Shown here: positions 1-26,049 of the stretch, one piece after another | Layout: every line of letters starts with the position of its first letter | Position numbering within the stretch: the stretch's first letter is position 1 | NCBI GenBank assembly: GCA_024644185.1 | Contig: JAHELM010000001.1 | Span: 1-26,049, forward strand | Length of the DNA: 26,049 nt | Direction: 5' to 3' | Origin: Rhodospirillales bacterium | GTDB taxonomy: Bacteria; Pseudomonadota; Alphaproteobacteria; UBA8366; JADFVY01 | Program-made: the position numbers and the translations under genes | The notes under the pieces: model-generated | Told to the model about the DNA's origin: nothing | Databases searched by the model: none | The model's input: only the letters and a program-made list of their open reading frames with translations

Positions 1-701
1 AGATGCACCGCGACCGTGGTCGTGCCGACGTCGATGGCCAGGCCGAAGGCGCGGTCATGGAAGCCGGGCCAGACATGGATCAGCGTGCCGTCGTTGCGCA
101 GCGCGGCGGTGGCCTTCCATTCGCCCTGCCGCAACGCCGTCTGCAACACGTGCAGCACATGCAGATCGGCGGTACGCAATTCGACCTGCCATTGCGCCGC
201 CAGCGCCTCCTTCAGGCGTTCCAGATCGCCGGTCGGGTCGTGCATGTCGGGTTCGCGCACCTCGACATAGAACAGGCGGACCAGCGGGTCGATCTCGATC
301 GCCCGGGCCTCGGCCCGCTTGCGCACGACCTGCTTGTGCACCTGGCTTTCCGCCGGCACGTCGATGACCAGATCGCCGAGAATGCGGGTGTGGCATCCCA
401 GGCGGCGGCCGGCTTTCAGCCCTTTCTTGTCGGCATAGCGCTGCTCGACCGGACCGAATTCCGACAGATGCGCCGGCCGCGAGGAAATGCCGAATTTTGA
501 AAAGTCTCCGGTCGAAACCTCGACCTGGCAGCGCCCGCAGATCCCACGCCCGCCGCATACCGAATCCAGATCGACACCGAGGCCGCGCGCCGCCGCCAAC
601 AGCGAAGTGCCCCTGGCGAAACGGCCGCGCTTGCCGGACGGCGTGAAAACGACGGTGGCTTCGCCGCCGGCCTCGGTATGTCCGTTTCCGGTTTCGCTCA
701 C
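1..701 (-). CDS. ASKHA-domain / DUF4445 protein (RACo/RamA-type ATP-dependent reductive activator of corrinoid proteins) with N-terminal 2Fe-2S domain; truncated by the window edge
   Basis: Translated by hand (absent from the ORF track). GTG at 701-699 overlaps the upstream TGA (GTGA overlap) and has GGAG upstream. Reads VSETGNGHT...VVFTPSGKRG...DLDSVCGGRGICGRCQV...RRLGCH...AIDVGTTTV, i.e. a 2Fe-2S C-x5-C-x2-C...C motif followed by the ASKHA phosphate-1 motif DxGTT. Open to position 1. Confidence 0.9.
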   Translation of the reverse strand, partial: MSETGNGHTEAGGEATVVFTPSGKRGRFARGTSLLAAARGLGVDLDSVCGGRGICGRCQVEVSTGDFSKFGISSRPAHLSEFGPVEQRYADKKGLKAGRRLGCHTRILGDLVIDVPAESQVHKQVVRKRAEARAIEIDPLVRLFYVEVREPDMHDPTGDLERLKEALAAQWQVELRTADLHVLHVLQTALRQGEWKATAALRNDGTLIHVWPGFHDRAFGLAIDVGTTTVAVH

Positions 702-1609
702 GTACGGCTCCGCCGACGACCCTCGCGCTCGTGGCGGCGACCCTCGCCGCCGGCAGCCGCCGGTGCCGGTTCGCGATATTTGCGAATCCAGCGCGCGCAA
801 TCGGGATCGTGGCCCATCATCACGTCGGCGCCGCGGATGCCGGTCATTTCCTCTTCATGCAGCGGATTCATGATCGCCGAGGTCATGCCGGCGCCGATCG
901 CCATCGACAGGAACGATGCGTTCATGCCGTGCCGGTTGGGCAGGCCGAAACTGATATTCGAAGCGCCGCAGGTGGTGTTGACCCGCAATTCGTCATGCAG
1001 GCGTCGGATCAGCCGGAACACCGAGGCGCCGGCCTTGTTCACCGCGCCCACGGGCATGACCAGCGGGTCGACGACGATGTCGCTGGCCGGGATGCCGTAA
1101 TCGGCGGCGCGCTGGACGATCTTGCGGGCAACCTCGAAGCGCACGTCCGGGTCTTCGGAAATGCCGGTCTCGTCATTCGAGATGGCAACAACCGCGGCGC
1201 CGTATTTCTTGATCAGCGGCAGCACGGCTTCGAGGCGTTCCTCCTCGCCGGTCACCGAATTGACCAGCGCCTTGCCCTGGTAGACCGAGAGCCCGGCCTC
1301 CAGTGCGGCAACGATCGAGGAATCGATCGACAGCGGCACGTCGACCAGGCTTTGCACCAGCTTGATCGTCGCGGCCAGGATCGCCGGCTCGTCGGCCAGC
1401 GGAATGCCGGCATTGACGTCCAGCATGGTGGCGCCGGCCGCGACCTGGGCGACGGCATCCGCCTCGACACGGCTGAAATCGCCGTTCTTCATCTCTTCCA
1501 GCAGCAGCTTGCGGCCGGTCGGATTGATGCGTTCGCCGATGACGCAAAACGGGCGATCGAAGCCGATAATGACTTCCTTTTTCGCGGAGCTGACCACGGT
1601 ATCGGTCAT
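698..1609 (-). CDS. Methyltetrahydrofolate:corrinoid methyltransferase (stand-alone pterin-binding / MetH folate domain), 303 aa
   Basis: IGERINPTG, LDVNAG, LSIDSS, LVNSVTGE, DPLVMP and GASNISFGLP motifs of the DHPS-like MetH/AcsE folate-binding barrel. Start moved to ATG 1609 (AGGA upstream); the ORF-track extension is not homologous-looking. Confidence 0.9.
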   Translation of the reverse strand: MTDTVVSSAKKEVIIGFDRPFCVIGERINPTGRKLLLEEMKNGDFSRVEADAVAQVAAGATMLDVNAGIPLADEPAILAATIKLVQSLVDVPLSIDSSIVAALEAGLSVYQGKALVNSVTGEEERLEAVLPLIKKYGAAVVAISNDETGISEDPDVRFEVARKIVQRAADYGIPASDIVVDPLVMPVGAVNKAGASVFRLIRRLHDELRVNTTCGASNISFGLPNRHGMNASFLSMAIGAGMTSAIMNPLHEEEMTGIRGADVMMGHDPDCARWIRKYREPAPAAAGGEGRRHEREGRRRSRT

Positions 1610-1826
1610 GTCGACATCCTGTCGGTTCGTGTTCGGAATTCGTGATTTTGCGCCATGCCGCGCGGGCCGGACATATCCTGGACAAACGGTATTGGTTTCG
1701 CGGCCCGGTGTATCGCGAAGCCGCGCCACATACAATCGCGAAAGCGTCACTGGCGCAACCCGCCAATTGCCGACAATCCGAAGCGAAACCAAATCGAAAA
1801 ACGGCAACCCATGCTACCATCGCCGC

Positions 1827-2696
1827 ATGTGGACGCAACCGCCGTACCGCGCCCTGCTCTGTCTCGCCGCCGCCGGCTGGGCCTGGTCGACCCCACCAGC
1901 CATGGCCGACGAATCCGTGGCCGGCTGGATCAAATATACGCGTGCCTCCAGCATCTGCATCGGCAAGCCGGATACGCCGCTTTGCGCGGTGGAGACGGCG
2001 CTGGCCTGCCGGCTGCGCGGGAATGCCCGCCTGTGCGGCAAGGTCGGTCTGGCGCCAGAGCCCCAACCGGATGCCGGTCTGCCCGTTCCAAATCCGGACC
2101 CGGCCACGACGATCGAGGCCATCGCGGTGGAATACCGCGTGGAGGATTACGACGAGAGCCACGGCGGGCAGGCGCGGGTCGGGCTGGCGGTTCGCCATTA
2201 TGGGCAGAACGGGCTGGTCTGGCCGGAACAGGGCTGGCGGCTGGTCAACTATATGCTGACCCAAGGGTCCAAGGGCTGGCGGGTGGACGACATATCCTGG
2301 GCACCACAGCCGCGCTGGATCGGCCCGCGGGATGCCAGCAGCACCTGCCTGGGCGACATGCGGCTTCCGGCATGCGCCGTGGAGACCGACATCGCCTGCC
2401 GCGTTCGCGGCACGCCCGCCCTGTGCGAGCCCACGGGCAAGACAGCAACAGGTACGGGGGAGACGGTCACCTATGTTGTCGACCGGATACGCCGATCCGC
2501 CCCGCCCGGAAGCGACGCCTCACCCGATGACGTCACGCTGACCGTGTGGCTGGCGGAATCCGTGGAGTCTGCGCCGGGGCCGGACGATACCGACGGCGAC
2601 CCGCTGGCCCGGCCGCCGGTCTTCGCCATGGTCGCCTACACGCTGCAACGCAGCGGAAACGTCTGGCGGGTGACCGGACGCAGCGCGGTGCCCTGA
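1827..2696 (+). CDS. Hypothetical secreted protein, 289 aa, with two tandem ~130-aa 4-Cys domains
   Basis: In-frame ATG 1827 within ORF 1362..2696. Signal-peptide-like N-terminus (RALLCLAAAGWAWSTPPAMA/DE). The internal duplication supports real coding. The start site is uncertain because no clear RBS is visible. Confidence 0.75.
   Translation: MWTQPPYRALLCLAAAGWAWSTPPAMADESVAGWIKYTRASSICIGKPDTPLCAVETALACRLRGNARLCGKVGLAPEPQPDAGLPVPNPDPATTIEAIAVEYRVEDYDESHGGQARVGLAVRHYGQNGLVWPEQGWRLVNYMLTQGSKGWRVDDISWAPQPRWIGPRDASSTCLGDMRLPACAVETDIACRVRGTPALCEPTGKTATGTGETVTYVVDRIRRSAPPGSDASPDDVTLTVWLAESVESAPGPDDTDGDPLARPPVFAMVAYTLQRSGNVWRVTGRSAVP
1923..2672 (+). repeat. Intragenic protein-level tandem duplication (period 390 nt / 130 aa)
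   Basis: WIKYTRASSICIGKPDTPLCAVETALACRLRGNARLC versus WIGPRDASSTCLGDMRLPACAVETDIACRVRGTPALC; first Cys codons at 1956 and 2346, last at 2034 and 2424. C-terminal YMLTQGSKGWRV versus YTLQRSGNVWRV. Confidence 0.9.
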
Positions 2697-2702
2697 TTTT
2701 CC

Positions 2703-2744
2703 GCCGAAAAAGAAAGGCCGGCCCCGCTAGCGCGGGGCCGGCCT
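2703..2744 (-). terminator. Intrinsic terminator of the MCP transcript
   Basis: Perfect 13-bp stem AGGCCGGCCCCGC (2715-2727) / GCGGGGCCGGCCT (2732-2744) with a 4-nt loop, followed on the minus strand by TTCTTTTT; lies between convergent genes. Confidence 0.85.
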
Positions 2745-2775
2745 GTATGCGTCTTGCCGATATGGAACCGGGTCG

Positions 2776-4848
2776 TCAGCCGGCACGGATTTCGCGCAGG
2801 AAACGATCCACCTCGCCACGCAGGCTTTCCGCCTGGCGCGCCATGCCCTGGCTGGCACCGAGCACCTGGCCCGCCGCCGTGCCGGTTTCGCCGGCCGCCT
2901 TGCTGACATTCTCGATGTTCTGGTTGACCATCTGCGTGCCGCGCGCGGCCTGCTGGACGTTGCGGGCGATTTCCTGGGTGGACAGGCCCTGTTCCTCAAC
3001 CGCCGAGGCGATGGTGGTCGAGATATCGCTGATCTCGCCGATCACCGCGCGGATCTTCTGGATTGCCTCGACGGCTCCGCTGGTCTCTTCCTGTACGGCG
3101 AGAATCTGCGTCGATATCTCCTCGGTCGCCTTGGCCGTCTGGTTGGCCAGGTTCTTGACCTCCTGGGCCACCACCGCGAAGCCCTTGCCGGCCTCGCCGG
3201 CCCGCGCCGCCTCGATGGTGGCGTTCAGGGCCAGAAGATTGGTCTGCCCGGCGATGTTGTTGATCAGGCTGACCACGTCGCCGATCTTGCTCGCGGCCTC
3301 GGCCAGTCCCTGCACCGTATCGTTGGTGGCGTCCGCCTCGCGCACCGCATTGCTGGCAATCTTCGCCGACTGCGACACCTGGCGGCCGATCTCGGCGATC
3401 GAGGCCGACAGTTCCTCCGCCGTGGCGGCGACCGTCTGCACATTCGTGGTCGCCTGGTCGGAGGCACTGGCGACGTTGCCGGCCTGACGGCTGGTCTCCT
3501 CGGCCGTCGCCGACATCTGCTGGGCGGTGGCCTGCATCTCGGTGGCGGAAGACGACACGCCATCGACCACTTCCTTGACCGAACGCTCGAAGCGGTCGGC
3601 CAGCGCGATCATCACCTGGCGCTTTTCTTCCTCGGCGCGTTGCGCGGTGGCCGCCTGCGTTTGCTCCAGCCGGATCTTTTCGACGGCATTGTCCTTGAAG
3701 ACCTGGACGGCCTGGGCCATGTCCCCGACCTCGTCCTTGCGCCCGATATCGGGAATCCTGGTTTCCAGCTTGCCGCGCACGATGTCGGCCATGACCGAGG
3801 TCAGGCGGCTGACCGGACGCGAAATCGAGCTGCCGACCAGATAGGCGATCATCGCACTGAACACGATTCCCACCAGCGCCACCAGAAGGCCGATGCGGAT
3901 CAGGTCGTTCACCGGGGCCATCACCATGGCCATCGGGGCGACCACCTCCAGCGACCAGGGCGTGTCGATATCGCCGATGCGGATCGGCGCATAGACCTTG
4001 ATGGCGTCGTCGCCCAGCCGCAGCGACGCCTCGACGGTCCAGTACAATTCGCCCCGTTTCACCGCATCGCGAACACGGCCGGCATTACCGGAGTCGGAAA
4101 TTTCCTTCAGCAGCATCGCCTTGTCGGGGTGTGCCGCATAAGTGCCGTTATTGCCGATCATGGTGGCAAAACCGGTACCGTAGGGCTTGACCTCCGCCAC
4201 CAGTTCCTGCAAGCGGTCCAGCGGCAAATCGAAGCCGGCGACGCCGACGGCCTTGCCCTTGACCACCAGCGGCACGACCAGCGAGGTGATCAGCATTTCC
4301 TTGCCCCCGACCGAGTAGGCATAGGGGTCGATGATGGCGTTTTTCCGGTTCCGGAAGGCGATCTGGTAATAGTCGCCGGGACCGTCCGTCGCATAGTCGA
4401 GCAGCGGCTCGACCTCGATCTTTCCACTTGCCCGGTTCCAGTACGGAACGTAGCGCCCGGTCGCGTCATGCCCGGGCGTGTTGGCGAAATCCGCATCGCG
4501 ACCGTCGAGCGCGTTGGGTTCCCACCCGGTCCAGGCACCCAGCAATTCGGGATTACGCTCCAGAAAGCTGATCTGGATCTCGTCGAATTCTGCGCGGATC
4601 GGTGTCCGGGCATTCTTCAGGGCAAGCAACGCGCTACCCAGACCATGCGCCGTCGACAGGCTGCGCTGCAAAATACCGGAAATCTGCGCGGCGCTTTCCT
4701 CCGCCGTCTTGATCGCCAGTTGCTCGGCATCGCGCTTCGCCTGATCCGCGGCGAACCAGATCATCACACCCAGAACCGCGCCGGTCACCAGGGTGGCGGT
4801 CAACAGAACCGCACCCGTAATTCGCCACTTAAGGCTGAAATTGAACAT
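2776..4848 (-). CDS. Methyl-accepting chemotaxis protein (TM - dCache - TM - HAMP - signalling domain), 690 aa
   Basis: Two hydrophobic TM segments flank a periplasmic Cache-like domain; HAMP (ISRPVSRLT...RKDEVGDMAQA); hairpin-tip signature IAGQTNLLALNATIEAARAGEAGKGFAVVAQEVKNLA. ATG 4848 with GGGGA upstream. Confidence 0.95.
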   Translation of the reverse strand: MFNFSLKWRITGAVLLTATLVTGAVLGVMIWFAADQAKRDAEQLAIKTAEESAAQISGILQRSLSTAHGLGSALLALKNARTPIRAEFDEIQISFLERNPELLGAWTGWEPNALDGRDADFANTPGHDATGRYVPYWNRASGKIEVEPLLDYATDGPGDYYQIAFRNRKNAIIDPYAYSVGGKEMLITSLVVPLVVKGKAVGVAGFDLPLDRLQELVAEVKPYGTGFATMIGNNGTYAAHPDKAMLLKEISDSGNAGRVRDAVKRGELYWTVEASLRLGDDAIKVYAPIRIGDIDTPWSLEVVAPMAMVMAPVNDLIRIGLLVALVGIVFSAMIAYLVGSSISRPVSRLTSVMADIVRGKLETRIPDIGRKDEVGDMAQAVQVFKDNAVEKIRLEQTQAATAQRAEEEKRQVMIALADRFERSVKEVVDGVSSSATEMQATAQQMSATAEETSRQAGNVASASDQATTNVQTVAATAEELSASIAEIGRQVSQSAKIASNAVREADATNDTVQGLAEAASKIGDVVSLINNIAGQTNLLALNATIEAARAGEAGKGFAVVAQEVKNLANQTAKATEEISTQILAVQEETSGAVEAIQKIRAVIGEISDISTTIASAVEEQGLSTQEIARNVQQAARGTQMVNQNIENVSKAAGETGTAAGQVLGASQGMARQAESLRGEVDRFLREIRAG

Positions 4849-4949
4849 CGAGTTCCCCAATAAAACGAGATAAGTCCCGGGGGAAGCTATCCGGGAAATA
4901 ATTAATCAATTATGAGCGGCGACAGTTATATTTTTTTCTCGCCCATTGC

Positions 4950-4966
4950 ATTGTTTTGGAAACAAT
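4950..4966. promoter_or_regulatory. Perfect 7-bp-arm palindrome upstream of the MCP (candidate operator)
   Basis: ATTGTTT-TGG-AAACAAT in an AT-rich intergenic region; the regulator is unknown. Confidence 0.4.
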
Positions 4967-5041
4967 TTTCCGTCTCGCCCGGACACGCATTGCGCGAGTT
5001 CGCCGCCGCATCGATCCAATACAATTTACGTGTATATTCGA

Positions 5042-5344
5042 CTACGGGGTGCGCCCGCCGTTCTTCGCCAATTCCTTCAACGCCGCTTCGTCGTAGCGCG
5101 CGTCCAGCTTGCCGGCCATGGCATCGGCCTCGGCCTGAAGATCGTCGGAGACCGTCACCGGATCGGCCTTGCGCCACTCGGCGAGATAGTCGTCGGCACC
5201 GCGCGCGCCGCCCTTCATGGCGGCGATGTCGATCGCCTGGGCGAAGCGCGGCGGCAGTTCCACCTTGACCTGGTTGCGCCGGCCGGCGCGCACGATCACC
5301 TGGGCCGGGATGTCCCGCCAATAGACCACGATCAGTTCAGCCAC
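5042..5344 (-). CDS. Small 'virulence factor' family protein (Virulence_fact-like) associated with B12 methyltransferase clusters, 100 aa
   Basis: YWRDIPAQV...RFAQAID.AAM...YL.EW signature recognised from memory; GTG start with GAGGGG RBS; operon context. Confidence 0.8.
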   Translation of the reverse strand: MAELIVVYWRDIPAQVIVRAGRRNQVKVELPPRFAQAIDIAAMKGGARGADDYLAEWRKADPVTVSDDLQAEADAMAGKLDARYDEAALKELAKNGGRTP

Positions 5345-5377
5345 GTGTCGCCCCTCGTTCCACTTTGTCGTCCCTCG

Positions 5378-6013
5378 TTACTGTGTCGCCGCGCGGGCCA
5401 CGAAACCCGCCAGGTCCCCATAGCCGGTCGATCGCAGCTCGAAGGCCAGCCCCAGCCGCGCGGCGGCGGCCCTGGCCAGCGCCGTCAGTTCCGGGTCGTC
5501 GATCTGCGCCAGATAGACCAGGCGCCGGTAATTGCCGAAATAATCGGGCAGAAGCTGCGGGAACCGGTCCAGCCCCATGCCCTTGATAATCAAGGTCTCA
5601 AAATGCCGCGCCAGGAAGTCGGTCAGGTAGAAACTGCCCGGTTCGTCGTCGTGCAGCGCGTCGAATACCGGTGCCGTGGCATAGAAGGAATAGCAATGCG
5701 GGCCGGCGATCCGCTCGACGCCCTCCTCCTCCAGCACGCGATCCAGCGCCCCGCCGGTGCCGCAATCGGCATAGGCGACGAAGATGCGATCGAAGCGGTC
5801 GCGGCTTTCGCGGATCTTGTCGCGCACCGCCTGGGGGATCCGTTCCGGGCGATTGTGCAGATTGGCGGGCAGGCATTCGAGCGTCAGATGCGGCCAGCGA
5901 TTGACCTCGATCAGCGCCAGGATCTCGCGCGCCAAGGCGCCGCAGCCGATTACCAGCGTGGCGGGCGGCGCGGTATCGGGGGCGTTCCCGCCCGGCTGAA
6001 CGGACCCGGTCAT
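5378..6013 (-). CDS. DUF1638 domain protein, 211 aa
   Basis: IGCGALAREI, LPANLHNRPERI, YADCGTGG, PHCYSFY and FYLTDFLARHF motifs; adjacent to the corrinoid protein gene. Confidence 0.85.
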   Translation of the reverse strand: MTGSVQPGGNAPDTAPPATLVIGCGALAREILALIEVNRWPHLTLECLPANLHNRPERIPQAVRDKIRESRDRFDRIFVAYADCGTGGALDRVLEEEGVERIAGPHCYSFYATAPVFDALHDDEPGSFYLTDFLARHFETLIIKGMGLDRFPQLLPDYFGNYRRLVYLAQIDDPELTALARAAAARLGLAFELRSTGYGDLAGFVARAATQ

Positions 6014-6064
6014 GGCAGGAAGATCGTTCGCCGCGGCATGGAAATCAATGCCGCGGCCGGGCGA

Positions 6065-6766
<702 letters not shown>

Positions 6767-6866
6767 GCCAAAGCCCTCTGAAAATCCGGCCGGCCGCATC
6801 GAATACGGCCCGCCCCATGTTGCGGCAGCATCGTCGCTACCACCTAGCACACTCGCTCTCGCATGC

Positions 6867-6893
6867 GCGACAAGAACTATTTAGGGTACGACA
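6867..6893 (-). promoter_or_regulatory. Direct repeat TGTCGT-N15-TGTCGC (21-bp period) about 100 bp upstream of the corrinoid gene; candidate AraC-family activator site
   Basis: CGACA at 6868-6872 and 6889-6893 on the + strand. The functional assignment is inference. Confidence 0.4.
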
Positions 6894-6979
6894 CAAGTTG
6901 GAGCGGGAACTCAAGGGGTCCGACGGCGACGGATGGGAATCGTCCGTTTCGGTCGCCCCGCTAGCCGGAGGAGACAGCA

Positions 6980-7945
6980 ATGCTGCGCGTGGCGGTACTC
7001 GACGACTACCAGGAAATTTCGCGACATGCGGCCGACTGGTCGGTGCTGGCCGGACGCGCCGAACCGTCGGTGTTTTCCACCCCGTTCCGCGGCGAGGCCG
7101 AGGCGGCGGCGGCACTGTCGGACTTCGACGCGGTGGTGGCGATGCGCGAGCGGACGCCGTTTCCGGGCTCGCTGCTGGCGCGCCTGCCAAAGCTGCGTCT
7201 GCTGGTCTCCACCGGAATGCGCAATGCCGCCATCGACATGAAGGCGGCCAGGGCGCAAGGCGTAACGGTCTGCGGCACGGAGCTTCTGGCCTATCCGGCG
7301 GCGGAACATGCCTGGGGCCTGATCCTGGCCGCCAGCCTGAACATCCCGCGCGACGCCGGGCGCATGAAGGCCGGACAGTGGCAGGTCGGCCCCGGCGAGG
7401 CCCTGGGTCGAGGCCTCAAGGGCCGCACCATCGGCATCGTCGGCCTTGGCAAGCTGGGCCAGCAGGTGGCGCGCTTCGCCACCGCCTTCGGCATGCGGGT
7501 TCTGGCCTGGAGCCGCAACCTGACCGACGAACAGGCGGCGGCGCATGGCGCGCGTCGCGTCGGCAAGGATGAACTTCTGGCGGTGTCCGACATCGTTACG
7601 CTGCATGTCGTGCTGAACGAGGGTACGCGTGGGCTGATCGGTGCCCGCGAGATCGGCCTGATGAAGCGCGACGCGCTGCTGGTCAACACCTCGCGCGGGC
7701 CTTGCGTCGATGAGGCGGCGCTGATCGAGGGGCTGCGAACCGGGCGCATCGGCGGCGCGGCGGTCGACGTGTACGACACCGAACCCCTGCCTCCGGAACA
7801 CGCGTTGCGCCGGATGCCGAATGCGGTGCTGACGCCGCATACCGGCTATGCCACGCAGGACAACATGGCGCTGTGCTATCGCCAGGCGGTAGAAGACATC
7901 GCCGCGTATCTCGATGGCACGCCGCTGCGTGTTCTGATCGGGTAA
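6980..7945 (+). CDS. D-isomer-specific 2-hydroxyacid dehydrogenase (SerA-like, no ACT domain), 321 aa
   Basis: GIVGLGKLG NAD-binding motif; catalytic Arg/Glu/His in NTSRG, DTEP and TPHTG; GGAGGAG RBS. Confidence 0.92.
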   Translation: MLRVAVLDDYQEISRHAADWSVLAGRAEPSVFSTPFRGEAEAAAALSDFDAVVAMRERTPFPGSLLARLPKLRLLVSTGMRNAAIDMKAARAQGVTVCGTELLAYPAAEHAWGLILAASLNIPRDAGRMKAGQWQVGPGEALGRGLKGRTIGIVGLGKLGQQVARFATAFGMRVLAWSRNLTDEQAAAHGARRVGKDELLAVSDIVTLHVVLNEGTRGLIGAREIGLMKRDALLVNTSRGPCVDEAALIEGLRTGRIGGAAVDVYDTEPLPPEHALRRMPNAVLTPHTGYATQDNMALCYRQAVEDIAAYLDGTPLRVLIG

Positions 7946-8031
7946 GGCCGCAATCGCGACTTTGCACGAAGGCCATAAGGCGGCCATAATCTGTTAACAT
8001 TATCGGATTAGGATTGGAGCCCGTACCCGGT

Positions 8032-8060
8032 ATTGAAACCGGAAAGGCCGAAACCTATTT
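8032..8060 (+). promoter_or_regulatory. RpoH (sigma32)-type promoter of degP
   Basis: ATTGAA-N16-CCTATTT, one mismatch per box to the alphaproteobacterial RpoH consensus CTTGAA-N15/16-CCTATAT as recalled; upstream of a heat-shock protease. Confidence 0.6.
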
Positions 8061-8134
8061 CGAGATAATCTGTCCCCGGCCACGCGACGGGTTTGCGTGG
8101 GCGGCGAGACTCGGGAACAAATGGAGAACTTGCG

Positions 8135-9622
8135 GTGACGCGTATGCTTCGAAATCTGCGCCGGGCCGGATCTGGTGCCACCATCGGCCTGCTGTTGACC
8201 CTGCCGCTTGCGGCGACCCTCGTCTGGCTTCCGGGAAGCGCGGCGGCCCGCGGCGCGCCCGATAGCTTCGCCGATCTCGTCGAGCAGCTTCAGCCGGCCG
8301 TGGTCAATGTGTCGACGACGCAGATGGTGACCGGCCAGCCCGAGGGCGGAACCGGACCCGGATTCGAATTCCCGCCCGGTTCGCCGTTTCGCGATTTCTT
8401 CGACCAGTTCAATCAGCAGCGCGATGACAAGCCGCGGCGGGCGACGTCGCTGGGCTCGGGCTTCGTCATCGACCCGAGCGGCCTGATCGTCACCAACAAC
8501 CATGTGATCGAGGGCGCCGAGAAGATTTCCGTCACCTTTATCGACGACACGACGCTGGAGGCCGAACTGGTCGGCCGCGACATCAAGACCGATCTGGCGC
8601 TGCTGAGGGTCAAGGTCGATCACAAGCTGGCCGCGGTGCCCTGGGGCAATTCCGACAAGATGCGCGTCGGCGACTGGGTGATCGCCATCGGCAACCCGCT
8701 GGGCCTGGGCGGCACGGTGACGGCCGGCATCGTTTCCGCCCGCCAGCGCGATATCAATTCCGGCCCCTATGACGACTTCATCCAGACCGATGCGCCGATC
8801 AACCGCGGCAATTCGGGCGGCCCGCTGTTCAATGTCGAGGGCCAGGTCATCGGCATCAATACGGCGATTTATTCGCAAAGCGGCGGCAGCATCGGTATCG
8901 GCTTCGCCATTCCCTCGAACATGGCCGCGACGGTCATCGATCAGTTGAAGAAATACGGCACCACGCGGCGCGGCTGGCTTGGCGTGCAGATCCAGGGCGT
9001 CACCGACGAAATCGCCGAGAGCCTGGGCCTGAAAGAAGTGAAGGGCGCGCTGGTGGCCGGTGTTCTGGAGAACAGCCCGGCCGAGGCGGCCAAGCTGCAG
9101 ACCGGCGACGTGATCCTTAAATTCGATGGCAAGGAAGTCGGCGAATCCCGCCGCCTGCCGCGCGTCGTCGCCGAGACCGAGGTCGGCCGAACGGTCGACG
9201 TGGTCATCTGGCGCAACGGCAAGGAGATTGTCGCCAAGGTGACGCTGGGCGAGTTGGAGAAGTTCGACGAGGCGGCGCTGACCAAGCCGGAACCTGAAAA
9301 AGCGAAGCCGGAACAGCGCTCGATCGATGAACTGGGGCTGGGTCTTTCGACCATCACCCCGGCGCTGGCCGAGAAGTACCGCTTTGAATCCGGCAAGGAA
9401 GGCGTCGTCATTACCGATGTTAACGCCGATAGCGGTGCCGCCGAAAAGGGCCTGCGCGAGGGCGATATCATCGTTGAAGTGAACCAGGAAAAGGTCGCGA
9501 CGCCGGATTCCGTGGCGGCCAAGATCAAGGCGGCGGCCGCCGATGGCAGACGTTCGGTGCTGCTGCTGATCGACCGCGAGGGCGATCTGCGGTTCGTCGC
9601 CCTGCGCATCGACGCGGGCTGA
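8135..9622 (+). CDS. degP: Periplasmic HtrA/Do-family serine endoprotease with two PDZ domains
   Basis: Signal peptide; catalytic triad contexts TNNHV, TDLALL and GNSGGPL; RGWLGV PDZ1 and LGLGL PDZ2. GTG 8135 lies 8 nt after GGAG (ATG 8144 is an alternative). Confidence 0.95.
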   Translation: MTRMLRNLRRAGSGATIGLLLTLPLAATLVWLPGSAAARGAPDSFADLVEQLQPAVVNVSTTQMVTGQPEGGTGPGFEFPPGSPFRDFFDQFNQQRDDKPRRATSLGSGFVIDPSGLIVTNNHVIEGAEKISVTFIDDTTLEAELVGRDIKTDLALLRVKVDHKLAAVPWGNSDKMRVGDWVIAIGNPLGLGGTVTAGIVSARQRDINSGPYDDFIQTDAPINRGNSGGPLFNVEGQVIGINTAIYSQSGGSIGIGFAIPSNMAATVIDQLKKYGTTRRGWLGVQIQGVTDEIAESLGLKEVKGALVAGVLENSPAEAAKLQTGDVILKFDGKEVGESRRLPRVVAETEVGRTVDVVIWRNGKEIVAKVTLGELEKFDEAALTKPEPEKAKPEQRSIDELGLGLSTITPALAEKYRFESGKEGVVITDVNADSGAAEKGLREGDIIVEVNQEKVATPDSVAAKIKAAAADGRRSVLLLIDREGDLRFVALRIDAG

Positions 9623-9649
9623 CAAGACGCCCGTTCGGGGGCATAAAGG

Positions 9650-9680
9650 ACGGCGCCGGGCACCATCCCGGCGCCGTTTT
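9650..9680 (+). terminator. Intrinsic terminator after degP
   Basis: 11-bp stem ACGGCGCCGGG (9650-9660) / CCCGGCGCCGT (9667-9677), 6-nt loop, then TTTT. Confidence 0.8.
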
Positions 9681-9700
9681 CATGTCCGGAGCCCGCAACG

Positions 9701-10921
9701 ATGAGCGAACCCGCATCGAATGCCGCGACGCCATTGAGGCTGGCCAGCCAGGGGCCGATGTTCCTGGTTGGGTTGGGTCATGGGGCGACGCACTGGATCG
9801 CCGCCACTTTTTATATCCTGCTGCCGTTCATCACGCGGGACCTGGAGATGACCTATGCCGAGGCCGGGCTTCTGGTCGCGGTGTTCCATGTCGCATCGGT
9901 TGCGGCGAATTTCGGCAGCGGCCCGCTGGTCGACATGATCGGCCGCCGTGTCGCCTTCCAGATGTTGTCATTGGGCGTGGGCGCGCTGGCGCTGATCGGC
10001 TTCGGCTTCGGTTCGACGGTCGTCTGGCTGGCGATTCTTGTCGGCCTGATCGGCGCCACGAACAATCTCTGGCATCCGGCGGCGATTTCCTATCTCTCGT
10101 CGCGCTATCCGAAGAATCGCGGCTATGCCCTGTCGATCCATGCGCTGGGCGCCAATCTGGGCGATGCGGTGGCGCCGCTGGCGGCTGGCGCGCTGCTGGT
10201 CTGGATGGCCTGGCCGCAAGCCGCGGTGGTGAACGCGCTTCCGGTCTTTCTGGTGCTGGCGTCGCTGGCGCTGCTGCTGGCCGGCGACCGCCCGACGAAC
10301 GGGGCCCGGAAGGATGGAATGGCGGCCGCCGACTATGTGGCCGGGCTGCTGCGCGTCCTGCGCGACCGCGCGGTTCTGGGGCTCTGCCTGATGGCCGGAC
10401 TGCGGACCATGGCGCAGACAGGCTTGCTGGTATTTCTGCCGCTCTATCTGGCCGACGTGCTGAAGGTCGGGCCGGTGGCCATGGGCGTGGCACTGATGGC
10501 CATGCAAATTGGCGGGGTCGTCGCCGCGCCCCTGGCCGGCGCGTTGTCCGACCGTGTTGGTCGTCGGCCCATCGTGCTGGCCGGGCTGGTCGTCGGCACG
10601 GCGATGATCGCGGTGCTGACGGCGCTGGGCGGCGGGCCGGTCTATGTCGCGGGCATCGCCTTTCTGGGCTTCGCGCTCTATGCGGTGCGGCCGGTAATCC
10701 ATAGCTGGATGATGGATGCGACGCCACCGTCGCTGGGGGGATCGGCGACCAGCCTGATGTTCGGGACGCAGTCGGCGTTGTCCGCGGTAGCGCCGGTACT
10801 GGGCGGCATCGTCGGCGATGTGTGGGGCCTGCCGTCGGTCTTCTATCTGCTGGCCGGTATCATGCTGGCGGCCAATCTGGTCGCCCTGACGCTGCCAAGG
10901 GAAACACCCGCGGCGGAATAA
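9701..10921 (+). CDS. Major facilitator superfamily transporter (Fsr-like), 406 aa
   Basis: About 12 hydrophobic segments; motif-A-like GPLVDMIGRR and GALSDRVGRR; WHP...SIH..GANLG segment. Substrate unknown. Confidence 0.9.
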   Translation: MSEPASNAATPLRLASQGPMFLVGLGHGATHWIAATFYILLPFITRDLEMTYAEAGLLVAVFHVASVAANFGSGPLVDMIGRRVAFQMLSLGVGALALIGFGFGSTVVWLAILVGLIGATNNLWHPAAISYLSSRYPKNRGYALSIHALGANLGDAVAPLAAGALLVWMAWPQAAVVNALPVFLVLASLALLLAGDRPTNGARKDGMAAADYVAGLLRVLRDRAVLGLCLMAGLRTMAQTGLLVFLPLYLADVLKVGPVAMGVALMAMQIGGVVAAPLAGALSDRVGRRPIVLAGLVVGTAMIAVLTALGGGPVYVAGIAFLGFALYAVRPVIHSWMMDATPPSLGGSATSLMFGTQSALSAVAPVLGGIVGDVWGLPSVFYLLAGIMLAANLVALTLPRETPAAE

Positions 10922-10925
10922 GGCC

Positions 10926-13157
10926 CTATTTCCTGGTGGCGTCGGCGACGCCGTTCCAGTTGGCTGGCGGCGGCGTCAGGCGATAGGCCTCGATACGCTC
11001 GTCGATCAGTGTGTAGTATTTGTCCAGGCCGAAGCGCGGCGACAGCATCCGCCGGCAAACCCCGACCAAGTCCTGGGCGAAATCCCAGTCCTGATCGCGA
11101 TAGGCCGCAAGCATTGCCTCCTGCTCGGCCAGGCCGGCGGCGATTGTCGGATCCTGGCCCGCGCTCGCCTCGTCGAGCAATGTGAAGATGGTGACCGGCA
11201 CGGTCTTGCCGACGACGCGGATGCGGTCGAGTTCCAGCATGACGAAACCGGAAACGCGATTGCGCGTGGCGCCGCTCATCACGATGTCGACGCCATACTG
11301 TTTGCTCAACCCCTCCAGTCGCGAGGCGAGATTGACCTCGTCGCCCAGTGCCGAATAGTCGAACCGCTGCCGCGAACCCATATTGCCGACGCAGGCCAGG
11401 CCGGTGTTCAGCCCGATGCCGATCTTCAGCGGCGAGAAGGCGGTGCCCTGCTCGGCCGCCTCAGCCGCCAGTTCCTCGTTCAGCGGACCCATCCGGCGGT
11501 TCATTTCCAGCGCGGCCCTGACCGCATGGGTGGCATGATCGGGATCGTCCAGCGGCGCATTCCAGAACGCCATCATGGCGTCGCCCATGTATTTGTCGAT
11601 GGTGCCGCCATTCGCCAGGGTGACGTCGGTCACCGGCGTCAGGAAGCGGTTGACGAGGCTGGTCAACTGCTGCGCATCGTATTTTTCGGAAATTGTCGTG
11701 AAACCGCGCAGATCGCAGAACAGCAGCGTCAATTCGCGCGTCTCGCCGCCCAGATGCAGCTGGTCCGGATTGCGCGCCAGCCGCTCGACCATGACCGGCG
11801 ACATGTAATGGCTGAAAGCGTTGCGAATCTGCCGGCGTTCGGTCTCGCTGCGCAGATACCCCATCATCGACGAGCCCGAATAGACCATGGTGCCGGTGAT
11901 CGCGGGGTACACCGGATCCAGCAGCAGCCCATGCCGGGCGAACAGGTACCAGGACAGACCCGCGATGCCGGCGATGGCGCCGGTCGCCAGCACGGCGCTC
12001 CAACCGGCCCCGAGGCGCGACGTGGCGAGCGCCAGCACGATGCCGAGCACTGCCAGCAACGAAAGTTCGGCCCCGTCGGCCCAGTCGGGCCGTTCGAGAA
12101 ACTGCTGCAGCAAGATCTGCTCGGTCAGTTGCACCTGCAATTCGGCGCCCGATGTCGCCGGGCTGAGCGGCGTCGCCCAGGTGTCGTGCAAGCCGGCGGC
12201 GCTGGTGCCGACGAAGACGATGGCGCCGCGCAGCAACTCGGGATCGGCCTCGCCCGACAGCACCTTCCAGGCCGGAATACGGCGTTCCGGAACCGGCCCG
12301 GTATCGTACAGCCACATGCGGCCGTTGCGATCGGTGGGCACTATCATGCGGCCGACGCGGACATGGGTAATCCCGGTCTGCGCACCGCCCAGAACCTTGG
12401 CCCCGCTTGCGTTCGAGGCTCGCACCAGATAACCGCTGGCGCCCTGCGCGATGCGAAGCGATTCCAGCGCCGGGGTCGGGAACATGACCCCCATATAGTC
12501 GACCAGCAGCGGCACCCGGCGAACGAGCCCGTCATGTTCCGGCGTCAGATTGAACCCCGCCGCGCCGCGCCCCGCCGCCTCGATCTGCGGCAGGTTCAGC
12601 ACGGCCCCGGTATAGGTCTTGCCGAGAAAGGCCCGGGGATCGTCGCCGGCGAAGGCAAATCCGGCCTTCGCCACCAGCGCATCGCCGCCGCCACTGCCGT
12701 CGGTCAGCATGAACCCCGTCACGACATTCTTGGCGCGGTCGATCGCCTGGGCCAGCAGATCGTCATGGTCCGGCATCGCCGCCAGCTGTTCGCGCAGTGC
12801 CGCCATCTTCGGGCCGGCAGGCCAGGAGGCGATGAGCTGGGCCGGCGAGGTCCGGTCGGGCTCGGAAAACACGATGTCGAGGGTGATGGCCGCGGCGCCG
12901 GCGGCATTCAGCTTTTCCACCAGCGCCGCCACCTGGGTGCGCGGCCAGGGCCACTGGCCCACCCGGCTCAGGCTCTCGTCGTCCAGATCTATGAAACGCA
13001 CCGGCACCGGCTGGTATTTGCGCGGAAGGACCTGCTGGTAGGTATCGAAACTCTTCAGCCTGAGGTCGGACAGAAATTGCGGATCGGCGAATCGCAACTC
13101 CAGGGCCACGACGAGAACCAGACCCGCGAATACTATCTGCATCCAGCGACTGCGCAT
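10926..13157 (-). CDS. CHASE2-domain class III adenylate cyclase, 743 aa
   Basis: N-terminal TM; CHASE2 motifs (VRFIDLDDESL, GQWPWPR, DGLVRRVPL, VFVGTSA); three TMs; catalytic FCDLRGFT, DKYMGDA (adenine-specifying Lys) and GDEVNLASRLEG. ATG 13157 with GGAGG RBS. Confidence 0.93.
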   Translation of the reverse strand: MRSRWMQIVFAGLVLVVALELRFADPQFLSDLRLKSFDTYQQVLPRKYQPVPVRFIDLDDESLSRVGQWPWPRTQVAALVEKLNAAGAAAITLDIVFSEPDRTSPAQLIASWPAGPKMAALREQLAAMPDHDDLLAQAIDRAKNVVTGFMLTDGSGGGDALVAKAGFAFAGDDPRAFLGKTYTGAVLNLPQIEAAGRGAAGFNLTPEHDGLVRRVPLLVDYMGVMFPTPALESLRIAQGASGYLVRASNASGAKVLGGAQTGITHVRVGRMIVPTDRNGRMWLYDTGPVPERRIPAWKVLSGEADPELLRGAIVFVGTSAAGLHDTWATPLSPATSGAELQVQLTEQILLQQFLERPDWADGAELSLLAVLGIVLALATSRLGAGWSAVLATGAIAGIAGLSWYLFARHGLLLDPVYPAITGTMVYSGSSMMGYLRSETERRQIRNAFSHYMSPVMVERLARNPDQLHLGGETRELTLLFCDLRGFTTISEKYDAQQLTSLVNRFLTPVTDVTLANGGTIDKYMGDAMMAFWNAPLDDPDHATHAVRAALEMNRRMGPLNEELAAEAAEQGTAFSPLKIGIGLNTGLACVGNMGSRQRFDYSALGDEVNLASRLEGLSKQYGVDIVMSGATRNRVSGFVMLELDRIRVVGKTVPVTIFTLLDEASAGQDPTIAAGLAEQEAMLAAYRDQDWDFAQDLVGVCRRMLSPRFGLDKYYTLIDERIEAYRLTPPPANWNGVADATRK

Positions 13158-13301
13158 ACGACGCCCCTCCCCGAGGCATTTTCTTCGAACGCTCGCCGCT
13201 TGCGCGATGTCGCGCATATGACGAATTCACCGGTTTCCCGATGGGCTGCCACCCCTGGCTGCTGCCCGCTGCGCTTACGGTTGTTCACATTCCGGTTTAT
13301 T

Positions 13302-13316
13302 TTAATTCAATTTTAA
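13302..13316. promoter_or_regulatory. Perfect CtrA-type box TTAA-N7-TTAA between the divergent cyclase and FecR genes
   Basis: TTAA-TTCAATT-TTAA, with an extra TTAA at 13320-13323. Confidence 0.6.
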
Positions 13317-13381
13317 GGTTTAATCAAAGGGTCTGGTGGGAGACGTATAGCGGGAGCGAGGCGTTTACGCTTCGACGAACA

Positions 13382-14533
13382 ATGCACAAATGTGGCTCTT
13401 TGCGGACCCCGGCCGGGGCGGCATGGATTCATCGGCTTGCGGGACCTGTGTTCGCGGCCGCTGTTCTGTTGTCGGGCGGCGCGGGGCTGGCCGCGGAAAC
13501 GCCGGGGATCGGCGTCACCGCGATCGTGGTCAAGCAGGTCGAGGGCGTGTTGTCGGCGGAACGGCGGCAGTTGGCGCTGGCCGATGACGTCTATCGGAAC
13601 GAGGTGGTGGCGACCGGGCAGGAAAGCGCTTCGGAAATCCATCTGGCGGACGATACGCGCGTAACCGTGGGTCCGAACTCCCAGCTTGTGCTCGACGAGT
13701 TCGTGTATGACGGCACCACCGGACAAGGCAATCTGGCTCTGCATGCCACGCAAGGCGTCTTCCGCTTCTTTTCCGGCCAGATGCCCCACGAATCCTACAA
13801 GATCGGCGCGCCGGCCGTCAGTATCGGCGTCCGCGGCACTGTCCTGGTGGTGGTGATCCGCGAGGATGGCGCGGTCGCGGTAATCCTGGAATCCGATGAC
13901 GGCATCGACGTCACCGATGCGCATGACCGGTCGCTTCTGATCGACCGGCCCGGCCTGGCCACGGTGACGTTGCCGGACGGCAGCCTGAGCCCGCCCGGCC
14001 CGCCGCCCGCATGGGCGCTGGAGAGAGTGCGCGCGATGGACCGTGTCATCGCCAGCGCCAGCGCGCCGTTCGTCCCCATGCCGTTGCAGCGGGCCGAGAC
14101 CGGCGACCGGGACGTGGCTGAAGCGCCGCCACACTCCCCGCCGCCCGACGTGACTCCGCCGCCGGATCCGGAGGACGACCCGCCGCCGCCCGACGTAACG
14201 CCACCGTCCGAGCCCGATGACGACGTGACTCCGCCCCCGGCGGACGATCCGGCGCCGCCGACCGGGTCGGAGGATGACGACAAGGAACGCGGCATCCCGC
14301 GCGCCGAGGACAATCAGGACCCGGCCGACATGCCGGACGGGCTGGAACAGGCGGAGGAGAATGCGGATCCGCATGCCACGGACCCGGGCCCGGTGCCCGG
14401 CGGCAATGGCAAGAGCGATGACGGCGACGATGAAGCTGCCGGCGATTCCGGCGGTCCCGGGAACAGCGGCGACGCCATCCCGGAAGGTGTCCCGGCCTTC
14501 GGCAAGGGGAAAGGCAAGGGCAAGGGCGACTGA
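13382..14533 (+). CDS. Secreted FecR-domain protein with a long Pro/Asp/Gly-rich C-terminal tail, 383 aa
   Basis: Signal-like segment (VFAAAVLLSGGAGLA/A); FecR motifs (DVYRNEVVATG, DDTRVTVGPNSQL, GVFRFFSG, SIGVRGT); low-complexity tail. Start ATG 13382 is inferred. Confidence 0.85.
   Translation: MHKCGSLRTPAGAAWIHRLAGPVFAAAVLLSGGAGLAAETPGIGVTAIVVKQVEGVLSAERRQLALADDVYRNEVVATGQESASEIHLADDTRVTVGPNSQLVLDEFVYDGTTGQGNLALHATQGVFRFFSGQMPHESYKIGAPAVSIGVRGTVLVVVIREDGAVAVILESDDGIDVTDAHDRSLLIDRPGLATVTLPDGSLSPPGPPPAWALERVRAMDRVIASASAPFVPMPLQRAETGDRDVAEAPPHSPPPDVTPPPDPEDDPPPPDVTPPSEPDDDVTPPPADDPAPPTGSEDDDKERGIPRAEDNQDPADMPDGLEQAEENADPHATDPGPVPGGNGKSDDGDDEAAGDSGGPGNSGDAIPEGVPAFGKGKGKGKGD
14138..14239 (+). 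repeat. Three DVTPP proline-rich repeats in the FecR tail
   Basis: GACGT(G/A)AC(T/G)CC(G/A)CC units at 14147, 14192 and 14222. Confidence 0.8.
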
Positions 14534-14563
14534 GGTCGCGGTCCGCCGGCCGGACTTGGTCGG

Positions 14564-15466
14564 TCAGTCCGCGCCGACGAATTCCTCGGCGCGATACCCT
14601 TGGGCGAATAGCAGCGCCGTCAGGTCTCCGTGTTCGACCCGCATCGCGGCGGCGGCCGCCAGGATCGGCTTGCCGTAATAGGCGACGCCCAGACCAGCCG
14701 CCAGAATCATCGACAGATCGTTAGCGCCGTCGCCGACCGCCATCGCGTCGCGCGCCGCCAACCCCTGTTCGTCGAGCATGCGCAGCAGCGACGCCTGTTT
14801 GGCGTGCCGGTCGAGCACCGGCTTCATGACGCGGCCGGTCAATCGCTGGTCGACAATCTCCAACCGGTTCGCCTGGTGACTGTCGAAACCGACAAGCGCC
14901 GCGACGTTGGCGCTATAGACGGTGAACCCGCCGGACACCAGCGCGCACCAGGCGCCATGCGCACGCATGGTGGCGACCAGCGTGACCGCACCCGGATTGA
15001 GCCGGATATTGCCGCACAGCCGCGTGACCGTGGCCTCGTCGAGCCCGGCCAGCATGGCGACGCGCTCGTTGAGCGATTCGGTGAAATCCAGTTCGCCCCG
15101 CATGGACCGCGCAGTGATCGCGGCGATGCGCTCGCCCTGCCCGAAAGCGGCCGCCATCTCGTCGATCATCTCGTTGTCGATGATCGTCGATTCCATGTCG
15201 GCGACCAGCAGGCGCTTGCGCCGCCCCTCGGCCGGTTGCGCCACCACATCCACCGGATAGCCGTCGAGTGCCGCGCGCGCCGCCGCGTCCGCCGCGCGCG
15301 GATCGAGCCCGGCAAAGGGAATATCGCAGGCGCGCCCCTCGGCCAGCCAGACCTCGCGACCGGTCCGGGCACCCGCATCCAGCAAGGCCTCGCAGGCGAC
15401 CGCGACCATGCTATTGTCGACGCGCGCATCGCCGGTTCCGGCGATCAGGGTAAGCATGTTTTCCAT
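14564..15466 (-). CDS. serB: Phosphoserine phosphatase (HAD family)
   Basis: RKRLLVADMEST, LVSGGF, AVGDGANDL, GLGVAY; divergent from miaA. Start is ambiguous among ATGs at 15475, 15466 and 15457. Confidence 0.92.
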   Translation of the reverse strand: MENMLTLIAGTGDARVDNSMVAVACEALLDAGARTGREVWLAEGRACDIPFAGLDPRAADAAARAALDGYPVDVVAQPAEGRRKRLLVADMESTIIDNEMIDEMAAAFGQGERIAAITARSMRGELDFTESLNERVAMLAGLDEATVTRLCGNIRLNPGAVTLVATMRAHGAWCALVSGGFTVYSANVAALVGFDSHQANRLEIVDQRLTGRVMKPVLDRHAKQASLLRMLDEQGLAARDAMAVGDGANDLSMILAAGLGVAYYGKPILAAAAAMRVEHGDLTALLFAQGYRAEEFVGAD

Positions 15467-15525
15467 CGGCGGCATAGTGGTGACGCGGCGGCCGGGTTTC
15501 AATCGTAATCGATGCGGGAATCGAC

Positions 15526-16485
15526 GTGCCTTCGACAAAACGCCCCCACCCCGTCCTGATCGTCGCCGGGCCGACGGCCAGCGGCAAGTCCGGGCTTGCC
15601 CTGGCGGTGGCCGAGGAATTTGACGGCGTCATCATCAATGCCGACAGCATGCAGATCTATCGCGAGCTGCGCGTGCTGACGGCGCGGCCCTCGGCCGAGG
15701 ACGAGGCGCGGGCGCCGCACCGCCTGTATGGCGTGCTGTCGGCGCGCGAGGTTGGCTCGGCGGCGCTCTGGCGGACGATGGCGCTGGCGGAGATCGCGGC
15801 GGCCCATGCCGCGGGCAAGCTGGCGATCGTCTGCGGCGGCACCGGGCTTTACCTGAAGGCGCTGACGCAAGGCCTTTCACCGATGCCGGAGCCGCCGGCG
15901 GATCTGCGCGAAGCCTGGCGCGCACGGCTGGCGGCGGAGGGCGCGGCCGCCCTGCACCGCGAACTGGCCTTGCTCGACCCGGAGATGGCGGCGCGGCTCA
16001 AGCCGGGGGATTCGCAGCGAATCCTTCGGGCGCTGGAGGTCTTCGAGGCAACCGGCAGATCACTGGCCGAATGGCAGAGAATTCCGGCCGGCGGCCCGCC
16101 GGCCGGTTTGCGCTTCGCAACCATCCTTCTGGCGCCGCCGCGCGATATTCTGTACGCCGCCTGCGACCGGCGCCTGGCGGCCATGCTGGAATCCGGCGCA
16201 CTGGACGAGGTGCGGCAATTGACCGCGCTGGGTTTGGACCCTGCCCTGCCGGCCATGAAGGCGGTGGGCATCGCGGAATTCGCCGCGCATCTGGCGGGAA
16301 ACCGCGATCTGGCGACCGCGCTGGCAGCCGCGCGGCAAGCCACGAGGCACTATGCCAAACGGCAGACGACCTGGTTCCGCCATCAGTTAATTGCTGATTT
16401 TACGATTTCGGCGCAATTTTCAGAAACATTGAACGATGAAATCTTTGCGTTTATTCGTCAAAAACTGTTGACCCTCCCGGAGTGA
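15526..16485 (+). CDS. miaA: tRNA dimethylallyltransferase
   Basis: GPTASGKS P-loop, NADSMQIY, GGTGLY, QRILRALEV, YAKRQTTWFRHQ. Confidence 0.97.
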   Translation: MPSTKRPHPVLIVAGPTASGKSGLALAVAEEFDGVIINADSMQIYRELRVLTARPSAEDEARAPHRLYGVLSAREVGSAALWRTMALAEIAAAHAAGKLAIVCGGTGLYLKALTQGLSPMPEPPADLREAWRARLAAEGAAALHRELALLDPEMAARLKPGDSQRILRALEVFEATGRSLAEWQRIPAGGPPAGLRFATILLAPPRDILYAACDRRLAAMLESGALDEVRQLTALGLDPALPAMKAVGIAEFAAHLAGNRDLATALAAARQATRHYAKRQTTWFRHQLIADFTISAQFSETLNDEIFAFIRQKLLTLPE

Positions 16486-16496
16486 CCGCCTATTGT
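16468..16496 (+). promoter_or_regulatory. Sigma70-type promoter for the ilv operon, overlapping the miaA 3' end
   Basis: TTGACC-N17-TATTGT, 150 bp upstream of the ilvB ATG. Confidence 0.6.
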
Positions 16497-16645
16497 CCGG
16501 CGGCCCGCGAACCCGGCACGGATCGCGGACGGGAATAATCACGGTTTACCTGCGGAACCGGCGGCTTTGCACTGCTCCGCCCGAATTGGCGAAGCGGCAT
16601 GGGGAGGCCATTGTGGCCGTCGCCGGCAATGAACGGAGAAGATAT

Positions 16646-18406
16646 ATGGCACGAGAGCCGATGAACGGAGCCCAAGTCGTCATCAAAGCCCTGATCGATC
16701 AGGGTGTCGATGTCGTATTCGGCTATCCGGGCGGCGCCGTGCTGCCGATCTATGACGCGCTGTTCAAGCAGAACCAGCTTCGCCATATCCTGGTCCGGCA
16801 GGAAGGCGGCGCGGTGCATGCGGCCGAGGGCTATGCCCGCTCCACCGGCAAGGTCGGCGTGGTGCTGGTGACCAGCGGCCCGGGCGCGACCAACGCGGTG
16901 ACCGGTTTGACCGACGCGCTGATGGACAGCATCCCGATCGTCTGCCTGACCGGCCAGGTGCCGACGCATCTGATCGGCAACGATGCCTTCCAGGAATGCG
17001 ACACGACCGGCATCACCCGGCCCTGCACCAAGCACAATTATCTGGTGAAGGACAAGAACCGGCTGGCACAGACCCTGCACGAGGCATTCTATATCGCGCG
17101 TAGCGGCCGGCCCGGCCCGGTGGTGGTGGACCTGCCGAAGGACATCCAGTTCGCCGAGTGCCCCTATGTCGGGCCGTCCAATGTCGTGCACAAGACCTAT
17201 CGCCCGCAGATAAAGGGCGACCGCAAGGCGATCGAGCAAGCGGTGGAGATGATCGCCAAGGCGAAGCGGCCGGTGATCTATGGCGGCGGCGGCATCATCA
17301 ATTCCGGCCCGGCGGCGGCCAAGCTGTTCAGCGAATTCGTGCGCATGACCGGTGCGCCGACGACGCTGACCCTGATGGGGCTGGGGGCGCTGCCGGCGAC
17401 CGACGAGCGCTATCTGGGCATGCTCGGCATGCACGGTACCTACGAAGCCAACATGGCGATGCACGATTGCGACCTGATGCTGTGCGTCGGGGCGCGCTTC
17501 GACGACCGGGTGACCGGGCGGCTGGATGCCTTCTCGCCCGGATCGAAGAAGATCCATATCGATATTGACCGCACCTCGATCAACAAGAATGTGGCGGTCG
17601 ACCTGGGCATCGTCGGCGACGTCGCCCACGTGCTGGAGGACATGATCAAGGTCTGGAAGGCCGGGCAGAAGCAGGTCGACAAGAAGGCGGTGGCCGCCTG
17701 GTGGAAAAAGGTCGACGAGTGGCGCGCCCGCGATTGCCTGAAGTTCAAGACCGACAAGAAGATCATCAAGCCGCAATACGCGATCCAGCGCCTCTATGAA
17801 CTGACCCGCGACCGCGAGACCTATATCACCACCGAGGTCGGCCAGCACCAGATGTGGGCCGCCCAGCACTACCGCTTCGAGAAGCCAAACCGCTGGATGA
17901 CCTCGGGCGGGCTGGGCACCATGGGGTATGGCCTGCCGGCCGCCGTCGGCGTGCAGATCGCGCATCCCGATGCACTGGTGGTCGATATCGCCGGCGAAGC
18001 CTCGATCATGATGAATATCCAGGAGATCGCGACGGCGGTACAGTACCGGCTTCCGGTGAAGATTTTCATCATCAACAACGAGTACATGGGAATGGTGCGC
18101 CAGTGGCAGGAGTTGCTGCATGGCGGTCGCTATTCCGAGAGCTATTCGGCGGCCTTGCCGGATTTCGTGAAACTGGCCGAGGCATTTGGCGCGGTCGGCC
18201 TGCGCGCGACCAAGCCGTCGGAGGTGGACGACGTCATCGGCGAGATGATCGCGGTCAACCGGCCGGTCATCGTCGACATCGCCGTCGACCAGAAGGAAAA
18301 CTGCTTCCCGATGATCCCGTCGGGCGCGGCCCACAACGAAATGCTGTTCGGCCCCGACGACGAAGCCGGCAAGCCGGTTTCGGAAGAAGGCATGGTCCTC
18401 GTTTGA
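16646..18406 (+). CDS. ilvB: Acetolactate synthase large subunit, 586 aa
   Basis: FGYPGGAVLP, TSGPGATN, GQVP, GARFDDRVTG, GQHQMW, SGGLGTMGYG, MVRQWQ. ATG 16646 with GGAG RBS. Confidence 0.97.
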   Translation: MAREPMNGAQVVIKALIDQGVDVVFGYPGGAVLPIYDALFKQNQLRHILVRQEGGAVHAAEGYARSTGKVGVVLVTSGPGATNAVTGLTDALMDSIPIVCLTGQVPTHLIGNDAFQECDTTGITRPCTKHNYLVKDKNRLAQTLHEAFYIARSGRPGPVVVDLPKDIQFAECPYVGPSNVVHKTYRPQIKGDRKAIEQAVEMIAKAKRPVIYGGGGIINSGPAAAKLFSEFVRMTGAPTTLTLMGLGALPATDERYLGMLGMHGTYEANMAMHDCDLMLCVGARFDDRVTGRLDAFSPGSKKIHIDIDRTSINKNVAVDLGIVGDVAHVLEDMIKVWKAGQKQVDKKAVAAWWKKVDEWRARDCLKFKTDKKIIKPQYAIQRLYELTRDRETYITTEVGQHQMWAAQHYRFEKPNRWMTSGGLGTMGYGLPAAVGVQIAHPDALVVDIAGEASIMMNIQEIATAVQYRLPVKIFIINNEYMGMVRQWQELLHGGRYSESYSAALPDFVKLAEAFGAVGLRATKPSEVDDVIGEMIAVNRPVIVDIAVDQKENCFPMIPSGAAHNEMLFGPDDEAGKPVSEEGMVLV

Positions 18407-18426
18407 GGGCGGAGGAATACGGAGTC

Positions 18427-18939
18427 ATGAACAACAACGCTCAAATCGAACGGCACACCGTCGCCGTCCTGGTGGACAACGAACCCGGCGTGCTGGCCCG
18501 CGTGATCGGCCTGTTTTCCGGCCGCGGCTATAATATCGAAAGCCTGACCGTCTCCGCCGTGTCGGAGGACGAGTCCATGTCGCGCATCACCATCGTCACC
18601 AGCGGCACGCCGATGATCATCGAGCAGATCAAGGCGCAGCTCGACCGCCTGGTACCGGTGCACGAAGTGCATGACCTGACCGCCGAGGGCGCCCATATCG
18701 AGCGCGAGATCGCCTTGGTCAAGGTGGTCGCCGGCGGCGCCGAGCGGCGCGAATCGCTGCGCATTGCCGACATCTTCAAGGCCGCGGTGGCCGATACCAC
18801 CCGGGAATCCTTCGTCTTCTCGCTGACCGGAAAACCGGAGAAACTCGATGCCTTCGTCGAACTGATGCGCGGACTCGGCAAGACCGAAGTCGCGCGCAGC
18901 GGCGTCGTCGGCATTGCCCGCGGCGCCAAGGCGCTGTAA
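18427..18939 (+). CDS. ilvN: Acetolactate synthase small (regulatory) subunit, 170 aa
   Basis: VDNEPGVLARVIGLFSGRGYNIESL ACT domain; ATG 18427 after GGAG. Confidence 0.97.
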   Translation: MNNNAQIERHTVAVLVDNEPGVLARVIGLFSGRGYNIESLTVSAVSEDESMSRITIVTSGTPMIIEQIKAQLDRLVPVHEVHDLTAEGAHIEREIALVKVVAGGAERRESLRIADIFKAAVADTTRESFVFSLTGKPEKLDAFVELMRGLGKTEVARSGVVGIARGAKAL

Positions 18940-18990
18940 GAAACCCCGACTTCAAGCGGGAACCAAGGGACACCCAACACAAAAGGATGA

Positions 18991-20019
<1,029 letters not shown>

Positions 20020-20045
20020 TACGTGCACCTGCACGGTGAGTTGGG

Positions 20046-20078
20046 ACGGGGCGCGGCATATGGGTTGCGCCCCGTTTT
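20046..20078 (+). terminator. Intrinsic terminator of the ilv operon
   Basis: Stem ACGGGGCGC (20046-20054) / GCGCCCCGT (20067-20075), extendable by G-U pairs, followed by TTTT. Confidence 0.8.
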
Positions 20079-20345
20079 CGTTTCGGCCATGCGACCCCCG
20101 CCGCGTATCGCGCACAGCGCGAACGCCGAATCCGCGCGTCGCGTTAACCGAAAATCGTTGCGGGGCCCTGTGGAAAAGTCGTAAAGATTGACCCGATGTT
20201 ACGGCGGCGTCGCGACCGATTCGGTGGTTTGCGGGAAAATTCAAAATATTCCCGCTTGCCGGTGAATGGCTTAGGATTTATTTAATCAAATTGGTCGTAT
20301 CACTTCGCCACGGCGAAACACCAAACGAGAGAGCAATACGCGGAC

Positions 20346-20501
20346 ATGCACGGAATTGTGAATACCATAGCCCCGATGGGGATGGGTATTGCCGCCGGCA
20401 CCGCGCGCTCAATCGGCCGTGAGATTCGCCCGGGGCAGGGGTGCCCCGTGGGTCTGGATCTGCTTGGCGGTGGGCTGCTTCCGCGACTTACCCGCCCCTG
20501 A
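20346..20501 (+). CDS. Putative leuA leader peptide (up to 51 aa)
   Basis: MHGIVNTIAPMGMGIAAGTARSIGREIRPGQGCPVGLDLLGGGLLPRLTRP*. All 6 Leu codons fall in the last 15 codons. Alternative in-frame starts at 20376, 20382 and 20448. Confidence 0.65.
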   Translation: MHGIVNTIAPMGMGIAAGTARSIGREIRPGQGCPVGLDLLGGGLLPRLTRP

Positions 20502-20585
20502 GCGTGGCTGCCGTCATGAATCGTGACGGCATGCGTTCAGGGGAATATTCGCGGAAACCCCAGTTCACGTGACCCAGGCAGAGGA
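20449..20585 (+). promoter_or_regulatory. Putative leucine-responsive translational attenuator of leuA
   Basis: Long hairpin 20495-20543 with no T-tract. UCUGCUUGG (20459-20467, on the Leu codons) pairs with CCAGGCAGA (20574-20582), which overlaps the SD AGAGGA. Confidence 0.6.
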
Positions 20586-20594
20586 TTCTTGACG

Positions 20595-22178
20595 ATGACG
20601 ACGACCACGGACCGTATACAACCAGATCAGACCGGAGACGTATCCAACCGCGTCCGGATATTCGACACCACGCTGCGCGATGGCGAGCAGTCGCCCGGCT
20701 GCTCGATGAATCTGGATGAAAAACTGCGCGTTGCCGACGCTCTCGAGGAAATGGGCGTCGACATCATCGAGGCCGGCTTCCCGATCGCCTCGAACGGCGA
20801 TTTCGATGCGGTCAGCGCGATTGCCAAACGGATAACCAAGTCCACCGTGGCCGGACTGGCCCGCGCCAACCGCAAGGACATCGATCGTGCCTGGGAGGCG
20901 CTGCGTCACGCCGCGCGCCCGCGTATCCACACCTTCATCTCGACCAGCCCGCTGCACATGAAGTTCAAGCTGCAGATGGAACCGGATGCCGTGCATGAGC
21001 GGCTGATCGATGCGATCGCTTATGCCCGCAACCTGTGCGACGACGTCGAGTGGAGTCCCGAGGACGGCACCCGCACCGAGCACGATTTCCTGTGTCGCTG
21101 CGTCGAGTCGGCGATCAAGGCCGGAGCCACGACGATCAATGTCCCCGACACCGTCGGCTACACCGTGCCGGAAGAATTCGCGGCGCTGATTTCCATGCTG
21201 ATGAACCGCGTGCCGAACATCGACAAGGCGGTGATCTCGGTGCATTGCCACAACGATCTGGGTCTGGCGGTTGCCAACTCCCTGGCTGCCGTCCGCGTCG
21301 GCGCGCGGCAGGTGGAATGCACCGTCAACGGTATCGGCGAACGCGCCGGGAACGCCGCCATGGAGGAAATCGTCATGGCGCTGAAGGTGCGCCAGGACGT
21401 GCTGCCCTTCCATACCGGCATCGCCAGCGAATACATCACCCAGACGAGCCATCTGGTTTCCACCATCACAGGTTTCCAGGTGCAGCCGAACAAGGCGATC
21501 GTCGGCGCCAATGCCTTCGCCCATGAATCCGGTATCCACCAGGATGGCATGCTGAAGCACGCCGGTACCTACGAGATCATGACGCCGGAATCGGTGGGGC
21601 TGCACAAGTCGACCCTGGTCATGGGCAAGCATTCCGGCCGCCATGCCTTCCGTTCGAAACTGAAGGAAATGGGCTACGAACTGGGCGAAAACGAGTTGGA
21701 AGACGCCTTCCACCGGTTCAAGGACCTGGCGGACAAGAAGAAGGACGTCTACGACGAGGATATCGTTGCCCTGGTCGACGACCAGATGCTGCATGCCAAC
21801 GATCGCGTCCGTTTCGTCTCGCTGCAGGTGATCGCCGGGTCGAAGGGGCCGCAATCGGCCGAACTGGAACTCGCCGTCGACGGCGAAACCAAGACCACCA
21901 GGGCGACGGGTTCGGGCCCGGTCGACGCCACTTTCAATGCCATCAAATTGCTGTTTCCGCATAGCGCTCGCCTGCAACTCTATCAGGTGCATGCGGTGAC
22001 CGAGGGCACCGATGCGCAGGCTCAGGTCACGGTGCGGCTGGAGGAAGACGGCAAGACCGTGAACGGCCAGGGCGCCGACACGGACACGCTGGTCGCCTCC
22101 GCGCGCGCGTATATCCACGCGCTGAACAAACTATTGGTAAAACGTGAAAAATCGGCGCTGTCGGCGATGTCCGCCTGA
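20595..22178 (+). CDS. leuA: 2-isopropylmalate synthase, 527 aa
   Basis: IFDTTLRDGEQSPG, HCHNDLG, GIGERAGN, HESGIHQDG, and C-terminal regulatory domain (GPVDA, GTDAQAQV). ATG 20595 lies 9 nt after AGAGGA. Confidence 0.97.
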   Translation: MTTTTDRIQPDQTGDVSNRVRIFDTTLRDGEQSPGCSMNLDEKLRVADALEEMGVDIIEAGFPIASNGDFDAVSAIAKRITKSTVAGLARANRKDIDRAWEALRHAARPRIHTFISTSPLHMKFKLQMEPDAVHERLIDAIAYARNLCDDVEWSPEDGTRTEHDFLCRCVESAIKAGATTINVPDTVGYTVPEEFAALISMLMNRVPNIDKAVISVHCHNDLGLAVANSLAAVRVGARQVECTVNGIGERAGNAAMEEIVMALKVRQDVLPFHTGIASEYITQTSHLVSTITGFQVQPNKAIVGANAFAHESGIHQDGMLKHAGTYEIMTPESVGLHKSTLVMGKHSGRHAFRSKLKEMGYELGENELEDAFHRFKDLADKKKDVYDEDIVALVDDQMLHANDRVRFVSLQVIAGSKGPQSAELELAVDGETKTTRATGSGPVDATFNAIKLLFPHSARLQLYQVHAVTEGTDAQAQVTVRLEEDGKTVNGQGADTDTLVASARAYIHALNKLLVKREKSALSAMSA

Positions 22179-22215
22179 AGCGTCCTCGTATGTGTTGGGA
22201 AAAAAGGAATAGACG

Positions 22216-22257
22216 ATGATCAAGCTTGCTCTGGAACTCATCGGGGGGCACTGGTAA
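22216..22257 (+). CDS. Candidate 13-aa uORF (MIKLALELIGGHW) directly upstream of mreB
   Basis: AAGGA at 22204-22208, 7-nt spacer, ATG 22216, TAA 22255-22257, 3 nt before the mreB ATG. Confidence 0.4.
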   Translation: MIKLALELIGGHW

Positions 22258-23295
<1,038 letters not shown>

Positions 23296-23352
23296 CGGTT
23301 AAACAGACGGGCAGTCAGGGGGCAACACGCGGTGGCGCGAAGGTAGACGGAG

Positions 23353-24237
23353 ATGATGCGATCACGGCCAGGAAGAATGATGCGGGCGTCCATGCCGTTC
23401 CGGTATGGCGCGCAACGCTCGACCTTTACCTTGCTGTTGCTGCTCTCGACCGCGATCATGCTGATCGGCAAGGCGGACCCGACCCTCTATGAGCGGACCC
23501 GCATGGCGGTTACCGATTTGACGGTGCCCGTGCTTGGCTTCATGTCGCAGCCTGTCGTCGCAGCATCCCAACTGATGGGCGACATCCGCAACGCCGCCAC
23601 GGTCTATCAGGACAACGTCGCCCTGCGCGAGGAGAACGAGCGGCTTCACCGCTGGCGTGCCGTCGCGCAAGGCCTGGAAAGCGAGAATGCCCGCCTGCGA
23701 CAAATGCTGAATTTCGCACCTGAAGCGCCCGCCACCTATATCAGCGGCCGGGTGATCGGCGATTCCGGCGGTGCCTTCCTGCGCAGCGTATTGCTGAACA
23801 TCGGTGCCCGCGAAGGCGTGCGCAAGGGCGCAGCCGCCGTCGATGACCGGGGTCTGATCGGCCGTATCGCGGAGGTCGGCGAATGGTCGTCGCGGGTGCT
23901 GCTTGTCACCGATCTGAACAGCCGCATTCCGGTATTCGTGGGCGAAAACCGCCAGCGGGCAATCATGGCGGGCGACAATACCGATATGCCCTATCTGGCG
24001 CATCTTCCAGCGGAAATCAGCATCGTCGCGGGCGATCTGGTGATCACCTCCGGACATGGCGGCGCCTTCCCGGCCGGACTTCCAGTGGGTATCGTGGTGC
24101 GTGGCGACGGCGAATTGCGGGTTCAGCCGTTCCTGTCGGCCGGGCGCCTCGAATTTGTTCGCCTGATGGATTTCGGCCTGACCGGCGTAATCCAGGATCA
24201 GACTCTCGGCGTGGCGGAAAGCCGCACAGGCCGCTGA
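23353..24237 (+). CDS. mreC: Rod shape-determining protein MreC
   Basis: N-terminal TM, coiled coil (LREENERL...LESENARLRQML), GLIGRIAEVG, SRVLLVTD.NSRIP, VITSG.GG.FP.GL.VG. Confidence 0.95.
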   Translation: MMRSRPGRMMRASMPFRYGAQRSTFTLLLLLSTAIMLIGKADPTLYERTRMAVTDLTVPVLGFMSQPVVAASQLMGDIRNAATVYQDNVALREENERLHRWRAVAQGLESENARLRQMLNFAPEAPATYISGRVIGDSGGAFLRSVLLNIGAREGVRKGAAAVDDRGLIGRIAEVGEWSSRVLLVTDLNSRIPVFVGENRQRAIMAGDNTDMPYLAHLPAEISIVAGDLVITSGHGGAFPAGLPVGIVVRGDGELRVQPFLSAGRLEFVRLMDFGLTGVIQDQTLGVAESRTGR

Positions 24238-24771
24238 ATGAGGGATTCGTCGTGGCATAGCGTCGACGGTGCCGCCCGAAATCTGACCCCGTCCCTGCTG
24301 ACGCTGCTGCTGGTTCTGTTCGGCCAGTTGCCGTTCGCGCTGCCGGGCCAGATGGCGGTTACGCCCTATTTCGTGCTGATGGCCGTCTATTACTGGGGTC
24401 TGCACCGGTCCGATCTGTTGCCGGCCACCGTGGTCTTCCTGATCGGCCTGCTGCAGGATGCGCTGGAGGGCGAGCCGTTTGGCGTAAATGCCTTCGTTCT
24501 GGTTGCGGTGTACTGGTTCGTGGCATCGCAGCAGCGATTATTCCGCGGCAAGCATTTCGTAGTCGTCTGGTGGGGATTTGCGATCGCGGCCCTGCTGGCG
24601 GCGCTGGCTCGCTGGATTCTGGTGTCGATCCTGCTGGGCATGGCGCTTGCCCCCTGGGGCCTGGCACTTGAATTCCTGGTGACCGTTGCGTTGTATCCGG
24701 TACTGACCGTGGCCTTCACCCTTGCGCACAAGACCCTGCCCCGCAGCGATCTTGGCGAGTTTCTGGACTAA
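24238..24771 (+). CDS. mreD: Rod shape-determining protein MreD
   Basis: Hydrophobic 177-aa protein immediately after mreC; AVYYW, GLLQDAL...PFGVNA. Confidence 0.9.
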   Translation: MRDSSWHSVDGAARNLTPSLLTLLLVLFGQLPFALPGQMAVTPYFVLMAVYYWGLHRSDLLPATVVFLIGLLQDALEGEPFGVNAFVLVAVYWFVASQQRLFRGKHFVVVWWGFAIAALLAALARWILVSILLGMALAPWGLALEFLVTVALYPVLTVAFTLAHKTLPRSDLGEFLD

Positions 24772-24779
24772 GACCGGCA

Positions 24780-26049
24780 ATGGCCAAGGAAAGCAACCGC
24801 GCGGAAATCTTCAGCCGGCGCTCGGCCTTGATCGTCGGCGGAAAGTTTCTGCTGCTCGCCGGTCTCGGTGGACGGCTCTATTCCCTGCAGGTGCTGGAGG
24901 CCGACCGCTATCGGGGCATGGCCGAGGACAACCGCATCAATCTGCGGCTGCTTGAGCCGACACGCGGCTATATCGTCGACCGTTACGGCGTACCGCTGGC
25001 CATCAATGTGCAGAGCTACGGCGTCGAAATCGTGCCCGAACAGACGAAGGATCTGGTGGCGACGCTGGACCTGCTCGGCCGGGTCATCGAAATTTCGCCG
25101 GAAGACCGTGTACGCATCCTGGCCCAGGCGAAGAAGAAGCGGCGCCGCGCCTTCCTGCCGCTGGCCGTCCGGGACAATCTGGACTGGGAGGAAGTCAGCC
25201 GGATCGAGGTGAATTCGCCCGACCTTCCGGGTGTCGGCATCCGCGTCGGGCAGGCTCGATACTATCCGCTGGGCGGTATCATGGCGCATGCGGTGGGCTA
25301 TGTTGGCGCGGTGACCGAGGCCGACCTGCAGGACGATCCCGACCCCCTGCTGGAACTGCCGTCGGTCCGCATCGGCAAGAACGGTCTGGAACGGCAATAC
25401 GATCTGGCGCTGCGCGGCAAGACCGGGACCGCCGAGGTGGAAGTCAACGCGATGGGCCGGGTGATCCAGGAATTCGACGATCCCAGCCGGAAGCCGGTCC
25501 AGGGCCATGACGTGGTGCTGACCATCGACGCCGAATTGCAGAAATTCATTGCCGCGCGTCTGGCTGCCGAGCGGGCGGCCGCCGTCGCGGTCATGGAAAT
25601 CGCCACCGGCGATGTGCTGGCGCTGGTCTCCACGCCGGGTTTCGACCCCAATCTCTTTACCAACGGCATCAGCCCGGCGGACTGGCAGTCGCTGATCGGC
25701 AACGCCTATGCGCCCCTGACCAACAAGACCGTGGCCGGCCAATACGCGCCCGGGTCGACCTTCAAGGTCGCGGTCATGATGGCGGCGCTGGAGGCCGGAA
25801 TCGGCCCGAGCTTTACCACCCACTGTTCCGGCTATCTCGAATTCGGCGACCGCCGATTCCACTGCTGGAAGAAATATGGCCACGGCACCCTCGACATGTT
25901 GGGCGGGGTCCGCGAATCCTGTGACGTCTACTTTTACGAATTGGCGCAGAAGGTCGGCATGGAGCGCATCGCCGCCATGGCGACACGGCTTGGCCTGGGC
26001 GCGGCAACCGGCATCGATATCCCCGGCGAGCGTCCCGGCGTGATCCCCA
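24780..26049 (+). CDS. mrdA: Penicillin-binding protein 2; truncated by the window edge
   Basis: Translated by hand (absent from the ORF track). ATG 24780, TM, RLYSLQV, PTRGYIVDR, IGKNGLE, LTIDAELQ, YAPGSTFK (SxxK at 25755-25766), SCD. No stop before 26049. Confidence 0.95.
   Translation, partial: MAKESNRAEIFSRRSALIVGGKFLLLAGLGGRLYSLQVLEADRYRGMAEDNRINLRLLEPTRGYIVDRYGVPLAINVQSYGVEIVPEQTKDLVATLDLLGRVIEISPEDRVRILAQAKKKRRRAFLPLAVRDNLDWEEVSRIEVNSPDLPGVGIRVGQARYYPLGGIMAHAVGYVGAVTEADLQDDPDPLLELPSVRIGKNGLERQYDLALRGKTGTAEVEVNAMGRVIQEFDDPSRKPVQGHDVVLTIDAELQKFIAARLAAERAAAVAVMEIATGDVLALVSTPGFDPNLFTNGISPADWQSLIGNAYAPLTNKTVAGQYAPGSTFKVAVMMAALEAGIGPSFTTHCSGYLEFGDRRFHCWKKYGHGTLDMLGGVRESCDVYFYELAQKVGMERIAAMATRLGLGAATGIDIPGERPGVIP

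Follow-up and report, generated by a model that had tools for sequence, protein, structure and literature searches.

The divergent cyclase and fecR genes

The window analysed here, a stretch of 26,049 nucleotides, belongs to an uncultured sediment alphaproteobacterium represented by a metagenome-assembled genome (MAG) of 2.9 Mb, which is 79% complete. Genes for a CHASE2 cyclase and a FecR-domain protein lie head-to-head with 224 bp between their start codons; coordinates and Pfam domains agree in this with the original prediction.

10926–13157, minus strand: gene for a CHASE2 class III adenylate cyclase, 743 aa from ATG 13157 (Pfam)
13158–13381, no strand: divergent control region, 224 bp, non-coding
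13382–14533, plus strand: gene for a secreted FecR-domain protein, 383 aa (Pfam FecR, 2.9e-10)

The length of the gap assumes that the cyclase starts at ATG 13157, for which a ribosome-binding sequence (GGGGAGGGG) is present and which is the start in relatives as well. The fecR gene starts at ATG 13382, followed by the signal peptide. An in-frame extension of its reading frame in 5′ direction (13241–13381) was considered as coding sequence and rejected, as relatives carry stop codons there. Neither RNA families nor meaningful repeats were found in the 224-bp gap by Rfam and a repeat search, and the single RNA run from the source sample gave zero read coverage of the locus. Genes for DegP, an MFS transporter, a SerB-like HAD hydrolase and MiaA flank the pair (Pfam). 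Among these neighbours no barrel or TPR gene adjoins the pair, as had been stated for the barrel partner, and no genes for an ECF sigma factor or a TonB-dependent transducer were found near fecR.

The cyclase consists of an N-terminal transmembrane helix, a periplasmic CHASE2 domain, a transmembrane bundle and a cytoplasmic cyclase domain according to hydropathy and Pfam (CHASE2, 2.3e-52; Guanylate_cyc, 7e-18). Its catalytic domain matches Pseudomonas aeruginosa CyaB (3r5g) at 9e-33. Alignment to CyaB 3r5g and Cya 2w01 revealed the motifs FCDLRGFT, KYMGD and FDYSALGDEVNLASRLE, with the metal Asp residues, the Asn/Arg residues and the Lys/Asp specificity pair retained. By domain order and catalytic residues the protein is of the CyaD1-type CHASE2 class III adenylate cyclases. 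The Lys/Asp pair, which sets specificity for ATP, is typical of adenylate cyclases; the predicted product is cAMP. The enzyme would synthesise cAMP upon a periplasmic cue detected by CHASE2.

The FecR protein comprises a signal peptide, a FecR beta-sandwich domain and a Pro/Asp/Gly-rich tail of 143 aa, as judged from hydropathy and composition, and its orthologues share this architecture together with an R-G-(L/I)-P-R-A motif. Like the FecR-type anti-sigma factors of E. coli it carries the periplasmic FecR domain PF04773. Unlike E. coli FecR, it has a cleavable signal peptide and no cytoplasmic anti-sigma domain; PF04773, located behind the signal peptide, is the sole domain match, and it does not class with the FecR-type anti-sigma factors. 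The protein may act with the cyclase in the periplasm as its partner, or it may be an output of the pathway.

The CtrA-type box and the CtrA system of the host

The perfect TTAA-N7-TTAA that had been announced for the gap is present, together with further half-sites and a putative promoter.

13302–13316, no strand: perfect CtrA-type box TTAA-N7-TTAA, TTAATTCAATTTTAA (pattern scan)
13313–13327, no strand: overlapping one-mismatch box TTAA-N7-TCAA
13320–13334, no strand: position of the box in the host's family, of which the window retains the first half-site only, TTAATCAAAGGGTCT
13299–13327, minus strand: predicted sigma-70-like promoter toward the cyclase gene (consensus scan)

The perfect and the one-mismatch box form three half-sites, which are phased 11 bp apart. 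Only one other perfect TTAA-N7-TTAA exists in the window, at 23273. The box at 13302–13316 is unchanged among strain variants recovered from other sediment runs, which show 10 substitutions in 13158–13294 (137 bp) and none in 13295–13386. The window's box lacks the flanking C of TTAAC on either side; 23 of the 33 genome sites described below have it.

Dinucleotide shuffles give an expectation of 0.04 such sites in the window. The mononucleotide expectation is 2.1 for the 2.9-Mb genome, equivalent to about 0.02 per 26 kb, matching the rough figure of the original prediction, which had also held that local AT-richness raises the chance expectation. A perfect box appeared in 0.29% of shuffles of the 224-bp gap, in 1.1% for its 61-bp AT-rich core and in 4% for a 36-bp core (81% AT). 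We consider it unlikely that the box arose by chance.

The last of these values favours an explanation in which the box is a by-product of an AT-rich promoter island made up of −35, −10 and UP-like elements, with transcription independent of CtrA. Such clustering of AT-rich sequence should, however, raise the frequency of TTAA pairs at every spacing, and genome-wide the enrichment is confined to N7, with 33 pairs vs 1–8 at each other spacing from N0 to N15; the 2.9-Mb genome holds only 640 TTAA in total. About 30 of the 33 N7 sites fall outside well-supported coding sequence.

The host encodes a CtrA orthologue with REC and Trans_reg_C domains (423 bits, NCBIfam cut-off 350) as well as ChpT and SciP; no GcrA turned up in the 79%-complete MAG. 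Among the 14 MCPsignal genes, 4 are targets of N7 sites, as is a fifth, truncated chemoreceptor gene; further targets include the genes for a CpaA-type (Tad-pilus) prepilin peptidase, a sigma-54 activator, a receiver protein of a single domain, ClpX and MreC. This set resembles direct targets of Sinorhizobium meliloti CtrA, namely mcp genes and pilA1 (PMC4433202). A search for a fixed distance between box and −10 over the 33 sites yielded just a weak peak at 11–12 nt past the box, too weak for assigning the target strand.

Another AT-rich DNA binder, for instance of the MucR or IHF/HU type or a different member of the OmpR family, might recognise the island instead of CtrA. MucR proteins share many CtrA promoters in Caulobacter (PMC4287350), and several phased T-rich elements occur in the region. 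Against this, it is TTAA-N7-TTAA itself that is enriched genome-wide, upstream of CtrA-type targets, and besides the promoter hexamers and the half-sites no further conserved motif was found; we regard another binder as highly improbable. The naming of the element as a CtrA-type box finds support in the N7 enrichment, in the CtrA/ChpT/SciP set and in a perfect box in 14 of 14 relatives. The box is specific in the context of the host genome, and very probably a genuine CtrA site.

Promoter geometry and turnover of the box

The predicted cyclase promoter consists of a −35 element TTGATT (13327–13322), a 17-nt spacer and a −10 element TAAAAT (13304–13299), with transcription predicted to start near 13292. 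Among 15 orthologous promoters the −35 element is kept in 14 and the −10 element, as (T/C/A)AAAAT, in all 15; the hexamers are always 17 nt apart, while the spacer sequence is variable. Toward fecR there is a weak candidate −10 element, GT[A/G]T[T/C]G; a clear one is missing where it would usually lie relative to the window's box.

A perfect TTAA-N7-TTAA is present in 14 of 14 distinct orthologous promoters, 18 bp downstream of the window's box. These boxes contain five different spacers with both TTAA halves intact throughout, and each is the only perfect one in loci of up to 8.9 kb. The window has lost the distal half of the family's box and gained a new full box, and the shift by 18 bp indicates site turnover. 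Conservation of the box, on which the original prediction had staked itself, applies to the perfect box in the relatives, while the register of the window's own box differs. More distant loci of the same order, with fecR ahead of the cyclase gene on the same strand, have no box upstream of fecR even when one mismatch is allowed; the absence of the box from distant loci with this gene pair makes it a feature specific to the host's family. One cyclase orthologue, from genus g4 (G003), has no FecR gene nearby; the 5′ part of this orthologue is broken by a stretch of N. When metagenome contigs were scanned with the pattern of the conserved island, 119 among the 120 matches listed were unrelated AT-rich DNA.

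The position of the window's box out of the relatives' conserved register, its missing flanking C, the weak −10 candidate toward fecR and the lack of a box in the more distant loci count against the CtrA model. The box also lies in an 81% AT stretch doubling as promoter, and the −35 and −10 hexamers may explain part of the conservation.

The comparison with relatives bears again on a box that merely accompanies the promoter island. The two best-conserved blocks are TTGATT and TAAAAT of the sigma-70-like promoter, and the registers of the boxes differ, both as expected for a by-product. On the other side, the distal TTAA of the relatives belongs to neither hexamer, yet all 14 have it while adjacent spacer bases vary, locus L296 lacks the G of the −35 element yet has both TTAA halves intact, and the sole genome that lost the old box shows a new full one. 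We judge a by-product unlikely.

Both registers of the box overlap the predicted cyclase promoter. The window's box covers its spacer and −10 element; in the sister genera the box lies 18 bp nearer to fecR, over the cyclase −35 element and at the classical −35 position for fecR. In Caulobacter, activation comes from full motifs whose 5′ end lies near −35 to −49 and repression from motifs over the −10 element, and a single box can activate and repress at neighbouring promoters (PMC4287350). The distance from box end to fecR start is constant (59–65 nt), whereas that between the conserved anchor base G (window 13318) and the cyclase start ranges from 160 to 254 nt. This favours a site that serves fecR only, with a constitutive cyclase gene and cAMP synthesis outside CtrA control; likewise, the relatives' box at about −36 to −22 of a putative plus-strand promoter has the geometry that is activating in Caulobacter (PMC4287350). 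Nevertheless, binding without effect on the cyclase gene is hard to picture when both registers overlap the core hexamers of its best promoter candidate, which is itself conserved across the 15 sequences. Control of fecR alone appears to us somewhat less probable still than a by-product.

We favour the interpretation of the gap as a CtrA-controlled divergent promoter region of the cyclase gene and fecR, with a probability of roughly 0.65. A CckA-ChpT relay would lead to CtrA~P, which would occupy the perfect box at 13302–13316 and probably also the half-sites that flank it at 13320 and 13324. Bound there, CtrA would hinder RNA polymerase at the cyclase promoter. With about 50 bp between it and the likely start site of fecR downstream, the same box would be placed for activation by CtrA. 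CtrA binding and both promoters are predicted from motifs and consensus elements; the geometry is what suggests joint control, and we infer from it which gene may respond and with which sign. A more specific version, in which one CtrA site toggles between the cyclase sensor and its divergent FecR partner and so wires the phosphorelay to cAMP, is tentative and rather doubtful. If true, CtrA and cAMP would here be directly linked for the first time, with the overlap kept by evolution despite the 18-bp move.

Known systems and meaning for the lineage

The locus resembles the CtrA promoters of Caulobacter crescentus and S. meliloti in the motif and in the CtrA/ChpT/SciP set (PMC4287350, PMC4433202, PMC7200025), in the intergenic location of boxes ahead of chemoreceptor and pilus genes, in an effect that would depend on position, and in one box acting on two promoters as at ctrA P2/P3. 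It differs in its target, a CHASE2 cyclase/FecR pair, and in a lineage without detectable flagellar genes. None of the 14 genomes of the host's family yielded FlhA or flagellar rod markers, and no flagellin was found in the host genome; the assignment of the module to motile cells in the original prediction was not supported. Tad pili and a chemosensory system are present in the lineage. The S. meliloti CtrA study, with the supplements searched, makes no mention of a CHASE2 cyclase/FecR pair (PMC4433202).

The S. meliloti cAMP system comprises the CHASE2 cyclases CyaD1, CyaD2 and CyaK, the FecR-domain protein SMc02177, SMc02178, the barrel NsrA and Clr (PMC5498481, PMC13001267). With it the host shares a CHASE2 class III cyclase receptor and a non-cytoplasmic FecR protein, which are functionally associated in S. 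meliloti (PMC5498481). There, in the one system of this kind that has been studied, smc02177 is induced by cAMP-Clr and dispensable for signal perception (PMC5498481), and since this FecR-domain protein acts downstream, the FecR protein of the host is not established as an envelope-sensing partner. The host gap differs in having a CtrA box instead of a Clr-type box (TGTT-N8-AACA), of which none was found in the gap with one mismatch allowed. As to the suggested Crp/Clr effector, two Crp/Fnr-family proteins were found in the host genome, so that Crp-family proteins are a further feature in common with S. meliloti.

Pairing of CHASE2 cyclases with FecR-domain and TPR/barrel genes elsewhere, taken as established in the original prediction, was confirmed: a CHASE2 cyclase lies within 4 kb in 34 of 80 FecR-homologue loci, and the S. 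meliloti system provides a further case (PMC5498481). In triad loci of Elusimicrobia and Azospirillaceae MAGs the cyclase gene diverges, as in the host, from fecR, which there forms an operon with a TPR/beta-barrel gene. These loci carry the gene for a TPR protein (458–489 aa), absent in the host's family, between the cyclase gene and fecR, and have no TTAA-N7-TTAA box; the TPR protein of one such locus (L075) has a weak DUF481 barrel match. A search for an unlinked TPR/barrel partner with the Azospirillaceae TPR-barrel protein and DUF481 as queries gave nothing convincing in the 79%-complete MAG. A periplasmic FecR-domain protein beside a CHASE2 sensor is also found in the Burkholderia operon of response regulator, LysM-FecR and CHASE2 histidine kinase genes, but there the output is a histidine kinase, the operon is not divergent and the bacterium, a betaproteobacterium, has no CtrA (PMC5192318).

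The arrangement adds a regulatory handle to the widespread and poorly understood pairing of CHASE2 and FecR. Known CtrA regulons cover genes for flagella, pili, chemoreceptors, cell division and c-di-GMP; the literature searched yielded no case of CtrA controlling a cAMP cyclase module. The locus is a clean natural case of binding-site turnover in a fixed promoter scaffold, and is for this reason suited for testing box position against activation or repression. In the host lineage CtrA boxes instead front chemoreceptor and Tad-pilus genes, and control of the cyclase/FecR pair, if real, would join the phosphorelay and cAMP layers in a lineage whose CtrA has no flagellum to control.

A CtrA-type box between the cyclase and fecR genes

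The gap between the two divergent genes is flanked by a minus-strand open reading frame of 763 aa (10926-13217) and a plus-strand frame of 430 aa (13241-14533). The most likely start codon of the cyclase gene is ATG 13157, which is preceded by GGGGAGGGG and is also used in the orthologues, while fecR most likely starts at ATG 13382, followed by a signal peptide. These starts confirm the head-to-head pair described earlier, with a 224-bp gap (13158-13381).

10926-13157, minus strand: cyclase gene, CHASE2 domain (2.3e-52) and class III cyclase domain (7e-18; Pfam)
13382-14533, plus strand: fecR gene, FecR domain (2.9e-10; Pfam)

The genes around the pair encode DegP, an MFS transporter, a SerB-like HAD hydrolase, MiaA and IlvI and include neither a barrel nor a TPR gene, in line with the earlier statement that no barrel partner is adjacent.

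The perfect TTAA-N7-TTAA described for the gap is present at 13302-13316. Only one further copy exists in the window (23273-23287), and shuffles of the window give an expectation of 0.04. The MAG holding the window (contig C237) comprises 2.9 Mb, is 79% complete and stems from sediment metagenomes according to the sequencing runs. It encodes a CtrA orthologue (423 bits; NCBIfam cut-off 350), ChpT and SciP, the gene for SciP adjoining ctrA, while GcrA was not found in this 79% of the genome. TTAA is rare in the MAG (640 copies), and 33 pairs are spaced by 7 nt compared to 1-8 pairs at every other spacing from 0 to 15. Since local AT-richness would lift all spacings and not N7 alone, roughly nine in ten of the N7 sites represent signal. 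About 30 of the 33 are located outside well-supported coding sequence, as judged by a crude GC3-based gene call. The motif is the same as the ChIP-derived consensus in Hyphomonas (PMC7200025). The box at 13302-13316 very probably represents a genuine CtrA site, and binding of CtrA to it is to be expected with good confidence.

Conservation of the box and promoter geometry

Orthologous loci were gathered from related genomes and metagenome assemblies, yielding 15 distinct promoter sequences including that of the window. They share the order MFS, cyclase (minus), FecR (plus), sometimes a second FecR, SerB-like hydrolase (minus) and MiaA. The intergenic DNA is mostly poorly conserved except for one alignable island. 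The original prediction depended on conservation of the box: a perfect TTAA-N7-TTAA is indeed found in all 14 relatives, but at a position equivalent to 13320-13334, 18 bp from the register of the window. There it has five different spacers (TCAAAGG, TCAACCG, TCAAAGA, TAAAGAC, TCAAAAC) between intact TTAA halves, and these loci, up to 8.9 kb long, contain no other perfect box. The window retains only the first half-site in this register (TTAATCAAAGGGTCT) and has gained TTAA at 13302 and 13313, which creates the new perfect box upstream, overlapped by a one-mismatch box. The upstream register is partly present in some relatives. Such a shifted register is the pattern expected of binding-site turnover under selection. 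Strain-level variants from two other runs carry 10 substitutions in 13158-13294 versus none in 13295-13386. The box is absent from more distant loci, among them genomes of the same order with fecR ahead of the cyclase on the same strand, two or three FecR homologues at 41-45% identity and Elusimicrobia; in the loci compared, a box at the cyclase/fecR promoter is confined to the family of the window.

Several loci differ in other respects. In one relative (L002:612-960, minus strand) the stretch between the cyclase start and the box, on the cyclase side of the gap, contains an extra insertion of ~70 bp. This insertion has long inverted-repeat arms (CCAATGCTTGCTGAT...ATCAGCAAGCATTGG) and is possibly a REP-like or small mobile element. 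Many relatives (L295, L301, L305, L042) possess a second, shorter FecR-domain gene right behind the first; only one FecR gene is present in the window and in a few further loci. In a closed genome of a sister genus (L006, G003:C1:357415-362145) a run of N breaks the 5′ part of the cyclase orthologue, and a similarity query found no FecR gene at this locus.

A consensus scan predicted one sigma-70-like promoter in the region, directed toward the cyclase.

13327-13299, minus strand: predicted cyclase promoter, -35 TTGATT (13327-13322), 17-nt spacer, -10 TAAAAT (13304-13299), predicted start ~13292

The two blocks of highest conservation in the island correspond to these hexamers: the -35 element is kept in 14 of the 15 sequences and the -10 element, (T/C/A)AAAAT, in all of them, always 17 nt apart and with a variable spacer. 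Relative to the predicted cyclase start, the box is located at about -42 to -28 in the relatives and at about -24 to -10 in the window. The distance from the end of the box to the fecR start codon is 59-65 nt in window and relatives alike. A weakly conserved GT(A/G)T(T/C)G lies 9-10 nt past the box in the relatives; with this as a candidate -10 of fecR, their box would be positioned at about -36 to -22, and that of the window near -55 to -40. Caulobacter CtrA activates from full motifs whose 5′ end is near -35 to -49 and represses from motifs covering the -10, and a single box may activate one promoter and repress its neighbour (PMC4287350). By these position rules CtrA would activate fecR and hinder the cyclase promoter in the window, while in the relatives it could activate fecR, the cyclase or both. 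We assign a rough probability of 0.65 to the gap being such a CtrA-controlled divergent promoter for cyclase and fecR. The literature searched contained no account in which CtrA regulates an adenylate cyclase or the CHASE2/FecR pair.

The cyclase, the FecR protein and related modules

The cyclase consists of one N-terminal TM helix, the CHASE2 domain, a TM bundle and the catalytic domain, whose best matches among solved structures are adenylate cyclases (P. aeruginosa CyaB, 3r5g, 9e-33). Because the alignment reveals both metal-binding Asp residues, the ATP-specifying Lys and Asp and the Asn/Arg pair, cAMP is the likely product. The product of fecR is a secreted protein with a C-terminal tail of 143 aa rich in Pro, Asp and Gly. 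It lacks an anti-sigma domain, and neither an ECF sigma factor nor a TonB-dependent receptor gene is found near fecR; identity as a FecR-type anti-sigma factor was rejected on these grounds.

A search by FecR similarity gave 80 loci, of which 34 have a CHASE2 cyclase gene no more than 4 kb away. In the loci from Elusimicrobia and from an Azospirillaceae MAG, the cyclase gene is divergent from an operon in which a TPR-protein gene comes before fecR, and the Azospirillaceae TPR protein (L075) shows a weak DUF481 barrel match. Unlike these triads, the family of the window has no TPR/barrel gene at the locus, and the proposed search for an unlinked partner revealed no such protein elsewhere in the 79%-complete MAG. 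CHASE2 cyclases of S. meliloti sense a plant signal via the NsrA barrel with output via Clr; there, cAMP-Clr induces SMc02177, a FecR-domain protein that is dispensable for signal perception (PMC5498481, PMC13001267). By analogy with SMc02177, the FecR protein of the window may act as a pathway output and not as a co-sensor. As to the suggested Crp/Clr effector, two of eight cNMP-binding matches in the MAG are Crp/Fnr-type regulators. The gap contains no Clr-type box.

Other genes facing boxes, and motility

Boxes in the MAG also face 4 of 14 MCPsignal genes and a fifth, truncated chemoreceptor gene, compared to ~0.2 chemoreceptor genes expected (about 35 targets among about 3,000 genes), as well as genes for a CpaA-type prepilin peptidase, a sigma-54 activator and a single-domain receiver protein. 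The remaining targets include genes for a PAS protein, ClpX, HU, RpoZ, an L,D-transpeptidase, an OmpA-like protein and MreC. The set of targets is similar to the genes under direct CtrA control in S. meliloti, among them mcp genes, flagellin genes and pilA1 (PMC4433202). The peptidase-associated box suggests that Tad pilus assembly may be under CtrA control.

C319:4109-4123 of the MAG (locus L139): perfect box between the flp pilin and CpaA-type prepilin peptidase genes, both on the same strand, peptidase downstream (Peptidase_A24, 7.6e-12)

On contig C212 (L126:1-2466) a pyridine-nucleotide oxidoreductase gene lies behind a perfect box, and 94 bp after it comes a gene whose product combines a cNMP-binding domain with a second oxidoreductase domain. 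The latter gene likely belongs to an operon behind the box, and its product is a possible cyclic-nucleotide effector within the same regulon. Within the window, the box at 23273-23287 sits in the final mreB codons, 65 nt ahead of mreC, and is directly followed by a one-mismatch box TCAA-N7-TTAA (pair at 23273-23302), the same layout as the tandem at 13302-13327. A chemoreceptor gene at 2776-4860 (minus strand; MCPsignal match 2899-3378) has no upstream box at ≤1 mismatch.

The originally proposed activity in motile cells is unsupported in the flagellar sense, because flagellar families were not found: FlhA and rod proteins were detected in none of the 14 family genomes (G000-G013), one of them closed, while controls responded, and flagellin was not found in the MAG. 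Of the 14 genomes, 13 encode CheW and 12 encode Flp pilins. The family has ~14 chemoreceptor genes, CheW and Flp/Tad pilins, and che-type genes adjoin ctrA and sciP on contig C260. Judging from its gene content, this family possesses a CtrA regulon without a flagellum.

Follow-up and report, generated by a model that had tools for sequence, protein, structure and literature searches.

A terminator-free leader upstream of leuA in Alphaproteobacteria is a candidate leucine-responsive translational attenuator

In this study, we analyzed a 26,049-nucleotide stretch of DNA from a Rhodospirillales bacterium (contig JAHELM010000001.1; the window), whose forward strand carries leuA, encoding 2-isopropylmalate synthase, at positions 20595 to 22178, with its ATG at 20595. 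Orthologues of this gene, the presumed target of regulation, are 73 to 86% identical in relatives, and the ATG context is unchanged. Upstream on the same strand is a leader open reading frame (ORF) of 51 codons, which runs from an ATG to a UGA (20346 to 20501) and has the C-terminal end LDLLGGGLLPRLTRP. The leader has six Leu codons (at 20454, 20460, 20463, 20475, 20478, and 20487), all of which fall within its last 16 codons; codons 1 to 36 contain none. At −3.2 kcal/mol, the Shine-Dalgarno (SD) sequence of its start codon is weak in the window; those of the family described below are modest. Directly 5′ of the Leu-codon tract, a small hairpin (GGGGCA..UGCCCC plus flanks; 20431 to 20448, forward strand) lies within the ORF, and the pairing of its counterpart in relatives survives two-sided changes (for example, CG in 8 and GC in 4 at columns 19/32). 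On the forward strand 45 to 90 nucleotides (nt) 5′ of the leader ATG is a conserved AT-rich box (GCTTG..CTTAGGATTTATTTAAC..GGTCGTATCA; 20256 to 20303), which contains runs of invariant columns in an alignment of 10 upstream regions from the same family. This box is a candidate promoter and/or regulator site and may mark where the leader transcript begins; a consensus scan called no sigma-70 promoter in the leader region. No branched-chain leader was detected upstream of ilvI, which is located in the same window.

The stop codon of the leader is embedded in a hairpin (20495 to 20543, forward strand) that consists of a basal stem, in which CCCCUGAGCG (20495 to 20504) pairs with CGUUCAGGGG (20534 to 20543), and an apical extension formed by the enclosed UGCCGUCA/UGACGGCA. 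Its 5′ arm begins on the final base of the codon that precedes the Pro codon and contains both CCC (20496 to 20498) and UGA (20499 to 20501). The sequence 3′ of the hairpin, AAUAUUCGCGG, has no U-tract, and a terminator scan of positions 20346 to 20595 returned no terminator-like site. Across the family, the stop hairpins have a median energy of −25.4 kcal/mol, and in 63 of 68 cases the 10 nt that follow contain no run of more than 2 T; the absence of a U-tract, which had been noted from the window alone, thus extends to its relatives. Pairing in the family hairpin is observed in 97.5% of alignment cells, of which 22 are altered on both sides. Covariation extends to the stop codon and the triplet opposite it (UGA with UCA, UAA with UUA): the pair at its second position is GC in 44 cases and AU in 5, and the changes replace one stop codon with another, with a compensating change in the other arm.

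The last Leu codon, CUU, is located four codons 5′ of the stop in an unpaired internal loop, CUUACCCG (20487 to 20494, forward strand), at a fixed distance of 9 nt from the base of the hairpin, where the Pro codon lies. In the family leaders, the base that follows the CUU at codon −4 is an almost invariant A. Simple masking does not account for how strictly the CUU-A-N4-C distance to the hairpin is kept. In one Terasakiella copy, Leu (CUC) replaces Pro at the hairpin base and the pair is retained as G-U.

The minimum-energy fold of positions 20430 to 20600 is a single continuous rod of −91.8 kcal/mol; shuffled sequences had a mean of −68.1 kcal/mol (z = −5.46) and 0 of 200 equaled it, and the rod is more than a chance fold. 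In this fold, the SD-sequestering helix has a 5′ strand, the anti-SD strand, at 20452 to 20467, which contains the Leu codons CUG 20454, CUG 20460, and CUU 20463, and a 3′ strand at 20574 to 20593, which includes the leuA SD sequence AGAGGA (20580 to 20585) and ends 2 nt 5′ of the AUG (both forward strand). Within this helix, the Leu-codon segment 20456 to 20467 is joined to the SD region at 20574 to 20589. The original prediction, whose leader ORF, U-tract-less stop-codon hairpin, and two helices are all present where it had placed them, contained a shorter, 9-bp version of this helix, in which UCUGCUUGG (20459 to 20467) and CCAGGCAGA (20574 to 20582) pair with one G-U and cover the first 3 bases of the SD sequence; that helix is real, and folding lengthens it to the coordinates given above. 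The alternative pairing that had been proposed, between UGGGUC (20449 to 20454) and GACCCA (20571 to 20576), was confirmed as complementary. Between the SD helix and the hairpin, the fold contains two nested helices, with 5′ strands in 20470 to 20486 and 3′ strands in 20549 to 20568 of the forward strand (20470 to 20477 with 20561 to 20568; 20479 to 20486 with 20549 to 20556), and the Leu codons CUG 20475 and CUU 20478 lie in this 5′ segment.

Covariation across orthologues, which had been suggested as a check on these structures, gave a divided answer: the stop hairpin covaries, the inner helices do so in part, with 42 to 68% of cells pairing on the register of the window, and the SD-proximal core, UCUGC/GCAGA, is invariant across 13 relatives of the window's clade and therefore cannot display covariation. 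A column-by-column transfer of the rod to these 13 relatives was rejected as a general description, since it was clean only for the hairpin and the UCUGC/GCAGA core, while the inner helices changed register.

The leader element belongs to a class-wide alphaproteobacterial family that occurs as one copy before leuA. A covariance model, R1, was built here from 51 seed sequences, including the window, and describes a CUU, A-N4-C, and then a CCC plus stop codon that form the 5′ arm of a 10-bp stem, 5′ of leuA. R1 matched sequences in 41 of the 151 alphaproteobacterial families sampled, once in each genome. The window scored 69.4 bits (E = 3.7e-15; 20457 to 20547), a value that is partly circular because the window is among the seeds; all 29 independent matches retrieved immediately precede a leuA gene encoded on the same strand. 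Likewise, 59 of 80 leuA loci that were retrieved with the LeuA protein of the window carry the leader element, and in Terasakiella each of two tandem leuA copies has its own leader; Rhodovibrio sodomensis, which like Terasakiella is available in culture, is another carrier. This class-wide distribution, the covariation of the stop codon, the fixed 9-nt spacing of the last Leu codon, and the two nested helices all extend the original prediction.

This alphaproteobacterial leuA leader is an uncatalogued control element that is absent from Rfam, Pfam, and NCBIfam. An Rfam cmscan of positions 19900 to 20750 at E values of up to 10 gave two chance matches only, with the Leu_leader model (RF00512) unmatched; 10 diverse homologous loci had no Rfam match at E values of up to 1, and five leader peptides had no match in Pfam or NCBIfam. 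An exact look-up of the leader peptide returned a "hypothetical protein" in Terasakiella and nothing else. In a full-text search of the literature, outside which the study of Vitreschak et al. 2004 lay, an alphaproteobacterial leuA leader of this type was undescribed. Public DNA sequencing runs contain the locus; the metatranscriptomes yielded conserved leuA coding pieces of other organisms only, and one contig end in them resembles the stop hairpin of a relative; they yielded neither usable coverage nor 5′ or 3′ transcript ends for this locus.

Several features of the reading frame suggest that the leader is translated. Among 54 homologues, the median open stretch is 59.5 codons in the leader frame, compared to 32.5 and 3 codons in the other two frames, and an in-frame ATG and a length of 50 to 53 codons are retained in two related families despite their divergence; across the whole family, leader lengths are mostly 33 to 53 codons. 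Leu occupies codon −4 in 53 of 54 leaders (as CUU in 52) and codon −6 in 45 of them, with an enrichment for Leu that extends back to −15. The amino acids at −2 and −3 differ between leaders, while the Leu residues at −4 and −6 are retained. CUU accounts for 44% of the Leu codons in the leaders but for only 9% of those in the genes of the window. We infer that the leader is translated, that ribosomes stall on it, and that expression responds to leucine.

The claim that the Leu codons double as the anti-SD of leuA was supported by comparative statistics. The SD sequence of leuA is predicted to pair with the 3′ part of the leader with a probability of 0.60, compared to 0.38 after shuffling. In the 68 homologues, 55% of this pairing falls on Leu-codon bases, which make up 19% of the bases considered (P of about 3e-9). 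Cognate duplexes between leader and start site average −15.2 kcal/mol versus −12.6 kcal/mol for noncognate duplexes (P of about 1e-5). All of these P values are inflated by kinship among the genomes. The SD core is predicted to be paired with the leader at 30% or less in 14 of the 68 leaders.

To model the switch, a ribosome was represented as a blocked footprint in constraint folding. In the window, the opening of positions 20578 to 20597 costs 9.3 kcal/mol in free RNA. A ribosome placed on any one of the six Leu codons reduces this cost to 2.8 to 5.2 kcal/mol, and one at the stop codon reduces it to 7.3 kcal/mol. Blocking of the Leu codons is thus predicted to ease opening of the start site of the window, as had been anticipated; however, the distinction between the two ribosome positions did not hold family-wide, where the median opening cost in 68 leaders was 7.5 kcal/mol with a ribosome at the stop codon, 7.4 kcal/mol with one on a Leu codon, and 9.6 kcal/mol in free RNA. 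Since the two states are about equal across the family, a clean on/off logic is limited to some clades, and the stop-codon state was not supported as a general off state. The folding signal is weaker family-wide than within the window's own clade.

Based on this modeling and the comparative data, the leuA leader is probably a leucine-responsive, ribosome-mediated translational attenuator. It can be envisaged that a leader of approximately 50 codons, the last 16 or so of which are Leu-rich with CUU overused, is translated before leuA, and that its Leu codons supply the 5′ side, and the SD region of leuA the 3′ side, of a long rod with the stop hairpin at its tip. When leucine is ample, ribosomes would move past the Leu codons to terminate within the hairpin, and the rod would shut behind them; in the window, it is predicted to shut even with a ribosome still at the stop codon, so that the leuA start site would remain buried. 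When charged tRNA-Leu is scarce, a ribosome waiting on a Leu codon would occupy the anti-SD strand, the hairpin would stay folded, and the freed SD sequence would allow leuA to be translated. The scheme involves no transcription terminator, but untranslated leuA may secondarily lower the level of mRNA via polarity.

More tentatively, and with somewhat less than even confidence, we suggest that the stop-codon hairpin, 9 nt past the last Leu codon, acts as a ruler in a purely translational, class-wide leuA riboregulator. A ribosome starved of Leu-tRNA would abut the hairpin without melting it and would leave the SD sequence free, whereas a ribosome beyond the last Leu codon would unwind the hairpin and terminate within it, and the rod would then re-close. 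This architecture would represent a distinct form of amino acid attenuation, parallel to the actinobacterial LEU element and perhaps convergent with it.

An unlikely alternative is that the leader operates by transcription attenuation without a canonical terminator, in which the position of the leader ribosome sets Rho-dependent or factor-assisted termination in the stretch from the hairpin to leuA, as in the tna operon, and SD masking is secondary or irrelevant. A leader with Leu codons and a stop-codon hairpin does resemble the front half of the classical attenuators, the fixed 9-nt gap suggests a readout of ribosome position, and untranslated leuA would invite Rho in any case; the Pro codon before the UGA is also reminiscent of TnaC. 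However, a U-tract is missing 3′ of the hairpin, both in the window and in 63 of 68 relatives, and a hairpin terminator would have the wrong regulatory sign, since a Leu-stalled ribosome spares the hairpin and a terminating one melts it; for these two reasons, we rejected the stop hairpin as a terminator. The 51 nt after the hairpin would be a poor site for Rho loading, with no excess of C (approximately 13 C and 12 G) and most bases paired. Furthermore, transcription attenuation leaves the preference of the SD sequence for Leu-codon bases unexplained.

It is rather improbable that the element simply provides constitutive translational coupling or mRNA stability, setting a fixed level of leuA or protecting the transcript without sensing leucine. 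Consistent with such a role, any ribosome on the 3′ end of the leader, stalled or terminating, makes the start site cheaper to open family-wide, and the median stability of the hairpin (−25.4 kcal/mol) is very high. Constitutive coupling nevertheless fails to explain why the element is restricted to leuA, or why Leu, namely the rare codon CUU, is fixed at −4 and −6 with enrichment over 15 codons.

We regard as very improbable a structured RNA that is read by a trans-acting factor, such as a protein, tRNA-Leu, or a small molecule, and in which the open frame is incidental or secondary. The authors who described the actinobacterial LEU element favored a protein factor (PMC1262725), and in the leader studied here the most strongly conserved segment, CGACUUA..GCCCCUGA, is conserved as nucleotides, third codon positions included, while residues −2 and −3 vary and the CUUA sits in an unpaired internal loop of the window fold. 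Against this explanation, the identity of the stop codon is kept through compensated changes, and an ATG-initiated frame of similar length recurs in very divergent sequences, including those of lower GC content; in addition, there is no conserved T-box-like or riboswitch-like core past the hairpin base and no Rfam match, and a ligand pocket is made less likely by the variability of the hairpin's apical part. Nascent-peptide arrest of the TnaC type (RP-stop) was put aside because residues −2 and −3 vary, the conserved bases reflect RNA-level needs, and one Terasakiella copy, as noted above, has Leu in place of Pro, and a T-box-like reading of the unpaired CUUA was rejected because there is no T-box core or Rfam match and the in-frame stop codon is strongly maintained.

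Among described systems, the one most like the translational attenuator that we prefer is the LEU element that precedes leuA in actinobacteria (Seliverstov et al. 2005). Its authors were skeptical of control by ribosomes and suggested a protein factor instead; mutation data from Streptomyces for the analogous actinobacterial leuA leader were cited as not fitting attenuation (PMC1262725). In both elements, leuA is preceded by an ORF that contains Leu codons, a terminator is lacking, and the Leu-codon run and the leuA SD box form a base stem with a compact structure between them (PMC1262725). In the alphaproteobacterial leader, such a base stem is predicted in the window, and an enrichment of SD pairing on Leu-codon bases is seen across 68 relatives. 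Unlike the LEU element, which comes from a different phylum, was compared by description alone, and is described as a conserved pseudoknot or alternative hairpin, the leader described here has in its middle a simple hairpin on the Pro and stop codons, at a fixed distance from the last Leu codon. With folding methods that do not predict pseudoknots, the leader region is accounted for by the nested folds and the covarying hairpin.

The leader is also reminiscent of leuL from Escherichia coli and Salmonella (RF00512), which likewise places a leader with Leu codons, including rare ones, before the first gene of the leucine pathway. Classical leuL senses charged tRNA-Leu through ribosome stalling. 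It does so with alternative terminator and antiterminator hairpins and a U-tract, whereas the present leader has no U-tract and its output would be SD access; leuL is 28 codons long with four consecutive Leu codons, compared to about 50 codons here and scattered Leu codons in the window. In ermC, cat, and cmlA, a ribosome stalled on a leader ORF opens the helix that hides the SD sequence of the downstream gene, and no terminator is involved. Stalling in these genes depends on a drug and a specific nascent peptide, whereas here it would result from a shortage of charged tRNA-Leu, and the stop-adjacent residues are not conserved as amino acids. As in translational attenuators, the SD sequence of leuA is sequestered by a segment inside the leader ORF, according to thermodynamic prediction and comparative enrichment. 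Alphaproteobacterial amino acid attenuators were reportedly predicted by Vitreschak et al. in 2004 and are said to be terminator based. The experimentally established trpL attenuator of Sinorhizobium meliloti shares with this leader the leader-peptide control of an amino acid gene in Alphaproteobacteria but, unlike it, is terminator based.

In conclusion, a conserved, terminator-free leader is dedicated to leuA in 41 of 151 sampled alphaproteobacterial families. Leader-peptide attenuation is textbook knowledge, and to our knowledge nearly all characterized amino acid cases use a transcription terminator. The R1 covariance model can be used for genome annotation, in which this leader is currently either unannotated or listed as a hypothetical protein, and the leader may serve in engineering as a compact translational switch that responds to leucine. 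If the Leu codons do form the anti-SD strand, a major class of bacteria would have coupled stalling-based amino acid sensing directly to the initiation of translation. The leader would then provide a tractable second example beside the actinobacterial LEU element and would explain how the committed step of leucine synthesis is controlled in GC-rich Alphaproteobacteria with a stand-alone leuA.

The 575-nt gap between ilvC, which follows ilvH and ends at 20019, and leuA (ATG at 20595, with mreB next) contains a 51-codon, ATG-started leader ORF (20346-20501) that ends in LDLLGGGLLPRLTRP*. A hairpin overlaps its stop codon: the basal stem pairs 20495-20504 (CCCCUGAGCG) with 20534-20543 (CGUUCAGGGG) and encloses UGCCGUCA/UGACGGCA, and its 5' arm begins with the last base of the codon preceding the final Pro codon and includes both CCC and UGA. 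The leuA Shine-Dalgarno (SD) sequence, AGAGGA, lies at 20580-20585, and its start is covered by a predicted pairing of 20459-20467 (UCUGCUUGG) with 20574-20582 (CCAGGCAGA); UGGGUC (20449-20454) and GACCCA (20571-20576) form a further complementary pair. The leader ORF, the hairpin, the 9-bp helix with its single G-U pair and the alternative pairing are thus all present as originally predicted. The segment 20430-20600 folds into a single continuous rod of -91.8 kcal/mol (dinucleotide shuffles, -68.1 ± 4.3 kcal/mol; z = -5.46). The outermost helix of the rod is the SD helix, 20452-20467 with 20574-20593, which stops 2 nt short of the leuA AUG; inward from it lie a second helix (20470-20477 with 20561-20568), a third (20479-20486 with 20549-20556), the internal loop with the last Leu codon (CUUACCCG) and, at the tip, the stop-codon hairpin (20495-20543). 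A small hairpin within the ORF just 5' of the first Leu codon (20431-20448) shows compensated changes and is kept in the window's family; its possible roles are to delay ribosomes or to prevent upstream RNA from competing for pairing with the anti-SD strand.

The same design was found upstream of leuA orthologues in relatives and in named genomes, including members of the Dongiaceae, Stellaceae, Kiloniellales, Hyphomicrobiaceae, Azospirillaceae, Acetobacteraceae and Micropepsaceae, as well as Terasakiella and Rhodovibrio. An ATG-started ORF, mostly of 33 to 53 codons and Leu-rich near its end, is followed by a near-invariant CUU-A-N4-C-CCC-stop, with whose final 7 bases a strong hairpin begins, and then by leuA. 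A covariance model of this leader core (R1; 51 sequences) had one significant match in the window's own genome and matched 41 of 151 alphaproteobacterial families, in single copy per genome, with one genome sampled per family. In a phylum-wide sample, matches were confined to the Alphaproteobacteria except for one marginal hit (E = 4e-4), and two heavily sampled families gave 0/36 and 0/17. Each of the 29 class-level matches that were fetched is located directly upstream of leuA in the same orientation, and the element is present at 59 of 80 leuA loci fetched as orthologues. Terasakiella carries two tandem leuA paralogues with one leader copy each. Genomes of one genus in the window's family (L004, L008 and L010) still have ATGCACG at the start of the leader and GGCAGAGG around the SD, but the canonical CUU-stop hairpin and most of the Leu codons are missing and R1 gives no match; within this one family, the element seems to have degenerated or been remodelled. 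Rfam 15 had no matching family for the window or ten diverse members, the leader peptides had no match in Pfam or NCBIfam, and the leader, where called as a gene, is annotated "hypothetical protein." The window leader typifies a widespread class of terminator-less leucine leaders of Alphaproteobacteria, which is specific to leuA and absent from Rfam.

Several features suggest that ribosomes translate the leader and that it responds to leucine. The basal 10 bp of the hairpin are paired in 97.5% of 510 cells, falling to 54% when the partner is shifted by one column, and 22 cells are changed on both sides (shuffled mean, 2.0; 0/500 shuffles as high). A G-to-A change at the second stop-codon base is accompanied by a C-to-U change in its partner (44 sequences have UGA/UCA, and 5 have UAA or UAG with U), which indicates that the stop codon and the pairing are both maintained. 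Counting back from the stop, codon -1 is CCC in 53 of 54 leaders, codon -2 is NGC (R, C, S or G), codon -3 begins with A (S, R, T, I or M), codon -4 encodes Leu in 53 of 54 (CUU in 52), codon -5 is CGA or otherwise CUC or CUG, and codon -6 encodes Leu in 45 of 54; Leu makes up 15 to 46% of residues at -7 to -15 and approximately 6 to 17% farther upstream. CUU accounts for 44% of leader Leu codons versus 9% in four window genes, a bias towards rare codons of the kind usual in attenuators. The reading frame terminated by the hairpin stop has a median open length of 59.5 codons, compared with 32.5 and 3 for the other two, and in the family of the window and in the sister family an in-frame ATG lies at 50 to 53 codons despite strong divergence, one member being of lower GC content. 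SD-like sequences ahead of the leader ATG show only a modest gain over background (medians, -3.9 versus -2.7 kcal/mol). The 3-codon length of the +2 frame results from a conserved CUUAG (window 20487-20492 and homologous positions), which in most members places a +2-frame UAG directly after the last Leu codon; this UAG could cap the products of frameshifting at hungry CUU codons, or it could follow incidentally from constraints on the RNA.

A nascent-peptide motif next to the stop was considered; however, residues -2 and -3 vary as amino acids, and in the second Terasakiella leader copy (L107:3073-3245, ORF end ...LLARLSNL) CUC-UAA replaces CCC-UGA, and the hairpin is retained by means of a G-U pair together with UAA/UUA pairing. 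The pairing is thus obligatory but Pro at -1 is dispensable, and the constraint beside the stop is on RNA rather than peptide. Nor is the hairpin, although very stable (median, -25.4 kcal/mol in 68 members), a terminator, since it lacks a U-tract, as originally predicted (AAUAUUCGCGG follows it directly in the window, a terminator scan of the window leader found none, and only 5 of 68 members have a T run of >2 within 10 nt after it), and the regulatory sign would also be wrong.

Minimum free energy folds of members of many lineages place the hairpin at the tip and pair the bases just 5' of it with the leuA SD, through sequences that vary by lineage (CUGCUCCUUCG with CGAAGGAG, GGGCUCCUUAGG with CGAGGAGCCC, CUGCUUCUUGCGG with CCGCAAGAAGG). 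Across 54 leaders, the mean probability that the SD core pairs with the 3' part of the leader was 0.60 versus 0.38 with that part shuffled, and >30% of the SD was paired to the leader in 54 of 68 nonredundant leaders. The suggestion that leader Leu codons serve as the anti-SD strand gains in silico support from two comparisons: 55% of the SD-leader pairing in these involves bases of Leu codons, whose share of all bases considered is 19% (P of about 3e-9, inflated because the genomes are related), and the last 36 nt of a leader form stronger duplexes with their own leuA start region than with those of other members (means, -15.2 and -12.6 kcal/mol; P of about 1e-5, inflated by kinship). In the window's clade, a UCUGC/GCAGA core beside the SD is invariant in 13 sequences, consistent with constraint rather than covariation; one inner rod helix has compensated changes (RNAalifold), and only 42 to 68% of cells pair in the inner helices on the window's exact register.

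In the proposed mechanism, a ribosome stalled at a Leu codon would mask the anti-SD strand, free the leuA SD and switch leuA on. We modelled this by blocking a 27-nt ribosome footprint in the fold of 20346-20625 and calculating the cost of opening 20578-20597 (SD to AUG). In the window, the cost was 9.3 kcal/mol for free RNA; 3.4, 4.0, 3.8, 5.2, 4.2 and 2.8 kcal/mol when the six Leu codons were placed one after another in the A site; and 7.3 kcal/mol when the stop codon occupied the A site, in which case the SD helix would re-form behind the terminating ribosome. Such modelled costs are the behavior expected of a leucine-starvation ON switch. The unmasking of the SD by a Leu stall, as first proposed, thus holds in the window's folding model, but its contrast with the stop state does not extend family-wide: the medians for 68 leaders (free, 9.6; mean over Leu codons, 7.4; best Leu codon, 6.1; stop, 7.5 kcal/mol) are nearly equal for Leu and stop codons. 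In these models, a ribosome on the end of the leader, stalled or terminating, generally frees the start site across the family, and a clear difference between the two states is confined to some clades, including that of the window. Overall, the proposed interpretation has in silico support, and we consider translational attenuation of leuA by the leader to be moderately probable.

The front edge of a ribosome lies approximately 9 to 12 nt ahead of the A-site codon; when the A site holds the last Leu codon it just reaches the base of the hairpin, so a Leu-stalled ribosome would leave the hairpin folded, and one moving past that codon would have to melt it, the reverse of what a hairpin terminator would require. 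The fixed spacing from last Leu codon to hairpin is the sole strongly conserved feature beyond the reach of simple masking, and the hairpin ends a median of 51 nt before leuA (interquartile range, 48 to 56; 68 members). We think that the hairpin is a nucleation point for the rod and an insulator, as well as a position marker that separates stalled from terminating ribosomes.

Full-text literature searches turned up no account of an alphaproteobacterial leuA leader of this design, although it may already be predicted in the 2004 attenuator survey by Vitreschak et al., which reportedly covers Alphaproteobacteria. The classical Leu leader family does not include the window leader, which neither matches its model nor has a terminator. 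Its logic is like that of translational attenuation at ermC and cat; however, those systems are driven by drugs rather than by amino acid starvation. Of the systems described, the actinobacterial LEU element comes closest: a run of Leu codons in an upstream ORF forms a stem with the leuA SD that encloses a conserved pseudoknot. Its authors doubted ribosome-mediated control, citing Streptomyces mutation data (PMC1262725).

In run X10, a sediment metatranscriptome, one contig matches the hairpin's 3' arm (window 20527), and its upstream part starts like the conserved CCCCUGAGCG arm and then diverges from the window; a relative's leader hairpin appears to be present in this RNA library, with DNA carry-over possible. 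Attenuators of ilvIH have been predicted for Alphaproteobacteria; the 160-nt miaA-ilvI gap of the window (16486-16645) contains no Ile/Leu/Val-rich leader ORF. Approximately 40 nt beyond the stop codon of ilvC lies a terminator-like hairpin with a T-rich tail (20060-20085), which suggests separate transcription of ilvHC and of leuA with its leader. An AT-rich box at 20256-20303 (GCTTG..CTTAGGATTTATTTAAC..GGTCGTATCA), 45 to 90 nt upstream of the leader ATG, is strongly conserved in 10 same-family genomes and includes a TTA-N9-TAA inverted repeat. It could be a promoter and/or a LysR- or Lrp-like regulator site, in which case leuA would have an additional, transcriptional layer of control.
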